A stretch of 64,000 bases of DNA from assembly GCA_963666425.2 (NCBI GenBank), contig OY762825.2, forward strand, positions 704,001 to 768,000, read 5' to 3'. This document shows, in pieces, positions 1 to 64,000 of this stretch (position 1 is the stretch's first letter; the number at the start of each line of letters is the position of its first letter). The translations under genes were made by a program, and so were the position numbers. Below the pieces are notes generated by a model. The model made no database searches. It was not told the origin of the DNA and saw nothing but the letters and a program-made list of their open reading frames with translations. The stretch is from Bacillota bacterium. GTDB lineage: Bacteria > Bacillota > JAAYKD01.

Positions 1-702
1 TTATGTGAGAAACCAATGGCGATGGATGCAGCGGAATGCCGCCTGATGATAGAGACGGCGCAGCGCTGCAATCAACAGCTGATGATCGGTCATTGTCTGC
101 GCTTCTGGGGTGAATACGAATTTCTCAAACAGACGATGGAGAGCGGGATTTATGGCAAAGCGATTTCCGCCTATTTCTACCGCGGTGGTTCCACACCGAT
201 GTGGTCGTATGAGAATTGGCTTTTAAAAGCCGACCGTGGCGGCGGCGCCGTCTACGATCAGCATGTGCATGACGTGGATATGGTGCAGTACCTCTTCGGT
301 ATGCCGCGAGAAGTCTGCACACTCGGTCAGGTTGTCATACCCGGCAGCAATTTCGATACCGTATCGACCAATTACGATTATCCCAATCTGGTGGTCAACA
401 GCCAGAATGACTGGACCCTGTCCGGTATTGCCTTCAGCATGGGATTCCGGGTAAATTTTGAGCACGGCACTGTTCAGATGGATCAGGACGGTCTGCACGT
501 TGCGGCAACCGGCGAAGCCTTCCGTGAACCGGCCTATGATCATGAAAACGCTTATTACAAAGAAGTGCTTTATTTTGCCGACTGTATTCTGCATCAAAAG
601 CAAAACAGCATCAACCCGCCGGAGGATTCATTACAAACCATTTTGCTGGTCCATGCTGAAATCGAATCTGCCAAGCACGGCGGCAAACCGGTTGCACTAT
701 AA
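1..702 (+). CDS. Gfo/Idh/MocA family oxidoreductase, 5' end truncated by the window
   Basis: CEKPMA at the window start, GHCLRF, and GGGAVYDQHVHDVD are motifs typical of this family. Confidence 0.85.
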   Translation, partial: LCEKPMAMDAAECRLMIETAQRCNQQLMIGHCLRFWGEYEFLKQTMESGIYGKAISAYFYRGGSTPMWSYENWLLKADRGGGAVYDQHVHDVDMVQYLFGMPREVCTLGQVVIPGSNFDTVSTNYDYPNLVVNSQNDWTLSGIAFSMGFRVNFEHGTVQMDQDGLHVAATGEAFREPAYDHENAYYKEVLYFADCILHQKQNSINPPEDSLQTILLVHAEIESAKHGGKPVAL

Positions 703-739
703 TCCATTATTACAATTTCGGTAAGGAGTTGCCGCTTAC

Positions 740-1231
740 ATGAATCAAATTCGCCAGTTCGTTTTAGAAGCTTTGGAGTACGCTAACGTTGCTTACAAGA
801 TCACCGAGCATCCGGCTGTCTATACGATAGAAGAAATGGATCGGCTGCAGATCGATCCTCAAAACGAGGTAGCAAAGAATCTTTTTCTTCGTGATGATAA
901 AAAGCAAAGATATTTTCTGCTTGTGCTGCCAAAATACAAGCAAGTAGATTTGAATGCGATTCGAATGGCAGTAGACAGCCGACGGTTAAGCTTTGCTTCG
1001 ACAGACGATCTAGCTCATTACTTAGGTTTAAGCAAAGGTGCGGTCTCGCCTCTGGGTGTTCTCAATGATACTGAGCGAAGTGTAGAAGTCGTGTTAGATC
1101 AGGAGCTGCGCAGTTACGAACGCATCGGAGTTCATCCCAACGAGAATACAGCCACGCTTTGGCTGCGCCCGGCCGATTTGCTATTGATCATTCAACAACA
1201 TGGTAATCCGGTCAGCTACTGCCGGTTTTAA
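740..1231 (+). CDS. YbaK/ProX (PrdX-like) aminoacyl-tRNA editing protein
   Basis: HPAVYT, AKNLFLRD, GAVSPLG and HPNENTAT motifs; AAGGAG RBS upstream. Confidence 0.85.
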   Translation: MNQIRQFVLEALEYANVAYKITEHPAVYTIEEMDRLQIDPQNEVAKNLFLRDDKKQRYFLLVLPKYKQVDLNAIRMAVDSRRLSFASTDDLAHYLGLSKGAVSPLGVLNDTERSVEVVLDQELRSYERIGVHPNENTATLWLRPADLLLIIQQHGNPVSYCRF

Positions 1232-1620
1232 GCCGATTATTTATGTCGATATACGGTTTTTGCCAGGAGATTTCACCCGAAAAATCAATCAAATCGATGC
1301 GTGCGGAACGGTCAAGACCGTTCCCTACATTTTTCGAGTTGGTCAGATTATCAATTTATATCACTGACGAGATGCTTTTAAGAACGAAGCATACAAGTAT
1401 TTTACGAGATTACCGTAAAAAACCGCAGGTATCCTGCAGCGAAGCATCACCCCTCGGGGTGCAGCTAGCGGAAGGATACCGAGCGGTTTTTGTTATGGTT
1501 AGATTACCCCGATAGGCCAATCAAATCGATGCACGCGGAACGGTCAAGACCGTTCCCTACATTTTTCGAGTTGGTCAGATTATCAATTTACATCACTGAC
1601 GAGATGCTTTTTAGAACGAA

Positions 1621-1702
1621 GCATACAAGCAGATGCAATGCATACAAACAAATGCAATGCATACAAACAAATGCAATGCATACAAACAGATGCAATGCAT
1701 AC
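1621..1702. repeat. 19-bp VNTR (GCATACAAACAGATGCAAT), about 4.3 copies; about 3.3 copies at 5553-5615, degenerate at ~3744-3830, absent from the first unit
   Basis: GCATAC recurs at 1621, 1640, 1659, 1678 and 1697. Confidence 0.9.
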
Positions 1703-1861
1703 GAGCTGGGGTAAAGCATACAAGCATTTTACGAGATTACCGTAAAAAACCGCAGGTAACCTACAGCGAAGCATCACCCCTCGGGGTGCAGCTAGCGAAA
1801 GGACGCCGAGCGGTTTTTGTCATGCAAAGTTGAGCCTGATAGATTGAACAAATCGATACAT

Positions 1862-2083
1862 GCGGAACGGTCAAGACCGTTCCCTACCTTGCGAGTTGGT
1901 TGAAGTAACACCGCAATGTAATGAAGCTACGCCAAAACGGGTTACGCGGAACGGTCAAGACCGTTCCCTACCTTGCGAGTTGGTTGAAGTAACACCGCAG
2001 AACGATAGAGTTACGTCAGGACGGGGTACGCGGAACGGTCAAGACCGTTCCCTACCTTGCGAGTTGGTTGAAGTAACACCGCA
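1862..2083. repeat. 84-bp-period tandem repeat: REP plus a constant 28-bp tail, then a ~30-bp variable segment
   Basis: Unit starts at 1862, 1946 and 2030. Confidence 0.9.
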
Positions 2084-2274
2084 ATGTTGCGTGTAGGTTG
2101 AAATAACACCGCAATGTAATGAAGCTACGCCGGGAACGCAGGGACGCCAGGACTGGGCACGCGGAACGGTCAAGACCGTTCCCTCGTATATACTAATAGT
2201 GCCAAGGTAACTCATTTACAGGGTACAGGAAGCGAGCCAAAGCCACTCTTTAGGTATCCAAGGGGTTTGCCCTT

Positions 2275-2285
2275 TGTGGTATAAT
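2275..2285 (+). promoter_or_regulatory. Extended -10 promoter (TGTG-G-TATAAT) just upstream of the predicted bridge RNA loops; also present at 4083-4093
   Basis: Exact TRTGnTATAAT consensus. Confidence 0.6.
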
Positions 2286-2420
2286 TTTGTCAGGCAGAGG
2301 TCAACGTACCGTTCCCTGGGAATCGTTCCTGTGATGTAGAGTGTTGCCTCTGATCTGACAGAAATCTGCGTATTGGCTGGATAGGGTAAAATCCTTGTAT
2401 TTCACGCGAGGTTGCAGCTG
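2286..2420 (+). ncRNA. Predicted IS110 bridge RNA (target-binding loop plus donor-binding loop)
   Basis: The stem TGTCAG/CAGAGG/CAAC...GTTG/CCTCTG/CTGACA encloses ACCGTTCCCT (2308-17) and ATGTAG (2334-39), which match the target; a second stem CTGC...GCAG encloses TGGCT (2374-78) and GCGAG (2406-10), which match the donor junction. Confidence 0.8.
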
Positions 2421-2474
2421 TCAGCGTCAGAGAGATCATCCTTTGCCGCATTCCAGTTTGAGGAGTTGCTGTAA

Positions 2475-3647
2475 ATGATTACTTTTGGCGTAGACATCGG
2501 TAAATTCCGTCACCAGGCGATCGCGGTGGACGCCAGTGGTCAAGCGCTGGCTCCCTCGTTTGCATTTGAAAATTCCGAAGAGGGCTTTCAATTGTTTTTG
2601 CAGAAGGTCGCTCTTTACCAAAAGCAAGATGCAATTTGCGTCGGCATGGAAGCCACCGGTCATTACTGGCTGAATTTTTATTGTGTTTTACTCGATTTAG
2701 AAATTGAATTGCATGTGGTCAATCCCCTGCTCACCGACGCCATACGGCGCATGTCTGTCCGTAAAACCAAGACGGATACGGTGGATTGCGGTTATATCGC
2801 GGATGTGATCCGCATGGGACGTTATTCCGACGTAGCGGTACAAACGGAGGATGTCCAGAATTTACGCGAGTTATGCCGTTTCCGCTGTTCTCTGGTTGAT
2901 GAGATTGCAAAGCACAAAAACCATGTAATTGGCGTGCTGGATCATCTTTTTCCGGAATATCACAAGCTTTTTTCAGATATTTTCGGTAAAACTTCGCTGG
3001 AGTTGCTCAGCAAGTATCCGTCACCGGATGCCATTCTGAAGCTCGGCACAAAGCGGTTGGCTGATTTTTTAGCGAAGCATTCCCGCGGCAGTTTCGGTGA
3101 GGAAAAAGCGCTGGAGATCCGCAGCGCCTGCAAACACACAGTTGGGGTGAATAGAGCGAATGCTGCTCTATGCTTTGAATTACACCAAACCGTGGATCTG
3201 ATTCAATTCATTGAAGAACAGATTGACGCAATTGAGAATAAGATTGAGCAGATCTATTCCCAATGTGAATGCTATCTGGATACCATTATTGGTGTTGGAG
3301 TCACCTCGGCTGCGGTGATCTACTCGGAAATCGGCAATATTGATAATTTCGAAAATCCAAAGAAATTGGCGGCATTTGCCGGTATTGACCCTTCGATTAA
3401 GCAATCCGGTAATTTCACTTCAACGCACAACACGATGTCGAAGCGAGGCTCACCTTATCTGCGCAGAGCGCTCTGGAATGCTGCAACGGTTGCCGCGCAA
3501 AAAGATCCGGTCATGTCTGCTTTTTACCAGAAGAAACGCGACGAAGGAAAAGATTATATGACGGCAATTGGAGCTGTTACACATAAATTATGCAACATTG
3601 TTTTTGCTGTTTTAAGGGATAAAAAGCCTTATGTTCCCAGAATATAA
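2475..3647 (+). CDS. IS110 family recombinase/transposase
   Basis: DEDD residues GVD7, ME59ATG and KTD101TVD104; C-terminal LAAFAGIDP..QSG...SKRGSPYLRRAL. Confidence 0.97.
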   Translation: MITFGVDIGKFRHQAIAVDASGQALAPSFAFENSEEGFQLFLQKVALYQKQDAICVGMEATGHYWLNFYCVLLDLEIELHVVNPLLTDAIRRMSVRKTKTDTVDCGYIADVIRMGRYSDVAVQTEDVQNLRELCRFRCSLVDEIAKHKNHVIGVLDHLFPEYHKLFSDIFGKTSLELLSKYPSPDAILKLGTKRLADFLAKHSRGSFGEEKALEIRSACKHTVGVNRANAALCFELHQTVDLIQFIEEQIDAIENKIEQIYSQCECYLDTIIGVGVTSAAVIYSEIGNIDNFENPKKLAAFAGIDPSIKQSGNFTSTHNTMSKRGSPYLRRALWNAATVAAQKDPVMSAFYQKKRDEGKDYMTAIGAVTHKLCNIVFAVLRDKKPYVPRI

Positions 3648-4093
3648 TTTTCGTTTTGCCACTTGACGTTTGATAGCTGGCTACATTTTTTGAGTTGGTC
3701 AGATTATCAATTTATATCACTGACGAGATGCTTTTAAGAACGAAGTATACAAACAGATGCAATGTCATACGAGCAAGAGCAATGCATACAAACAGATGCA
3801 ATGCATACAAACAAGAGCAATGTCATACGAGCATTTTACGAGATTACCGTAAAAAACCGCAGGCATCCTGCAGCGAAGCATCACCCCTCGGGGTGCAGCT
3901 AGCGGAAGGATACCGAGCGGTTTTTGTCATGCAGAGTTGAGCCTGATAGATTGATCAAATCGATGCGTGCGGAACGGTCAAGACCGTTCCCTCGTATATA
4001 CTAGTAGTGCCAAGGTAACTCATTTACAGGGTACAGGAAGCGAGCCAAAGCCACTCTTTAAGTATCCAAGGGGTTTGCCCTTTGTGGTATAAT

Positions 4094-4228
4094 TTTGTCA
4101 GGCAGAGGTCAACGTACTGTTCCCTGGGAATCGTTCCTGTGATGTAGAGTGTTGCCTCTGATCTGACAGAAATCTGCGTATTGGCTGGATAGGGTAAAAT
4201 CCTTGTATTTCACGCGAGGTTGCAGCTG
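4094..4228 (+). ncRNA. Predicted bridge RNA, copy 2 (left target guide ACTGTTCCCT)
   Basis: Same as copy 1 except C>T at 4118. Confidence 0.78.
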
Positions 4229-4282
4229 TCAGCGTCAGAGAGATCATCCTTTGCCGCATTCCAGTTTGAGGAGTTGCTGTAA

Positions 4283-5455
4283 ATGATTACTTTTGGCGTA
4301 GACATCGGTAAATTCCGTCACCAGGCGATCGCGGTGGACGCCAGTGGTCAAGCGCTGGCTCCCTCGTTTGCATTTGAAAATTCCGAAGAGGGCTTTCAAT
4401 TGTTTTTGCAGAAGGTCGCTTTTTACCAAAAGCAAGATGCAATTTGCGTCGGCATGGAAGCCACCGGTCATTACTGGCTGAATTTTTATTGTGTTTTACT
4501 CGATTTAGGAATTGAATTGCATGTGGTCAATCCCCTGCTCACCGACGCCATACGGCGCATGTCTGTCCGTAAAACCAAGACGGATACGGTGGATTGCGGT
4601 TATATCGCGGATGTGATCCGCATGGGACGTTATTCCGACGTAGCGGTACAAACGGAGGATGTCCAGAATTTACGCGAGTTATGCCGTTTCCGCTGTTCTC
4701 TGGTTGATGAGATTGCAAAGCACAAAAACCATGTAATTGGCGTGCTGGATCACCTTTTTCCGGAATATCACAAGCTGTTTTCAGATATTTTCGGTAAAAC
4801 TTCGCTGGAGTTGCTCAGCAAGTATCCGTCACCGGATGCCATTCTGAAGCTCGGTACAAAGCGGTTGGCTGATTTTTTAGCGAAGCATTCCCGCGGCAGT
4901 TTCGGTGAGGAAAAAGCGCTCGAGATCCGCAGCGCCTGCAGACACACTGTTGGTGTGAATAGAGCGAACGCTGCTCTATGCTTTGAATTACACCAAACCG
5001 TGGATCTGATTCAATTCATTGAAGAACAGATTGACGCAATTGAGAATAAGATTGAGCAGATCTATTCCCAATGTGAATGCTATCTGGATACCATTATTGG
5101 TGTTGGAGTCACCTCGGCTGCGGTGATCTACTCGGAAATCGGCAATATTGATAATTTCGAAAATCCAAAGAAATTGGCGGCATTTGCCGGTATTGACCCT
5201 TCGATTAAGCAATCCGGTAATTTCACTTCAACGCACAACACGATGTCGAAGCGAGGCTCACCTTATCTGCGCAGAGCGCTCTGGAATGCCGCAACGGTTG
5301 CCGCGCAAAAAGATCCGGTCATGTCTGCTTTTTACCAGAAGAAACGCGACGAAGGAAAAGATTATATGACGGCAATTGGAGCTGTTACACATAAATTATG
5401 CAACATTGTTTTCGCTGTTTTAAGGGATAAAAAGCCTTATGTTCCCAGAATATAA
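4283..5455 (+). CDS. IS110 family recombinase/transposase, copy 2
   Basis: 390 aa with three amino-acid differences from copy 1 (L47F, E76G, and K>R in ACKH). Confidence 0.97.
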   Translation: MITFGVDIGKFRHQAIAVDASGQALAPSFAFENSEEGFQLFLQKVAFYQKQDAICVGMEATGHYWLNFYCVLLDLGIELHVVNPLLTDAIRRMSVRKTKTDTVDCGYIADVIRMGRYSDVAVQTEDVQNLRELCRFRCSLVDEIAKHKNHVIGVLDHLFPEYHKLFSDIFGKTSLELLSKYPSPDAILKLGTKRLADFLAKHSRGSFGEEKALEIRSACRHTVGVNRANAALCFELHQTVDLIQFIEEQIDAIENKIEQIYSQCECYLDTIIGVGVTSAAVIYSEIGNIDNFENPKKLAAFAGIDPSIKQSGNFTSTHNTMSKRGSPYLRRALWNAATVAAQKDPVMSAFYQKKRDEGKDYMTAIGAVTHKLCNIVFAVLRDKKPYVPRI

Positions 5456-5743
5456 TTTTCGTTTTGCCACTTGACGTTTGATAGCTGGCTACATTTTTCG
5501 AGTTGGTCAAATTATCAATTTACATCACTGACGAGATGCTTTTAAGAACGAAGCATACAAACAGATGCAATGCATACAAACAGATGCAATGCATACAAAC
5601 AGATGCAATGCATACGAGCTGGGGTAAAGCATACAAGCATTTTACGAGATTACCGTAAAAAACCGCAGGTATCCTGCAGCGAAGCATCACCCCTCGGGGT
5701 GCAGCTAGCGAAAGGACGCCGAGCGGTTTTTGTCGTGATGGGT

Positions 5744-6517
5744 TTATACAATCGGTTTTTCCTGTGGCATCAGCCTAAGCGCCAATGCATCGCCGTTTCC
5801 ATTCGGCTGGTAATCGATGTTGGCTTTTCTAGCCTGACTACCCTGCAAATTGCGGGGAATTCGATACTGTCTGCCCTCTTTGCGAAAATTCGCCCCGGTT
5901 TGCTTAAAATGAAAAGCAACCCGATGCGCAATACACTGCTCCCGGATCTTTAAGACCCAAGCATAATCGCAGACCCGCACATCCACCCCCGACTCGCCGC
6001 CAACCACCACCTGCTGAATTTGCGGTGTCAGAAAAGGTGAAAGATCTTCCGGTCCCAGCAAAGGTTCACAAATGATCAATTTCGTGCGAATTGCAGCTTT
6101 GAGAAAAATTGGTAAACGGTACTCCACCATCTCCTGATTCTCTACCGTGCAGCCGATCGTCACATTGGCGTATCCTTCACCCCAATCGGGCGGCAGACAC
6201 TCCTGCATGCGGTGGATCCGCTTCGTGATAAAGAAAAAATTCAAGTCAGAACGCTGCCGCATCATCTGCCAGGCTTGCGGCCGCCAAGCGTCGGCATCCT
6301 CCAGAAAAAAATCAGAAGTGAAGCAGGTATAAACCGTTTCCCCGCTCGGAATCTTATATTCACCCTGGCGGTTGCGTTTGAGCGGCAAGTCAAAATAGTT
6401 GGTTTTCCGCACGAGACTGCTGTCCAGTTGATGCCGCCCATCCATCCGGTAAACATAACAATTCAGACAGCCTGCGCTGAATTTATGACAGCCGTGCCAA
6501 AGATTCCAAGACGCCAT
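5744..6517 (-). CDS. DUF5131 family (phage Gp37/Gp68-like, radical-SAM-like) protein
   Basis: WNLWHGCHKFSAGCLNCY, FTSDFF, TKR, EPLLG, VVVGGESG and FHFKQTG motifs. Confidence 0.85.
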   Translation of the reverse strand: MASWNLWHGCHKFSAGCLNCYVYRMDGRHQLDSSLVRKTNYFDLPLKRNRQGEYKIPSGETVYTCFTSDFFLEDADAWRPQAWQMMRQRSDLNFFFITKRIHRMQECLPPDWGEGYANVTIGCTVENQEMVEYRLPIFLKAAIRTKLIICEPLLGPEDLSPFLTPQIQQVVVGGESGVDVRVCDYAWVLKIREQCIAHRVAFHFKQTGANFRKEGRQYRIPRNLQGSQARKANIDYQPNGNGDALALRLMPQEKPIV

Positions 6518-6736
6518 CTTTGCACCTCCTGAGCAACACTTGTGATCAGACAGCCTGCGCTGAATTTATGACAACCGTGCCAAAGATTCCAAGACGCCAT
6601 CTTTGCACCTCCTGAGCAACACTTGTGACTAGACAGCCTGCGCTGAATTTATGACAGCCGTGCCAAAGATTCCAGGATGCCATCTTTGCACCTCCTGTGC
6701 AGCGCTTGTGATCAGACAGCTTGCGCCGATTTTATA
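6464..6736 (-). repeat. 83-bp tandem repeat (~3.3 copies), each carrying the RBS, ATG and first 18 codons of the DUF5131 gene
   Basis: Units start at 6464, 6547, 6630 and 6713; ATGs at 6517, 6600 and 6683. Confidence 0.92.
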
Positions 6737-7622
6737 GCTTTTGTTCCCACAACTGATAACCCTGACCGGCTTTGGCCTGGTAACCGTTTTTCAGTAAATA
6801 ATCCACCACCGGATCGCGGGCATCTGCCCAGAACATCGCAGCATTATAATCATGTTTGACTACTTCCGCTTCAATCGCCGGCAAAGCCCGTTGCCAAACG
6901 GCAGGCTCCTGCGCCACCTGCCCCATAATCAAATAACCTTGATCAGCTAAATCATCTTCGTCTCCGTAAAAGGCATCGATCCAGGCCAGTGTTCTACCGT
7001 TTTCCTGATAGCGAAAGAAATGCGGCTGATCATCATAGAGGATCGCCTCTTTCATCTGATCGTTTTTACCCAGCACAATAAAATCAAAGCATACCATAAA
7101 CCCATTGGCAGCAATTGCGGCAGGATTTTTAGCCATCGCTGCCGTATAACCCGCAATCTCTTCTGCGCCGGCCGGTTCCCAGCCTCCTACCACCTCATTT
7201 GGCTGCCGGATGCCGTTTTTGATGTAAGCCTGATACTCGAATACTTTTTCAAATCCCGCTAAACCTGTAACATGCTGTGAAACGTGATTATCGGCATCGA
7301 TGCCACAGCGAGCCACTCGAAAACCTTTGCTCCTGGCAAAAGCCACGCTGTTGGCAGACATCGCTTTGCCGATGCCTTTGCCCTGCATTTCCGGTGCAAT
7401 GCGAATCCCCTGCAGCCAGCAGTTCTCCTCGTCTAAATAAGCGATGTGTGTGGTTCCCACCGGTTTGCCATCCCAAAGAGCGACAAAGGTCATTCCCTTT
7501 TCCGGATGCTGCAGCCACTCTTGCCAACTAAAAATAACATAATCGTCTTCATCTGCCACCCGCGGCAGCATTTCCTTAATCTCCGGCCAATGACACAGTT
7601 GTGCCTCTACGATTTCTAACAT
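6732..7622 (-). CDS. GNAT family N-acetyltransferase
   Basis: WLQGIRIAPEMQGKGIGK acetyl-CoA binding motif. Confidence 0.8.
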   Translation of the reverse strand: MLEIVEAQLCHWPEIKEMLPRVADEDDYVIFSWQEWLQHPEKGMTFVALWDGKPVGTTHIAYLDEENCWLQGIRIAPEMQGKGIGKAMSANSVAFARSKGFRVARCGIDADNHVSQHVTGLAGFEKVFEYQAYIKNGIRQPNEVVGGWEPAGAEEIAGYTAAMAKNPAAIAANGFMVCFDFIVLGKNDQMKEAILYDDQPHFFRYQENGRTLAWIDAFYGDEDDLADQGYLIMGQVAQEPAVWQRALPAIEAEVVKHDYNAAMFWADARDPVVDYLLKNGYQAKAGQGYQLWEQKL

Positions 7623-8602
7623 TCTACATCCTCTTCCTCTTGGTCCGGCTCGATTTCCTGCTCCATTTCACCCTGCCAGCCTTCTTCCAAGGCAAATTCC
7701 CGCAGTTTTCGCAAACGGTGATTCAAAGCGGATTTGCTGATACCAAGCCGCTCTCCTAATTCTTTCAAAGATAAATTTGTGTGTTCCAACCTACCCTCGG
7801 CGGCTTGGATTAAACCTGGCGACAGCCGGCTAAGCGCTCCGTGCCGTTCCAGCCAACTGATATAGGCACATTGCTGCAGCGAGGCTTCAATCACCTTATC
7901 CAGATTGGCCATTTCACAGTTGGTGGTGCGGTTGATCGCATTGCGGGTCTCCTTCAGCACGCGGGTGTTTTCATATTCCAGCATGGAATTGATGGCGCCA
8001 ATCATGGTCAGAAAATCCGAAATACAGTTGCTGTCTTTCAGATAAACCACCTGGCTGCCCTTGCGTTCGATAATATGCGGATTCAGCTCATGCTGATCCA
8101 GTAAATGGCAGAGCTGCACCGCATGCTCCGGCCAATGCGTGATTAATTCCAAATGATAGGTTTTCTTGATCGGATCACTTAAAGAACCGGTCGCCAAAAA
8201 CACCCCGCGCAAATAAGCATGCCGGCAGCAATCCCATTGAATCACCTGATCGGAAATGCTATGCGAGTTGAGCAGCATCTGTTCGTCTTTACCGAGCAGT
8301 TGCAGCAAATCCTGAACCTGCTGCGTACCATTCACCGCCACCAGATAGCTGTTGACTTTATAAAGCCGTTCTTCCTGGCGGGAATAGATTTCCGCTTTGA
8401 AGTGCATCTTCTCACTGATCAGCCGATAAATCCGATTGGCGATGCGGCCGCTCTGCGTGATGATATGCAGGGAAAGTCCCAGCGACGACAACGTCAGGGT
8501 GCCAATGGTATCGATTATCCCAGCCAGTTCCGCTTTGTAACAGCAAGGCCGAAAATCCCACTTGCTGGCCAATTCTTCTTTCACTTTGGCCGCAAAAGAC
8601 AT
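7616..8602 (-). CDS. whiA: DNA-binding protein WhiA
   Basis: MSFAAKVKEEL, YLRGVFLATGS, NCEMANLDK and SKSALNHRLRKL motifs. Confidence 0.93.
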   Translation of the reverse strand: MSFAAKVKEELASKWDFRPCCYKAELAGIIDTIGTLTLSSLGLSLHIITQSGRIANRIYRLISEKMHFKAEIYSRQEERLYKVNSYLVAVNGTQQVQDLLQLLGKDEQMLLNSHSISDQVIQWDCCRHAYLRGVFLATGSLSDPIKKTYHLELITHWPEHAVQLCHLLDQHELNPHIIERKGSQVVYLKDSNCISDFLTMIGAINSMLEYENTRVLKETRNAINRTTNCEMANLDKVIEASLQQCAYISWLERHGALSRLSPGLIQAAEGRLEHTNLSLKELGERLGISKSALNHRLRKLREFALEEGWQGEMEQEIEPDQEEEDVEC

Positions 8603-8613
8603 AAGATCACCTT

Positions 8614-9858
8614 CTAAACCACCGGTAAGCCACGTTTATAAACACGATTGACATGATTCATGGCAAAGTGATAGGGTAAATATTCAAGGCTCGGGGCATC
8701 CATCACGACCAAATCGGCTTGTTTGCCGGCTTCGAGACTGCCGACCCGATCCGCCATACCGATGGCATGCGCTGCATTTAATGTAGCAGCTAAAATAGCT
8801 TCCGCCGGGGTCAGCTTCAAATACAAACAGGCCAGCGACAAGACAAACTGCATGTTTTCTGTTGGTGAGGAACCGGGATTGGCGTCGGTGGAAAGCGCAA
8901 TGGCCATACCGAGTTCGATCATCCGGCGGGCTCTGGCATATTTGCCTTTGGCGAGATTAAACGAAGTGGCCGGCAGACAGACGCCAATCACCTTGGCGCG
9001 CGCCATCGCTGCCATCGCCTCATCCGTTGTCTCCAACAAGTGATCGGCAGAGATCGCCTGAATTTCCGCCGCCAAAGCGGAACCGCCGCTCACCGCCAGT
9101 TCATCGGCATGCACCTTAGCACGTAAGCCATACTGCATTCCGGCCAACAGGATGCGTTTGGAGTCGGCCGGGCTGAAAACGCCGGTTTCGCAAAACACAT
9201 CGCAGAAGCGGGCAATGCCTTGCTGAGCCACAGCGGGCAGCATTTCATTGATGACCAGATCAACATAGGCGCCTGGGTCCTGCAGATACTCCGTTGGGGT
9301 GGCATGGGCTCCCATGAAAGTCGGAACAATATCCATCGCTTGTTCCTTGCTCAATTCGAGCATCACCTGCAGCTGCAGCAGTTCATGTTCGAGATCCAAG
9401 CCGTAACCGCTTTTGATTTCCACGGTGGTAATGCCGCCCTGCAGCATCCCCTGCAGACGCTTGGCGGTCTGCAGCTTCAGTGCTTGTTTGCCGGCGGCAC
9501 GGGTTTTTGCCACACTGTTCAGGATACCGCCGCCTTGTTTGAGGATTTCCAGATAAGCTACCCCCTGCTGTTTCAAAGCCCATTCGTGCGCGCGGTCACC
9601 GGCATAGACCAAATGCGTATGCGGATCGACAAAGCCCGGCATCACGAGCCGCCCTTCGGCATCCACCACTTTTGTCTTGGCATCGGCCAAAGCCAGAATC
9701 GCCTTTTCCGTGCCGACTTCGTAGATCAAACCATCTTTGACCGCTATGGCCATGCCGGATTGAACACCTGCGTCCTGCAGCGCTTCTGCTGTAATCGGTT
9801 CGCTGCCATGTCCGGCACAGCTGACCAGCGTGCCGATATGATGTAAAATAAAGTCCAT
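8614..9858 (-). CDS. hutI: Imidazolonepropionase
   Basis: PGFVDPHTHLV, EIKSGYGL, HADEL, SADHL and TDANPG motifs. Confidence 0.95.
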   Translation of the reverse strand: MDFILHHIGTLVSCAGHGSEPITAEALQDAGVQSGMAIAVKDGLIYEVGTEKAILALADAKTKVVDAEGRLVMPGFVDPHTHLVYAGDRAHEWALKQQGVAYLEILKQGGGILNSVAKTRAAGKQALKLQTAKRLQGMLQGGITTVEIKSGYGLDLEHELLQLQVMLELSKEQAMDIVPTFMGAHATPTEYLQDPGAYVDLVINEMLPAVAQQGIARFCDVFCETGVFSPADSKRILLAGMQYGLRAKVHADELAVSGGSALAAEIQAISADHLLETTDEAMAAMARAKVIGVCLPATSFNLAKGKYARARRMIELGMAIALSTDANPGSSPTENMQFVLSLACLYLKLTPAEAILAATLNAAHAIGMADRVGSLEAGKQADLVVMDAPSLEYLPYHFAMNHVNRVYKRGLPVV

Positions 9859-9877
9859 CTTTGCCCTCCAAAAAACG

Positions 9878-10777
9878 CTAGAAGCGGTAGACTTGTTTTT
9901 CCAATACCTGCTCCGGCTTAAAATTCTCTACCTGCAAATACCAGACCGCCGCCTCCATTAAGGCTTCCATCGGCAGCAAGCCGATGATTTCCGAACCGAC
10001 TACATTGACTCCGTAGCGGGCAGCTTCTCTTTTGACGAATTCAAAGGCATGATAAACCGATGTCTTCTTATAATCGACCAGATTCATCGAAACCTGTACT
10101 TGCTGGCGCTCTTCCAAGAGCACACCCAGCGCTTTGACATGCATAAAACCGCCGGAAGAACCGCGGATTTTTTTGGCAATGGCATTAGCAATTGCTAAAT
10201 CATCAGTTGCCAGATTGACATTGAAAGCGACCAACGGTTTGCGGGCACCGACTGCGACACAGCCGGCTGTGGGATGCATCATCTGCGGACCAAAATCCGG
10301 TTTGCGCTCCGGTTGCTTGATTTCTTCCAATAAACCTTCAAACTGACCGCGGCGGACATCCGCCAGATTTTTCCGTTCCGGTCTGGTTGCTGCATTTTCA
10401 TATAAGTAGACCGGAATCTGCAGTTCCTCAGCGATGCGTTGTCCTAAGAGATTGGCTAACTTCACACAGTCTTTCATCGTCATGCCGCTGACCGGCACAA
10501 AAGGAATCACATCGGTAGCACCCATGCGGGGATGTTCACCGGTATGTCGGCGCAGATCGATCAATTCGGCCGCTTTGCGCGTCGCCTTGAAGGCAGCTTC
10601 GAGAGCCGCTTCCGGCGTGCCGGTAAAGGTCACCACGGTACGATTATGGGAAGCATCCGATTCAGAATCCAACAATTCACAGTCCGGTGTAGAACGGATT
10701 TCATCGAGAATCGCCTCAATCACTTCAGGACGGCGTCCTTCGGAAAAATTCGGGATACATTCAACTATTTTAGCCAT
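9878..10777 (-). CDS. ftcD: Glutamate formiminotransferase
   Basis: ECIPNFSEGR, HNRTV and HPRMGATDV motifs. Confidence 0.93.
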   Translation of the reverse strand: MAKIVECIPNFSEGRRPEVIEAILDEIRSTPDCELLDSESDASHNRTVVTFTGTPEAALEAAFKATRKAAELIDLRRHTGEHPRMGATDVIPFVPVSGMTMKDCVKLANLLGQRIAEELQIPVYLYENAATRPERKNLADVRRGQFEGLLEEIKQPERKPDFGPQMMHPTAGCVAVGARKPLVAFNVNLATDDLAIANAIAKKIRGSSGGFMHVKALGVLLEERQQVQVSMNLVDYKKTSVYHAFEFVKREAARYGVNVVGSEIIGLLPMEALMEAAVWYLQVENFKPEQVLEKQVYRF

Positions 10778-10783
10778 CTTCCA

Positions 10784-12325
10784 TCACTCCTGTTCGCTTG
10801 TTTCTGCATTCGCAGCCGGCTTGCCAAGCTGTTTTGCTTTGATCAGCGCCGTAATGGCCGCCAGATCTTCATACATCACGCGGTCTTTCTCCAAATAAGT
10901 CACCTTGGCGCGGATTGCCTGATAGACCGGCTGCGTACCATGTCCGAGCTGCTTTTTGCCGCGCAAATCCACGCTCTGACAACCTGCCATCAATTCCATG
11001 GAGAGAACATGGGTGGCGTTCTCCAGGATTTCGCGTGCTTTGCGGGCAGCAATCGTTCCCATCGAAACATGATCCTCCTGATTGGCTGAACTGGGGATCG
11101 AATCGACGCTGGCCGGATGCGCCAGCACCTTGTTTTCCGAAACCAGCGAAGCGGCAGAATACTGCACGATCATAAAGCCGGAGTTGACGCCGCCATTTTC
11201 GATCAAGAAAGCCGGCAGTCCGTTGGATAAAGCAGGATTCACCATGCGTTCCAAGCGGCGTTCGGAAATGTTTGCTAATTCAGACACAGCGATTCCTAAG
11301 AAATCCATAGCCAGCGCAATCGGTTCGCCATGGAAATTTCCACCGGAAATCGCCTCTTCCGTGTCGCAGAAAATCAAAGGATTATCGGTTACACTGTTGA
11401 TTTCCGTCTCAATGGCTTTTTTGACATAAGCGATGGCATCGCGGATGGCGCCGTGCACCTGCGGGATACAGCGCAGGGCATAAGCATCCTGCACTCTTGG
11501 GTGGTCATTGGCAGCGGTATATTGCGAACCCTGCAAATGGCGCAGCAAGATTGCTGCAGTTTCCATTTGCCCGGGATGCGGTCGCACCGCCTGGATGCGC
11601 GGGTCGAAGGCGCTGGGAATACCATTTAAGCTCTCCATGGTTAAGGCCGCAGCCAGATCGGCAACCCGCAGCAACTCCTCGGCATCGGCAATGGTTAAGG
11701 CAGAAATAGCTGTCATACACTGGGTGCCATTATTCAATGCGAGCCCTTCTTTGGCTTCTAGAACAATCGGCTGCAGACCGGCAGCGGCCAAGGCGGCGGC
11801 ACCGCTCATGCGCTGACCCTGGTAAATCGCCTCTCCCATGCCCAACAGAGGCAAGATCATGTGCGACAGCGGTGCTAAATCACCGCTGGAACCGAGAGAA
11901 CCTTTTTCCGGTATGATGGGATGAAGACCGGCATTGAGCGCGTCCAGCAAAGCCTGCACCGTGCTTAAGCGAATTCCGGAGTAACCCTGACTGAGGGAAT
12001 TGGCCCGTAATAGCATCATAGCCCGCACGACATCTTCCGGCAGAGGATCGCCAACCCCAACCGCGTGGCTCATGATCAGGTTTTTTTGTAAATCCTGTAT
12101 ATCTTGCGGACCGATGGGTACCGTAGCGAATTTACCGAATCCGGTGGTGATCCCATAAACAACACGCTGCTCGGCGATCATTTGATCGACCATTCGACGT
12201 GAAGTATTGATTAATTCTACCATTTCATCCGCCAGAACAACTTTCGCATGCTCACGGGCTACCCGAACGACATCATCAATGGTTAATCCTGATTTCCTTA
12301 AGTAGACAATATGCGCAGGCTCCAT
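10784..12325 (-). CDS. hutH: Histidine ammonia-lyase
   Basis: YGITTGFG, MIO-forming GSSGDLAPL and QDAYALRC motifs; hut gene context. Confidence 0.95.
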   Translation of the reverse strand: MEPAHIVYLRKSGLTIDDVVRVAREHAKVVLADEMVELINTSRRMVDQMIAEQRVVYGITTGFGKFATVPIGPQDIQDLQKNLIMSHAVGVGDPLPEDVVRAMMLLRANSLSQGYSGIRLSTVQALLDALNAGLHPIIPEKGSLGSSGDLAPLSHMILPLLGMGEAIYQGQRMSGAAALAAAGLQPIVLEAKEGLALNNGTQCMTAISALTIADAEELLRVADLAAALTMESLNGIPSAFDPRIQAVRPHPGQMETAAILLRHLQGSQYTAANDHPRVQDAYALRCIPQVHGAIRDAIAYVKKAIETEINSVTDNPLIFCDTEEAISGGNFHGEPIALAMDFLGIAVSELANISERRLERMVNPALSNGLPAFLIENGGVNSGFMIVQYSAASLVSENKVLAHPASVDSIPSSANQEDHVSMGTIAARKAREILENATHVLSMELMAGCQSVDLRGKKQLGHGTQPVYQAIRAKVTYLEKDRVMYEDLAAITALIKAKQLGKPAANAETSEQE

Positions 12326-12389
12326 ATGAAATCCTCTCCTTTACTCTTCCAGGTTTCTTTATTACCAATTCCATGTAGTCTAGTTTTTC

Positions 12390-12596
12390 CTATTGTTCCT
12401 TTTTAGGCAGTTTTTCCTGGCTGCCGTCCGGTTTGAGCACAACAATATTCTCCAACTGCGCCTCGAGATTGCTGCGGTAGGCTGCAATATATTGCTTGCG
12501 CAGCAGATCACGTTCCGCCAATTCCGCTTCTGTCAAACCTTCCGCCTTTGCTTTTTTGGCAAGTTGATTCAAACGTTCAATTTTAGTTTGTTCCAT
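12390..12596 (-). CDS. DUF896 (YnzC/UPF0291-like) small protein
   Basis: IERLNQLAKKAK..LTEAE..ER..LR..YI pattern; AGGAGG RBS. Confidence 0.85.
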   Translation of the reverse strand: MEQTKIERLNQLAKKAKAEGLTEAELAERDLLRKQYIAAYRSNLEAQLENIVVLKPDGSQEKLPKKEQ

Positions 12597-12612
12597 TGTG
12601 ATCGCCTCCTGT

Positions 12613-15600
12613 TTAAAATAGTGTTAATTGATCTGTTTCACTTAACTGACCCAGGCAGCCGTGCAGCCGCAGCGTTTCGATTACGGTTTTGTTGGCGCGG
12701 CTACGCACGGCGATATCTTCAATCGAGGTAAATTCACCTTCCGCTCGTGCCGCTACGATGGCGGCAGCTGCATTAGCGCCGATTCCCTGCAAGGCAGAGA
12801 GCGGCGGCAGCAGGGTGGCGTCGTCCACGATCAGCCATTCGGTGGCATCGGAACGATAAAGATCTACTTTTTCAAATTTGATTCCCCGGCACATCGCTTC
12901 CAGCGTCAGTTCCAGATGCGTCTGCATACCTTTCTCATTGGCCGTCGCTTCATTGCCTTTGCGCTTGATGTTGACAATTTCACTGCGCACGGCATTGATC
13001 CCCTTGCTAACCAGATCGGCATCATAAGTACCGGCGGCACGCACCGTAAAATAAGCGGCATAAAAAGCGGCCGGACGGTGCATTTTAAACCAGGCGATAC
13101 GAAAACCAGACAAGACATAGGCTGCCGCGTGCGCTTTGGGAAAGAGATATTGAATTTTGCGGCAGGAGGTAATATACCATTCCGGGACGTGATACTCCCG
13201 CATGATTTCTTCCTCTTCCGGTTTTAAACCCCTGCCCTTGCGCACAGCTTCCATGATCTGAAAGGCTGTCTTGTTCGCCAGCCCTTTGCCGGTTAAATAA
13301 AGCAGAATGGAATCCCGCGTGGAAATCGCTTCAGAGAGTGGCACATTCTGGTTGACAATCAATTCTCTGGCATTGCCTGCCCAGACGTCGGTGCCGTGGG
13401 AGAAGCCGGATAGCCGGATCAGATCTGAAATGTACTTCGGCTTGGCATCCATCAACATGCCGCGGGTGAAGGTTGTACCAAATTCGGGTACACCAAAGGT
13501 ACCTGTTTCGGAATCAATATCCTCCGGTTTTAAACCGAGTGTCTCCGTGCCGGTAAATAAGCCCATGGTTTCCGGATCATCCAAAGCGATCTTGCGGACA
13601 TCCAAACCGGTCAGGACCTGCAGATGGCGTAGAATCGTCGGATCATCATGCCCGAGCAGGTCGAGTTTCAGCAGATTGTCATGGATGGCTGTGTAAGTGA
13701 AATGCGTGGTGATCGTATCGACGCCGTCTTTGCCCGGCGGATGCTGCACTGCGGTAAAGTCATGAATATCCATATCATTCGGCACAATCATCAAACCGCC
13801 GGGATGCTGACCCGTTGTGCGCTTGACACCGGTACAACCCAGCGCCAAGCGATTGATTTCCGCTTTGCGCAGCGTATTGCCGGTTTTCTCCATATACTTC
13901 ATGACAAAACCGTAAGCGGTTTTCTCAGCCACAGTGGAAATCGTGCCGGCGCGGAAAACAAATTCTTTGCCGAACAATTCTTCGGTGTATTTATGCGCCT
14001 GCGCCTGATATTCACCGGAAAAATTCAAGTCGATATCCGGAATCTTATCACCGGCAAAGCCCATGAAAACTTCAAAACGGATATTGAAGCCATCCTTCAG
14101 CAAGGTTTCGCCGCATTTCGGACATGGCATATCCGGCATATCCGCACCGCAGTCATATTCTTTTTCGTGTGAGAAATCGGAATAACTGCATTTAGGACAG
14201 CGATAATGCGCCGAGAGCGGATTGACTTCTGTGATTCCGGTCAGGGTCGCCACCAAAGAAGAGCCGACCGAACCGCGCGAACCCACCAAATAACCATCTT
14301 CCATCGATTTCTTGACCAAGCGATGAGCGATGTAGTAGTTAACAGCATAACCGTAACCGATGATGCAGTCGAGTTCCCATTTGATACGATCCGCTACATT
14401 TTGCGGCAAGGGATCGCCATACATGGCATGCGCCGTCTCATAGGTAATGCGCTGCAGTTCCTCAGCCGCGCCCGGAATATTCGGTGGATAGAGCTTATGC
14501 AGCATGGGATCGAAGGCTTCGATCGCATCGGCAATCTTTTGCGTATTGCCGATCACCACTTCCAGTGCTTCCTCAGCAGGCCAATCCGGGAATTCAGCCA
14601 ACATTTCTTCTGTGGTGCGCAAATATAAGAGCGGTTTGGATTCATCCGCTTCGTAATCCTGACCAGCCTGCAAAATGTCGCGGAAGATGACATCCTCCGG
14701 TTCCAAAAAATGCACGTCTGAAGTAGCGACCACGGGTTTGCCTAATTCCTTACCGATTTCCCAAAGGGTTCGATTGATCTGCCGCAGTCCGTTTTCGTCT
14801 GCAACCTGACCATTCTGGATAGCGAAGGCATTATGACCGATTGGCATGATTTCCAGATAATCATAAAACTGCGCCAACTCTTTGGCAGTGGCTCTGGCAC
14901 GGTTGAAATCCCCTTCAAAACCATCTATCATCGCCCCATAGACTTCCCCGTAGGCACAGGCCGAACCGATCAGGAAATGCTGCCGCACTGCCTGCAGGTC
15001 CTGCCGCAGGACGCGGGGGCGCTTATAAAAGTTCTCCAGGTGCGCCTTGCTGGTCAGCTTATACATCTCTTTTAAGCCGGCTCTGTCCTTGATCAAAACC
15101 ACACAGTGATGGTATTTGCGATCTTCCAGGTGATCAATCAGGTAAATTTCACAGCCATAGATGATTTTTATGCCGTATTTTTTTGCTGCCGCCGCCGCAT
15201 CGGGATATGCTTGCAGCACACCGTGATCGGTAATGGCAATGGCTGGCTGACCAAATTCAGCTGCCCGCTTGATCAGGGCAGTCACATCACACAAGGCATC
15301 CATGCTGCTCATATTGGTATGCGCATGCAGTTCCACTCGTTTTGCTGTGGCTGTGTCGTGGCGTTTGTTGGGCGGTGCTTCGGTATCGTTGATGGCATCG
15401 GCGCTCATCGTGACTTCATTATCCTCAAAACGGTCGGCGGCTGCTTTACCGCTGACTCTAACCCAAGTCCCCACTTTTAAATCATCCATACGCTGCGGCT
15501 GCGGTTTATTGCGATTGCTCTGATAACCATTATTATTATTATTGTAATTACTGTTGGCGCTGTTCCGAATAAACGCTTTGACGGTGAGAGAATCGCTGCC

Positions 15601-16362
15601 ATCATAAAGGTCGAATTTATAAACCGTTTGACCATTGCGCAGCGCCTGTTTTTCCAAAGCAAACACCTGGCCCTGAATAGTCTGCACATAGGGGCTTTCT
15701 TCTATTTTTTTCAGAGGAACGGCGACCTCCATGATCGTCTTGCCCAGATAGTTTGCCGCCGTCGAAACGGGATGCAGGACAGCTTGACTCGCCTCTTTGC
15801 GTACTTTATCTACTTCCGCCCGGATTTCTTCATCCCGTTTACGACGGAATTCAGCGGAGGCATCACTGGCTGTCCGGTCAATTTTGGTAGCAGGCTGCCA
15901 GGGAACCTCCTCTTCGGGTGCATTGTCTTCAAAGAAAGGTTCTTCCTCCAACGCCATTGGTTCAGCTGCTGTTTCTGTATCGCTCTCGTCGATCGCAGGT
16001 AACACCGGTATGAGCAGAGCTTCCTCCGACAATGCAACCTCATCGGTCTTTCTGATCACCTGCGCTTGCTCTTCTTCTCTTGACCAGGGTGGTTCTTCGC
16101 TTTCATTTGCTAAAGGCTCCAAGCTGTCCGCATTCTGTTCTGCTTCCAGCCAGGTAATGACAATCTGCCAGCGTTGGCCGATCACCTGTTTCAGGCTGTT
16201 TTCACAGCGCTGACGCGACGGCAGATCGTTCAGCCCCTGTAAAACCAAATGCCAGCGATGCGTCTCCAGATCGACCGTCAGATGTTCTACTTCGCAAATT
16301 TGCGGTAAGGCTTCTTTCAATTGCTGACAAAACTGCAATAATTCATTGGTCTGTTCTCCCAC
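12613..16362 (-). CDS. polC: DNA polymerase III PolC-type, lacking the 3'-5' exonuclease insert
   Basis: OB domain, PHP VELHAHT, GSRGSVGSS, Zn finger CPKC..CPKC, PDIDLNFSG and FPKAHAAAY; probable GTG start at 16362 after GGAGG. Confidence 0.95.
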   Translation of the reverse strand: MGEQTNELLQFCQQLKEALPQICEVEHLTVDLETHRWHLVLQGLNDLPSRQRCENSLKQVIGQRWQIVITWLEAEQNADSLEPLANESEEPPWSREEEQAQVIRKTDEVALSEEALLIPVLPAIDESDTETAAEPMALEEEPFFEDNAPEEEVPWQPATKIDRTASDASAEFRRKRDEEIRAEVDKVRKEASQAVLHPVSTAANYLGKTIMEVAVPLKKIEESPYVQTIQGQVFALEKQALRNGQTVYKFDLYDGSDSLTVKAFIRNSANSNYNNNNNGYQSNRNKPQPQRMDDLKVGTWVRVSGKAAADRFEDNEVTMSADAINDTEAPPNKRHDTATAKRVELHAHTNMSSMDALCDVTALIKRAAEFGQPAIAITDHGVLQAYPDAAAAAKKYGIKIIYGCEIYLIDHLEDRKYHHCVVLIKDRAGLKEMYKLTSKAHLENFYKRPRVLRQDLQAVRQHFLIGSACAYGEVYGAMIDGFEGDFNRARATAKELAQFYDYLEIMPIGHNAFAIQNGQVADENGLRQINRTLWEIGKELGKPVVATSDVHFLEPEDVIFRDILQAGQDYEADESKPLLYLRTTEEMLAEFPDWPAEEALEVVIGNTQKIADAIEAFDPMLHKLYPPNIPGAAEELQRITYETAHAMYGDPLPQNVADRIKWELDCIIGYGYAVNYYIAHRLVKKSMEDGYLVGSRGSVGSSLVATLTGITEVNPLSAHYRCPKCSYSDFSHEKEYDCGADMPDMPCPKCGETLLKDGFNIRFEVFMGFAGDKIPDIDLNFSGEYQAQAHKYTEELFGKEFVFRAGTISTVAEKTAYGFVMKYMEKTGNTLRKAEINRLALGCTGVKRTTGQHPGGLMIVPNDMDIHDFTAVQHPPGKDGVDTITTHFTYTAIHDNLLKLDLLGHDDPTILRHLQVLTGLDVRKIALDDPETMGLFTGTETLGLKPEDIDSETGTFGVPEFGTTFTRGMLMDAKPKYISDLIRLSGFSHGTDVWAGNARELIVNQNVPLSEAISTRDSILLYLTGKGLANKTAFQIMEAVRKGRGLKPEEEEIMREYHVPEWYITSCRKIQYLFPKAHAAAYVLSGFRIAWFKMHRPAAFYAAYFTVRAAGTYDADLVSKGINAVRSEIVNIKRKGNEATANEKGMQTHLELTLEAMCRGIKFEKVDLYRSDATEWLIVDDATLLPPLSALQGIGANAAAAIVAARAEGEFTSIEDIAVRSRANKTVIETLRLHGCLGQLSETDQLTLF

Positions 16363-16472
16363 GGCTCCACCTCCTTTTCGCTGCATTCTGCTCCGCTCAA
16401 TAAAATCGCCGCTGCAAACCTTTGAGACAGTCCTTGCTATGCACAGTTCAGCAGCGATTGCTCAAGTTTGAT

Positions 16473-17108
16473 TTATTTAGCATTCTTGGTTAAAATCTTA
16501 ATGTTAGCATCCTGGCAGGCCAATTCGACCCGTTCCATATCGCCATCAAATTTCACGATCACCCGCAGCTGCTGATCATCCTGCTCCAGCATTTGAATTG
16601 GCATCAAGCCTTCAATATTGGCACCGGCACGCACCAATTGGCGCAGCAAACGTGCCAATTCCCCTTTTTCATTGTTCAGACAAACCGTGATTCGGTTCCC
16701 TTTATAGTCCATGCCAATTGAGGTCATAAAAATTTTCATCAGGCGATTGATCGGTAGGATGCCCATAAACTGGTCCTTGGTATCATCCTGCAGCACGGGC
16801 AGAAACATCACGCGCTGCTGCGTCAGCAATTTGGCGGCCACTTCAATCACATCGGTGCCGTTAACATAAGCCACATCCGTATGCATGACATCGCTGACCA
16901 GGGCCTTTTCCAAGTCCACATCGCGCTTGACATAAATATGCTGGTAAATATCAAACATATCAACCACACCAACAAAGCGTCCGTAATTGGAAACCGGCAA
17001 GGCGCGGAAGCCGTACAAATCCATCCGTTTAAGCGTGTTCGCTAAACTGTAATCCTCCGTGACCGTGATAACTTCCTTACGATCGATCATAAAATCTCTG
17101 CAATACAT
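16473..17108 (-). CDS. CBS-pair plus ACT domain protein (AcuB-like)
   Basis: Two CBS motifs (ALPV, FLPV) followed by an ACT-like segment NEKGELARL. Confidence 0.75.
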   Translation of the reverse strand: MYCRDFMIDRKEVITVTEDYSLANTLKRMDLYGFRALPVSNYGRFVGVVDMFDIYQHIYVKRDVDLEKALVSDVMHTDVAYVNGTDVIEVAAKLLTQQRVMFLPVLQDDTKDQFMGILPINRLMKIFMTSIGMDYKGNRITVCLNNEKGELARLLRQLVRAGANIEGLMPIQMLEQDDQQLRVIVKFDGDMERVELACQDANIKILTKNAK

Positions 17109-17198
17109 TTTTGTTTCCTCCTCTTTTTATTTTAGTGACATGGAATCCTCAGTTGCAGCAGCGCCGCAGACTAGACACATTGTAGATAATCTCTCTGT

Positions 17199-18581
17199 CT
17201 AGACTTCCATCGTCTGCCATTTGCCCTGCGCATAGCGCAGAACGACCAGAACAAAACGCACAAACAAATCAATGGTCATCGCCCACCAGACACCCATGAT
17301 CCCAAAACCCAGATATTTACCTAAGACATAGGAAAGCGGAATGCGCAGCAGCCACATGCCAATGGCCTGAATATACATCACCCACTTGGTGTCGCCGGCC
17401 CCTTTGAGCGCGCCGTTGATCACACCGGCCATATCGAGAGGAATCTGGCAAAATCCCATCAGCAACAAATATTTGGCGCCTAAAGCGATCACTGCCGGGT
17501 CGTCTGTCAGCAGGGAAAGCAGGAAGCGGCCGCCAAAAATCAGCATCAGCGAGGCAAACGAGCAAAACACTAATGCCCAAAGAAAAATTTCCTGAATATA
17601 GCGCTTGGTGAGATTCAGGTTTTTCGCCCCCAGGCTTTGACCGACAAAAGCGGTCGCGGCGATGGTTAAGCCAATGGACGGCATGTAGGAGATCCCTTCC
17701 GCCTGCATCCCCAGGTTATGCGCCGCCAACGGCACCGTGCCGAAGGTGACAATCAAACCCGTCATCACGATGGAAGCCATCTGCCAGAATAGATCACCGG
17801 CAGAACTGGGGATGCCGATGCGCATGATGCGTTTGATTTCTTTGAAATTCAGCGGTCCAATATCCTCTCTCTTCAGCTGCAGCTTGGAAATGGGCAGAAA
17901 AATCACGGTGAGTGCCAGAATGGCGCCGACACCCTGTCCAAAGAGAGAAGCAATGGCCGCACCGCGGATACCGAGCGCCGGAAAACCAAGGTTACCGTAG
18001 ATCAGCAGCCAGCAGCCGGCTACATTGACCAAATTGACCGCCAGAGAAACCAACATGGGGATTTTTGTATCCCCCATGCCACGCATAATGCCGCCGCTGA
18101 TCTGAATCACAGCGATCAGAGGCAGCGTGAATAAAGCAATACTCAAATACTGCAAACAGGCAGTCAGCAGCTCTCCGTCGACATTCATACTGCGTAAAAA
18201 AGGTTCGGCAAAGGCAAAACTAACCGCAGTCATCCCGGCTATGAGAATCAGAGCGCTGATCAAGCCCTGATAAGCAATTTTTCTGGCTTCTTCGATCTGT
18301 TTGGCACCCACGCAGCGGGCGACCAAAACAGTTACACCGGTGGCGATGCCGGCAAATAGCGCCCAGCTGATTTGGGTCAGACGCGAGGAAAGTCCGACTG
18401 CACCAATGGCAGTAGCTCCAAGCCTACCCACCATGGCCGTCGCTACCATGCCGACCGTCATTTGCAGCACGGAATCGATGGTCACCGGCCAGATCATGCG
18501 GAAAATATTCCGACGCAGTTGTTTCTGCGTTGGCTCTCCCGGCTGCGGCCGCGCCAGGTTAAAGACGGGCACGGGCTTCAC
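17199..18581 (-). CDS. MATE family efflux transporter
   Basis: MVGRLGATAIGAVG, RGMGDTKIPM and GIRGAAIAS motifs; ~12 hydrophobic segments. Confidence 0.92.
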   Translation of the reverse strand: MKPVPVFNLARPQPGEPTQKQLRRNIFRMIWPVTIDSVLQMTVGMVATAMVGRLGATAIGAVGLSSRLTQISWALFAGIATGVTVLVARCVGAKQIEEARKIAYQGLISALILIAGMTAVSFAFAEPFLRSMNVDGELLTACLQYLSIALFTLPLIAVIQISGGIMRGMGDTKIPMLVSLAVNLVNVAGCWLLIYGNLGFPALGIRGAAIASLFGQGVGAILALTVIFLPISKLQLKREDIGPLNFKEIKRIMRIGIPSSAGDLFWQMASIVMTGLIVTFGTVPLAAHNLGMQAEGISYMPSIGLTIAATAFVGQSLGAKNLNLTKRYIQEIFLWALVFCSFASLMLIFGGRFLLSLLTDDPAVIALGAKYLLLMGFCQIPLDMAGVINGALKGAGDTKWVMYIQAIGMWLLRIPLSYVLGKYLGFGIMGVWWAMTIDLFVRFVLVVLRYAQGKWQTMEV

Positions 18582-18602
18582 CTCTCATACTTGTCATAAA
18601 AT

Positions 18603-19757
18603 TTAAATCTCACTTTCCTGATAAAGCTCCGCAAAAACAGCCGCCATGGGATAGGTTTCGCGTTTGAAATCGCGCAGATTTTTTTCAAAGGCATCGAAGA
18701 AACGGAATAGTTTCTCGGCACGGGCGCCTTCCCCCATATGACCGATGCGCCAAACCTTGCCGGCCAGGCTGCCCCAGCTGCCGCCGATCATCACACCATA
18801 CTTTTTCCAGAGCTGCCGCCGAAAACGTTCATCGTCAATACCCTGCGGCACCATGACCGCTGTCACAGTCACCGCCCGGCAATCCTGCTGTGGCATCAGT
18901 TGAAATCCGGCGCGGCTTAAGGTTTCCCGCACGGCGGAAGCAATCATGCGATGACGCGCATAAAGACCTTCTCCCTCTGCTAAAGCGCGGTTCACAGCTT
19001 CATCCAGAGCGTATAAGTCGGAAATCGGCATAGTGTAGGGAAATTCTTTGCTGCCGGAGAGCCAGCCGTTTTTCCAGATGACCAAATTCAAATAATAACC
19101 GCCGTAGGGAATTTCACGCTCCAGCATGCGCTTCCAGGCATGCTGCGAGATCGCCAGAATGGTCAGGCCGGGAGGTGCTGAGAGTGCTTTCTGCGAACCG
19201 CCAATCACGATATCAATCTGCCAATCGTCGAGTTCGATCTTTTCCCCTGCCATAGACGCAACCGCGTCCACGATGGAAATTACGCCTCTCTCACGGCAAA
19301 CCCGTGCCAGTTCTCCCACCGGATTCAACATGCCGGAAGGTGTATCACAATGCACCATGGTAGCCACTTTGATTTCCGGGTGCTCGATCAACGCCTGCCT
19401 GATTTCCTCCGCCGTGATCGCTTCGTTATAATCTTTACTGAGAAAGACAACCTTGCCGCCGCAGCCGGTGACAAAATCGGCAAACCCACGCCCAAAAAAG
19501 CCGTTATCCAAGACTAAAACCGTCTCTCCGGGCTGTACCAGATTGACCACTGCCGCTTCTAAGCCAAGGATGCCTTCGCCGTTGAGCACCAGGACATCGT
19601 TTTCCGTGTGCAGCAGTTTTTTTAATTTGCCGCATAAATTTTCGTAAAAGTCAAAGAAATCCAGATCGAGATCCGGATTGAGGATGGGTTTGGCCATCGC
19701 CAAACGTACCGCCTCGCTAACCTCAACCGGTCCGGGCGTCAGAATCATTTTATCCAT
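18603..19757 (-). CDS. Class V PLP-dependent aminotransferase (alanine-glyoxylate/PucG-like)
   Basis: LTPGP, HCDTPSG, DAVAS, GSQKAL and RIGHMG motifs. Confidence 0.9.
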   Translation of the reverse strand: MDKMILTPGPVEVSEAVRLAMAKPILNPDLDLDFFDFYENLCGKLKKLLHTENDVLVLNGEGILGLEAAVVNLVQPGETVLVLDNGFFGRGFADFVTGCGGKVVFLSKDYNEAITAEEIRQALIEHPEIKVATMVHCDTPSGMLNPVGELARVCRERGVISIVDAVASMAGEKIELDDWQIDIVIGGSQKALSAPPGLTILAISQHAWKRMLEREIPYGGYYLNLVIWKNGWLSGSKEFPYTMPISDLYALDEAVNRALAEGEGLYARHRMIASAVRETLSRAGFQLMPQQDCRAVTVTAVMVPQGIDDERFRRQLWKKYGVMIGGSWGSLAGKVWRIGHMGEGARAEKLFRFFDAFEKNLRDFKRETYPMAAVFAELYQESEI

Positions 19758-19771
19758 CGAGAAGCACCCCT

Positions 19772-20950
19772 TTATTTTAATATGTCCAGTGTAACCTGCG
19801 CCATCACCTTCGCTCCGGTTGCCAACGCGTTTTCATTGACATCGAAACGATTATGATGAATGGGATATAGACCTTTTTCGTTATCGCCGATCCCCAGGCG
19901 GTAATAAACACCCGGAATATCCCGCATAAAAAAGGAAAAATCTTCTCCGCCCATGGAGGGTTCCAGCTGTGTGATTACATGATCGCTGCCCAAGACGGCC
20001 GCAGCAGAAGCAATCAGCTGTTTGGTTAGGGTAGCATCACTGGCGGTAAGATCATATTGATCGGTATAGTCCAGCGTATAGCTCGCACCAAAAGCAGAAC
20101 AGGTAGCAGCCAGCAGTTCCTGCATCCATTTTTGGCAGTTGGCCTGCGTCGTTTTATTCAAAGTCCGTAAGGTCCCGTTGAGCACAGCCTGTTCGGCAAT
20201 CACGTTACCGCGCACACCGGCCGTCATCTGACCGATGGTCAGCACAACCGGATCGAACGGATTGGTTCTGCGGCTGACAATCTGCTGCAGTCCGCTGATG
20301 AACTGTACGGCCACCGCCAGCGCATCGATACACAGATGCGGCTGCGCCCCATGCCCGCCGCGTCCGTTGATGGTAATGGTAAAGTTATCCGGTGCTGCCA
20401 TGATCGGACCGGCCTGAGCAGCAATACTGCCGGCCGGCACATCATGCCAAACATGAGCGCCGAAAATATAGTCGACCTTAGGATTTTCCAGGACACCCGC
20501 CGCAATCATCGGCAGTGCGCCGCCGGGGCCTTCTTCGGCCGGCTGAAAAATGAACTTGACGTTGCCTTTGATTTGTTCTTTCAGCGAAGCTAAAATCATC
20601 GCCGCTCCCAACAGACTGGCTGTATGCACATCGTGTCCGCAGGCATGCATTACACCGGCTTGCTGTGACTGATAATCGGTCTCGTTCAATTCCTGGATGG
20701 GCAGCGCGTCCATATCGGCGCGTAAAGCAACGGTAGGGCCCGCGCCGCTGCCGCGCAGCAAACCGACGACGCCTGTTTTGGCTACGTTGCGCGTGACTTC
20801 CAGACCACAACCCTCTAGTGTTTCTGCGACCAGTGCCGCAGTCTTGAATTCCTGAAAACCCAGTTCCGGGTGTCTATGAATACGCCGCCGCAGTTCAATC
20901 AACCGAGGTTGAATCTGATCTGCCAGGCGAACGACTTCCTGACTTGCCAT
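19772..20950 (-). CDS. M20D amidohydrolase
   Basis: HRHPELGFQE, RADMDALP, MHACGHD, FQPAEE and GEDF motifs. Confidence 0.92.
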   Translation of the reverse strand: MASQEVVRLADQIQPRLIELRRRIHRHPELGFQEFKTAALVAETLEGCGLEVTRNVAKTGVVGLLRGSGAGPTVALRADMDALPIQELNETDYQSQQAGVMHACGHDVHTASLLGAAMILASLKEQIKGNVKFIFQPAEEGPGGALPMIAAGVLENPKVDYIFGAHVWHDVPAGSIAAQAGPIMAAPDNFTITINGRGGHGAQPHLCIDALAVAVQFISGLQQIVSRRTNPFDPVVLTIGQMTAGVRGNVIAEQAVLNGTLRTLNKTTQANCQKWMQELLAATCSAFGASYTLDYTDQYDLTASDATLTKQLIASAAAVLGSDHVITQLEPSMGGEDFSFFMRDIPGVYYRLGIGDNEKGLYPIHHNRFDVNENALATGAKVMAQVTLDILK

Positions 20951-21215
20951 TTTTCCATGCTCCTTTTTTTATTTACCGGTTAAAAAACCAATTGCCGCCG
21001 AAGTCTTCTTTCCTGCAATCTGTTTTAGTTTCGACGCAATCAAAGCTTTCTCCTTGTACAAGCAATGAAGATTTTACCCTCTGCCGCAGCGGAAAACCCT
21101 CGATAAATTTTCGATCCCAAGCCCGGAATTGCAGCAGCAGACATTGCTCATTCCAGAAAAGTATGTCATAATAGGACACGAAAACGAGCTGAAAGAAAAG
21201 AAAGAAGGCGAACTC

Positions 21216-22781
21216 ATGCAATCTTTTTATGATGTCATTATCATCGGCGGCGGCGGCGCCGGTCTGTGCGCTGCCATTGCCGCCCGGGAACAGGGCGCTT
21301 CCGTTTTACTGATCAGCAAGACAGCACCCGGCAAGGCCAATTGTACCGCCTTTGCCGGCGGTGGCTTCAGCTTTGCCGGACCGGGCACTGCCTGGCAGAG
21401 TCACCGCGACAAAACACGCGAAATCGGCCGCCAGATCAACAACCCGGAGCTGCTCGATCTCTATTGTCAGGAAGGTCCGCTGGCGGTGCTCAACCTGCAG
21501 CAATACGGTATGCGGATGAAAGTGCATGCCAGCGGCGCGGGTGTCGGCGCTTATGCTCCCAACTCGATGGTTGGCGGGATGGGCATGACGCTGCCGCTGC
21601 TGCAGACTTGTCTGGAAAAAGGTGTGGATCTTTTAGCCGAACATACCGTTTATGAAATCCTGCTGCAGGAAGACCATGTCTGCGGTGCTGCCGTGCTCAA
21701 CCTGAGAAACGGACAAAAACAGCTGCTCCGCTGCGCCTCCTTGGTGGTAGCAACCGGTGGCGGCGGCCGCACTTATGGCCGCACCAACAATCCGCTGACC
21801 ACCACCGGTGACGGTTATCATTTGCTTTACGAGTTGGGGCTGCCTTTTCGCGATATGGAATTTGTGCAGTTTTATCCCATGGGTTTGGCGGAAGAAGCGC
21901 TGCCAATGTGGTTCATCGATTTGGGTGTGATCGACGATGTTGCTTTTACCGACCGCAGCGGCGAGGAATTCCTGAAAAACCTGCTGCTTAGTTGGGGCAT
22001 TGCTTCGGGGCGGGAAGGTAATTTGTACGCCCGCGACCGCACCTCCATTGCCATCGCTAAAAAATGGCAGGAAGGCGATGCGCCGCTGCTGCATTTGGAA
22101 AATCTCACCGATAGCCAATGGCAGCGGCGTTACCGGGGGATTCTACGCTTGAATCGGCCGGAACACGACTTTACCAAAAAGCCAATCCGCATCCGCCCGC
22201 TGGTGCATTATATGAGCGGTGGCGTGATCATCAACACGGAATGCGAAACCGGACTTGGCGGTCTCTACGCCTGCGGTGAAGTAACCGGAGGGATTGACGG
22301 CGCCAATCGGATTGGCGGCAACGCTTTGACCAATATCAGCTACTTTGGCCTGAAAGCGGGCAAAAATGCCGGCAATTACGCCAAAGAACATCAAAATCAT
22401 GTTACTGGCAGCTTGAGCAGCAAATCAGCGGCTATGACCGGCAGCAGCGGAAAATTCCAACCGGCAGATTTACGCCGTCAGCTGAATCAAGCCATGGATC
22501 GTCTGGCAGGACCCTTGCGCAGCGCAGCCGGACTGCAGGAAGCGATGGCTGTGATTGCTGATTTACAGCAGTCTCTGACTGAGGCGGCAACTACGACACC
22601 GGAACAATTGAAAGATACGATCGAGCTGCAATCGATGCTGACCACCGCAAAACTGGTGACGGCGGGCGCTTATGAGCGCAAAGAAAGCCGCGGTGTACAT
22701 TTCCGCAGCGACTATCCCAATGAAGATCCGGCTTGGCAGAAACCCATCCTGCAAAATAAAGATCAGGGGATTCTGAAATGA
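21216..22781 (+). CDS. FAD-dependent oxidoreductase of the SdhA/FrdA/NadB family
   Basis: GGGGAG, ATGG, MEFVQFYP, HYMSGG, GANRIGGNAL and RKESRGVHFRSDYP; probable start at 21216. Confidence 0.85.
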   Translation: MQSFYDVIIIGGGGAGLCAAIAAREQGASVLLISKTAPGKANCTAFAGGGFSFAGPGTAWQSHRDKTREIGRQINNPELLDLYCQEGPLAVLNLQQYGMRMKVHASGAGVGAYAPNSMVGGMGMTLPLLQTCLEKGVDLLAEHTVYEILLQEDHVCGAAVLNLRNGQKQLLRCASLVVATGGGGRTYGRTNNPLTTTGDGYHLLYELGLPFRDMEFVQFYPMGLAEEALPMWFIDLGVIDDVAFTDRSGEEFLKNLLLSWGIASGREGNLYARDRTSIAIAKKWQEGDAPLLHLENLTDSQWQRRYRGILRLNRPEHDFTKKPIRIRPLVHYMSGGVIINTECETGLGGLYACGEVTGGIDGANRIGGNALTNISYFGLKAGKNAGNYAKEHQNHVTGSLSSKSAAMTGSSGKFQPADLRRQLNQAMDRLAGPLRSAAGLQEAMAVIADLQQSLTEAATTTPEQLKDTIELQSMLTTAKLVTAGAYERKESRGVHFRSDYPNEDPAWQKPILQNKDQGILK

Positions 22782-23866
22782 AGTATACCGCTTTACTAAA
22801 AGAGATCCAACCGCTCAACCAAGCTGCCATGCAGCTGGCACAGCGTTATCAAAACAGTCTGGTCAAACCACCGGGCAGTCTGGGCAGCCTGGAAGAGATC
22901 AGCATCCGCCTGGCCGGTATAACTGGCCGCGTCAAGAACAACCTGCCGCGCAAACTGCATGTTTTGTTTGGAGCCGATAACGGCATCTATGCTGAGGGTA
23001 TCGCTTCTGCACCGCAGAATTTCACCAATCTGCTGATGACCTATTACGGCAACACCGAGAACTGCGCCATTAACCTGCTTTGCAAACAGGCGAAGGCGGA
23101 CCTTCGTTTGTTGGATATGGGCATCATCGGACCGGTAGCAAGCAGCAAGGTCCTCAACTGCAAATTAATGCAAGGAACGGCCAATTTTGCGGTCATGCCG
23201 GCGATGCCGCTGACCATTGCCGAGCGCGCCGTGGAAATCGGCTTTGAACAGGCACAATATGCTTTTGATCAGGGTTATCAACTGATTGGCAGCGGAGAGG
23301 TCGGCATCGGTAATACCTCCAGCTCTGCCGCCTGTATGATGGCTGCTTTAGATTTGACTGCCGAAGAAGCAGTCGGCCGCGGCGCCGGTTTGAGCGATGC
23401 GGCATTCGCCAACAAAAAACGTATTCTGACCGCAGCGGTGCAGCTGCATCAACCGGATCGGGAAAATTACCTCGATATTTTAGCAAAGGTTGGCGGTCTC
23501 GATTTGGCCGCGCTGACCGGTTTATTTTTAGGAGCCGCCTATTACCGCCTGCCGGTCATTGTGGACGGCTTTATTTCCCTGACTGCTGCCGTTTTAGCAG
23601 CCAAAGCAGCGCCGCCGGTGCGGGAGTATCTGTTTCCTTCCCATGCTTCTGCCGAGCCGGGCTTCCGGAAAGGCGCCGCTTACCTTGGTCTGCAGCCAAT
23701 GCTGCAGCTGAATATGCGTTTAGGAGAAGGCAGCGGCTGCCCGCTGGCCATGCAGCTGATTGATGATGCCTTACTGATCATCAACGAAATGCTCACCTTT
23801 GACAATTCTTTGCTCAATGAAGAAGATTATAAGAAGAGTCTTGGCAGCGAAATACAAAAGGACTGA
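22778..23866 (+). CDS. cobT: Nicotinate-nucleotide-dimethylbenzimidazole phosphoribosyltransferase
   Basis: KPPGSLGSLE, GEVGIGNT and MRLGEGSG motifs. Confidence 0.93.
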   Translation: MKYTALLKEIQPLNQAAMQLAQRYQNSLVKPPGSLGSLEEISIRLAGITGRVKNNLPRKLHVLFGADNGIYAEGIASAPQNFTNLLMTYYGNTENCAINLLCKQAKADLRLLDMGIIGPVASSKVLNCKLMQGTANFAVMPAMPLTIAERAVEIGFEQAQYAFDQGYQLIGSGEVGIGNTSSSAACMMAALDLTAEEAVGRGAGLSDAAFANKKRILTAAVQLHQPDRENYLDILAKVGGLDLAALTGLFLGAAYYRLPVIVDGFISLTAAVLAAKAAPPVREYLFPSHASAEPGFRKGAAYLGLQPMLQLNMRLGEGSGCPLAMQLIDDALLIINEMLTFDNSLLNEEDYKKSLGSEIQKD

Positions 23867-23871
23867 GATCA

Positions 23872-24426
23872 ATGCGCATCTTACTTTGCGGCGGCAGTAA
23901 AAGTGGAAAATCCCTACAGGCACAGCGTCTCGCCGCCCGGCTTGCTCACCTAAATGCCGCTCCGCTTTATTATCTGGCTACCATGCAGCCTATGGATCGG
24001 GAAGATGAAGCCCGCATCACCCGCCATCTGCGTGAACGGCAAGGTTGGGGTTTTGAAACACTGGAATATCCTTTTGAGATTCAGCAGGCCTTAGGCGTTT
24101 GCCGTCCCGCAGCGGTCGTGATGATCGACTGCATGACGACGCTGCTGGCCAATGCTGCGTTTTTGCATTGGCCGCCGGATTGGCAAAGCGGCGATCATCT
24201 GTTTTGGCAGTGGCAGACGCTCAGTTCCGGCTTGCAGCACAGTGTGACCGTCTCCAACGATGTCTTTTCAGATGCTCACATTTTTGCCTCTGAGACCGAA
24301 CGTTATCGTGCCATGCTGGGCAAACTGCACTGCCGGATGGCAGAAGCCGCCGATCTGGTCCTGGAAGCACAGTTCGGTCAGCTGATCTGCCACAAAGGCA
24401 GCTCGCTTTGGGAGGCTTTGCGATGA
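23872..24426 (+). CDS. cobU: Adenosylcobinamide kinase/guanylyltransferase
   Basis: GGSKSGKS P-loop, YLATM, RITRH and IDCMTTLLAN motifs. Confidence 0.88.
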   Translation: MRILLCGGSKSGKSLQAQRLAARLAHLNAAPLYYLATMQPMDREDEARITRHLRERQGWGFETLEYPFEIQQALGVCRPAAVVMIDCMTTLLANAAFLHWPPDWQSGDHLFWQWQTLSSGLQHSVTVSNDVFSDAHIFASETERYRAMLGKLHCRMAEAADLVLEAQFGQLICHKGSSLWEALR

Positions 24427-25196
24427 TCAAACGCATCTGGCAGGGGTGGCTGATGAATCTTGGCATGTTCACCAATCTGCCTTTTCTGAAAAACGTCTGG
24501 CAGGAAGACGCCGCCGTCTATGTGCTGCGCTTGCTGCCGCTGACCGGCTTGTTGTTGGGCGGTCTCTGGTGGCTGCTCTACCGCGCACTGCTGCTGCTGT
24601 CTCTGCCCTTGCCGCTCGCGGCAGTACTCCTGGCGCTTTTTCCCTGGTTTGCCAGCGGTTTTCTCCATTTGGATGGATTTATGGATACCAGTGACGCGCT
24701 GCTCTCGCGGCGCGACAGAGCAGAACAGCTGCGCATCCTGAAAGATCCCCATACCGGTGCTTTTGCGGTCATTTCTCTCGCCTGTTTATTCAGTTTCCAG
24801 CTGGCAGCCGCTTTTGTTTGCCTGCAAAGTCCCTTGCCGATTTGGCTGTTTTTCTGGATTCCCTTCACCTCACGCTTACTGACAGCCATTGCGTTGCTGC
24901 GCTGCCCTGCCCTGCCCAGCAGCAGTCTGGCCGCTTTCTTTCAAAAGGGCAATGGCGCCAAGCAGGCCAATCTGCTGCTTTTATTGTTTGGTGCCAGTTT
25001 GATTCTTGCCTATTTACAAGGCGGACCACTCGCCTTACTGCTGCTGCTGCTGCAGACCTTCTTCTTCCTACTGCCCCTGCAGAATGCGGTCCGACAATTG
25101 GGCGGTATCTCCGGTGATCTCTCCGGTTATGCCCTAACATTCTGTGAGACAGGCGCTTTCTTTGGCTTCGCCTGTCTGACGCATCTATTTTACTAG
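24423..25196 (+). CDS. cobS: Adenosylcobinamide-GDP ribazoletransferase (cobalamin synthase)
   Basis: HLDGFMDTSDA, ILKDPHTG and GGISGD motifs. Confidence 0.92.
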   Translation: MIKRIWQGWLMNLGMFTNLPFLKNVWQEDAAVYVLRLLPLTGLLLGGLWWLLYRALLLLSLPLPLAAVLLALFPWFASGFLHLDGFMDTSDALLSRRDRAEQLRILKDPHTGAFAVISLACLFSFQLAAAFVCLQSPLPIWLFFWIPFTSRLLTAIALLRCPALPSSSLAAFFQKGNGAKQANLLLLLFGASLILAYLQGGPLALLLLLLQTFFFLLPLQNAVRQLGGISGDLSGYALTFCETGAFFGFACLTHLFY

Positions 25197-25205
25197 GGGT
25201 GACAA

Positions 25206-25592
25206 ATGATGATCTTAATCTTTGGCGGCGCTTATCAGGGTAAATTGCAGTTTGCCTGCAGCGAATTCGGCTTACAGCCGCAGGATTGCTATACCTGCAG
25301 CGCTGCGGACACTTCTCCTGATGCTTCGATGAAAATCTGGCAGCAGCTGCACACTTTTGTTTACCAGCTGCGCCGGGAAAACACGGATCCGCTGCTTTGG
25401 TTTGAAGAGCATCAGGCTGTTTGGCAGGATAAAATCCTGATTTTTGACGACATCGGCAGCGGCATCGTGCCAACCGATGCGCTGGAACGGCAATGGCGCG
25501 AAGACAATGGCCGCTGTCTGCAGTATCTCAGCCAACAAGCAACAGAGGTATACCGTTTATTCTGCGGCTTACCGACGAGGCTGAAACCATGA
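25206..25592 (+). CDS. Short CobU-like protein
   Basis: IFGGAYQGK, DDIGSGIVP..ERQWRE..GR and VYRLFCGL motifs; only 128 aa. Confidence 0.8.
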   Translation: MMILIFGGAYQGKLQFACSEFGLQPQDCYTCSAADTSPDASMKIWQQLHTFVYQLRRENTDPLLWFEEHQAVWQDKILIFDDIGSGIVPTDALERQWREDNGRCLQYLSQQATEVYRLFCGLPTRLKP

Positions 25593-26212
25593 TACATACT
25601 TTTCAATTAGTCTTGCTGCGGCACGGCAAAACCGAGGCCAATCTCCGGCATATTTTCTGCGGTCAGACCGATCTGCCGTTGGCGGTAAGCGGCCGCCAAT
25701 TACTGCTGGCAGCCTCTGCCGCCGGTATTTATCCGCCAGTGGAGCAGGTTTTCTGCAGCAGTCTGCAGCGCGCTGTTGAAACTGCTGCTATTTTAGTCCC
25801 CCACCAGACCCCGCTGCTGCTGAGTGACTTGCAGGAGTATAATTTTGGTGATTATGAAGGGTTCAGCCATGATCAGCTGCAGGATCGCAGCGACTACACC
25901 GATTGGGTCAACGACGAAATCGGCGATCTCTCTCCTCCCCATGGGGAAAGCCGAACGCAGTTTATGCAGCGTGCTTTGCGGGGGATGCAGCAGATCGCTG
26001 ACACCTGTGCTGCAACCGGAACAAAAACAGCGCTCTTGGTGACACACGGCGGCATCATTGCCAGCCTGTTGCTGCGTTGGTTTCCCGGTCAGCAAAACTA
26101 CGGACAATGGCAGCCGCAACCGGGTTATGGCTACCTGCTGCAAATTACGTATGGCAAGGATGCTCCATCCGAGATGCAGGTCACGATCCTGCGCCGGATT
26201 GAACCCCACTAG
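25589..26212 (+). CDS. cobC: Histidine phosphatase family protein, probable alpha-ribazole phosphatase
   Basis: LRHGKT, SLQRAVETA, E.NFGDYEG and VTHGG motifs; cob gene context. Confidence 0.8.
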   Translation: MIHTFQLVLLRHGKTEANLRHIFCGQTDLPLAVSGRQLLLAASAAGIYPPVEQVFCSSLQRAVETAAILVPHQTPLLLSDLQEYNFGDYEGFSHDQLQDRSDYTDWVNDEIGDLSPPHGESRTQFMQRALRGMQQIADTCAATGTKTALLVTHGGIIASLLLRWFPGQQNYGQWQPQPGYGYLLQITYGKDAPSEMQVTILRRIEPH

Positions 26213-26222
26213 GAGGCAGATC

Positions 26223-27155
26223 ATGCAAAAATTCCTACCGGACATTCCCGGTTCCGATGCTTGGCTTTCGCTGACCCCTTTGCAGAAGGGCTGGTCGCGT
26301 GATGAGAAATATGTCGTCACAACCAAAGAGCATCAGAAACTGCTGCTGCGCATTTCTCCGGCGGCAGAAAAGGAAGCAAAAGAAAAGGATTACCACGCAC
26401 TCAGGGCGATCCAACACCTGAATATCCGGATGAGCCGCCTGCTCGCCTTTGGTTTGCTGGAAGACGGCAGACCCTATACTCTTTTGACTTGGCTGGAAGG
26501 CAGCGATGCGGAAAGCAGATTGCCACTATTAAGTGAAAACGAACAGTATCAACTGGGCTGGCAAGCCGGAGAGGCGCTGGCGGCATTGCACAGCATCCCA
26601 GCACCTGCCAACCAGCCAGCCTGGCAGCAACGCTTTCAGCGCAAGACTGAAAGAAAACTGGAGATTTACAACAATTGCCCCATTAAAATCCCCGGTGGCG
26701 AAGCCATCATAAATTACATTACAAACAACTTCCGGTTATTGCAGAATCGTCCGCAGTGTTTCCAGCATGGAGATTACCACTGCGGCAACCTGATTGTGAC
26801 ATCCGACAACCAAATTGGTATCATTGACTTCAATCGTCTGGATTACGGCGACCCTTTCGAAGAATTCAACCGCATCACCTGGTGTGCCGCCATCAGCCCC
26901 CACTTTGCCTCGGGACGAATCGACGGATATTTTCAGGGGAAGATCCCGGCTGATTTTTTCCCCCTGCTGGCCTTCTATATCGGCAGCAATCAGCTCTCCT
27001 CCATTCCCTGGGCTATTCCTTTCGGAGAAGAACAAGTGCTAATCCTGCGGCAACAGGGAGAGGCCGTGCTGCAGAGCTACCGGCAATTCACCTGCCTCAT
27101 TCCCAGCTGGTATACTGCCGGAAATCCTGACGCAACTCAAAAAACTTCACACTGA
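26223..27155 (+). CDS. Aminoglycoside phosphotransferase/choline kinase-like protein
   Basis: KGWS.D.KY, HGDYHCGN and IIDF motifs; AGGAGG RBS before 26223. Confidence 0.85.
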   Translation: MQKFLPDIPGSDAWLSLTPLQKGWSRDEKYVVTTKEHQKLLLRISPAAEKEAKEKDYHALRAIQHLNIRMSRLLAFGLLEDGRPYTLLTWLEGSDAESRLPLLSENEQYQLGWQAGEALAALHSIPAPANQPAWQQRFQRKTERKLEIYNNCPIKIPGGEAIINYITNNFRLLQNRPQCFQHGDYHCGNLIVTSDNQIGIIDFNRLDYGDPFEEFNRITWCAAISPHFASGRIDGYFQGKIPADFFPLLAFYIGSNQLSSIPWAIPFGEEQVLILRQQGEAVLQSYRQFTCLIPSWYTAGNPDATQKTSH

Positions 27156-27161
27156 CGATAA

Positions 27162-27205
27162 TGAACCCAAGCTGTTAATTCTGCGCTGCAACAGCTTGGG
27201 TTCAT
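27162..27205. terminator. Hairpin TGAACCCAAGCTGTT...AACAGCTTGGGTTCA after the phosphotransferase gene
   Basis: 15-bp perfect inverted repeat. Confidence 0.6.
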
Positions 27206-27294
27206 AGCATCTGTCAGACAAAAAAGAAGCAATGCTAAGACTCTGTATGTAGTATTTCTGAAAAATGAAGCGACCACAGGAATCAGTGCTTACA

Positions 27295-27480
27295 CTCTCC
27301 GAACCCGGAAGCTGATTAATTTATGCTGCTGTCAGTATCGCTGCTCATAAAAAACTTATAGTTTTCCTAGAGAGAATCCGGCGATAAAAAAATCTTCACC
27401 CGAACTTAAATACAGGTGAAGACTTGCGCATCCTGAACACATCGTTCACGCTTTGCACTACAAGAGGTGAAACTGCCTCG
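27295..27480 (-). pseudogene. Orphan remnant of an M-box leader (3' aptamer fragment, terminator and leader-peptide segment)
   Basis: Colinear similarity to 38298-38483, e.g. ACACATCGTTCACGCTTTGCACTAC versus ACACATCGTTCAAGCTTTAGCACTGT. Confidence 0.7.
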
Positions 27481-27503
27481 AGATTAAAGAACGTTCCACT
27501 AAC

Positions 27504-28730
27504 TCAACTTGTGCGCAACGATTTCATGAAATATCCACTCATTGTAACCAGGGAGGCAATCACGCCAAACAAACTGATAACAAGCCATGCTGGTAAGAAA
27601 TCGCCAGCAAACCCTGCTACAACCGTTCCAAGAGGACTTAATGCTGTTGATAACATGGTTCGGAATGAATAAACCCTTCCTCGCATTTCATCAGCCACTT
27701 CTCTTTGATAAATCACAGATGAACACATACCGCTGATCATTCCACCTGTTAAGCCTAAAGCATATAAGAACATGGATAAAGATAGATTCGTGCTGAATCC
27801 CAGAAACATTTGAGACATTGTCATCACCAGACAAGTACTGATCAACAGTATTCCAACTCGGTCGATCTTTTTAAGAAAGGTTATTAAAACCGAAACAATC
27901 AGTCCCGTAATACTTGCAGCAGTAGCCATGGCAGCGAAATCCCCCACTCCACCCAAACGCTCCGTTATATAGAAGGGTAAAAGCAGGTTCTTTGCTGCAC
28001 CCATGAAGTTCGCAAATGAGAAGATGAACATTAATTGCATTATCACAGTATGCTGTTTTATATATTTCAAAGCGTTTATTATATTCTTAAGTTGATATGA
28101 TTTTTCTAAGACTCGACATACTAAATATTCTTCCTTCGCTGAAACAGCAAAAAGTGATAAACAAGAACTTATATACAAAATCGCTTTTAAAAAGAATACA
28201 TAGCTGTAATTGTATTTTGCTAAAGTCAATGCAGCCAAGGTTGGGCCAAGAAGAGTTCCGGCTCTTAAAAACCCTTGCTTCATAGCATTGGCTTGTGTCA
28301 GTGACTCTTTATCAACAATATTAGGAATGATTGCTTCCGAAGCTGGCTGATAAAACGCATTCGTAGCCGAGTTGATGAAATAGTAACTCGCCAGTAAATA
28401 AACATTTGCCTGATTATCCAGTAAAAATAACCCAACACAAGCAGAAAAAACTGCATTGGCTAATTGTGACCACTGCATCACTTTTTTTCGACTAACCTGA
28501 TCCAAAACATTACCTGCAAAAGGGAGTAACAAATAAGTAGGTAAATAGCTTGCTAGGTAAGTTAAACCCGCTAACGATGTAGAACCTGTAGTCTCTCTTA
28601 ATAGCCACATCACTGCTAATGATGCAACAGATGTCCCAAGGGTGGATAGTAAATTTCCTGATAGGAAAATCAAGAACCCGTGATTTTTCCAAATGCTGAC
28701 TTTAACTTTTTCGTGTGAATCTGTATTCAT
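27504..28730 (-). CDS. MFS transporter (MefA/DHA3-like exporter)
   Basis: AGNVLDQVSRKK motif A, FYQPA and MRGRV; ~12 TM segments. Confidence 0.88.
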   Translation of the reverse strand: MNTDSHEKVKVSIWKNHGFLIFLSGNLLSTLGTSVASLAVMWLLRETTGSTSLAGLTYLASYLPTYLLLPFAGNVLDQVSRKKVMQWSQLANAVFSACVGLFLLDNQANVYLLASYYFINSATNAFYQPASEAIIPNIVDKESLTQANAMKQGFLRAGTLLGPTLAALTLAKYNYSYVFFLKAILYISSCLSLFAVSAKEEYLVCRVLEKSYQLKNIINALKYIKQHTVIMQLMFIFSFANFMGAAKNLLLPFYITERLGGVGDFAAMATAASITGLIVSVLITFLKKIDRVGILLISTCLVMTMSQMFLGFSTNLSLSMFLYALGLTGGMISGMCSSVIYQREVADEMRGRVYSFRTMLSTALSPLGTVVAGFAGDFLPAWLVISLFGVIASLVTMSGYFMKSLRTS

Positions 28731-28737
28731 GCGTTAC

Positions 28738-30450
28738 CTACTTTCTATAATCAGGTTGACAGTAAAATTTGTTTAATGGTCTACCACGTAAATCAATATA
28801 AAAGCCACAGATTCCTATATCCACATTTCTAGATTGTTTCTTTTGTGACCATTTAGCAGTGCCAAATACTGTTATTTCTATATCTAAAGCTTCAAATTCG
28901 TCTGGCTGGTAACAAATTAACTCGCCCCATAAGCCAACGATCTCGTTTGTAAAGCCACTACTATTTGAAAATCTAATCATAAGCGCTTTAGTACCTTCTA
29001 CTCCATACCCCGTTGGTGCTATTACAGTTCCTAAGGTTAATAAGCATTCGGACGAAGCTATATGAATTGCCGCTTCAACGTCAAGCTTTGAAAATATTCC
29101 AAGATGTGGCAACATGAAATTTGTATCGACCATTAAATAAGTTAATCCAACAGGTTCAAAAGCATCAATCAGAATTTGCGCAGTCTGCCTTTTTTGTGGT
29201 GCATGTGAAAGAGCTCCTCCGGAACCAATAATTGTATTATAACTTTCAATTGTTACCTTTTGATCATGTTCGATTAATTCATTTTGAGCAAATACTTGCT
29301 TCTTATTTGATTTAGCGATTTCAACATGATCCACAAAAGCCAACCGTAAAGCTTCTCTGCAAACACTTTGCTCCACAAGTAATTCTTCCTCTGTTACCGG
29401 CAATTTTGTTGGTCTGATGAGCTTATTGCCAATGATATCCAACATTTCTTTACGTTCTATTCGCCCAGCAGGAAGCCAACGCTGCAAATTATCATAGCCG
29501 GCTATTGTTGTTACATGCCCAATACTATAACTCATACCGTAATTTGCACTAACCGTTCGATGTAGTTTTCCATCTAGGATTGAAAATACATCCGTTGTGG
29601 CACCTCCAATGTCAATACATAGAAGATTTTTATTCTTTTGTTTAGCATAAGCAGTCAATATCTCCCCAACTGCGACTGGTGTAGGTAACATTTCAATGGA
29701 TACGACCTCTTTTAACTGAGCATATCCTGGAGCGTGCTCCATTACATGCTCAATAAATAAACTATGAATTGCATTTCGGGTTGGCTCAATGTTTTCATCC
29801 TGAAAGGTTGGCCTTAGATTTTCTACCACTTTAACAGTAAACCGATCACCAAGAAGATCGTTCACCATGTCTACCGCTTTTGATGTACCGGCATATATGA
29901 TCGGCAGCGTATATTGGTATCCAAATTTCGATTTTGGTTGAGCTGACCGTATGAAATCACACATTTCAATGAGGAATAATCCTGGTTCAGCTCCTTCAAC
30001 ACCACCTGACAACAGGATAATATCAGGTTTAAGACTCCTGAGCTTCTCTAATCTCTGAAACAGACTTCTGCCATCGTCAGCTGAAAAAACATCTAAAAGT
30101 ACCGCGCCGCCACCCAAAGCTGCTCTTTGTGCACTTATAGCTGAAATCCTACCAACATGACCACAAACGACCATTTGCAGACCTCCGCCAGCTGAACTGG
30201 TAGAAAGATACTTAGCATTAATAATGTCAAAATGGTCAATGTCACCTTGAAGTAAAGATAAGTTACACTTTTTCTCCAATTGTTCAACCGAATTCCATAC
30301 TCCAATCATTACGTCATTATATGGGTTTTCGACTGTTGTCGAAGCTTCACCATGACTCACCAAACTCCATGCTCCATCTATTTCTTGGAAGAGTAAAGCC
30401 TTGGTTGTGGTACTTCCAATATCTGTAATTAATATATATTTTATACTCAA
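28738..30450 (-). CDS. Glutamate mutase L (GlmL)-like ASKHA ATPase
   Basis: TDIGSTTTK, SSAGGGL, MLPTP and DIGGATTDVFS motifs; probable TTG start at 30450 after AAGGAGG. Confidence 0.85.
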   Translation of the reverse strand: MSIKYILITDIGSTTTKALLFQEIDGAWSLVSHGEASTTVENPYNDVMIGVWNSVEQLEKKCNLSLLQGDIDHFDIINAKYLSTSSAGGGLQMVVCGHVGRISAISAQRAALGGGAVLLDVFSADDGRSLFQRLEKLRSLKPDIILLSGGVEGAEPGLFLIEMCDFIRSAQPKSKFGYQYTLPIIYAGTSKAVDMVNDLLGDRFTVKVVENLRPTFQDENIEPTRNAIHSLFIEHVMEHAPGYAQLKEVVSIEMLPTPVAVGEILTAYAKQKNKNLLCIDIGGATTDVFSILDGKLHRTVSANYGMSYSIGHVTTIAGYDNLQRWLPAGRIERKEMLDIIGNKLIRPTKLPVTEEELLVEQSVCREALRLAFVDHVEIAKSNKKQVFAQNELIEHDQKVTIESYNTIIGSGGALSHAPQKRQTAQILIDAFEPVGLTYLMVDTNFMLPHLGIFSKLDVEAAIHIASSECLLTLGTVIAPTGYGVEGTKALMIRFSNSSGFTNEIVGLWGELICYQPDEFEALDIEITVFGTAKWSQKKQSRNVDIGICGFYIDLRGRPLNKFYCQPDYRK

Positions 30451-30461
30451 AGTATCCCTCC

Positions 30462-31265
30462 TTAGCTTTCCGAGTTTATTATTCTTTTTTCCCAAAACTT
30501 CCTGTGGTCTCCATAAATTATCAAGCAACCTGTAAAATACTCATTGCTTGTTGTATGGAAGATTCTGGGTAGATACCGTTTCTTTGTCCGTCGAGTGGTA
30601 ACAATTTCTCTTTGCACTAGTTGCTCCCACAGAAGCTGACTGAATATTCGGAAAGATTCGATACTTTCATTGTCATGAAAAATATTTTTTTTAGACATGG
30701 CATATGAATCAATCAATTCTTTCGGCTTAATTGTTGAACAAACCCAACTATTCCATTGTGTATCAAATTTTTCTAAGTCAAGTAATGGCATAGTGATATC
30801 TCCAGCTCTCGTGATATCATGACCCAATTGAAGCAAAACATCATACGCTTTAGCGTAACGAATGACCTTTCCTTCATTGTTTAAAGAACGCATCATCTGA
30901 CAAAAGGACGGTAGTAACAACTCTTTAAATATCCTTCGTTCTTCCAATACTCCGGAAGTTGACAGTAATACTAGAAGAACATTTTTATGATATGGTACTG
31001 AAAAGCATAACCAAGGCATAGTATCTTCGGATGCTTTTTCAACTAATACAGATCGCAAAGAATCAGGGACAGAAAAAGAATGGATCCAACCTTGCCACAA
31101 AAGGACTTGGATACCAATAAATCCGACTAACGATGAAAAAACGGTTTCTTGATTCTCCATAAAATTTTCTCTTATACCTGATAAATCGGAAGACCAAGTT
31201 TCGGAAATTCTACCAGCTAAAGTCTGTAATTCTCTTTTATCAATCACTTTAACGATCCTCCTCAA
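30462..31265 (-). CDS. Hypothetical protein
   Basis: 267-aa ORF packed between operon genes; no motif recognised. Confidence 0.6.
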   Translation of the reverse strand: MRRIVKVIDKRELQTLAGRISETWSSDLSGIRENFMENQETVFSSLVGFIGIQVLLWQGWIHSFSVPDSLRSVLVEKASEDTMPWLCFSVPYHKNVLLVLLSTSGVLEERRIFKELLLPSFCQMMRSLNNEGKVIRYAKAYDVLLQLGHDITRAGDITMPLLDLEKFDTQWNSWVCSTIKPKELIDSYAMSKKNIFHDNESIESFRIFSQLLWEQLVQREIVTTRRTKKRYLPRIFHTTSNEYFTGCLIIYGDHRKFWEKRIINSES

Positions 31266-32319
31266 AAGGTATTAATATTCGGGGGCGTATAACACCCGCT
31301 CTAAATTGGGTAGCTCCATCAATAGAGATTTCCCTTCCACAGTGTTGCCTTAAATGCATATAGGTATTCAAATCCATGATTTGGCCAAATCCTTGCATAA
31401 TTATTATGGTAAAAGGAATTTCTAACCTATGACCATGCAACTCTAGGGGGTCTTCGTGACTGAATTGATGTAAAACATCCAAGTCAATTGAACCCAATAT
31501 AAGACCTTTTGCTTCAAAAATTGCTAATTGTTCAAGAGCAGTCAAATCTACTCCACCTCTATGAAGGATCACTTTATCCTTGACTACATCCGTTATTTGC
31601 TCCCCGGTCAAATCTGTAGTGGTATTCGAACAGATCATTAATTTTCCAACGTTTTCATTACCAAATCCTATCAGCCCTTGATACTCCTCACCATAGGATT
31701 CTATTGTCACTTCACCGTCCGCTAAGATGCCTTTCACCACTCCAGTCATGTGTGCGAAGAGTTCGGTGGATTGATATAAGGGAACTAAAACAAAATAACC
31801 TTCTGTCAAAGATACTTCCCGAATCCGCCCTACAGCCGGAGATATAATAGGCGGTTTCGTGTTATGTATAAGCACTCTACCCTTATCAACAATTGTACCT
31901 TGTTTTACCGTGATACCAGTAGTAAAAGTAATTTTTGAGATTCCTAATTCTTCTGCAGAAAACCTAATTGGTTCTTTCGGACCTGAAGGCAAAGGTTCAC
32001 GTATAAAAACAACTCCCATGTATTTCGATAGCAAGGCTAGATACCCAGAAATGGGACTTCTTACTTGTAAACGCGAATAAAACAATTCGTTTACAGCTAT
32101 CACCTGATCTTTTTCGACCCATTCACCAATTTTAGGTAGAATGGCACTATCGATGTTTTGCCCATCAATACCAAGTGGTTCTGCAATAGGGATACGGTGC
32201 ATTTGACCAGGAATATAATTCATTTTACCGATAACGGAATTATGCCTTACCTGATCTTCCAAACTCACTAATATCTTACCTGGAGCAACTAATTTTCTTA
32301 TAACCGAAATTTTACGCAT
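31249..32319 (-). CDS. Hypothetical protein with repeated barrel-sandwich-hybrid-like motifs, resembling GlmL-associated proteins
   Basis: IGEWVEKDQVIA...VRSPISG and VKQGTIVDKG...ISPAVGRI segments; QGLIGFG and C-terminal DGATQFRAGVIRPRI. Confidence 0.65.
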   Translation of the reverse strand: MRKISVIRKLVAPGKILVSLEDQVRHNSVIGKMNYIPGQMHRIPIAEPLGIDGQNIDSAILPKIGEWVEKDQVIAVNELFYSRLQVRSPISGYLALLSKYMGVVFIREPLPSGPKEPIRFSAEELGISKITFTTGITVKQGTIVDKGRVLIHNTKPPIISPAVGRIREVSLTEGYFVLVPLYQSTELFAHMTGVVKGILADGEVTIESYGEEYQGLIGFGNENVGKLMICSNTTTDLTGEQITDVVKDKVILHRGGVDLTALEQLAIFEAKGLILGSIDLDVLHQFSHEDPLELHGHRLEIPFTIIIMQGFGQIMDLNTYMHLRQHCGREISIDGATQFRAGVIRPRILIPFEEDR

Positions 32320-32514
32320 GCTATACCCTTCTTTCTATACAAGGGAAAAAAATATACTACTTATATCATATTCGATACAAGTAGTATTGTAAATTATAAA
32401 CAGTTTAACCATAGCTTAAACTTTTTTATTGTTTATATTCTTTATTCAATAATTGTTATTTAATCTTACTACAATGAACAATATTATCCAATTTGTGGGG
32501 AAGGATGTAATAAC

Positions 32515-32560
32515 TGTCAACGCCGGAATAAATTTAACCTAAAACGCCGATCAAAACAGG
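32515..32560 (+). mobile_element. Isolated IS21-like terminal fragment (TGTCAACGCCG...AAAACGCCG)
   Basis: TGTCA start with an internal AACGCCG repeat, as recalled for IS21-family ends; marks the edge of the AT-rich segment. Confidence 0.45.
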
Positions 32561-32753
32561 CCGTGTATTGTCATGAAAAAATCCCGGGAATTATCACAGA
32601 CAATCCCGGGAAAACTCATGAGGATTATGTTGCTGCCAAGTAGCTTTGGCCGCAAACTAACAGGAACATTTGACCGCACTTTGACAGCAATCGTGACCGC
32701 TTGAGGGTAAGCAGGTTGGCGGTGCCAACCTGCTTAGGAAGAGCCAAAAGCTC

Positions 32754-33506
32754 TTAACTCATTTCACCTTCTATCACCAGACGAATCATATGGTCATCAA
32801 TAATCCGGTGTTTACCAGTTGCACCATACAATAAGCAATTGGTGCAGAGCTTGTTAATCAGGCGCGGGATACCGGTAGAATAAAGATAGATCTCTTGGAC
32901 CGCCGCATCGGTAAAGAGATCCCGCTCCACTCCGGCATAACGTAACTGGCTTTGGATATCAATGCGCTGCCGGATAGCCGCAAAGGCTTTCAGTTCCAAC
33001 CGGTCCCATAATTCACTTTGACCTACCAAAATCAGAGCAAGCGGCGAAATGGAATCCATCTTAAAGTTTAGCAGAAAGCGAACCTCCTCCAGCATCTCTT
33101 TGTCGAGAAGATGGGCTTCGTCTACTACTACCACCAGTTTGAGCTTTTGTAAGCCGCGAATCAGTTCAATTTCATGGTGCAGCTTTCTTCTGGCATCTCC
33201 ACGGTAAAAAGCACCGTTTTGTCCTAATTGGGATAAGAGGCCGTTGTAGAAATGGCGTGGAGTTAACTTGGAATCTGTCAAGTAAAGCAGGATAAAGCTG
33301 TTTTCATCCAAGCTTTCTTTGAGTTTGCGCACTAAGGTGGTTTTGCCGGTGCCGCATTCACCGGTTAAAACGGCGAACAGCTGGTGCTCCGCCGCATAAC
33401 GCAAGCGCCCCAGGGTTTCTTCCAGCATGCCGCTGGGGTAGAGTGACTGAGTCGTAATTTCTCGGGAAAACGGCGTTCTTTCGCATTGGTAGAAGCTTTC
33501 ATACAT
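32754..33506 (-). CDS. ExeA-family AAA ATPase of a transposon, possibly carrying an internal in-frame deletion
   Basis: GECGTGKT, VVVDEAH, LILVGQ and GIPRLINKLC motifs; the segment between RQRIDIQ and RYAG looks short. Confidence 0.8.
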   Translation of the reverse strand: MYESFYQCERTPFSREITTQSLYPSGMLEETLGRLRYAAEHQLFAVLTGECGTGKTTLVRKLKESLDENSFILLYLTDSKLTPRHFYNGLLSQLGQNGAFYRGDARRKLHHEIELIRGLQKLKLVVVVDEAHLLDKEMLEEVRFLLNFKMDSISPLALILVGQSELWDRLELKAFAAIRQRIDIQSQLRYAGVERDLFTDAAVQEIYLYSTGIPRLINKLCTNCLLYGATGKHRIIDDHMIRLVIEGEMS

Positions 33507-33775
33507 GGCGGTCTTCTCCTAAATCACGAAAGGAAATGGCATTCTTTTGTTGCTTTTCCCGTATTTGGTTTTTCAGCTTCGCCGCTGTCAGATAGCGGGA
33601 TTGAGCGGGTTGCTCCACTTTACCCACAGGTAAGACAGGTCGGCTAGCGGATCTCGAACCTATTTGTAATGGTTTGGCGGTTAAACGCGGCAAGTCATCC
33701 GCTTCCACCCAGAACAGATCCGGGGCTTGGCTGTCATAAAGCAACGTGACTTTACGGCCTACCAAGAGTAAGCCA
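33499..33775 (-). pseudogene. C-terminal fragment of a Mu-like DDE transposase
   Basis: VGRKVTLLYD SH3-like tail and a C-terminal AISFR coupled to the ATPase; no catalytic domain present. Confidence 0.65.
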
Positions 33776-33839
33776 AAGCAATCGTAGCATTGTTAAAAAA
33801 TCAATGCAAATATAACTATTTAAAAAAACATAAAAATGT

Positions 33840-34775
33840 TTAATCTTGTTTCCTCAAAAACCTATTCATTCTTTCCTGCATTTTATGTCTCGCTTGTATA
33901 GCATCATAACCGTCTTTGGCATATTCCTCCGGTAACCAATTAATTGAGTCCTTTAATATTTCAGTAATTTCCTTGTGATCGTGTTTTAGTAATAAAATAC
34001 GATATAATACTTCATGTGCTCTAATAATAATCGATGCATTATAGTTTAAGCGTTTTTTTAAAATCAACAGCAAATCACTTATTGCCTCATCCAACTGACC
34101 AGCATTCCGTTTGCATTCAGCAAGAAGAATATCAAACTCCGGTGATAACCATTCTTCTTGCGATTTTTTGCATAATTGCAGTGCATCTAGACTGTGCCCT
34201 GTTATTAAGAAACCTTGAATTAGCTTAAATCGATTCATTAAAGAAGGAGCAATTTCATTTTCCTTTTTTAGTAGTTCTAAAACAAATGCTCCACCTTCAT
34301 ATAGAACCTGCAACTGTAATTTTTGACGGATGATACGAAATGTCATAGATTGATGATTATCTCCATAATTGCTTTCAAATGAATCGAAGCGACGTATCAG
34401 TTGATGGGACTGATGGGTAATGTGTGTCATCTCCATAGATAATAGTCTAAACTCCATTTCAGCATCTGATGATATCTTATCGTTAAGTTTAACTAAGTCT
34501 AGTGCCTTTGCATATTCATCTAAATCTAAATCGAAAAAGTATTTTGTAATAGACTGTTTGATTCTATCTTTGCTACTGTACAGCATAATACTATCAATAG
34601 TGGTATTTAGAACTGTTGCCAATGACGGCAACAGCTCACTTGCAGGCAGATTTCTTCCCTGTTCCCAATTGTATATGGTAGTGCTGGTCACACCCAATTG
34701 AGATGCCAACTCGCTTGAAGTCATATTTTTACTCTCCCTCAATTCACGAATTCGATCTCCAATGAATTGCTTCAC
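33840..34775 (-). CDS. XRE-family HTH regulator with a helical/TPR-like C-terminus
   Basis: IRELRESKNMT..ELA..LGVT..TIYNWEQGRNLP; LAECKRNAGQLDEAI is TPR-like. Confidence 0.8.
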   Translation of the reverse strand: MKQFIGDRIRELRESKNMTSSELASQLGVTSTTIYNWEQGRNLPASELLPSLATVLNTTIDSIMLYSSKDRIKQSITKYFFDLDLDEYAKALDLVKLNDKISSDAEMEFRLLSMEMTHITHQSHQLIRRFDSFESNYGDNHQSMTFRIIRQKLQLQVLYEGGAFVLELLKKENEIAPSLMNRFKLIQGFLITGHSLDALQLCKKSQEEWLSPEFDILLAECKRNAGQLDEAISDLLLILKKRLNYNASIIIRAHEVLYRILLLKHDHKEITEILKDSINWLPEEYAKDGYDAIQARHKMQERMNRFLRKQD

Positions 34776-34853
34776 AAAGAAACCCCCTTTATTATATTAC
34801 TTTTGCTTAAATTTCTCCATTATTTGTGTAAAATCCTTTTGATAGAAAAATAA

Positions 34854-35525
34854 AGACTAACTATTAAAAGTCAATCCCCAAAATGAAAAAACCTGTGGAT
34901 AGGCCGCCGCTCTATGACAAGCAGCAGCCAAATGCTGCGGAAAGATCAGCGAGGGCGACGGAGGCAATAAATTACCAGACCCAGCCACCCTTGAGCTTTC
35001 CAGCCTAGCATTTGGCTGCTTCTGCTTGTCAAGGGTTCGCTGCGCCGGCTGAGGTGTACAAGTTGTCGGCGAAGGTTCAAAAGGCAATTATGCTGCTCTT
35101 CGGTAACCTTCACCGGATTTCTGCATTGCGTAGATTAAGCGTATCAACTTCTTGACTGCATGAGAAATAGCGACATTGTAGTGCTTCCCTTCGGCTCGTT
35201 TCTTTGCCAGATATGCGGCGAAGATTGGATCCCAGATACAGACAAACTTTGCGGCATTAAACAGAGCGAAACAGAGATATCGGGAACCGCGTTTCTCCAT
35301 ATGCGAATGGCTGTTATCCATCTTGCTGGATTGGTATGTGGATGGAGACAGGCCTGCAAATGCAAGAATCTTGTCCGGAGAATCGAACTTGGCAAAGTCT
35401 CCAATCTCGGCAAGAATCATTGCTCCCATACGAGTACCCATGCCTGGAATGGTAGTAATTGGAGAATGGAATGCCTGCATAAGCTCGTCAATCTGAGCTT
35501 CAATCTCGTCAATTTTCAGTCGCAC
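34854..35525 (-). pseudogene. IS110 remnant (C-terminal Tnp domain and right end) of a different lineage
   Basis: TIPGMG..ILAEIGD..FAGLSPSTYQS..KRGSRYL; no DEDD domain; ends TTGACT-13nt-CT. Confidence 0.85.
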
Positions 35526-35715
35526 ATATTGCGTTTCTGTGTCATAATTGACATGGTATTTATTTTTGTTCACAACTGAATTGTACCAAAAACAGAGCCG
35601 TTTGTCTGCTTTTGCAGTCATTTCGGCTCTGCTTTTTTGGGATGTTTTTACTACAGCCCCTTAGTGTTGTATAGCAAATAAAAAATTGCTTCTGCATATC
35701 AAACTGATCACGGTT

Positions 35716-36975
35716 TTAAAAGAAAGAAGTGACCGCCAAAACCACGGAAAGACTGACCAAAACGAAAATGGCTGACCAACCGATGATATTCTCGAATCGC
35801 TTATTAACGAATTTCCCCATTACCTCTTTTTTATTGATGATCAGCATCATACAGATGAGAACGACCGGCAGCAAGATTCCATTGATCTCTTGCGATAGTA
35901 AAGAGATTTTAATCAGCGGTGCGTTGGGAATCAGGATAATTCCGGCACCTAAGGCAATAATCACCGTGTATAACCAATAGAATTGCGGAGCATCCTGCCA
36001 TTTTTTATCAATACCAGCCTCAAATCCGAACGCCTCACAGACATAAAATGCGGTTGCCACGGGCAAAATAACCGAAGCAAAAATGGAAGCCACAAATAAA
36101 CCAAAAGCAAAAACCTGTGATGCCAATTCTCCCGCAAAAGGTTTCAGCGCCATGGCAGCATCGCTTGCATCGTTTATTTTAATCCCATTCAGATGCAGAG
36201 TGGATGCACAAGCTATCATAATGAAAAATGCTACCACCACAGTGGCCACACAACCCACCAGGACATCCAGACGCACAAATTTATAATCTTCAATTTTTAA
36301 ACCTTTTTCAATCACAGAAGACTGCATATAAAACTGCATCCAGGGAGCAATTGTTGTTCCGATTAGGGTGATAATCATGGTAATATAAGCAAAATCATAC
36401 TGCATATGCGGTTTGATGAGGGCGGTTCCCACTTCTCCCCAATTTGGGTGTCCCATGATGGCCGCCGCGATGTAGATCAGCAAAGCAAAACTAAAGATTA
36501 AAAATACTTTTTCCGCCGTGCGGTAGGTCCCTTTCACGACCAGCGCCCAAACGGCTATGGCAACGAGTGGGACAGAAATATATTTACTGATGCCAAAAAT
36601 CTGCATACTGCCGGCAACACCGGCAAATTCTGTTGTTGTATTCATAATATCGGCAATCAAAAGACCAACAAAGATAAAAAAGGTAATTTTAACCCCTGCG
36701 TTCTCCCGAATCAAGTCCGCCAATCCTTTGCCCGTTACGATACCCATTCTGGCATTCATTTCCTGAACGATGAACAACACAACAAAAGCCGGAATCAACA
36801 CCCATAATAGTTTATAGCCATAAACAGCGCCAGCCACGGAATAGGTCGTAATTCCGCCCACATCATTATCCACACTGCCGGTAATGATTCCGGGACCAAG
36901 AATGGTCAGAAAGATCATGATATTTCTGATCAGACTGGATTTTTTCTCTTTTGCTATTTTCATATCGGCATTCAT
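35716..36975 (-). CDS. NRAMP-related divalent cation transporter, probably Mg2+ (NrmT-like)
   Basis: GPGII..VDNDVGGITTYS and GTTIAPW motifs; under M-box control. Confidence 0.88.
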   Translation of the reverse strand: MNADMKIAKEKKSSLIRNIMIFLTILGPGIITGSVDNDVGGITTYSVAGAVYGYKLLWVLIPAFVVLFIVQEMNARMGIVTGKGLADLIRENAGVKITFFIFVGLLIADIMNTTTEFAGVAGSMQIFGISKYISVPLVAIAVWALVVKGTYRTAEKVFLIFSFALLIYIAAAIMGHPNWGEVGTALIKPHMQYDFAYITMIITLIGTTIAPWMQFYMQSSVIEKGLKIEDYKFVRLDVLVGCVATVVVAFFIMIACASTLHLNGIKINDASDAAMALKPFAGELASQVFAFGLFVASIFASVILPVATAFYVCEAFGFEAGIDKKWQDAPQFYWLYTVIIALGAGIILIPNAPLIKISLLSQEINGILLPVVLICMMLIINKKEVMGKFVNKRFENIIGWSAIFVLVSLSVVLAVTSFF

Positions 36976-38225
36976 TATATCTTCTTCCTTCTGTTTTTCA
37001 GTAGATTATGCAGCATGTCATTGATGATCACCACGCCCAAAATCTGTTTATCCGAATTCACCACCGGAATGGCCAGAAGATTATACTTGGTAATAATCTC
37101 ATGCAGTGAAGCAATTTTATCATCATCAAATACATAAATGAGATTTGGATTCATAATCTGTTTCAATTCAAGCTCCGGCTCCGCCACGATCAGATCTCGA
37201 AGGGTCACAGTGGCAACCAGCTGATTGAAATCGTTCACGATATACAGATAATAGATCGTATCCGGTTCCGGTTTTAACCTTCTCAATTCTTTGATGGTTG
37301 TTTCCACTGACTGATTTTCGTTGAACAAAACAAACTCGGTAATCATGATGCTGCCAACAGAATTTTCCGGATAGACCAGCAATTCCCGGATATCTTCGGA
37401 AGCTTCTTCTTCCATTTCCATTAACAATTCTTCTACTTTATCATCCCGAAGTTCATCCAGAATGTCAGCGGCTTCGTCAGCGGGCATCTTTTCCAGTAAA
37501 TCTGCTGCTTTATCCACCGGCAGGTTTTCTAAAACACTTCTTTGGATTTGTGGTTCCAATTCTTCGAGAACATCGGCCGCTCTCTCCTCGTCCATCGAGG
37601 AGATCAAAGCAATTTGGGCATATCGATTCATATCCTCGATGATGTCGGCCAGGTCGGATGGATGCAATTTCTCGAGATTTGAATAATCCTTTGACAGTTT
37701 AATCTCTGAATGACCGTCGTCAACCGTTTCCACATCATCCCAGAGAATCAGATGACTCGGCAATTTGATTCCCATTGGCCGTAATAATTTACTGCAGAGC
37801 AGAGCAACCCCAAGCCTTCTCAGAAGTCCTTCGACCCCCACATCAGCCGCAAGCAGAAAGGTTCCATTGGCAATGATCGCAAGTTCGAGATCATTGACTC
37901 TGACCAACTTTCTGCCATCCATGTCAATGATCTGCCTGTCCAGCACATTTTTAGCCAAGAAGAAGACATTTTTGCCCTCGGGTGAATATTCTTTGAGCTC
38001 GGAAGTTTTGATCTGATATTGGTTATTTTGCTTTTCTATTGTAAAACCGGCAAAATCGATAATGATGACTCCTTCTCTGGTGCTCAGCCTGGCAGCGACC
38101 ACCTTGGGTTTGGGAAAATCAATATCGACTACTAAATCTATTAATTTCCCAAGCAGAGTACCTGCTTCGGAGTATACTTTTTCCCCAGCAATGCGGCTGA
38201 AATAAAAAGTTGATGCGATAGGCAT
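36975..38225 (-). CDS. Soluble MgtE-like protein (PRC barrels, MgtE_N and CBS pair; no TM domain)
   Basis: LDRQIIDMDGRKLVRVND, LHPSDLADI and CBS motifs; probable start at 38225 after GGGAGG. Confidence 0.85.
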   Translation of the reverse strand: MPIASTFYFSRIAGEKVYSEAGTLLGKLIDLVVDIDFPKPKVVAARLSTREGVIIIDFAGFTIEKQNNQYQIKTSELKEYSPEGKNVFFLAKNVLDRQIIDMDGRKLVRVNDLELAIIANGTFLLAADVGVEGLLRRLGVALLCSKLLRPMGIKLPSHLILWDDVETVDDGHSEIKLSKDYSNLEKLHPSDLADIIEDMNRYAQIALISSMDEERAADVLEELEPQIQRSVLENLPVDKAADLLEKMPADEAADILDELRDDKVEELLMEMEEEASEDIRELLVYPENSVGSIMITEFVLFNENQSVETTIKELRRLKPEPDTIYYLYIVNDFNQLVATVTLRDLIVAEPELELKQIMNPNLIYVFDDDKIASLHEIITKYNLLAIPVVNSDKQILGVVIINDMLHNLLKNRRKKI

Positions 38226-38291
38226 AGTCATCCCTCCCTCTTCGTTTTCTCTCGGGAGCATGCAAAGGCAAGCGAAACGCTGCTGACTCCA

Positions 38292-38351
38292 CTAGCATCC
38301 TCCCGACCCAGGAGCTGATTTACTTATTCGACTTTCAGGATCGCTGTCCAT
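38292..38351 (-). CDS. Putative leader peptide MDSDPESRISKSAPGSGGC
   Basis: AAAGGAG RBS; lies between the M-box terminator and the MgtE-like gene; homologous segment at 27316-27348. Confidence 0.5.
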   Translation of the reverse strand: MDSDPESRISKSAPGSGGC

Positions 38352-38386
38352 AAAACCAACTCCTTTCTTTGAGAAAACCTGGAGAT

Positions 38387-38428
38387 AAAAAAAGTCTCCA
38401 CCCATGCTTGAATCTGGGTGAAGGCTTG
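38387..38428 (-). terminator. Riboswitch expression-platform terminator
   Basis: AAGCCTTCACCCA...TGGGTGGAGACT stem followed by a T-run on the minus strand. Confidence 0.7.
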
Positions 38429-38437
38429 ACATCCCTT

Positions 38438-38588
38438 ACACATCGTTCAAGCTTTAGCACTGTAAGGCGTGAAATTGCATTAGGTAATACCTTGTTTTTC
38501 GGTAAAACCTGCTGACCAGTTCAAAGTGTCTCCACTCTTTCACGGCAGCAATCCATATCCCTAGAGTAACCTCACCTACCGAGCGAAA
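38438..38588 (-). ncRNA. M-box (ykoK) Mg2+ riboswitch
   Basis: Minus strand reads GGTAGGTGAGG...TGCTGCC...CGA..AAGG...CTAATGCA...CAGTGCTAAAGCT.AACGA; upstream of Mg-transport genes. Confidence 0.9.
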
Positions 38589-38940
38589 CCGAGTCAATCA
38601 AAAAACCACTGCTAACCTGGCAGAATATCAGTCAATTGAGAAAACCTGTGGGACTAAAAAATTTCGTTTCTAGTCACACAGGTTGTTTCCCTGCTGTCGG
38701 CAAACCGGCTTCAGCACACTAATTATTAGAAAAGCATCACCGATTTTCAATTCAATTGAACCTGAACTTTGTTTTATTATATTCTCTTCTGCAGCCGATT
38801 GTCAAGATAAAAACAATCAGGGAAGGCAGAGAGCTTGGTCTAAAAAAAGTCAATCGTGCTGCGGATTATCTAAGAATTACGCATTGCTGAAGGCATTTTC
38901 GCTCTGCCGAAATAATGCCAAACTTAAAAAGCAATAATAA

Positions 38941-38990
38941 ACTGCCCCAGCATGATTGCTTTTTAATCATGCTGGGGCAGTTTCTTTTTT
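38941..38990. terminator. Terminator hairpin after rubrerythrin
   Basis: ACTGCCCCAGCATGATT/AATCATGCTGGGGCAGT perfect inverted repeat. Confidence 0.75.
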
Positions 38991-39002
38991 AGCGATCTCT
39001 AT

Positions 39003-39545
39003 TTACTTGAAATAACGATGCAGTAAGCCTTGAAATGCTTTTCCGTGTCTGGCTTCATCTCTGGCCATTTCGTGCACCGTATCGTGAATGGCATCGAGAT
39101 TGGCGGCTTTGGCCCGGTGGGCTAAATCCGTTTTACCGGCGGTCGCGCCATTTTCGGCTTCCACTCTCATCTGAAGGTTCTTTTTGGTGGAATCTGTGAT
39201 CACTTCACCCAATAATTCGGCGAATTTTGCGGCGTGTTCCGCTTCTTCGTAGGCTGCTTTTTCATAATAGAGGCCGACTTCCGGATAACCTTCTCGGAAG
39301 GCAACCCGTGCCATCGCCAGATACATGCCCACTTCTTTGCATTCACCGGCAAAATTCGCTCTCAAATCGGCCATAATATCTTCGCTGGCTCCTTGGGCGA
39401 TCCCGACCACATGTTCGGCTGCCCAAGTCATTTCACCGACTTGTTCCGTAAATTTCGAAGCCGGAGCACCGCATTGAGGACAGTTTGTCGGAGGATTTTC
39501 TCCTTCATGAACATAACCGCAAACACCGCATACCCATTTTTTCAT
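39003..39545 (-). CDS. Reverse rubrerythrin (NADH peroxidase)
   Basis: N-terminal CGVCGY..CPQC rubredoxin-like site; EAEHA and EARH diiron motifs. Confidence 0.92.
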
Positions 39546-39644
39546 TTTCAATTTCCTCACTTTCATTTTATATTGATTTCATACTATCGTAAGATCAAAG
39601 CAAGTTTGAGAGAGGGTCAAACCTTAATTTTCGTTCTGTAAAGA

Positions 39645-39803
39645 CTATTCTGCTTCAAACATTTCTTTGGCTGCACCGCAGACCGGACAAACCCAATCAC
39701 TGGGAAGATTTTCCCATTTGGTACCGGGAGCCACACCGCTGTCGGGGTCTCCTGCTGCTTCATCGTAAACATAACCGCAAACTGAACAGGTGTACTTTTT
39801 CAT
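39645..39803 (-). CDS. Rubredoxin (52 aa; below the ORF-track length cutoff)
   Basis: [52 protein letters not shown]. Confidence 0.95.
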
Positions 39804-39921
39804 GATCATACCTTCCTTTTCTATTCCTATTTATATTAAGAAAGCAGTCTTGCTTTCCAATATACACCGAGCGATACCTTGGTGTTTTCCAGCGACAGTG
39901 CCGGCTGAATGAAACGAGCGA

Positions 39922-40368
39922 CTAGTTAGACTGTTTTGTTTTTGGTAAGGCGGCGAAGCAAGCCTTACAGATCCCCTGAAAATAAACATTTCGATTCATG
40001 ATTTGAAAACCGTTAAGATAATCGGAGGTAAAGCCCTGCAGATCGATCGCGAAATCATAGATCTCACCGCATTGCCGGCACTTAAAATGGCCATGATCCT
40101 GCAGATTGAATTCATATCTGATTTCATTCTCTTCGATGGTGATCTCCCGCAGCAAATCGGCTTGGACAAAAGCTTTTAAGGTGCTGTAAACGGTTGATCT
40201 CGATAATGTTGGCATTTCCTTTTTTAGTGAATCATAGACCTGATCGGCATTGGGATGGACAAAATGCAAGGCCAGATATTCGTAGATTTTTACCCTCTGA
40301 TGAGACGGCTTTAAGCTGTGCTTAAGTAGCTCAGCGGCAATTTGTTCGTATGGCAGATTCATGCTCAA
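39922..40368 (-). CDS. perR: PerR/Fur family regulator
   Basis: HPNADQVY, STVYSTL, HGHFKCRQCG and GICKAC motifs; oxidative-stress gene context. Confidence 0.8.
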   Translation of the reverse strand: MSMNLPYEQIAAELLKHSLKPSHQRVKIYEYLALHFVHPNADQVYDSLKKEMPTLSRSTVYSTLKAFVQADLLREITIEENEIRYEFNLQDHGHFKCRQCGEIYDFAIDLQGFTSDYLNGFQIMNRNVYFQGICKACFAALPKTKQSN

Positions 40369-40393
40369 GCTTCCCTTCAGAGGATTTCTTTAT

Positions 40394-40464
40394 TTCGGAA
40401 TTATTACAATATCATAATCATTCCTGATTGACTTTAATATAGCACAAGCTTCTCTGCCTGTCAA
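40394..40464 (-). promoter_or_regulatory. sigA promoter (TTGACA-17-TATATT, extended TG) with downstream Per-box-like sites
   Basis: -35 at 40464-59 and -10 at 40441-36; TTGTAATAATTCCGA partly resembles the Per box. Confidence 0.6.
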
Positions 40465-40533
40465 TAGTCCGCCTCTATTAATTTTGAAGGAATTCGCTCT
40501 GAAAAGTGATCGCTCTGCCTTTGATTCATCTGC

Positions 40534-40578
40534 TTGACAAGCCAAAGCAGGGGCTGTATAATAGTTGAAGTTTCAACT
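40534..40578 (+). promoter_or_regulatory. Consensus sigA promoter TTGACA-17-TATAAT with operator palindrome AGTTGAA-GT-TTCAACT
   Basis: -35 at 40534-39, -10 at 40557-62, inverted repeat at 40563-78 upstream of the MarR gene. Confidence 0.8.
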
Positions 40579-40605
40579 GTTGAATTTTCTACAAAGGAGA
40601 AAAGA

Positions 40606-41028
40606 ATGAATTATCAAACCATCAATCGGATTGCCAAATACGCGAAGGAATATGGCCACAACAAAATCCGTGATGCAGGGTTCAGCGATACCGAACACAA
40701 AATTTGCACTTTCCTTTATTTTCACAGCGATGTTTCACAGGATATGGCAGTCAAGGCGCTGATGCTCGACAAAACCACCCTTGCAAAAGCACTGGTTGCA
40801 CTGGAGGAGCGCGGCTTGATTCTTCGCATCCAGAACCCCAGCAACAGGCGTAAGAATATTCTCAACATCACCGAAACAGGCAAAGCAACCATCGCCGACA
40901 TCGTCAATATTTACGATGAGTGGTTTTTGTCGGTGGCTGCCTGTTTATCTGCAGACGAACAGGTCCAGTTTGACGACTACAGCACAAGACTGCTGCAAAA
41001 AGCACAAGAAATCAGCGAGGAGAAATAA
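40606..41028 (+). CDS. MarR family regulator
   Basis: DKTTLAKALVALEERGLI.R..NPSNRR..ILNITETG. Confidence 0.9.
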   Translation: MNYQTINRIAKYAKEYGHNKIRDAGFSDTEHKICTFLYFHSDVSQDMAVKALMLDKTTLAKALVALEERGLILRIQNPSNRRKNILNITETGKATIADIVNIYDEWFLSVAACLSADEQVQFDDYSTRLLQKAQEISEEK

Positions 41029-41029
41029 A

Positions 41030-41950
41030 ATGAGCTCTTTCAAGAATTTAAGAATTGTCGATAATTTCTATCAGACTTCGGCCTTCTTCCCCATGCCGAC
41101 CGTACTTATCTCAACCCTGGACGATGACGGCAACACCACAATCGGCTCCTACTCGCTTTGCTTCCCTTATTATATTGCAGGCAAAAGCGATTACGCCATG
41201 CTGCTGGAATGCCGCAACAGTTCAAACACCGCCCAAAATCTGCTCAAACGTGGAAAATGTGCGCTGAATTTCATTGAGGATGCGGAAGATGATTTTAAAG
41301 AAGCAGTCCGGCTTGGTTTCCCCGGTGAAACAAGCAAAGAGAAGATGCTTGGCTGCAAATTTGAACTGGAAGCAGGACAGTGCGACGGTAACCGACCGCT
41401 CGTGGTAAAGAAAAGTTATCAGGTGTTTGAATGCAGTTGGGACGACACGCTGGAGCGGGCGTATGAGGATAAAAGCCGCACGGGTCAGCTGGAAGGAATT
41501 GAACCGCCTTACCATGATTTCAATGGCATCACAAGCAAGTTTGGCTGTCATTTTATCCTGAAAATTGATAAGATTTTAATGAAAGAAAAATATTATGACG
41601 CGATTATCAACGGCGTGCGGGCATCAGAATTCCCGCATGTGCCGGTTGATTACGGCTATCGCGATAGTACCAATTTCTGGTACAGCAAATTCAGCCGTCC
41701 GCTGGCTGTAAAGATTCCCGCCGGAAAAGAAGCGGATCTGCAATCAGTGCTCTACGCGGCAAACCGAATGGATGCCGAGATTAAATTCAGCGAAGGTGCC
41801 TGTAAAATGATGGCAAAAGTTCCGCGGGTATTCCTGAAAATGGCGCTGAAGGGCTGCATCGATTGGGCAAGAGAAAACCAGATCAGCCTGATTGACGTCG
41901 AACAGATGCAAATCATCAATGATAAACGTGGCAAAGAAAAAAATCGATGA
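41030..41950 (+). CDS. Flavin reductase-like (FMN-binding split barrel) protein
   Basis: PMPTVLIST..DG, SNTAQNL..G.CALNF motifs. Confidence 0.65.
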   Translation: MSSFKNLRIVDNFYQTSAFFPMPTVLISTLDDDGNTTIGSYSLCFPYYIAGKSDYAMLLECRNSSNTAQNLLKRGKCALNFIEDAEDDFKEAVRLGFPGETSKEKMLGCKFELEAGQCDGNRPLVVKKSYQVFECSWDDTLERAYEDKSRTGQLEGIEPPYHDFNGITSKFGCHFILKIDKILMKEKYYDAIINGVRASEFPHVPVDYGYRDSTNFWYSKFSRPLAVKIPAGKEADLQSVLYAANRMDAEIKFSEGACKMMAKVPRVFLKMALKGCIDWARENQISLIDVEQMQIINDKRGKEKNR

Positions 41951-42056
41951 GGAAAAGAGAGAATATTTCTTACGGAAACGTAAGAACTGTTCTCTCTTTT
42001 TTTCGGCCGCACCCCGTTCGCCCGCAGCAATGATTGCTGATCGGAAAGAAATCCTC

Positions 42057-42425
42057 TTATGTTTCTCGGACTAAATGGATAAAAAGGTCTTCTCCTCTTT
42101 TTTCTACTGTGGCTTGATCAACCATCGTACCGACCAGATAAAGCTCGTCGCTGCTGTCATTTTCACCGGCCAACTGCCAATAATAACCTTCCACTTCCTT
42201 TTGCCGCGGAGTATTCAAGTTAAATCTCAATCGCTCGATAAAACGCTGATCATGACAACAGTGATGTTGGATCATGGTGATCTCTGTTTTCTGGTTTTGT
42301 TTTTCTATCTTGATATCGATCTCGTTCGATCCATCCTGCAATAACAGCGTCAGTAATTCATCGACGATTAGTGTAATTTTCTTTGTTTCATGCTGCATAC
42401 CTGGCTCACTCCCTCTTAAAAGCAT
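42057..42425 (-). CDS. Hypothetical protein coupled to the DUF1576 gene
   Basis: LNTPRQKEVEGYYWQLAGE; the real start is possibly ~42398. Confidence 0.6.
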   Translation of the reverse strand: MLLRGSEPGMQHETKKITLIVDELLTLLLQDGSNEIDIKIEKQNQKTEITMIQHHCCHDQRFIERLRFNLNTPRQKEVEGYYWQLAGENDSSDELYLVGTMVDQATVEKRGEDLFIHLVRET

Positions 42426-43677
42426 CCACGATCGGAACCAAAATTCCGGCTACCAAGCCTCCCGAAAATCCATTATTATAGAGATTAATCCCGCCATGAA
42501 TCACACCGACGTTGGTAACCAAAATCATATGCAGAATTCCGGCAATAAAACCAATCACAGGGCCATAGGTTCCTGCAATCGGCGCTAAAGTTGTAGAAAA
42601 CAGAACCGAAATCACGATACTGGTTGCAGAAAGCTCAAAGCCAAAAAACAAAGCGGTCATGATCACGCCTGCCATCACAGGCCAACAATTTTTCAGGTGT
42701 TTGCCGAAAGCGCCAAAACCTACAACAGTGAAAATACCGGCCAAAACAGGTCCATTCACGGTTCCGCCAACCAGAAAAACATAAAACAAGCTGAGAAAGC
42801 CAAGCATAGACATATTCACGAAGGTTGTGCCATAACCAACCAAGTGCGTAAAATCCGTAATCAGTCTGCCTCTATAGGCAAAGATCTTCGGATAATCCCT
42901 GACGGCGCGGTGATTGATCCAAAGACCTATCGCCATGAGCCCTGTAAAAATCAACAGCAGGAGCCAGAGAATGACCGGGTGATTTTGCTCTGAGACGATA
43001 TAAACCGGTTGAACGGTCACACCGAAACTCCGCAGGATACTGGTTAAAACAGTGCCGATAATACCCGAAGTGAAACCGATATTATAGAGATTATAACCGT
43101 CGTGAAATTTCAGCATATGAGAGGATAAGGGCACAATCACAAAACCAATAAAGACACCTGCCATCATGGCGACTGCGATCGCTGAAGCGGGCGGCAATAG
43201 ACCGGAGAAGCTAATTTCACTGATGATCGGCGCCAATGCCGTACCAAACATCACGATAACGAAAATATCTTTGAAAGAATTCTTCTGGTAGAGCGTATAG
43301 AGAAAGCCGCCAAGATAAATCGGCAGGATATTATACAAATTCTTACCAAAAAAAGAAAAACCAATCGCCGTAAAAAAAGCGGCAATCAAAACCCCGTTGA
43401 TCTTTAAACGATAACGCTGCAGGATCAGAAGATTCATCAGCCCTACCAGACCAACATTGATAAACGCAGCGGCAATCCCACCGACTTTGATAAAATCGGT
43501 GATCAAAATGGTGGGGGACAGAATGATGTTGGCGAAACCTCGAATTGTTTCTCCTAAACTGCCGGAGTTGTTCGCATGAGCAAGGCCAATGATTAAAAAA
43601 AGGATCGGAACTGCCGCGAGGATCAAAAGCAGATGAGAGCGTTCCATGTCTTTTTCATTGAGAGCAGGATAATCCAA
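42406..43677 (-). CDS. DUF1576 membrane protein
   Basis: Duplicated motifs LITDF, GFSFFGKN/GFGAFGKH, TALAP/TTLAP and GYNLYNIGF/GINLYNNGF. Confidence 0.85.
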   Translation of the reverse strand: MDYPALNEKDMERSHLLLILAAVPILFLIIGLAHANNSGSLGETIRGFANIILSPTILITDFIKVGGIAAAFINVGLVGLMNLLILQRYRLKINGVLIAAFFTAIGFSFFGKNLYNILPIYLGGFLYTLYQKNSFKDIFVIVMFGTALAPIISEISFSGLLPPASAIAVAMMAGVFIGFVIVPLSSHMLKFHDGYNLYNIGFTSGIIGTVLTSILRSFGVTVQPVYIVSEQNHPVILWLLLLIFTGLMAIGLWINHRAVRDYPKIFAYRGRLITDFTHLVGYGTTFVNMSMLGFLSLFYVFLVGGTVNGPVLAGIFTVVGFGAFGKHLKNCWPVMAGVIMTALFFGFELSATSIVISVLFSTTLAPIAGTYGPVIGFIAGILHMILVTNVGVIHGGINLYNNGFSGGLVAGILVPIVDAFKRE

Positions 43678-43716
43678 TGTTTCGCCTCCTCTTGATGATC
43701 TTTCCTTCTGTAATTG

Positions 43717-43778
43717 TGTGCCAACACCCCCGTCCCCTTGGAACGACTATGTGCCAATACCCCCGTCCCCCTGGAACG
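43717..43778. repeat. 29-bp direct repeat x2 (33-bp period) overlapping the 3' end of the oxidoreductase gene
   Basis: TGTGCCAA(C/T)ACCCCCGTCCCC(T/C)TGGAACG at 43717 and 43750. Confidence 0.85.
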
Positions 43779-44763
43779 CACGCTTGGCCCAATCGGAATC
43801 ACGCAGGATTGCTCTGCCGACACCAATGAAATCGGCTTTTCCGGCAGCCAATAGCTGTTCGGCGGCATCCGCTTCTGTAATGCCTCCGGTGAGAAGGATC
43901 GGGATGGTAACCACTTGCTTGATGGCTTCGCTGAGAGGAGCGAAAAATCCCTGCTCATTCGTGCCGCCTGGAATTTGATAACCGCACAAGCCGCCGGAAA
44001 TATCCAAAAGATCGACGCCGGCTTTTTCAAATTCGCGTGCTGCAATTAAGCTGTCTTCGATGGTGGCGCCGCCGCCTTTATAATCGGCTGCCCCGAGCCG
44101 CAGGAGAATCAAGAAATCCTCTCCGACCACTTGCCGAACCGCAGCAATCACCATCAGATGAAAGCGGATGCGATTCTGCACCGTACCACCGAATTCATCC
44201 GTCCGTCGGTTGCAGAGCGGAGAATAGAATTGGTTGAGCAGATAGCCGTGTGCCGCATGGATCTCCACCCCGTCAAAGCCGGCTTCCTTGACGCGTTTGG
44301 CTGCTTTCTGGAAGTCCAGCACAATTTGTTCAATTTCTGCCCGCTCCAGTTCGTGTGGAATATCGCTGCCGCTGCGCGGATGCAGAACCGCAGAAGGGCC
44401 AACTCCGATCGTACCGGTTACTTCCTTTGTGGCCGCACTGCCGGCATGATTGATCTGCATCACACACTTGCTGCCGTTCTGGTGAATGACTTCCGCCAAT
44501 TTTTTCAGATTCGGGACAACCTCATCCTCTGCGACGGAAAGCTGAAATTGACTGGCTTTCCCCTGCAGGGAAATAAAACTGTGTTCAATAATCACGAGGG
44601 CAAGGTATCCCCCTTTGGTTTTCTCCGCATAATAATCCAGGTTGGCCTGATTGACTTTACCATCCGCATCCGCTTTTGAAGTTGCCATCGGCGGCATGAC
44701 CAAACGATTTTTTAACTGCAGCGAACCTACTTGTAAAGACTTGAGTAAAAATGTCATGTGCAT
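43747..44763 (-). CDS. NADH:flavin oxidoreductase (old yellow enzyme family)
   Basis: KNRLVMPPM, QINHAG and EIHAAHGYLLNQFYSP..NRRTDEFGG motifs. Confidence 0.92.
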   Translation of the reverse strand: MHMTFLLKSLQVGSLQLKNRLVMPPMATSKADADGKVNQANLDYYAEKTKGGYLALVIIEHSFISLQGKASQFQLSVAEDEVVPNLKKLAEVIHQNGSKCVMQINHAGSAATKEVTGTIGVGPSAVLHPRSGSDIPHELERAEIEQIVLDFQKAAKRVKEAGFDGVEIHAAHGYLLNQFYSPLCNRRTDEFGGTVQNRIRFHLMVIAAVRQVVGEDFLILLRLGAADYKGGGATIEDSLIAAREFEKAGVDLLDISGGLCGYQIPGGTNEQGFFAPLSEAIKQVVTIPILLTGGITEADAAEQLLAAGKADFIGVGRAILRDSDWAKRAFQGDGGIGT

Positions 44764-44981
44764 CTCCTCTTCATTCCTTTTTTGTATCGTATTGTCTGAT
44801 TGGAGCTGATTTTTTCTATTTTTCTCGCTGTAAGCGCTGTTTTGCGCACTGTGAGAATTGTGCTGTCTGCCAATCGCAAGCTGCAGAGCCGCAGATGGAT
44901 GCCGCTCTGCTTTCCTCTTTTTAAAAAAACCGGGAAAATCTTTTCACTTCTGCAAAGAATTCCCGGTTAAGATACCTTTAA

Positions 44982-45659
44982 TCAATTCTCCAGCGCAGCA
45001 ACCAGTTCCTGCACCAGCTGCGCTGCCTGATCGGCTGCTTTTTGTTCAAATTCCCGGTAAGTCATGCCGGAAGGATCATCCGCCAGATCGGAAATGGAGC
45101 GAATCACCAGAAAAGGAATGGCATTGATATAAGCAGCGTTGGCTACCGAAGCGCTTTCCATGTCAACAGCCAACGCCGGATAGTCTTTGAGAATCCTTGC
45201 CTTTTTTTCAGGGGAATCGATAAAATCATCCCCTGTTACTGTCAGTCCTCTGTGGTAATCCAGTTGCCGTGCTTTGGCAATTTGTTCCGCGGCTGCCAGC
45301 AAGTGCGGGTCAGAGGCGAAGGATGCCTGATGCGGATAAAAATTGATCATTTGACGCGGCCGGACGTCATGATACGTCACCTGTTCCGCCAATATAAGCG
45401 CTAAACATTTCACATCAGCCGAGAGAGAACCGGCTATCCCGGTATGAATGAGCCGATCGATGTGAAAATGATCCAACATTAACTGCGTGCCGATGGCCGC
45501 ATTCGATTTTCCGATCCCGCAGTTGCCAATTACAACCTCGCGGCCGGACATCTTGCCCAGATAGTACTCGAAGCCATGGATGGTTTCCACCCGTTCCATG
45601 ACCATTGCCTGTAAGAGCAAGTGATATTCCAAAGACATTGCCGAAATTATCCCAAGCAT
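44982..45659 (-). CDS. mtnN: 5'-methylthioadenosine/S-adenosylhomocysteine nucleosidase
   Basis: GIISAM..E, GIGKSNAA, TGIAG, DMES and RSISDLAD motifs. Confidence 0.9.
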   Translation of the reverse strand: MLGIISAMSLEYHLLLQAMVMERVETIHGFEYYLGKMSGREVVIGNCGIGKSNAAIGTQLMLDHFHIDRLIHTGIAGSLSADVKCLALILAEQVTYHDVRPRQMINFYPHQASFASDPHLLAAAEQIAKARQLDYHRGLTVTGDDFIDSPEKKARILKDYPALAVDMESASVANAAYINAIPFLVIRSISDLADDPSGMTYREFEQKAADQAAQLVQELVAALEN

Positions 45660-45799
45660 CGTTTCGCTCCTCACACTTTATTTTCTCTGCTCTGGCTTTT
45701 CTGCCCGGCATCAACCGCGGCTTTGGACTACACCAACCTAACTGGTTTGTCACTGCCAAAGTCTGCAAAGCCAATTCTAAGAACTAATCGTTTCGTTCT

Positions 45800-47398
45800 C
45801 TACTTCTCAGCTTCTCTGCTGCCCCAATTCTTCACAACGGCTTCTTTTAAGTTTTCACTGTCCTTCACCGAAAGCAAACCGAGCGCTTCCAATTCATTGA
45901 CTCCTTCGATTGCCTGCATCCAAAAATCCTTATTTTCCAGCAGATTATGCTCTTCCACAATGCGCAGCAGTTTTGCCGGAGCATCCACCCGATTCAAATA
46001 GACTTCCAACGCATTGGCCATTGCTTCCCAAGCTTTGTCGCGGCAAAGATAGGGAATATTCAAGCGGTTCAATAACGAGGTCAGGAAACCTGTGAACTGA
46101 TTCTTACCTTTCAGACGCCCCGGCGCCAAGACATAATAACTGTTTTGATAAAGCGTGCCGGCTTTGGCTACGATAAAGGGCAGTTCCAAATTAACTTCAT
46201 CCGGTAAATTCGCTCCTACCACGAAACTGCGCTCAATCAAATCCTTACCGGAAGCCTGCACTTTCAGCTGTTCTTCCTGCAAAGCAGCAATCAAAGCTTG
46301 TTCCAGTGTTTTCTGCCGGGCAATCGTAGCTTTCCACTGCAGTTCCGCTTCCTTCAGCTGTTCCTGCATCATTTCCAAAGGACGTCGGGCGATATAGGAC
46401 TGCGCCGATAATTCATCCATCCAGCCGGTTTCCTGTTGATGCAGCAATTCCTCCATGCGGGCAAACTCTTCTTTTCTGTTACTCAATTGCGCCGCATAAT
46501 ATTCCTGCATTGGGCTTTGCAGCTGGCGATAGCGTTCCAGGCTGCTTTGCAGCTGCAGCATTTCCTGCTGCAGCGCATCCATTCGCAGCTTCATTTCGTG
46601 GCTCTGATCAGTCGTAACCTGATATTGTGTATTTAACTGATTGAGTCGCTGCTCGATTTCCGGTTTCAATGATTCGATTTCTTCCTTCAGCAACAGTAAG
46701 GCTTTGTCACGCTGACGGATCAGATATTCCGTGCGCAGCAGAGATTTTTCTTTGATCGCCTGCAGCATTTGATCAATTTTAAAATCTTCCGCACGGTAAT
46801 TTTTTACCCAGGTTTCCAGCGTTTCTTTTTCCTGCAGAATGGCTTCATTCTGCATTCCGGTTAGTAAAGCACCCCAATCCTGCACTTCCAGCGTACGTTC
46901 CTTGCCGAGCACAGCCGGCAAACCAAAGACGGCAGTCACCAAATGGCTGGGATATTTCGGTGGATAAGGAGTAACGACATTTTCTGCAATTTGCAGCAAA
47001 TCACTCTCGTAAGTATCTCCCTGATTGATCTGCAGCACAGTCGTATCGAGTGATCTGGCAGGCGAAACCGATAACTGCAGCTGCTCGCCCATAATATTCA
47101 ACAGGTCAAATAAATAAGCCCGATCCTGATCAAAGACGCGCTTCAGTAAGATCGGCCAACGCACTTGGGTGAGTGCAAGCAAGGTTTCTCCCGCCAACTT
47201 TTCTCTGGGGATGGTATTATCAAACACCCGGCTGTGTACGAGACAAGTTGCGATTGCTTTTTCAACATTGGCACTGACCGGTAAGTCATTCGTGCCAATC
47301 AAAAACGGAAAAATCTGATTCATATCCAACTCCACCTCCACTAATTTTATGCTCGATTCATTAAATGACTGCCGGATAAGGGCAGTGATTTCGCTCAT
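45800..47398 (-). CDS. Hypothetical protein with a central coiled coil
   Basis: 532-aa ORF with an E/Q/L-rich middle region. Confidence 0.7.
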   Translation of the reverse strand: MSEITALIRQSFNESSIKLVEVELDMNQIFPFLIGTNDLPVSANVEKAIATCLVHSRVFDNTIPREKLAGETLLALTQVRWPILLKRVFDQDRAYLFDLLNIMGEQLQLSVSPARSLDTTVLQINQGDTYESDLLQIAENVVTPYPPKYPSHLVTAVFGLPAVLGKERTLEVQDWGALLTGMQNEAILQEKETLETWVKNYRAEDFKIDQMLQAIKEKSLLRTEYLIRQRDKALLLLKEEIESLKPEIEQRLNQLNTQYQVTTDQSHEMKLRMDALQQEMLQLQSSLERYRQLQSPMQEYYAAQLSNRKEEFARMEELLHQQETGWMDELSAQSYIARRPLEMMQEQLKEAELQWKATIARQKTLEQALIAALQEEQLKVQASGKDLIERSFVVGANLPDEVNLELPFIVAKAGTLYQNSYYVLAPGRLKGKNQFTGFLTSLLNRLNIPYLCRDKAWEAMANALEVYLNRVDAPAKLLRIVEEHNLLENKDFWMQAIEGVNELEALGLLSVKDSENLKEAVVKNWGSREAEK

Positions 47399-47449
47399 AA
47401 CCCCTTTGCCAAGGTTTTTTAACTTGTATTTGACGGTATAATATAAAAA

Positions 47450-48757
47450 TCACCAGTGTTTCAGGGCTTCTATCTGCGCTGAAGCCAGCAATTGCTGTAA
47501 TTTCAAACCTAAGGCAGGTCCTTTTTCCGAGCGGCCGCTGCCATGAATTCCGGCTTGCGCCAAATAAAACGGAATGATCTCCAAAGCATGATCGATCATT
47601 TGCCAGACCGTATGCAATTCCGCTAATCTGCTTTCGCATTGCTCCGGATTTTTGCCCATGATATCGGCTGTTTTAAATAGGTAGAGCTGCCGCAGAAAAA
47701 TGCTCAGTTCCAGACTGTTTTTGAATTCAACGGCGAGGTGATTCAAATAGTCTGTCACCGCCTGCGGCGTCAGCGCCATCGGCAGGCTCATATGCCAGGC
47801 AATCAGCTTTCCCACCTGTTGACGGATTGTTTTCGCTACTTCCCAACCGAGCATTGACTGCTCACAAATTCGGCAGCCCATCAAATCATGGCCATGATCG
47901 CTGGGCTGACAGCTGAACGGATCGATGGAGCGAATCCCCGGCAGCCCTTTGGCGCAGTCGTGAAACATCGCCGCCCAGGTCAGAACATCGTCTTGGGGAA
48001 TTTTCGTTTCCACATAAGTCAGCACAGCCAGCGTATGTTCCCAGGCATTCAAGTGGTGATAGGCCGGATTTTGCGTAACGGTTTCTAAATGGCAGATTTG
48101 CGGCAACACCTTATCCAGCAGCTGACAATCCGCCAGCATGCTCAAGCCCTTGGCCAGAACTCTTTTTCGCACCATTTTGTGCAGCTCTTTGCCGACGCGT
48201 TCCTGCGGGACGCCATCCAGTAAATCAGCAGATTGCATCATGGCCGTTTTGGTGTCTGGTTCCAGGCTAAAATCAAAACGAGCGGCAAACGTGACAGCCC
48301 GTAAAATGCGGATCGGATCTTCCTCAAAGCGCAGTTTTGCTTTTCCTACCGCCCGAATTTGGCGATGGAGGATATCCTGGCGGCCGCCAAACGGGTCCAG
48401 CAAATTCTCGTTGATATCCATCGCGATGGCGTTGATCGTAAAATCACGCCGGGCAGCGTCAGCGGTAAAACTGCTGACTGCATAAACCAGGGGTTTGCCG
48501 GGATCCAGATAGGCTTCGCCGCGAAAAGTGGCCACTTCGGTGCCATCAACCAACAAAACGCCGTATTGTCTCCCCACCGCATTCAGCTTGGCATCCGGAA
48601 ATACCGCGGCGATCTGAGTAGGAATGGCGGAGGTCGCCAAATCGATATCGGAGGCAGTCAGTCCCAACAGATGATCTCTGACACAGCCGCCCACATAATA
48701 AGCAGCGTACCCGGCTGCCAACAAGCGTTGTAAAATCTGTTTTGGCTGTAATGTCAT
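47450..48757 (-). CDS. cca: CCA-adding/poly(A) polymerase family nucleotidyltransferase with an HD domain
   Basis: VGGCVRD..LG...DIDLAT, RRDFTINA, EDPIRILRA and FHD.AK; probable start at 48757. Confidence 0.8.
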   Translation of the reverse strand: MTLQPKQILQRLLAAGYAAYYVGGCVRDHLLGLTASDIDLATSAIPTQIAAVFPDAKLNAVGRQYGVLLVDGTEVATFRGEAYLDPGKPLVYAVSSFTADAARRDFTINAIAMDINENLLDPFGGRQDILHRQIRAVGKAKLRFEEDPIRILRAVTFAARFDFSLEPDTKTAMMQSADLLDGVPQERVGKELHKMVRKRVLAKGLSMLADCQLLDKVLPQICHLETVTQNPAYHHLNAWEHTLAVLTYVETKIPQDDVLTWAAMFHDCAKGLPGIRSIDPFSCQPSDHGHDLMGCRICEQSMLGWEVAKTIRQQVGKLIAWHMSLPMALTPQAVTDYLNHLAVEFKNSLELSIFLRQLYLFKTADIMGKNPEQCESRLAELHTVWQMIDHALEIIPFYLAQAGIHGSGRSEKGPALGLKLQQLLASAQIEALKHW

Positions 48758-48940
48758 CCGTACCACCTCCCCGTCCTCTTTTATTGTTCTAGAAATCAGA
48801 AAAAGATTCCTTCTACCAGATTTACCAATCATCACAAGCATTGCGCAGAAAGTGCATGCAACATTGATCATGTACAATAAAACAACCGGCTTGTGGATTT
48901 CTTAGCTCCATTTAACCGGTCGTTTTGGTCCCTTATTGAA

Positions 48941-49864
48941 TTATCTGTGCGCGCAGCCGATGATTTCTCTGATCGCGCTTACCTTCTCTTTTTGGCACCA
49001 AGCCGCCAAGCCGCCTGCCACTTGACCGATACTGTCCGGTTCCACAAAATTCGCTGTTCCCAAAGCAATCGCACTGGCTCCCGCCATCAGAAAGCTGAGG
49101 GCATCTTCGGCCGTCATGATACCCCCCATGCCGATGATCGGTAATCGGACTGCCTGATAAACCTGATAAACCATCCGCAAGGCAATCGGTCGGATCGCCG
49201 GACCGGATAAGCCGCCAAATGTATTGGCTAAGACCGGTTTACGTAATTTGAGATCAATCACCATAGCTAAGAGGGTATTGATCAAGGAAATCACATCCGC
49301 CCCCTCCGCTTCCACGACTTTAGCCATCAGAGCGATATCGGTCACATTGGGTGACAATTTGACAATCAAGGGAAGCTTTGTATTCCTGCGGGCAGCCCTG
49401 ACAGCCGCCGCAGCAGTTTCCGGTTTGGTACCGAAGGCCATGCCGCCTTCTTTGACGTTTGGGCAGGAAATATTGACTTCCAAAGCGGCAATTCCTGCTA
49501 TTTTATCCAAACGGGCTGCCATTTCGCCGTATTCTTCCGCTGTTTTACCATTGATATTCACGATCAAAGGCACATCCTGCTGCAGCAGCCAGGGCAGTTC
49601 ATCAGTTAAAAAAGCTTCTACCCCAGGATTCATCAAGCCGACGGAATTAATCAGACCGGCAGGTGTCTCAATTAAGCGCTGACCGGGGTTGCCCTGACGA
49701 GGTTCCGGTGTGATACCTTTGACGGTGATTGCTCCCAACTGACGCAAATCGGTCAGATCAGCGTATTCCTGACCGAAGCCAAAGGTGCCGGAAGCAGTCG
49801 TAATCGGGGTCCGAAAGTGAATTCCCGCGATTTCCACGCTCAAATCAACTTGCTTATTCATCAA
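48941..49864 (-). CDS. pyrD: Dihydroorotate dehydrogenase B, catalytic subunit
   Basis: ASGTFG, NISCPN, KLSPN and GGLSGPAI motifs. Confidence 0.95.
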   Translation of the reverse strand: MMNKQVDLSVEIAGIHFRTPITTASGTFGFGQEYADLTDLRQLGAITVKGITPEPRQGNPGQRLIETPAGLINSVGLMNPGVEAFLTDELPWLLQQDVPLIVNINGKTAEEYGEMAARLDKIAGIAALEVNISCPNVKEGGMAFGTKPETAAAAVRAARRNTKLPLIVKLSPNVTDIALMAKVVEAEGADVISLINTLLAMVIDLKLRKPVLANTFGGLSGPAIRPIALRMVYQVYQAVRLPIIGMGGIMTAEDALSFLMAGASAIALGTANFVEPDSIGQVAGGLAAWCQKEKVSAIREIIGCAHR

Positions 49865-50669
49865 AATCCACCTCTTCCGCCGCTATGACAGGACCTTCCT
49901 GGCAGATCAAAGCATACCGCCAACCGCCATCCGCAGTTTTTAAGCGGACGGTGCAGCCAAGACACGCACCCAGACCGCAGGCCATATGCGCTTCCAATGA
50001 AAGCCAAACCGGAATCGCCAAGCTTTGGGTTTCCTTTTTTAAGGCTTTCAGCATGGGCATCGGACCACAGGCATATACCGCTTTTGTCTGCTGCCGCTGC
50101 AGGTTTTCTCTGAGCTGGACTGTCACATAACCTTGCTTACCACAGCTGCCGTCTTCGGTTGCCAGTTCCAGCTTGACGCCAAGCTGCTGTAATTCCTCCA
50201 GGACCAATAAGTCTGCCCGGCTGCGGCTGCCGTAATAGACAGTAAGACAATAGCCTTTTTGGAGCAAATCCTCCGCCAAAGCGTAAAGCGGTGCAATGCC
50301 GATACCGCCGGCAACCAAAGCAATCTGCTGACCATTCGCTGCCGGTTCGTCCGGCAGAGGAAAGCCGCTGCCTAAGGGTGCTAAGATTTGCAAGCTTTCT
50401 CCGGTTTTGATCGTAGTCAAGGCTTCAGTTCCTCGACCGACCACCTGGTATAATACTTTAAACCTGCCGGTCTCGGTGTCGACCGCATGGATGCTCATTG
50501 GACGTCGCAGCAGCGGATCGTTTAGACCGCTAAGTCTGATATTGACGAACTGACCCGGCTGCATCAAATCGACCAAGTTCTTTTCCGCCAGGGTCAGCAA
50601 CCAATAATTACCTTTGAGATGTTGATTCTCGATCACCAGTGCCGCTTTATTCTGCGCTTTATTTTTCAT
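49854..50669 (-). CDS. pyrK: Dihydroorotate dehydrogenase electron transfer subunit
   Basis: LRRPMS, GGIGIAP and MACGLGACLGC...C.EGPV motifs. Confidence 0.93.
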   Translation of the reverse strand: MKNKAQNKAALVIENQHLKGNYWLLTLAEKNLVDLMQPGQFVNIRLSGLNDPLLRRPMSIHAVDTETGRFKVLYQVVGRGTEALTTIKTGESLQILAPLGSGFPLPDEPAANGQQIALVAGGIGIAPLYALAEDLLQKGYCLTVYYGSRSRADLLVLEELQQLGVKLELATEDGSCGKQGYVTVQLRENLQRQQTKAVYACGPMPMLKALKKETQSLAIPVWLSLEAHMACGLGACLGCTVRLKTADGGWRYALICQEGPVIAAEEVDFDE

Positions 50670-53600
50670 GGAGATACTCCTGTAAACTAACGGGTTTCAG
50701 ATGTTCCGTATTCTGCAGATAGCTGAGACAGCGCCAATAAGCGAGCAAAGTATCCAAGGAAGTAAAGTAACGGCAGTCATGCTCCACCGCAGAACGGCGA
50801 ATGATAAAACCATCCCGTTCCGGTAATTTACCTAAAGTAACGGTATTGATGACGAAATCAATCTTACCCTCCGCAATCACATCTAACACCGTCCGCTCTT
50901 TGCCGCCGATCTTCGCTACCTCTTCCACTTTTACACCGGCCTGCTGCAGCGCTTCCGCAGTTTTGCTGGTAGCATATACTTTATAACCCGCCCGCCAAAA
51001 TTGCTTGATCAGCGGGATCGCTTCTTTTTTATCACGGTCGGCTATAGTTGCCAATAAGACTTTTTGCTCGGTAGGTTTCCAGCCGGCTGCCCAGAAAGCG
51101 CGCGCCAAGGCTTCGTCTTTGTTTTGACCCAGACCGATGACTTCGCCTGTGCTTTTCATTTCCGGACCTAAACCAATTTCCACACCGCGCAGTTTCGCCC
51201 AGCTAAAGACCGGCGCTTTGGCTGCATAGAAATCACCGGCAGCCCATAATCCGTCCGGATAACCCTGTGCTTTGATGCTCTCACCCAAAGCAACCCGGGT
51301 AGCAATCTGCACCATAGGCAAATTCGCCACTTTGGAGAGGAAGGGAACGGTTCGGCTGGAGCGGGGATTCACTTCAATGATATATAAGTTTTGTCCCTGC
51401 CGCACGAACTGGACATTGATCAGGCCTTTCACCTGCAGCGCCAAAGCCATTTTTGTGGTGGCTTCGCAAATTTCTTCTACCACCCAGGGATCGATGTGAT
51501 ACCAGGGATAGACTGCGATCGAATCACCGGAATGCACCCCGGCCCGTTCTACATGCTCCATGATTCCGGCAATTAGAACCGTTTCTCCATCGGCAATTGC
51601 ATCGACTTCCAATTCCTGGCCTAAAATATAACGATCAATCAGCACAGGATGGTCGGGAGAGATGCGGACAGCTTCCTGCAGATAACCTTCCAACTCATTG
51701 ACAGAATAGCAGATTTCCATACCGCGGCCGCCCAGCACATAGGAAGGACGGACCAGAACCGGAAAACCGAGTTCCTGCACGGCGTTCTTGGCTTCTGCAA
51801 AAGAGCGTACCGCTTTGCCTGCCGGACGCGCCAAGTGTAAGCTCTCCAGGAGATCATCAAAGCGTTCTCTGTCTTCGGCCAAATCAATCGCATCCAGCTG
51901 CGAACCTAAAATTGGAATGCCGCTTTCATCGATGCAGCGCGCTAAATTGATGGCAGTCTGTCCGCCGAATTGCACCAGAACTCCCTGCGGTTTTTCTTTT
52001 CTCAGGATATCCAGGACTTCTTCTTCCATCAGGGGTTCAAAGTAGAGGCGATCGGAAACATTGAAATCGGTGGAGACGGTTTCCGGGTTATTATTGATCA
52101 TAATGGAGCGATACCCGGCTTTCTCCAGTGCCTGCAAGGCGTGCACGGAACAGTAATCAAATTCGACACCCTGACCGATACGGATCGGACCGGAGCCGAT
52201 TACCACTGCTTTTTTGCCTTCCATCGGCTGCGCTTCATCCTCCTGTTCGAAGGTGGCATAATAATAAGGCGTATCCGATTCAAACTCACCGGCACAGGTA
52301 TCAACCAATTTATAGGTGCGCTCTATTTTCTCGCTGATGCGCCGTTCGTAGACTGCTTTTTCCGTTTGCCGGCTCAGACGAGCCACTTCACTATCGGCAA
52401 AGCCGAGCCGTTTTGCGTCACGCAGCAATTCCTTGCCAAACGGTTCGGATTGCAGACGCTGCTCCATCACCGGGATGCGCTGTAATTGATGCAAAAACCA
52501 GGGATCGATGCGGGTAATTTCGTAAAGCTTCTCCAGTGAGAAACCGCGGCGCAGTGCTTCCATCAGATGAAATAAGCGCAGATCATCGGCATAGGTGATC
52601 TGACGGATCAACTCTTCTTCACTGAGCTGAGCGCTCTCCGCTGTCCAAACCGCGGTGTAACCCTGCTCCAGCGAGCGCACAGCCTTTTGTAATGCTTCCG
52701 GGAAAGTGCGGCCGATGGCCATCACCTCGCCGGTTGATTTCATTTGTGTATTCAGCTGACGGTTGGCCACCCGGAATTTATCGAAAGGAAAACGCGGAAC
52801 TTTCGCCACGATATAGTCGATGGTTGGTTCAAAGCAGGCGCTGGTGCGTCCGGTTACCGGATTCACGATTTCATCCAGGGTATAACCCAAAGCAATCAGG
52901 CTGGCGATGCGGGCAATCGGATAACCGGTCGCTTTGGATGCCAGAGCGGAGGAACGGCTGACTCTGGGGTTTACTTCAATGACATAGTATTGCTGACTGT
53001 AAGGATCCAGGGCAAACTGAACGTTGCAGCCGCCTTCAATCCCCAAATTGCGAATGATGTTGAGGGAAGCGGAACGCATCATCTGATAATCGCTGTCATC
53101 GAGCGTCTGCGTCGGTGCTACCACAATCGAATCTCCGGTGTGGACGCCCAAAGGATCAAAGTTTTCCATGGAGCAGATGGCGATACAATTATCTTTCGCA
53201 TCGCGCATGACTTCAAACTCGATTTCTTTCCAACCTTTCAGAGATTTTTCAATTAAACATTGATTGATGGGACTCAGTCGTAAACCAATGGGCAGCAGTT
53301 CGCAGAGCTCTTCCTCGTTGTAGCAGAAGCCGCCGCCGGTACCTCCCAGGGTAAAGGCAGGCCGCACAATGATGGGATAACCGATTTTTTTAGCAAAGGG
53401 GATGGCACTGGGCAGATCGTTGACCGTGTAGCTTTCCAGTACCGGTTCACCAATGCTTTCCATGGCATCTTTGAATAATTGCCGATCTTCCGAACGTTCG
53501 ATGGCATCCAGCGGTGTTCCCAATAATTCCACATTGTATTGTTTAAAAATACCTTTTTGCCCTAACGACAGCGCCATATTCAGGCCAACCTGGCCACCCA

Positions 53601-53868
53601 GCGTGGGCAGAATTCCATCCGGCCGCTCTTTTTCGATAATTTTCGTAACAATTTCCGGCGAAATCGGCTCCAGATAAGTCTGATACGCCATTTCTTTATC
53701 GGTCATAATGGTGGCTGGATTGGAATTGACCAGAATGACCTGCACCCCTTCTTCACGCAGAACACGGCAGGCCTGGGTACCGGCGTAATCGAACTCCGCC
53801 GCCTGACCGATGATGATCGGACCGGAGCCGATCACCAGGATTTTTTTCAGGTAGGATTTCTTTGGCAT
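50659..53868 (-). CDS. carB: Carbamoyl-phosphate synthase large subunit
   Basis: GSGPIIIGQAAEFDY; duplicated ATP-grasp domains. Confidence 0.97.
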   Translation of the reverse strand: MPKKSYLKKILVIGSGPIIIGQAAEFDYAGTQACRVLREEGVQVILVNSNPATIMTDKEMAYQTYLEPISPEIVTKIIEKERPDGILPTLGGQVGLNMALSLGQKGIFKQYNVELLGTPLDAIERSEDRQLFKDAMESIGEPVLESYTVNDLPSAIPFAKKIGYPIIVRPAFTLGGTGGGFCYNEEELCELLPIGLRLSPINQCLIEKSLKGWKEIEFEVMRDAKDNCIAICSMENFDPLGVHTGDSIVVAPTQTLDDSDYQMMRSASLNIIRNLGIEGGCNVQFALDPYSQQYYVIEVNPRVSRSSALASKATGYPIARIASLIALGYTLDEIVNPVTGRTSACFEPTIDYIVAKVPRFPFDKFRVANRQLNTQMKSTGEVMAIGRTFPEALQKAVRSLEQGYTAVWTAESAQLSEEELIRQITYADDLRLFHLMEALRRGFSLEKLYEITRIDPWFLHQLQRIPVMEQRLQSEPFGKELLRDAKRLGFADSEVARLSRQTEKAVYERRISEKIERTYKLVDTCAGEFESDTPYYYATFEQEDEAQPMEGKKAVVIGSGPIRIGQGVEFDYCSVHALQALEKAGYRSIMINNNPETVSTDFNVSDRLYFEPLMEEEVLDILRKEKPQGVLVQFGGQTAINLARCIDESGIPILGSQLDAIDLAEDRERFDDLLESLHLARPAGKAVRSFAEAKNAVQELGFPVLVRPSYVLGGRGMEICYSVNELEGYLQEAVRISPDHPVLIDRYILGQELEVDAIADGETVLIAGIMEHVERAGVHSGDSIAVYPWYHIDPWVVEEICEATTKMALALQVKGLINVQFVRQGQNLYIIEVNPRSSRTVPFLSKVANLPMVQIATRVALGESIKAQGYPDGLWAAGDFYAAKAPVFSWAKLRGVEIGLGPEMKSTGEVIGLGQNKDEALARAFWAAGWKPTEQKVLLATIADRDKKEAIPLIKQFWRAGYKVYATSKTAEALQQAGVKVEEVAKIGGKERTVLDVIAEGKIDFVINTVTLGKLPERDGFIIRRSAVEHDCRYFTSLDTLLAYWRCLSYLQNTEHLKPVSLQEYLHEK

Positions 53869-54942
53869 TTAGCGCCCCTTCTTTCTTTGGAACGTTTTGA
53901 TGAAAGAACCGAAGAGGCTGGATGAATCCAGCGGACCGGGTGACCCCTCCGGATGATACTGAACCGACCAGATCGGCAGTGTCTTATGACGTAAGCCTTC
54001 CACTGTATTATCATTCAGCTGTATATGGGTGACTTCCAATTGCGTATGCTGGACACTGGATAAATCCACGGCATAACCGTGATTCTGCGAAGTCATGCGG
54101 ACTTGTCCGCTCGCTAAATCCTTGACCGGATGATTGCCTCCCCGGTGACCAAACGGCAGCTTATAGGTGGCTGCCCCCATGGCCAGGGCGATGATCTGAT
54201 GACCAAGGCAGATGCCTACAATGGGAATCCGTCCGGCCAAATCCCGGACCAGTGAGATGGCGGCAAGCTGCACTTCGGGAGCACCGGGTCCATTGGAAAG
54301 CAAGACTCCGTCCGGCTGCTCTGCCATGACCAGCGCCGCTGTGGCGTTCGGTGGAAAAACAGTAATATCGCAATCCAGCGCCTGCAATTTACGAATGATA
54401 TTTGACTTGGCGCCAAAATCAATCAATGCCACCCGCGTACCGCTGCCTTTGATGCGGTGGATCTCTTTGCAGGCGACCTGTTTAACATAATCGGGATGCG
54501 CCATGCCTTTCAGCATCGCTAAGGCGTCCTGCTGTGACACGCTGGCCGGTACGATAATCCCCTCCATCACACCGTAGCTGCGCAGCAGGCGCACCAACGC
54601 TCTGGTATCCAATTCGCTGATCACCGTGATCTGCTGCTCGAGCAGGAAATGTTCCAGGCTGCCCTGCATTAAAAAATGATTGGGAAAATCGCAGAGTTCT
54701 CTGACGATCATGCCTTTGCACCAAACATGTTCCGATTCTGCCTTCAGCGGATTGACACCGTAATTGCCCTGCAGGGGATAAGTCATGGTGACCAACTGAC
54801 CTGCATAAGAAGGATCGGTGAGTGTTTCCCAGTAACCGGTCATGCCGGTCGTAAAAACGACTTCACCCATCGCGGCTTGGCAGGCTCCGTGCAGCTTTCC
54901 GTCAAACGAAAGGCCATTGGCTAATATGAGTTTTCCGTCCAT
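53869..54942 (-). CDS. carA: Carbamoyl-phosphate synthase small subunit
   Basis: GEVVFTTGMTGY, GICLGHQ and QYHPE; probable start at 54942. Confidence 0.96.
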   Translation of the reverse strand: MDGKLILANGLSFDGKLHGACQAAMGEVVFTTGMTGYWETLTDPSYAGQLVTMTYPLQGNYGVNPLKAESEHVWCKGMIVRELCDFPNHFLMQGSLEHFLLEQQITVISELDTRALVRLLRSYGVMEGIIVPASVSQQDALAMLKGMAHPDYVKQVACKEIHRIKGSGTRVALIDFGAKSNIIRKLQALDCDITVFPPNATAALVMAEQPDGVLLSNGPGAPEVQLAAISLVRDLAGRIPIVGICLGHQIIALAMGAATYKLPFGHRGGNHPVKDLASGQVRMTSQNHGYAVDLSSVQHTQLEVTHIQLNDNTVEGLRHKTLPIWSVQYHPEGSPGPLDSSSLFGSFIKTFQRKKGR

Positions 54943-56237
54943 TAAACTCCTACTTCCCTTCTGTAGCGAATTTCTCCCTCTACGATGGTGCAAACCGGCC
55001 AGCCTTTTAGCTGCCAGCCGCCGTAAGGTGTGTTTTTACCTTTGGAGACAAACGCTTCCGGTTTGACCGTGCGTATTTCCTGCGGATCAATTATTGTGAT
55101 ATTGGCACGGCTGCTAAGGCTCAGGCGATGGTCCGGCAAGTTGTAAATTGCCGCCGGACCGCTGGTAAAAGCTTTGATCACGGTCTGCAGTGGGATCAGT
55201 CCGGGTGCTACCAAGCGGTCCATGATCAAAGCCACCGCTGTGTCCAAACCGGAAATACCAAAGGCTGCATAGTCGAATTCCATGCGCTTATCATCCAAAT
55301 GATGCGGCGCATGGTCCGTCACAATGGCGGTGATGACGCCGTCTCTGACGCCCTCAATCAAAGCCTGACGGTCTGCCGCGGAGCGCAGCGGCGGATTGAT
55401 TTTTGTATTGCTGTCGTAATCGGACTGTGCTACGATCTCATCGGTTAGAATCAAATGATGCACCGTCACTTCACCGCTGGCTTTGATTCCATCCTCTTTG
55501 GCTTGCCGCAGCAGGCGAACCGAATTCGCTGCGGAGAGATGGCAGAGATGAATCCTGCCGCCCACCAATTTCGCCAGCTGCAAATCCCGGTACGCCATCA
55601 CTTCTTCGGCAGCGGAGGGAATCCCGCGCAATCCCAGACGGGTGGAAACCGCACCGTGATGCATCACACCGCCTTCGGCTAAAACCGGATCCTCCAAGTG
55701 GCTGGCGACCGTTAAGCCAAACATGGCACTATATTCCAGCGCGTTGCGCATCACTTCGGCATTGACCACCGGTTTGCCGTCATCCGAAACGCCAATCGCA
55801 CCGGCAGACTTTAGGTCAGCCATTTCGGTCAGTTCCAGACCCTTTTCCCCTTTGGTAATCGCGGCCAGAGGATAAACACGGGCGCCGCCGGCGATTGCCG
55901 CCTGGCGCAGGATGTATTCCACTACGCTGCGGTTATCACATATGGGGTCGGTGTTCGGCATACAGCAGACAGCCGTAAATCCACCGGCTGCGGCTGCTTT
56001 GCTGCCGCTGGCAATGTCTTCTTTATATTCATAACCGGGTTCCCGCAGATGCACATGAGCATCAATAAATCCCGGCGCCACGATTTTTCCCCGACAATCC
56101 ACGATCTCTGCCCCTGCAGCCGTAATCTCCGGCTGCAGATCGCAAATCAGACCGTCTTCGATCAGAAGATCACAGATTTGATCCAGCTGCTGCATCGGGT
56201 CGATCACACGCCCCCCTTTTAATAAGAGCTTAGTCAT
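54942..56237 (-). CDS. pyrC: Dihydroorotase
   Basis: [14 protein letters not shown] and TDHAPH motifs. Confidence 0.95.
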
Positions 56238-57186
56238 GGCTTTCCCCTCCCACTAAAAGATTCAATAATGCCATCCGCACAGCAACGCCGTTGGTAACCT
56301 GTTCTTCGATGGTCGACTGCATCGAATCTGCTACCGCAGAAGCAATTTCCACACCGCGGTTCATGGGACCCGGATGCATCACCAAGGCATTGAGGTGCGC
56401 CAGACGCAAACGGCGCTCATCCAAACCCCAGTTGGCGTGGTATTCCCGGACACTGGGGAAGAGCCCCTTCTTTTGCCGTTCCAACTGCAGACGCAGCACA
56501 TTGATCACATCGGCATCCTGCAGCGCTTCTTCAATATTGCTGGTCACTTTCACACCCCATTGCGCGGCTTGCACCGGCAGCAGCGTCTGCGGACCACAGA
56601 GCGTGACCTTTGCACCAAACTTCAGCATCGCATAAAGATTGGAGCGCGCCACCCGGCTGTGCGCAATATCACCCAGGAGTACTATCTTCTTGCCTGTCAG
56701 GTCGCCTAGTTTATCCAGCATCGTATAGAGATCCAATAAGCCTTGCGTCGGATGCTCATGCATACCATCACCGGCATTAATCACGCTGCAGTGCAGCTGT
56801 TTTGCCAAAAAATGCGGCGCACCGGAAGCAGCATGACGCATGACTAAAATATCGGTCCCCAGTCTGGCGATGGTGAGAGCGGTATCCAATAAGGTCTCCC
56901 CTTTGACCACGCTGGAGGTGGAAGCCGTGATATTAATTACATCCGCTCCCAGGTACTTTCCCGCTAGTTCAAATGAACTGCGCGTACGGGTAGATGGTTC
57001 AAAAAAAAGATTGACGACGACTTTGCCTCTTAAATCCGTCCTCTTTTTCACCGGCTGCTCGATGAGCCGCTTCATTTTTCTCGCTTCTGCCATGATCAAT
57101 TCCATTTCGCTGCGGGACATGGTTTCTAAACCAAGAACATCTTTACTGTTAAGCTGCAAGAACTGCACACTTCCCTTCTTTGTCAT
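56230..57186 (-). CDS. pyrB: Aspartate carbamoyltransferase
   Basis: [12 protein letters not shown] and HPGPMNRG motifs. Confidence 0.96.
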
Positions 57187-57224
57187 TTTTCCCGATCCGT
57201 CCGGTTTGCTTACCTGAAAAAGGG

Positions 57225-57378
57225 TAATAAAAAACGTCTACCCCTTGTATAAAAAAGGATAAACGTGTACGTCAACATGATTGGTTACCCCCTCACCTTG
57301 CTCGCCTCACGGGGTCGAACTTAAAGGATATAGCTGGTTACTACCCTGTAGTATAAGAGATAGCAAGATACTTGTCAA
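57225..57378 (-). promoter_or_regulatory. pyr operon promoter (TTGACA-17-TATACT) and PyrR-type attenuator
   Basis: Minus-strand CCTTTAA-GTTCGACCCCGTGAGGCGAGC-AAGG resembles the PyrR binding loop; followed by terminator ACGTTTATCC...GGGTAGACGT-TTTTT. Confidence 0.7.
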
Positions 57379-57731
57379 GCGTAATTTTTATAAAAACAAA
57401 CAGCAACCTTACTGGTTGGCGTAAAGCGCAGACGATTTTTTTGGCAATACAGCAACTGCGGTCAGGTTTTAGGTAGGCATCAACGCATCGAAACGCTGTC
57501 CTGCCGGCAAGTTTTTAAGCTGATTGTCAAGTCAAGGCGGAAAGTCAGTGCTGATTCTGCTGAATCGCATTCCTATGGCAGCCAGAGGAGAGCAGTATCA
57601 TTGTTACAGATTCTGAATAATCCATAAACTTTCCTCTTATGGATTTGATTGAGTCAATGGCTTGTGCTATACTAGATTAAGCTAAGATGATTCCGAGTCC
57701 GGTTGACTCAAAAAAGAAATGAGGAAAGTAA

Positions 57732-58454
57732 ATGCACAAGGTGAGAACAAACAACCCGAATCCAGAAAAGCATCCTTCTTTCCTTCCTATCATACTAACC
57801 ACACTGATGGCAATTTTAGCCACTCCTTTGGCGATGAACGCTTTCGTGATGCTGAGCGTACAGCAACGCATTTTGAATACAGATAAAACCGCTTCTCTGG
57901 CCGCAGACTGCATTTTGATTCTGGGAGCAGGTGTAAAAGCCGACGGAACTCCCAGCGATATGCTGGAGGACCGTTTGCTGCAAGGCATAGCGCTTTATGA
58001 GCTTGGCTCCGCCGAAAAATTACTGGTCAGCGGCGATCATGGTCAGGTCGACTATGATGAGGTAAATACCATGAAACTGTTCGCCATCTCGCATGGAGTA
58101 CCATCCAGCGACATCTTTATGGATCATGCCGGTTTTTCTACCTATGAAAGCTTATACCGAGCGAAAGAGATTTTTCAAGCTGAAAAAATCATCATCGTTA
58201 CCCAGCGCTACCATCTCTACCGCGCTTTATATGTTGCCCGTGCGCTCGGACTGGATGCTTACGGTGTTGCTTCTGATTATCGCAGTTATGCCGGCCAATC
58301 TTACTACAGTGCCAGAGAAATGGCAGCACGTGTCAAGGACTTTTTTCAGGTGATTTTAAAACCGCAGCCCACGATAATGGGTGAGGCGATTCCACTCGAT
58401 GGCGATGGTGATTGCACGAATGATCGCCCCAAAGGGATCTACCAAATCGAATGA
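57732..58454 (+). CDS. SanA/YdcF (DUF218) family protein
   Basis: ILGAG, L.DRL, VSGD, DHAGFSTYES and VTQRYHLYRA motifs. Confidence 0.88.
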   Translation: MHKVRTNNPNPEKHPSFLPIILTTLMAILATPLAMNAFVMLSVQQRILNTDKTASLAADCILILGAGVKADGTPSDMLEDRLLQGIALYELGSAEKLLVSGDHGQVDYDEVNTMKLFAISHGVPSSDIFMDHAGFSTYESLYRAKEIFQAEKIIIVTQRYHLYRALYVARALGLDAYGVASDYRSYAGQSYYSAREMAARVKDFFQVILKPQPTIMGEAIPLDGDGDCTNDRPKGIYQIE

Positions 58455-58904
58455 TGGCAGAAAAGAAGCAAATTCATTGAAAAACCGAATTTAAAACATA
58501 CAAAAAATAGGGAAATCATCAAAAAACCATTGCAATTTGGGAATATTTGTTGCAATGGTTTTTCTATTTCCAGCTACTTTTTGTATGTTTTAATTATTAT
58601 TTCTATGATCACTTTTATTTATGCCGCTTACAGTCCATCATAAAGAGTGAATTTTCATAAAATTGGCTCTGCCATTTTGTGAAATTCGGGCAATTGGACT
58701 TGATATCAAGAAATTTTTCACAAACAAGGGTGCCTTTGCAAAAAAATAGAAATAAATAGTAATACAGTAAAAAAGTATCGATTTTTTCGACAATTTGACT
58801 TGTTTCCTCAGAAAGATTATACTTTATCTAGAAGTCTCTGGGAAAAATAGCTCCCGAGCTGACAATTTATTATGAATTACAATCGAAGGGGAGGGATTTC
58901 ACCT

Positions 58905-59402
58905 ATGGCGTGCAATTGCATGCAAAGCAAATTCACCGAATTGGATCAGTATATCGATACATTATCGATATCCAATAAAGGATCTGCTTTGATTCCTGTT
59001 CTGCATCACGCGCAATCGCTTTTTGGTTATCTGCCGCAAGATGTTCAATCTCATATTGCTGAACGTTTGGATATTTCCACAGCGAAGGTATATGGAGTCG
59101 TCAGTTTCTACACCTTCTTTACCATGGTCCCCCGCGGTCAAAGCAACATTAATGTTTGCCTGGGTACCGCTTGTTTCGTAGGTGGTGCAGAAGCGGTTCT
59201 AAAAGAATTTGAAAATCAACTTCATATCAAAAGCGGAGAAACGACACCCGATTTTAAATTTTCCATCACACCGGTGCGCTGCGTCGGCGCCTGCAGTTTA
59301 GCCCCTGTCGTCATGATCAATAACAAAGTCTACGGCCATGTCAAACCCGAGGACGTCGCTCAAATTATCAGCGAATACAGCCAATCCGAAGGAGGTGTAT
59401 AA
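58905..59402 (+). CDS. [FeFe]-hydrogenase NuoE-like subunit (HydC/HndA)
   Basis: CLGTAC and CVGACSLAP [2Fe-2S] motifs. Confidence 0.92.
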   Translation: MACNCMQSKFTELDQYIDTLSISNKGSALIPVLHHAQSLFGYLPQDVQSHIAERLDISTAKVYGVVSFYTFFTMVPRGQSNINVCLGTACFVGGAEAVLKEFENQLHIKSGETTPDFKFSITPVRCVGACSLAPVVMINNKVYGHVKPEDVAQIISEYSQSEGGV

Positions 59403-59404
59403 GA

Positions 59405-61321
59405 ATGCAACCGATCACTTCTTATGCACAGTTGCTCGCTCTCTATGAACAGGAAACAGCCAAGACGAATCTTCGCTTACGGAAAGAGAATCTCGCACCT
59501 GATTTTATTCAGCTGCCCGAAGGCTGCCAACCGAACAGCGGTGAAATCCATGTCATGGTTTGCGCCGATACCGGCTGTGCGGCTTCCAACTCACTCGGCA
59601 TAGCCGACAAATTCGAGGCTGCCGTCGTAAAATATGGTTTAACTGATCAAGTGAAAATTATTCGGACCGGCTGCTTTGGACTTTGCTCGCAAGGTCCTGT
59701 GGTTGTGGTACATCCGGAACGCATCATGTACACGAAAATCACACCGGACAATGTAGAAGAAATTGTTACTTCTCATCTGCGCGATGGCCATTATGTAGAA
59801 CATCTATTGTTAGGTGCCCAGGAAGGGAACGCCATTACCAACTACGATGACGCTGTTTTCTTCAAGAAACAAGTCCGCATCGCCACCCGTAACTGCGGCG
59901 TGATCAATCCTGCCAGTCTGGAAGAATACATCTCTCAAAAAGGTTATTTGGCTTTGGGAAAATGCATTACCTCAATGACACCGCAGGATGTTATCGAAAC
60001 GATAAAAAAATCCGGTTTGCGTGGCCGCGGCGGCGCTGGCTTCCCCACCGGTAATAAATGGGCTTTTACTGCCGTGGAAAAAGAACCACAAAAATATGTC
60101 TGCTGCAACGCGGACGAAGGTGATCCGGGTGCGTTTATGGACCGCTCTGTCCTGGAAGGCGATCCGCACAGTATCCTGGAAGCCATGGCCATCGCCGGTT
60201 ATGCCATCGGCGCCAACCAAGGTTTCATTTATATCCGCGCCGAATACCCCAGCGCGATCCGCCGTTTGGTTTTTTCGATCGAAAAGGCCAAAGAAGCCGG
60301 TTTACTCGGTCAGCATATTATGGGCAGCGATTTCTCATTTGAGATTGAATTGCGCTTAGGTGCCGGTGCTTTTGTCTGCGGAGAAGAAACAGCTTTGATT
60401 GCTTCGGTAGAAGGAAACCGCGGAGAACCGCGCAACAAGCCACCTTATCCTGCCAATAAAGGTATTTATGGTAAACCGACCGTGATCAACAACGTTGAAA
60501 CATTTGCCAATATCTGCCCCATTATCAACAATGGTCCGGATTGGTTCAGAACCATCGGAACCGAAAAATGCGCCGGCACGAAAGTGTTCGCTTTGGCTGG
60601 GAAAGTCAATAATGTCGGTTTGATCGAAGTTCCTATGGGCACGACCTTACGTGAAATCATTTATGAAATCGGCGGCGGCATCGTCGACAACAAAGCCTTA
60701 AAAGCAGTACAGACCGGCGGTCCTTCCGGCGGCTGCATTCCTGTACAGCACTTGGACACGCCGATTGATTACGAATCTTTGCAAAAGATCGGCACCATGA
60801 TGGGTTCCGGCGGTATGATTGTTTTGGATGAAACCGCTTGTATGGTCAACATCGCCAAATTCTATCTCGGTTTTACCGTGGAAGAATCCTGCGGCAAGTG
60901 CACGCCCTGCCGTTTTGGCAATAAGTATTTACTGGAAATCCTGCAGCGAATCACCCATGGCGAAGGTACCATGGCAGACTTGGATAAGTTGGAATCGCTG
61001 GGCAACATCATTAAAGAAGCTTCTCTCTGCGGTTTGGGTCAGTCTTCTCCCAATCCGGTATTGAGCACTCTGCATTATTTCCGTGACGAGTATATCGCGC
61101 ATATTCAGGAAAAGCGCTGTCCGGCCGGTGTCTGCGCAGCTCTGCTGCATTACGAAGTACAGCCGGAACTCTGCATTGGCTGTACCCTTTGCGCAAAGAA
61201 TTGCCCCGCCAACTGCATCAGCGGCGCCGTTCGCCAACCTCATGTCATTGATCAAAGCAAGTGCTTAAAATGCGGTATCTGCGCCAGCAAATGCCCCAAG
61301 AAAGCCATCATAAAGAAATAG
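59405..61321 (+). CDS. [FeFe]-hydrogenase NuoF-like NADH/FMN subunit (HydB/HndC)
   Basis: GRGGAGFP, NADEGDPG and ESCGKCTPC motifs; C-terminal 2x[4Fe-4S]. Confidence 0.94.
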   Translation: MQPITSYAQLLALYEQETAKTNLRLRKENLAPDFIQLPEGCQPNSGEIHVMVCADTGCAASNSLGIADKFEAAVVKYGLTDQVKIIRTGCFGLCSQGPVVVVHPERIMYTKITPDNVEEIVTSHLRDGHYVEHLLLGAQEGNAITNYDDAVFFKKQVRIATRNCGVINPASLEEYISQKGYLALGKCITSMTPQDVIETIKKSGLRGRGGAGFPTGNKWAFTAVEKEPQKYVCCNADEGDPGAFMDRSVLEGDPHSILEAMAIAGYAIGANQGFIYIRAEYPSAIRRLVFSIEKAKEAGLLGQHIMGSDFSFEIELRLGAGAFVCGEETALIASVEGNRGEPRNKPPYPANKGIYGKPTVINNVETFANICPIINNGPDWFRTIGTEKCAGTKVFALAGKVNNVGLIEVPMGTTLREIIYEIGGGIVDNKALKAVQTGGPSGGCIPVQHLDTPIDYESLQKIGTMMGSGGMIVLDETACMVNIAKFYLGFTVEESCGKCTPCRFGNKYLLEILQRITHGEGTMADLDKLESLGNIIKEASLCGLGQSSPNPVLSTLHYFRDEYIAHIQEKRCPAGVCAALLHYEVQPELCIGCTLCAKNCPANCISGAVRQPHVIDQSKCLKCGICASKCPKKAIIKK

Positions 61322-61336
61322 GAGGAGATCGATCAT

Positions 61337-63079
61337 ATGTCTATCGTCAATCTGACCATCAATGGCTTACCGGTCTCCGTTGCAGCCGGTACTACAATTT
61401 TGGATGCCGCAAAAACCATCGGCATAAAAATTCCCTCGCTCTGCTATATGAATTTACCGGATGTTGACGTGAAATGCCAGTCCAGTTCCTGCCGTGTCTG
61501 TTTGGTGGAAATCGTCGGGCGCAAGAATCTGGCTCCCTCCTGCTCCACCAATGTGATCGAAGGCATGGTCATCCGTACGGACTCTGCACGTGCCGTGGAA
61601 ACCCGTAAAACCATCCTGGAACTGCTGCTTTCGAACCATCCGCACAACTGCCTGACTTGTAAACGCAACGATTCCTGCGAATTGAAAGCGCTTTCCAGCG
61701 AAATGGGCGTTGAACATTTACCCTTTGAGTCGCCGGTTCCCGAAGCGGTAGCGGATACTTCCAGTTTTTCCATCGTGCGGGACACCACAAAGTGTATCCT
61801 CTGCCGACGCTGCGAAACAGTTTGCAACGAAGTGCAAAAAATGGGCATCTATTCCGGTGTACGCCGTGGTTATGACACACGCATTGATACCGCCTTCCAT
61901 ATCCCCATGATTGACACATCCTGCACTTTCTGCGGACAATGTGTTGCCGTCTGCCCTACCGCTGCTTTAACCGAAGTGGATAACGGTCCTGCTGTATTTA
62001 AAGAAATCCGCAATCCGGATAAAATTGTGGTAGTGCAAACTGCTCCTGCCGTGCGGGTCGCTTTGGGCGAAGAATTTGGTTATCCGTCCGGCACTAATGT
62101 TACCGGCAAAATGGTAACTGCGTTAAAACGCCTGGGCTTTGATAAGGTTGTTGATACCGATTTTGCCGCTGATCTGACCATTATGGAAGAAGCCACAGAG
62201 TTGATCACCCGTATCAAAGAAGGCGGCGTTCTGCCCATGATGACCAGTTGCTGCCCGGCCTGGATTAAATTTATGGAACACAAATTCCCCGACCTGCTGC
62301 CTCATCTTTCCACCTGCAAATCTCCGCACGAAATGTTAGGCGCTATCTTAAAAGCGTATTATGCCGAGAAACTGGGCTACGATCTGAAGAATTTGGTTGT
62401 TGTTTCCGTCATGCCGTGTTTGGCTAAAAAATACGAAAATAACCGCCCGGAGTTGAGCAATCAAGCCTTACAGGATGTCGATATCGTCATCTCAACCCGC
62501 GAATTGGCCCACATGATCAAACACTCCGGTATCCAATTTGACGCTTTGAGCGATAGTGAATTTGACCGTCCGATGGGAGAAAGCAGCGGTGCTTCCGTTA
62601 TTTTTGGCAACACCGGTGGTGTGATGGAAGCGGCTCTGCGCACAGCTTATGAAACCCTGACCGGCCAGCGCCTGGAAAAAGTAGAATTCTGTGCTGTGCG
62701 TGGTTTTGAAGGCATCAAAGAAGCGACTGTGATGATCGGTGACTTGCCTGTCAAGGTTGCCATTGCCAATACGCTGCGCAATGCCAGAACCTTAATGGAA
62801 TCGATCCAGGATGGCAGCTGTCCGTATCATTTTATCGAAGTCATGGCTTGCCCCGGCGGTTGTATCGGCGGAGCCGGCCAGCCCTACCATCATGGCAATA
62901 TGGAAATTTTAAAAGCAAGAGCTGCCGGTTTGTATCGTGCGGATGAAGCCAAAACAATTCGCCGTTCACACGAGAATGTCGATCTGCAGAAACTCTACGC
63001 TGATTTTCTTGGTCAGCCGAACAGTCACAAAGCGCACGAATTACTGCATACGCATTATATCCAACGCAAACGCGACTAA
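61337..63079 (+). CDS. hydA: [FeFe]-hydrogenase catalytic subunit (group A, likely electron-bifurcating)
   Basis: H-cluster motifs TSCCPAW, MPCLAKKYE and EVMACPGGCIGG. Confidence 0.95.
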   Translation: MSIVNLTINGLPVSVAAGTTILDAAKTIGIKIPSLCYMNLPDVDVKCQSSSCRVCLVEIVGRKNLAPSCSTNVIEGMVIRTDSARAVETRKTILELLLSNHPHNCLTCKRNDSCELKALSSEMGVEHLPFESPVPEAVADTSSFSIVRDTTKCILCRRCETVCNEVQKMGIYSGVRRGYDTRIDTAFHIPMIDTSCTFCGQCVAVCPTAALTEVDNGPAVFKEIRNPDKIVVVQTAPAVRVALGEEFGYPSGTNVTGKMVTALKRLGFDKVVDTDFAADLTIMEEATELITRIKEGGVLPMMTSCCPAWIKFMEHKFPDLLPHLSTCKSPHEMLGAILKAYYAEKLGYDLKNLVVVSVMPCLAKKYENNRPELSNQALQDVDIVISTRELAHMIKHSGIQFDALSDSEFDRPMGESSGASVIFGNTGGVMEAALRTAYETLTGQRLEKVEFCAVRGFEGIKEATVMIGDLPVKVAIANTLRNARTLMESIQDGSCPYHFIEVMACPGGCIGGAGQPYHHGNMEILKARAAGLYRADEAKTIRRSHENVDLQKLYADFLGQPNSHKAHELLHTHYIQRKRD

Positions 63080-63085
63080 AAGGCA

Positions 63086-63125
63086 GGCGGTTCAGGCAAC
63101 AAAGTTGCCTGAACCGCCATTTTCT
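63086..63125 (+). terminator. Rho-independent terminator
   Basis: GGCGGTTCAGGCAAC-AAA-GTTGCCTGAACCGCC followed by a T-run. Confidence 0.85.
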
Positions 63126-63191
63126 TTCCCCTGGCAAAATGAAAAGTAACGATGCCACCCCAAAAGTGACACCGTTGCTTTTTTTACTGGT

Positions 63192-63791
63192 TTATTTCAT
63201 ACTGTTCGCCATCATGGGAATCGCGATGGTCACTTCATTTTGGTTCGGCCATACGCAATGCAAGGTATAGTAGAGATAGGTATATTCGCCATATGTTACC
63301 TGAAAGCTCGCACTGCCACCGCTGCCTTTTTCCTCTTTGCTCAGTTTCACTTCGGCGGTAAGGTCAGTTACCGGTTGCTGTGCGTCAGGCTGCAGGATAT
63401 CAAAGGTATAAAAATCACGTTCCAGTTTGATCTCCTGTGGCAAATTGGTGAGAAACTGTAGGTTCACCTTGCTGCCTTGAGCTATGACCTGCGGCAAGCT
63501 GTTCTCAGTCACAAACTGCTGATGAAAAACGGTCCGGTAAGCATCAAATACGTAAACTTGATCCTGCCAGCGGGCCGTGAGAATCAAATAATCTTTCACC
63601 TCTTTGACCACACCGCTTAATTCGGCAGTAATTTTCAGAGATAGTTCCGGTACGAAATTTCTCTCCGGTTCTGCTTGCGTTTCCGGTTCAAGCGGTTTTG
63701 GGCTGAAATAGTAGACTGACAATCCCGCCGCGAGCAAAAGTAAAACCACCAGGCCAAGCCATACATTCCGATTCATCTTCATATTGCTCAC
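63192..63791 (-). CDS. Hypothetical membrane-anchored/secreted protein
   Basis: N-terminal hydrophobic segment VWLGLVVLLLLAAGLSVYYF; AAAGGAG RBS. Confidence 0.65.
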   Translation of the reverse strand: MSNMKMNRNVWLGLVVLLLLAAGLSVYYFSPKPLEPETQAEPERNFVPELSLKITAELSGVVKEVKDYLILTARWQDQVYVFDAYRTVFHQQFVTENSLPQVIAQGSKVNLQFLTNLPQEIKLERDFYTFDILQPDAQQPVTDLTAEVKLSKEEKGSGGSASFQVTYGEYTYLYYTLHCVWPNQNEVTIAIPMMANSMK

Positions 63792-64000
63792 TCCTTTCCC
63801 GGTTTCGACTGCTTTGCCGCTGATGCAAAGCTATTTAGAACAAGATATTTTGCATTGCTGCTGTTTCTTACTTCATCAGATCGTCTCGCTTGACAAGGTG
63901 AGTTGCTGTGGCTTGACATGGATATTGCCTTTAACTCAAAATAATCTCCGGTTTTCTCTCGATGAATTCGGACTTTTTCAGGTTACATTTTCAAAAAATA

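Follow-up and report, generated by a model that had tools for sequence, protein, structure and literature searches.

An IS110-family element of the bridge-RNA type occupies REP sites with either of two right flanks in a Bacillota genome

Relation to described IS110 elements

Targeting of REP sequences by IS110 elements with bridge RNAs is already known. IS621 of E. coli has a recombinase with DEDD and Tnp domains, a left-end guide RNA with target and donor loops, and a CT core. The element analyzed here is organized in the same way, its RNA being predicted, and in both elements the RE–LE junction gives a −35/−10-like pair. IS621, too, inserts on the 3' side of REP hairpins, and the target ends in ...CCTAC in both cases (PMC11208160 for IS621). 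The IS621 protein is distantly related to the transposase found here (phmmer E = 1.7e-19, chiefly over the C-terminal domain). IS621 differs in REP family and host, and also in length (1277 bp according to PMC11208160, compared with 1498 bp here). Unlike in IS621, the left guide here may comprise 8 + 2 nt. The mismatches tolerated in nature differ as well, being U:C at right-side position +3 here and rG:dT at left-side position 4 in IS621 (PMC11208160).

ISPpu10, ISPpu9, and ISPa11 of Pseudomonas show further likenesses. As here, their copies are all confined to a single REP family, the 3' arm of a GC-rich target stem-loop serves as the left target, and many identical targets stay empty (PMC1525189; 10.64898/2026.03.19.712850). 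These elements come from Proteobacteria, whereas the transposases nearest to ours (up to 64%) occur in genomes and MAGs of the Clostridia type. The right guide of ISPpu10 is reported to be stringent, with a G.T wobble at position 3 as the sole exception (10.64898/2026.03.19.712850), and tolerance of a U:C mismatch is therefore not predicted by ISPpu10. Here, in contrast, a non-wobble mismatch at +3 is present in 3 of 10 natural insertions.

REP sites and insertions in the window

The window, meaning the whole stretch of 64,000 nucleotides that was analyzed, was searched with a REP 26-mer, for which 0 matches were expected in 100 shuffles. The 26-mer was found with 0 mismatches at 1303, 1535, 1862, 1946, and 2030 and with two mismatches each at 2161 and 3969, because at the latter sites the IS starts directly after ...CCCT. 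Together with a reading of the flanks, the search bears out the preliminary description of seven identical REP cores, four of them followed by CT-ACAT and three by CT-ACCT. All lie on the forward strand, and the core consists of a hairpin, GGAACGGTC-AA-GACCGTTCC, plus CT. The cores at 1303–1326 and 1535–1558 are followed by ACAT and are, as described earlier, perfect but unoccupied targets; they are identical to the occupied site of IS copy 2 through at least +19. Those at 1862–1885, 1946–1969, and 2030–2053 are followed by ACCT and are likewise empty, the first of them belonging to the first of three 84-bp units. A CRISPR-like reading of these units (1862–2084) was rejected, the “spacers” being degenerate copies of one another.

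The two remaining cores, at 2161–2184 and 3969–3992, carry IS copy 1 (2185–3682, 1498 bp including the terminal CT) and IS copy 2 (3993–5490, 1498 bp), respectively, both on the forward strand. Each copy ends in ...GGCT with ACAT next, which confirms that both insertions in the window are in ACAT sites, albeit with mixed flanks in the case of copy 1. The left flank of this copy (2185) belongs to the ACCT-type unit family and its right flank to the ACAT type, and its pre-insertion site is therefore a hybrid junction. With four ACAT and three ACCT sites, both insertions would fall in ACAT sites by chance with a probability of 6/21 = 0.29, and the preliminary description was right to concede that its pattern could be chance.

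The element and its predicted bridge RNA

The transposase/recombinase genes of copy 1 (2475–3647) and copy 2 (4283–5455), both on the forward strand, encode 390 amino acids with DEDD_Tnp_IS110 and Transposase_20 domains, and the ORF is intact in all 10 genomic copies. The protein matches PF01548 (137 bits, E = 5e-40), PF02371 (91 bits, E = 8e-26), and NF033542, “IS110 family RNA-guided transposase” (260 bits, cut-off 140), and matches the structures of IS621 and ISCro4 distantly (E = 1e-19). The motifs fgvD, mEatg, ktDtvD, and mSkrG are visible in the alignment to IS621 and ISCro4, and we take them to contain the catalytic residues. The profile matches and the REP-CT junctions support the earlier assignment of an IS110-family RNA-guided element with the REP as its landing site. 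The element is an uncharacterized IS110-family insertion sequence of the bridge-RNA type, with two copies in the window.

All 10 genomic copies start after ...CCCT and end in ...GGCT followed by AC.., with the same CT core on both sides. No terminal inverted repeat was found when the two ends of the element were aligned. There is a subterminal similarity within the element between AGTGCCAA and AGTGGCAA. In a circle junction, the −35-like TTGACG of the right end (3663–3668, forward strand) would lie 16 nt from TATATA (2187–2192), forming a putative promoter with a −35/−10-like pair.

The left end, which lies upstream of the gene and is approximately 290 nt long, has two stem-loops in its MFE fold. 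As a single-sequence fold it is unexceptional (z = −1.6); RNAalifold, applied to the window sequence and 37 relatives (38 sequences), yielded 19 pairs, and compensatory changes occur at 12 of these. An Rfam search of positions 1–7000 returned two chance-level matches only (E = 0.7–0.8), neither of them in the left end. Prediction from sequence suggests that the left-end RNA is a bridge RNA. Just upstream of it, an extended −10-like motif, TGGTATAAT (2267–2275, forward strand, read by eye), may act as promoter; a two-hexamer promoter scan did not pick up this motif.

The predicted target-binding stem-loop (2289–2363, from the fold and RNAalifold) contains a putative left target guide, ACCGUUCC-CU (2308–2317), with the same sequence as the REP 3' arm and core. 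Position 2310 within this guide is C in copy 1, and all nine remaining copies and the sister genome have U. The putative right target guide (2334–2339) is invariant in 10/10 copies; GUAG (2336–2339) would pair with CTAC, with AU (2334–2335) as a soft extension opposite +3/+4. The ATGTAG guide proposed earlier as complementary to CT-ACAT is indeed present, at 2334–2339 in copy 1 and 4142–4147 in copy 2, and, like the left guide, occupies the position of the co-varying guides of relatives. A donor-binding stem-loop is predicted at 2364–2416 by the same two methods. Its guides were tentatively assigned by eye as UUGGCU (2373–2378) against ...CTGGCT and GCGAG (2406–2410) against CTCGT/start CGT..., and in relatives the agreement between the left donor guide so assigned and the right end is only 4/6 (also by eye). 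All RNA features are on the forward strand.

Homology with IS621 and ISPpu10 provides the basis for RNA expression, base pairing, and chemistry, from which we infer the following scheme. The target loop would present ACYGUUCC-CU, which repeats the 3' arm of the REP hairpin together with the CT core and would pair with the bottom strand; (AU)GUAG, complementary to CTAC(AT), would pair with the top strand. Through recombination at the CT core, the element would then come to lie after ...GTTCCCT and before AC..., with a CT on either side. AC at +1/+2, being part of the conserved REP, would be the firmly read portion of the right guide, and the A/C dimorphism at +3 would fall within the soft guide extension, where a U:C mismatch would be tolerated.

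Guide–flank complementarity in relatives

The three sequence anchors needed for the comparison were found in 32 (right guide) and 33 (left guide) of 80 related loci, the other 47–48 being left out for want of anchors. The anchors force a match at the CT/AG core, which makes the core columns uninformative, and choosing the best offset for the left guide inflates its matches, as the permutation row shows. In these loci, the guides at homologous positions co-vary with their own flanks. Right-side complementarity was 0.94 at +1, 0.81 at +2, 0.56 at +3 (0.32 when permuted, P = 0.0024), and 0.47 at +4 (P = 0.11), and fell to background from +5. In IS621 the LTG measures 9 nt and the RTG 4 nt, and the effect of a 7-nt extension is only to improve specificity (PMC11208160). 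The profile in relatives fits a right guide of the published 4 nt, softly extended. Since complementarity at +3 is only partial and the published RTG has 4 nt, the A/C site at +3 would be a tolerated position.

Occupancy of REP sites across the genome

A census of REP sites at up to 3 mismatches over the whole genome assembly gave 194 sites in 32 arrays, with 10 intact IS copies as the occupied sites. Seven copies have an ACAT flank and three an ACCT flank, which corresponds to an occupancy of 7/89 (7.9%) and 3/66 (4.5%), respectively (Fisher p = 0.52; odds ratio 1.79, CI 0.39–11.1), for 10 insertion events that are incompletely independent, as four arrays hold two copies each. Contigs C2, C16, and C17 are 80–98% similar versions of array regions of C1, and some sites may have been counted twice; the table for C1 alone gives the same answer (6/60 versus 3/48, p = 0.73). 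Where the left target is exact, occupancy was 5/58 (8.6%) for ACAT and 3/38 (7.9%) for ACCT (p = 1.0). Identical elements were found at both flank types: copy 560959 on C1 of this genome (G000), at an ACCT site, shows 0 differences from copy 2 of the window (707993, ACAT), and copies 1537838 and 1540109 (both ACCT) show 0 differences from C17:12811 (ACAT).

The preliminary description had proposed that occupancy tracks the match to the right guide and that ACCT copies are protected, and it had named in advance similar occupancy of the two flank types as the outcome that would speak against this. Tabulation over all genomic copies gave that outcome. A U:C mismatch at +3 is tolerated, and therefore both ACAT and ACCT REPs are used, with A/C at +3 as a tolerated position and ACCT sites unprotected; we assign this reading a probability of roughly 0.9.

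Were AUGUAG required to pair fully over 6 nt, CT-ACCT REPs would be protected and occupancy would follow the +3 base. The window looks like this, with both insertions at ACAT and none in the three ACCT sites, the genome-wide point estimate leans the same way, and complementarity at +3 exceeds chance in relatives. Such an arrangement in the window has, however, a chance probability of 0.29, 3 of the 10 copies sit in ACCT sites, the difference in occupancy is not significant with or without the exact left target, sequence-identical copies occur at both flank types, and 44% of the natural sites of relatives are mismatched at +3. Absolute protection of ACCT sites is refuted, and a strict 6-nt requirement is very improbable.

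A milder effect, in which an extra U-A pair at +3 stabilizes the complex and ACAT is favored few-fold over an ACCT flank that can still be used, is conceivable, although we consider it rather unlikely. A several-fold bias to ACAT lies inside the confidence interval around the odds ratio, there is a partial covariation signal at +3 among relatives, and IS621 gained specificity from an extended RTG (PMC11208160). Against this, the observed difference is not significant, and it nearly disappears at exact left targets, with the rates of 8.6% and 7.9% given above.

Origin of the copies and empty sites elsewhere

Instead of having inserted where they are, the ACCT copies might stem from homologous recombination among IS copies, with exchange of flanks, or from segmental duplication inside an array. 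Two different unit families are indeed represented in the flanks of window copy 1, and the identical copies 1537838 and 1540109 lie 2.3 kb apart. The left and right flanks of all three ACCT copies nevertheless match the unit family of empty neighbors in the same array, and thus show no sign of flank exchange. Around the identical IS sequences of 1537838 and 1540109, the left flanks differ at 1 of 21 positions and the right flanks at 2 of the first 23, which fits separate insertions better than a duplication, and copy 560959 is in a different array. We regard an origin by recombination or duplication as highly unlikely, and use of ACCT sites by insertion remains our preferred reading.

In the sister genome G001, segments matching window positions 3825–3992 and 5489–5792 adjoin one another, ACAT coming right after REP-CT; the site of copy 2 is empty in this genome. 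Contigs from four of 23 sequencing runs, which are short, repeat-broken pieces, were also compared. In a contig of run X3, 59 other nucleotides link position 3992 to 5810, and the X3 strain therefore is without IS copy 2 and has a different unit there. Scanning metagenome contigs with the exact 23-nt right-end pattern yielded 0 stretches. Comparisons of C2, C16, and C17 with C1 as empty/occupied pairs were dropped, as the arrays differ in unit number.

Left target variants and local spread

Occupancy could instead be gated by the side of the left hairpin arm, with new copies favoring neighboring REPs of the same array, an idea that we hold only tentatively and consider doubtful. The guide with U2310, present in 9 of 10 copies and in the sister-genome copy, would form a Watson–Crick pair with the minority REP variant ACTGTTCC (2/13 occupied) and a G.U wobble with the majority variant ACCGTTCC (8/120 occupied). 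The variant ACCATTCC would need two adjacent non-Watson–Crick pairs and is occupied in 0/52 cases (p = 0.064). Regarding local spread, the 10 copies are confined to 6 of 32 arrays (P = 0.03–0.06), and sister copies with 0–1 differences are adjacent in two of three lineages (P about 0.005, post hoc). Landing in the same array is consistent with copy-out transposition.

The REP family and a candidate RAYT

The targeted REP is a short imperfect palindrome with a stem of 8–9 pairs. It is extragenic in the window and confined to one genus among those searched. The REP is probably genus-specific and spread by a REP-associated tyrosine transposase. A candidate RAYT ORF (C1:533030–533401) matches PF01797 above the cut-off (28.6 bits), and seven REPs lie within 3.4 kb of it, on both sides. 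The locus resembles known REP/RAYT systems in having a short palindrome in about 190 clustered copies in one genus among those searched, and a Y1-transposase gene with REPs on both sides. It differs in that the candidate RAYT falls short of the cut-off of its NCBIfam model (NF047646, 68.8 versus 80 bits) and that composite units, repeated in tandem, make up REP arrays of unusual length.

Implications

The known picture of REP targeting by IS110 elements is unchanged; the new idea, that flank variants act as protection, is refuted. The locus provides a natural data set for one bridge-RNA element, comprising 10 intact copies, 194 candidate sites, and one empty orthologous site, which is of some use for guide design and off-target prediction with bridge recombinases. 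Specificity does not depend strictly on the third base past the core on the right, even when the mismatch there is not a wobble, and right-side pairing fades after two bases across 32 relatives. REP targeting by IS110 elements is extended to a genome whose nearest transposase relatives are in Clostridia-type organisms.

REP sites and element copies in the window

The seven REP cores of the preliminary description were confirmed, as were their flanks. The 26-mer occurs without mismatch at 1303 and 1535, where the core CT is followed by ACAT, and at 1862, 1946, and 2030, where it is followed by ACCT. At 2161 and 3969, it has two mismatches each, corresponding to the opening bases of an inserted element; the chance expectation for 26-mer matches in the window is none. 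At both of the latter sites, a 1498-bp element ending in ...GCTGGCT separates the REP (...GTTCCCT) from ACAT. Given four ACAT sites and three ACCT sites, two insertions would both land at ACAT with a probability of 6/21 = 0.29. The left flank of copy 1 belongs to the ACCT-type family of array units and its right flank to the ACAT-type family, and the reverse hybrid occurs, without an IS, at 1862; hence, the arrays are mosaics whose parts meet at REPs.

The ACAT-type units have further repeats. Three of the four contain 3.3 to 4.3 copies of a 19-nt minisatellite with the unit GCATACAAACAGATGCAAT (1621–1702, 3747–3828, and 5553–5615), which is absent from the unit at 1327 and varies in copy number among units and in the orthologue in the sister genome. 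Each ACAT-type unit is closed by a long compound hairpin, AAAAACCGCAGG...CCGAGCGGTTTTT (1410–1500, 1737–1830, 3843–3930, and 5650–5740); a scan of the minus strand reads it as a terminator, and on the plus strand it carries a T-run.

Copies 1 and 2 (2185–3682 and 3993–5490; 1498 bp) each carry one 390-aa ORF (2475–3647 and 4283–5455) with full-length DEDD_Tnp_IS110 and Transposase_20 domains. The protein scores 260 bits (cut-off 140) against the NCBIfam model “IS110 family RNA-guided transposase,” and the recombinases of IS621 and ISCro4, whose structures are solved, are distant relatives only (E about 1e-19). Among the best 80 of 516 confirmed matches, the closest transposase beyond the genus shows 64% identity and the others at most 51%; in this set, the closest transposase relatives of the host genome are from Clostridia-type organisms. 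The element is an undescribed member of the REP-targeting, RNA-guided kind of IS110 element.

No terminal inverted repeats were found between the element ends, and CT flanks all 10 copies in the genome on both sides. The left end is approximately 290 nt long and the right end 35 nt. In the circle junction, TTGACG of the right end is 16 nt from TATATA of the left end, and the motif TGGTATAAT (2267–2275) lies directly ahead of the structured RNA; judged by sequence, both the junction pair and this motif are candidate promoters. The IS ends also show a subterminal inverted similarity, AGTGCCAA (2200–2208) versus AGTGGCAA (3658–3666), about 16 nt from each tip, which may mark a site contacted by the recombinase or have arisen by chance.

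Predicted bridge RNA and guides

The RNA-guided mechanism of IS110 elements is already established. Here, the region 2285–2474 is predicted to fold as two adjoining stem-loops (2289–2363 and 2364–2412). The z-score of the single-sequence fold is only −1.6; an alignment with 37 relatives gave a consensus of 19 pairs, with compensatory changes in 12. The predicted left guide in the first loop (2308–2317, ACCGTTCC-CT) has exactly the sequence of the REP hairpin's 3′ arm and the core, and the predicted right guide (2334–2339, ATGTAG) is the complement of CT–ACAT. UUGGCU at 2373–2378 and GCGAG at 2406–2410 are tentatively assigned as the donor-loop guides.

Guides of relatives occupy homologous positions. 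Covariation was counted in the 32 to 33 of 80 loci that contain all sequence anchors, one of which is lacking from the other 47 to 48; the anchor of the right guide was immediately 5′ of the closing stem. Left guide and left flank agree at about seven non-core bases in 33 relatives. In 32 relatives, complementarity between right guide and flank was 0.94 at +1 (permuted 0.55), 0.81 at +2 (permuted 0.39), 0.56 at +3 (permuted 0.32, P = 0.0024), and 0.47 at +4 (permuted 0.36, P = 0.11), and it was at background from +5 onward. In most of the related elements of this clade (loci L002–L079), left guides and left flanks end in ...CCTCCT, the complement of the Shine–Dalgarno-like AGGAGG, and ribosome-binding-site-like sequences, not REPs, may be the common targets of the clade.

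Occupancy of REP sites by flank

The source genome assembly (18 contigs, 3.2 Mb; contig C1, 2.9 Mb; contamination 6.85%) contains 194 REP sites, defined as matches to the 24-nt core with up to three substitutions. The bases AC at +1/+2 lie within the conserved REP (188/194 sites), +3 is dimorphic (A in 115, C in 74), and +4 is mostly T (156). There are 10 full-length IS copies (99–100% identity, every ORF intact) and one 83-bp remnant. All 10 copies are preceded by ...TTCCCT; the sequence after the element is ACAT in seven of them and ACCT in three, at C1:560959, C1:1537838, and C1:1540109.

The preliminary description proposed that occupancy tracks the right-guide match, such that ACCT-flanked REPs may be protected. 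After in silico removal of the IS, the two flanks were occupied at similar rates, 7/89 for ACAT and 3/66 for ACCT (Fisher p = 0.52, odds ratio 1.79, 95% CI 0.39–11.1), in a census that comprises ten events only, partly clustered, and in which array regions of C1 recur on contigs C2, C16, and C17 at 80 to 98% similarity. The result was the same for C1 alone (6/60 vs. 3/48, p = 0.73) and for sites with the exact left target CCGTTCC (5/58 vs. 3/38, p = 1.0). Occupancy at similar rates is what the preliminary description had set as refuting its proposal. No copy was found at ACAA (0/16), ACAG (0/8), or all other flanks (0/15). The arrays on C2, C16, and C17 differ from those on C1 in unit number and IS content, which, together with the contamination estimate, suggests that the assembly includes a second strain or haplotypes that were not resolved.

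Identical copies occupy both types of flank. Copy 2, at an ACAT site, does not differ from the copy at 560959, at an ACCT site, and the ACCT copies at 1537838 and 1540109 do not differ from the C17 copy, at an ACAT site. None of the 27 variable columns across the 10 copies falls within 2334–2339, and the sole guide polymorphism is at 2310 (C in copy 1, T in the nine others). On both sides, the flanks of the three ACCT copies match empty neighbor units in the same arrays; the three copies are therefore simple insertions rather than the outcome of flank exchange. The mismatch at these sites is U2335 opposite C at +3. Protection of REP copies by single-base flank variants is thus refuted inside one genome.

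The sister genome, which is fragmented and the sole other genome of the genus compared, has 73 REP matches; a search of 11 other relatives did not find the REP. Segments matching 3825–3992 (87%) and 5489–5792 (98%) adjoin each other there, with the REP ...GTTCCCT running directly into ACATTTTCGAG..., and this junction is the empty counterpart of the copy 2 site. The one assembled IS copy in that genome (97% identity) is at an ACAT site and has a U-type left guide. A search of metagenome contigs with an exact 23-nt right-end pattern found no further insertion junctions.

Left-target variants, clustering, and origin of the REPs

Left-target variants of the REP include ACCGTTCC, ACTGTTCC, and ACCATTCC. 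The patterns of left target and clustering are weaker than the results above. Sites with CCATTCC were occupied in 0/52 cases, compared with 10/133 for CCGTTCC and CTGTTCC (p = 0.064). The 83-bp remnant, a left end of 86% identity (C1:1593457–1593539; L095, a compared stretch, 1501–1583), abuts a CCATTCC-variant REP with GC in place of CT and may be what is left of an older insertion, now decayed, into this variant, which today has no intact copy. The 10 copies are confined to 6 of 32 arrays (permutation P 0.03–0.06), and near-identical sister copies are neighbors in one array in two of three lineages (post hoc P ~0.005), as would be seen with local hopping in which the donor is retained, or with gene conversion among neighbors.

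The REPs are likely of RAYT-type origin and spread by a Y1 transposase encoded at C1:533030–533401 (stretch L098, 1450–1989, minus strand). This 179-aa ORF has the motifs HVHAIV and SFYDHVIRD (HuH-like and Tyr) and is accompanied by seven REPs, on both sides, within 3.4 kb; its best NCBIfam match, “REP-associated tyrosine transposase” (NF047646), scores 68.8 bits, below the cut-off of 80. Runs of GGAACGR/GGACGRR units precede many REPs genome-wide (also L098 1990–2157); they resemble a reiterated REP 5′ arm, and one frame translates to PRSPFLV repeats. A fully symmetric REP, AGGGAACGG...CCGTTCCCT, has a central loop that is inverted between corresponding places of two contigs (C1:96317–96340 vs. 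C16:1813–1836; TCAAGA in one, TCTTGA in the other).

Flank tolerance compared with known systems

The targeting of REPs by IS110 elements is long-established knowledge (PMC1525189). For IS621, the right guide is described as 4 nt including the core, with a 7-nt extension improving specificity only, and the decay of complementarity past +2 in the present clade agrees with the right-guide model as published there (PMC11208160). Half-match insertion has also been described for IS621 (10.64898/2026.08.31.748434) and may contribute to the use of ACCT sites. In the account of ISPpu10, integration is enhanced by the stem-loop that the REP forms 5′ of the core, and the right guide tolerated only a G·T wobble, at position 3 (10.64898/2026.03.19.712850). 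The U:C tolerance of the element studied here is not predicted from the ISPpu10 system as described in that account, and it represents a small new datum.

Follow-up and report, generated by a model that had tools for sequence, protein, structure and literature searches.

A probable bridge RNA, programmed for host REP hairpins, in the left end of an IS110-group insertion sequence

Within the 64,000 nucleotides of DNA analysed here (hereafter the window), positions 2286-2424 very probably encode the bridge RNA that belongs to an intact insertion sequence of the IS110 group, located at 2185-3682; we put the probability of this reading at roughly 0.9. [quoted passage not shown] A preliminary description of the locus had proposed such an RNA of the IS110/IS621 type, and at the level of sequence comparison the proposal is supported by covariation of the guides, by covariation of the helices and by a leave-one-out covariance model. 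In particular, all four guide stretches change among relatives together with the DNA that each would be expected to read.

Results

The element and its copies

The host genome contains 10 full copies of the element at 99% identity, and the features of the two copies in the window are listed in Table 1. In all 10 copies, ...GTTCC-CT precedes the element, ...GCTGG-CT forms its end, and the right flank is AC[A/C]T. Copy 1 has a single CT at each of its junctions. Its ends, CGTATATAC... and ...GATAGCTGGCT, are visibly dissimilar when compared by eye, and no terminal inverted repeats are apparent in 2185-3682 from the same comparison. As the empty sites also contain one CT, insertion at the CT core is scarless and proceeds without target duplication. 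At the right end of the element, the motif TTGAC-N-ATAG[YY]GG(T)CT is found in 59 of 69 aligned loci.

Members of the IS1111 group carry a seekRNA downstream of the recombinase gene and have subterminal inverted repeats. The guide RNA 3′ of the recombinase gene that marks this group is not found here: the scaffold lies upstream of the gene, and the right non-coding end is just 35 nt long (3648-3682).

Table 1. Location of the features of the element and of its targets in the window.
Feature	Position	Strand	Details
Empty targets with CT-ACAT	1305-1330, 1537-1562	+	REP hairpin, CT, ACAT
Empty targets with CT-ACCT	1864, 1948, 2032	+	REP hairpin
Filled target, left half	2163-2184	+	REP-like hairpin GGAACGGTC-AAG-ACCGTTCC (2163-2182), CT core (2183-2184)
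IS110-family element, copy 1	2185-3682	+	1498 bp including the right-hand CT
TATATA	2187-2192	+	Left end; 16 nt after right-end TTGACG once the ends are joined
Extended -10-like word TGGTATAAT	2277-2285	+	1-9 nt before the scaffold
Target-binding loop domain	2295-2352	+	Stem 2295-2300/2347-2352 and 2302-2306/2342-2346, enclosing an internal loop and a hairpin
LTG ACCGTTCCCT	2308-2317	+	Same letters as 8 nt of left target (top strand) and the CT core; 10/10
Linker G2318 and hairpin GGAA-TCG-TTCC	2318-2330	+	Pairs 2319-2322/2326-2329
RTG ATGTAG	2334-2339	+	Reverse complement of CT-ACAT; 6/6
AG after the RTG	2340-2341	+	Place of the IS621 target-loop handshake guide, by analogy with PMC11208158
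Donor-binding loop domain	2355-2424	+	Basal helix CTGACAG 2355-2361/CTGTCAG 2418-2424; inner stem CTGC 2366-2369/GCAG 2414-2417
LDG, probable (family register)	2375-2380	+	GGCTGG against right-end AGCTGG (3675-3680), one G-T wobble
Donor-loop hairpin arms GGAT and ATCC	2379-2382, 2391-2394	+	Read in the sequence
RDG GCGAG	2406-2410	+	Pairs with CT-CGT, the core followed by left-end bases 2185-2187
Putative donor-loop handshake GT	2411-2412	+	By analogy with PMC11208158
Recombinase gene	2475-3647	+	390 aa; preceded by GAGGAG (2460-2465)
Right end	3663-3682	+	TTGACG 3663-3668, left donor TAGCTGG 3674-3680, CT core 3681-3682
Element copy 2	3993-5490	+	Behind the REP at 3971-3990
Parts of copy 2	4094-4233, 4283-5455	+	Scaffold (covariance model, 97.4 bits) and ORF, respectively; LTG ACTGTTCCCT

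The recombinase has both protein domains of the IS110 group, namely: a DEDD RuvC-like domain (PF01548; E 5.2e-40, profile positions 2-155 of 155) with its four acidic residues, and a Tnp domain (PF02371; E 8.2e-26) with its serine. D7, E59, D101, D104 and S311 occupy the catalytic positions in alignments to ISCro4 (PDB 9t56) and IS621 (PDB 8wt6). D7 aligns with the GID aspartate of ISCro4, while E59, D101 and D104 align with residues E62, D104 and D107 of the IS621 chain, presumably E60, D102 and D105 of the published numbering given two extra N-terminal residues in the chain. S311, which is part of QSG, aligns with the serine of the IS621 ESG at chain residue 243; under the same two-residue offset this would be the published S241. 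The 390-aa frame is open in all 10 copies, and their variable sites comprise 15 synonymous and 7 non-synonymous ones. Judging by frames and catalytic residues, the recombinase is likely to be intact, as had been described.

In a sister species of the same genus, one copy of the element was found. Relative to the consensus, its left end is unchanged (0 of 290 positions), while the coding sequence differs at 44 of 1173 positions and the third codon positions at 33 of 391; for the left end against the third positions, Fisher's test gives p = 1e-8.

The closest relatives of the element occur mostly in Bacillota assemblies, although a mobile element is a poor taxonomic guide. The host genome (98.49% complete) scores 302.7 bits with the type A RNase P model and 58.6 bits with the type B model, which is below the cut-off of 97, and contains no match to Spo0A_C or LpxC. 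These markers speak neither for nor against the Firmicute host that the preliminary description had supposed.

Filled and empty REP targets

In the REP-like hairpin at 2163-2182, the 3′ arm serves as the left target. The filled site reads ...GACCGTTCC-CT/CGTATATAC... on its left side, where CT occupies 2183-2184 and the element begins at 2185, and ...GATAGCTGG-CT/ACAT on its right side (CT 3681-3682). The window contains seven REP hairpins, all within 1305-3990. Two of them are filled (2163-2182 and 3971-3990) and five are empty, so that both kinds of site are indeed at hand in this stretch, as the preliminary description had it. Genome-wide, CT follows 131 hairpins of this type, and in 10 of these the element comes next. 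Empty sites that read AC[C/T]GTTCC-CT-AC[A/C]T number about 99, against 10 filled ones. The REP occurs as two alleles, ACCG (117 hairpins) and ACTG (12 hairpins); the 10 insertions occupy differing REP contexts and are found in both alleles.

In the assembled contigs of X3 and X4, position 2182 is joined to position 3681, one side of the joint being 21 nt. We considered this joint as a sign of excision and rejected it, because the many empty REPs predict the same joint.

The target-binding loop

In a bridge RNA as described in PMC11208160 and PMC11208158, the LTG has the same letters as the top strand across left target and core, and the RTG is the reverse complement of core and right target. 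The stretches assigned to the two guides here follow this rule. All of the sequence features named in the preliminary description (the LTG, the hairpin, ATGTAG, CTGC/GCAG, TTGGCT, GGAT/ATCC and GCGAG) were found where it had placed them, and the two matches on which its target-loop assignment depended, the LTG with left target and core and ATGTAG with CTACAT, are exact.

Such a combination is rarely produced by chance. When the 290-nt left end was shuffled 50,000 times with its dinucleotides preserved, seven shuffles had a match of at least 10 nt to the left flank that ends at the core, and none had an LTG together with an RTG (the latter being a complement of at least 6 nt of core and right flank within 40 nt).

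The perfect LTG match is peculiar to this copy and is due to C2310, since the other nine copies in the genome and the sister-species copy have T at this position. Seven of the nine U-guide copies reside in ACCG sites, where pairing therefore requires a wobble. For the RTG, the GTAG portion (core plus two) fits all 10 insertion sites and the AT extension fits seven; the three insertions that mismatch the extension are at ACCT sites.

The AG that follows the RTG is predicted to be unable to pair with the donor of this copy, which has G at both position 7 and position 6. Right ends of relatives have a T before CT in every listed row except those of the window and of one other locus (L012).

Guide and flank covariation among relatives

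To follow the guides beyond this genome, relatives were collected at about 55-60 diverse loci with 44-64% protein identity. The LTG agrees with the left flank at 4.98 of 8 positions on average over 55 non-redundant pairs, against 3.71 ± 0.14 when permuted, and the RTG agrees with the right flank at 3.64 of 6 positions over 56 pairs, against 2.00 ± 0.14. In neither case did any of 5000 permutations score as high, so that the proposed check of guides against insertion sites among homologous left ends came out in favour of the assignment. Directly after the core, agreement is found in 93% of pairs at the first base (45% expected) and in 86% at the second (33% expected). The boundary-finding patterns missed 10 of the 69 loci per side. 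Some of the rows (e.g. L027, L042 and L053) are mis-registered or mis-bounded and were retained, which lowers the observed covariation scores. Both target-loop guides thus covary with the insertion sites across relatives.

The donor-binding loop

The basal helix of the donor-binding domain has at least 5 bp in 65 of 65 relatives (mean 8.0, compared to 5.8 ± 0.15 permuted). Its inner stem is paired in 97.3% of cells, with compensatory changes at four of four pairs.

The preliminary description had placed the LDG at 2373-2378, reading TTGGCT against CTGGCT of the right end, and had itself called its donor-loop assignment the weaker one. This match exists, and from this copy alone the two registers are indistinguishable. 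In relatives, the two pyrimidines of an AG[YY]GG block are the same in the RNA as in the right end at 59 of 59 loci (CT in 43, TT in 10 and CC in 6), from which the LDG is probably at 2375-2380, that is, shifted by 2 nt.

On the other side of the loop, the assignment of GCGAG as right donor guide (RDG) is borne out. At 51 of 59 loci, the three positions before AG are identical to the opening three bases of the left end (CGT in 38, TGT in 8 and ACT in 5), and the wobble position is the sole difference at three further loci (one GCGAG row and two GCTAG rows). The window copy is not among these 59 loci, because the boundary pattern missed its own left end. In the window, the wobble falls at donor position 12, where G2406 is opposite T. 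Once strands are exchanged, G2411, in the adjacent GT, could pair with C2182, which is target position 7, by analogy with IS621. Overall, the donor-loop guides match the element's own ends and covary with the ends of relatives.

Fold and conserved helices

The MFE fold of 2280-2425 contains a long stem that encloses an internal loop and a hairpin (z = -2.0), while that of the whole left end has z = -1.5. Folding energy alone is weak evidence in this case, because 7 of 200 shuffles fold as well as 2280-2425. Nevertheless, the left non-coding end contains the expected two-loop layout, namely two stem-enclosed internal loops with a hairpin each, as anticipated from the earlier inspection.

The long stem TGTCAG...CTGACA of the preliminary description stands in part. 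The fold does show a stem there, but its outer part is not the pairing that relatives keep. CTGACAG at 2355-2361 has two competing partners, the upstream TGTCAG and CTGTCAG at 2418-2424. The helix kept in relatives is that with the downstream partner, whereas the upstream helix reaches at least 5 bp in 42 of 65 loci. The outer nine pairs of the proposed stem are unpaired in most relative rows, which is partly misalignment and partly the relatives' use of the downstream partner. Within the target domain, columns 18-21 and 65-68 of the stem show compensatory changes, while columns 10-15 and 69-74 are mostly invariant. The loop hairpin (helix 2) is paired in 91.9% of cells of relatives, and all four of its pairs change on both sides.

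RNAalifold on a MAFFT alignment recovers just 12 pairs, every one of which has compensatory changes. The covariation score of the 32-pair structure is 0.416, compared to 0.216 ± 0.008 when shuffled (none of 500 as high) and 0.107-0.165 when the partners are slid. A leave-one-out covariance model built from 64 relatives matches 2286-2425 (96.5 bits) and 4094-4233 at full length, and gives no third match in the whole 64-kb window. Searching Rfam release 15 with E up to 1 gave no match on the scaffold and two chance-level matches elsewhere.

Candidate promoters and RNA contigs

In the circle, TTGACG of the right end would be spaced 16 nt from TATATA of the left end, and we read the two on this account as the putative -35 and -10 halves of a junction promoter. 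Relatives have TTGAC[T/A]-17 nt-TATAAT across the equivalent junction, and a junction promoter is described for IS621 in the accessible part of PMC11208160. The extended -10-like word TGGTATAAT might conceivably be an internal promoter. A scan for two-hexamer consensus promoters gave no + strand site before the scaffold, and for this reason the internal promoter stays a weak idea. [G/T]ATAAT or TACAAT words are seen by eye at the matching place in many rows of relatives.

In a run recorded as RNA (X1), contigs cover 2161-2371 and 2403-2669 at low depth, and the library may contain DNA; the first of these contigs crosses the left junction into the REP flank. All data of this kind (X1-X4, of which X2 is a doubtful run) are assembled contigs, in which starts, ends and strand are not visible. 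We draw no conclusion from the covered or the uncovered parts.

Discussion

By analogy with IS621, the element would leave as a circle with the joint GATAGCTGG-CT-CGTATA, the junction would build the promoter TTGACG-16 nt-TATATA from which the left end is transcribed, and a tetramer of the DEDD/Ser recombinase would bind the bridge RNA. In an empty REP, the target loop is predicted to pair with the bottom strand on the left side of CT and with the top strand on its right side, and the donor loop likewise on the circle junction. Strand exchange at CT would set the element after ...ACCGTTCC-CT without duplication. The ancestral guide has U at LTG position 3, able to form a wobble with ACCG and a Watson-Crick pair with ACTG; the copy studied here has a derived C at this position, fitting the major allele (ACCG) only.

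It could be argued that the left end serves the recombinase gene solely as leader and promoter region, that its REP likeness is a captured fragment or chance, and that the protein picks the target. The site specificity of the IS110 family has long been attributed to the protein, the left end has promoter-like words at 2187-2192 and 2277-2285, and the guide resembles the arm of an abundant genomic repeat, with 190 matches in the genome at up to 2 mismatches. We regard this explanation as very improbable, given that the same places of the scaffold hold matching letters in relatives whose insertion sites are quite different, which a captured REP fragment of this genome cannot explain. It is further opposed by the absence of an LTG-RTG pair among the shuffles, by the compensatory changes that keep the helices, and by IS621, in which specificity is set by the RNA (PMC11208160, accessible text). 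A genuine bridge-RNA element could also be immobile, its copies being relics kept by drift or co-opted, in which case neither "intact" nor "tool candidate" would be implied. The copies differ from copy 1 by 9-15 bases and form a few sub-lineages, which speaks against a very recent burst; the sister species has yielded just one copy; and the target-loop handshake seen in relatives appears to be lost here, as no T precedes CT in the right end. Nonetheless, immobility seems unlikely to us when all 10 frames are open with 15 synonymous against 7 non-synonymous variable sites, none of the catalytic residues is missing, the left end has stayed identical between species while 33 of 391 third positions changed, and the 10 insertions are spread over different REP contexts and both alleles.

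A further alternative concerns the RNA product rather than the element. The main product might be a short RNA that starts from the internal -10 at 2277-2285 and holds the target loop only, direct strand transfer being favoured over a circle and the two partners of CTGACAG serving as a switch. We consider this rather doubtful. A target-loop-only RNA does make up 90.4% of the RNA bound by CazIS110-1 and supports one transfer step there, the extended -10-like word is directly before the scaffold in our element, and CTGACAG does have two possible partners. On the other hand, complete transposition of CazIS110-1 needs the full-length RNA (both points from the accessible text of 10.1101/2025.10.25.684509), the promoter scan makes no call at 2277-2285, and the upstream helix is not general among relatives. 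A joint reading, to which we give little credence, would combine such a conformational switch with natural tuning of the guide, U serving both alleles and C being a specialist. In that case, the duplicated TGTCAG words would let CTGACAG close either the target or the donor domain, and the switch would decide between target-loop-only and full bridge RNA and hence between the two transposition routes proposed for CazIS110-1.

The element offers a clean natural example of such a system, with 10 filled and about 99 empty sites, two target alleles and two guide alleles in one genome, a second copy in a sister species and some 60 relatives whose guides are readable against their own flanks. It lends itself well to testing how far wobbles and mismatches are tolerated and what RTG length, the target-adjacent hairpin and loss of the handshake contribute, and adds one further orthologue to tool screens; the known mechanism of bridge recombinases is unchanged by it.

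Comparison with known systems

The closest parallel is IS621 of Escherichia coli (Durrant et al. 2024; Hiraizumi et al. 2024; PDB 8wt6). Both proteins have the same two recombinase domains with DEDD and Ser aligned. As far as IS621 is described in the accessible text, it likewise has the RNA in the left end with the target loop followed by the donor loop, a CT core, a REP target, the same LTG/RTG strand logic, and the -35 in the right end with the -10 in the left end, as the putative promoter halves are placed here. That text (PMC11208158) also gives a 1-nt linker (U59) between LTG and loop hairpin, a wobble of G161 with dT12 and a handshake by G166; the element here similarly has a G-T wobble at donor position 12 and a donor-loop handshake G that would face target C7.

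The differences from IS621 are considerable. The protein similarity is remote (E 1.7e-19), with just about 140 C-terminal residues well aligned, and the protein has 390 aa as compared to a chain of 328 aa. The LTG is 10 nt instead of 9 and the RTG 6 nt instead of the 4 given in the accessible text. In addition, the left end is about 100 nt longer before the target loop, the LDG in its family register does not read the core, the target-loop handshake seemingly cannot form, and the element has another REP and another host. Among solved structures, the transposase of 9t56, named ISCro4 by its depositors, matches best; it too is remote (E 1.1e-19), and its N-terminal alignment spans the first catalytic Asp.

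Caloranaerobacter azorensis belongs to the phylum Bacillota. Its element CazIS110-1 (10.1101/2025.10.25.684509) is likewise a multi-copy IS110 element of an anaerobe, with 10 genomic copies. The accessible part of that report describes a two-loop bridge RNA of about 170 nt and experimental activity with protein and RNA alone, whereas the element here is known from sequence. We liken the two by description and not by sequence, and the same part of the report does not state that the CazIS110-1 target is a REP.

ISPpu10 and ISPpu9 of Pseudomonas putida, both from Proteobacteria, are described in the accessible text of 10.64898/2026.03.19.712850 and PMC12288879 as using one conserved intergenic repeat with a stem-loop 5′ of the base-paired target. 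In a similar way, the left target here is supplied by the 3′ arm of a hairpin that adjoins the core on its 5′ side. Targeting of Shine-Dalgarno sequences by bridge RNAs was not found among titles and abstract openings of the IS110 papers surveyed.

Thousands of IS110 elements of this kind have been catalogued, REP targeting is already known, and CazIS110-1 has been reconstituted. The element is accordingly a further example of the documented IS621-type bridge recombinases rather than a new kind of system.

The element and its host genome

The 390-aa protein of the insertion sequence is an IS110-family recombinase by two Pfam domains, namely DEDD_Tnp_IS110 (E 5.2e-40) and Transposase_20 (E 8.2e-26), and among solved structures it best matches the recombinases of ISCro4 and IS621 (E about 1e-19). 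The catalytic positions of these alignments are occupied by D7, E59, D101, D104 and S311, the serine of QSG; we inferred that residue numbers of the IS621 PDB chain run 2 ahead of those in the paper. The host genome carries 10 full copies with 99% identity, and the frame is open in all 10, in keeping with the earlier view of an intact recombinase. Their 27 variable sites comprise 5 non-coding, 15 synonymous and 7 non-synonymous ones. One copy (G000:C1:92799-94295) has A for G at the equivalent of position 2417, which breaks the pair C2366-G2417 that closes the donor-loop stem. An 83-bp fragment outside the window (G000:C1:1593457-1593539), 86% identical to element positions 5-85 and on the opposite strand to a full copy some 90 bp away, may be a solo left-end remnant.

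The host genome (98.49% completeness, 6.85% contamination, 47% G+C) contains a type A RNase P RNA (302.7 bits), and a search of it found no Spo0A_C or LpxC match.

Features of the element and its surroundings (window coordinates; LTG/RTG, left/right target guide; LDG/RDG, left/right donor guide)
Feature	Position	Remark
Element, copy 1	2185-3682	1498 bp
Element, copy 2	3993-5490
Recombinase ORF	2475-3647 (copy 1), 4283-5455 (copy 2)	one frame per copy, 390 aa each
Extended -10-like word	2277-2285	directly ahead of scaffold
LTG	2308-2317	ACCGTTCCCT, i.e. 8 bases left of core + CT
Linker	G2318	between LTG and hairpin
Loop hairpin GGAA-TCG-TTCC	2319-2329	between LTG and RTG
RTG ATGTAG	2334-2339	reverse complement of CT-ACAT
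LDG, family register	2375-2380	GGCTGG vs AGCTGG, then AU
RDG GCGAG	2406-2410	G-T wobble at donor position 12
Putative junction promoter halves	TTGACG 3663-3668; TATATA 2187-2192	would be 16 nt apart across joined ends
Covariance model matches	2286-2425; 4094-4233	96.5 and 97.4 bits, both full length
19-nt tandem repeats, unit GCATACAAACAGATGCAAT	1621-1702, 3747-3828, 5553-5615	3-4 copies
84-nt tandem array	1862-2084	2.7 copies, one REP in each unit
G+C-rich repeat ...CCGCAGG-TATC-CTGCAGCGAAGCATCACCCCTCGGGGTGCAGC...CGAGCGGTTTTTGT	about 1420-1495, 1745-1820, 3855-3930, 5655-5735	nested inverted repeats + T-run

Filled and empty REP sites

Directly left of all 10 copies lies the 20-nt hairpin GGAAC[G/A]GTC-AAG-AC[C/T]GTTCC, followed by CT; the right end of every copy reads ...GATAGCTGG-CT, and the next bases are ACAT in 7 and ACCT in 3. 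The hairpin is a REP-like repeat. Genome-wide, 131 copies have CT directly after them, followed by ACAT (64), ACCT (34), ACAA (12) or the element itself (10). The major allele, ACCG, accounts for 117 hairpins and the minor one, ACTG, for 12, which hold 2 of the 10 insertions. Filled and empty sites are thus both at hand, as had been proposed: the window has 7 hairpins, 2 filled and 5 empty.

Among the 31 genomes searched, the repeat and the element were found in the host and one same-genus genome alone. Allowing at most 2 mismatches, the hairpin has 190 matches in the host, 73 in this sister species and none in the 29 other relatives searched. The sister species has one element copy, 97% identical, and further REP alleles, namely ACCATTCC and ACCGCTCC.

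The REPs of the window belong to larger composite repeats. The 19-nt tandem repeats lie about 60-65 nt right of REP targets. For a G+C-rich repeat, which by its sequence looks like a terminator or else a structured RNA of small size, an Rfam search gave no credible match.

Predicted bridge RNA of the left end

The preliminary description had read the left end as a bridge RNA with a REP-directed target loop. This finding is real and its interpretation correct in the main points: on inspection of the sequence, every word that it named is in place, and when the 290-nt left end was shuffled 50,000 times with dinucleotides preserved, no case arose of a 10-nt flank match with a 6-nt match to the reverse complement of core plus right flank within 40 nt. 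The GTAG part of the RTG fits all 10 insertion sites and its AT extension 7 of them. Within the LTG, C2310 is unique to copy 1 of the window; the 9 other copies, the sister-species copy and contigs of three runs have T. The RNA-library cover of the locus consists of low-depth contigs that are possibly DNA. U at this position pairs with both REP alleles, C with the major allele only. A promoter scan made no call at the -10-like word ahead of the scaffold. The predicted fold has the stem-loop-stem layout, but since its energy is just mildly below that of shuffles, the case is not based on folding.

Covariation of guides in relatives

A single scan of species-representative genomes yielded 80 loci with proteins 44-64% identical to that of the window. 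Of these loci, 68 contained the anchor word and extended far enough upstream; they and the window are alignable across the entire scaffold. Boundaries were set by end words (left, CT then [C/T/A][G/C]TAT...; right, TTGAC...ATAG[YY]GG(T)CT), located in 59/69 loci per side. Both target guides covary with their own insertion sites. For the LTG (8 positions before the core), agreement with the left flank averages 4.98/8 over 55 non-redundant pairs, compared to 3.71 +/- 0.14 when re-paired at random; for the RTG and right flank, it is 3.64/6 vs. 2.00 +/- 0.14. Neither value was reached in 5000 permutations. At the first two bases past the core, the RTG agrees in 93% and 86% of pairs, where 45% and 33% are expected. 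As clearly mis-bounded rows were retained, these figures are conservative.

The donor loop, as first assigned, stands in its right half and is probably out of register in its left half. In 51/59 loci, the RDG triplet before AG is complementary to the triplet with which the left end begins (ACGAG with CGT, ACAAG with TGT, and AGTAG with ACT), and 3 further loci are off by just a G opposite T. For the LDG, it is the family register of the table that follows the right end among relatives, and the pyrimidine pair of AG[YY]GG agrees with the right end in 59/59 loci (CT 43, TT 10, CC 6). The LDG proposed earlier, TTGGCT, lies 2 nt upstream of this register and scores as well only because the window copy reads TGGCTGG; two relatives' loci, L012 and L019, speak for the family register.

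Among 50 non-redundant relatives, 39 have an opposite-strand Shine-Dalgarno-like word (AGGAG and variants) that adjoins the left end just beyond the CT core, and 26 have a start codon with at least 60 open codons 8-17 nt further on. Their LTGs end in ..CCTCCT. The clade thus seems to be programmed to insert just upstream of the ribosome-binding sites of particular genes, from which the window element would have switched to REP. IS900-type members are known to insert close to ribosome-binding sites.

Structure and constraint

In a 65-sequence alignment, RNAalifold predicts 12 pairs, all with compensatory changes. A 32-pair structure, hand-written from the window fold, has a covariation score of 0.416. 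Shuffles score 0.216 +/- 0.008, with none of 500 reaching the observed value, and sliding the partners gives 0.107-0.165. The loop hairpin and the donor-loop stem are paired in 91.9% and 97.3% of cells, respectively, each with changes on both sides in 4/4 pairs. A covariance model built from 64 relatives only matches both element copies, with no further match in the 64-kb window. Between the sister-species copy and the consensus of the 10 copies, 0/290 left-end and 44/1173 coding positions differ. Third codon positions differ at 33/391 (Fisher p = 1e-8 vs. the left end), so the left end, which is non-coding, is held more strictly than synonymous sites.

CTGACAG (2355-2361) has two possible partners, namely an upstream one in the long stem described earlier and CTGTCAG (2418-2424) downstream. 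The downstream helix has at least 5 bp in 65/65 loci (mean 8.0 vs. 5.8 permuted), and the upstream one in 42/65 (mean 5.7 vs. 4.7). Since the downstream helix is general among loci, the RNA probably extends to at least 2424. The helices with 2289-2294 and 2418-2424 are mutually exclusive, and L012 has the same choice; this may be a switch or may simply result from the TGTCAG word being repeated.

Comparison with known bridge-RNA systems

According to two IS621 reports (PMC11208160, PMC11208158), both target guides take in the core. A 9-nt LTG leads through a single-base linker to a stem loop, the RTG has 4 nt and is extendable to 7, each right guide has two handshake positions after it, and a promoter is re-formed across the joined ends. 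By sequence, the window element appears to fit these rules. Its RDG wobble is at the position of G161-dT12 in IS621, and G2411 is opposite target C7, as is G166 in IS621. The target-loop handshake (A2340) cannot form, because donor position 7 is G, not T. The window and L012 right ends read GCTGG-CT, and the other right ends found GCTGG-T-CT.

IS110 elements that target REPs and have bridge RNAs are already established, namely IS621 and ISPpu10 (10.64898/2026.03.19.712850); in vitro reconstitution has been achieved for an IS110 element of Caloranaerobacter azorensis (10.1101/2025.10.25.684509). The window element belongs to a known class, of which it is an ordinary and well-preserved example; the locus brings no new mechanism, and its value is that of a natural series in which sites are filled or empty and guide and target both occur as different alleles.
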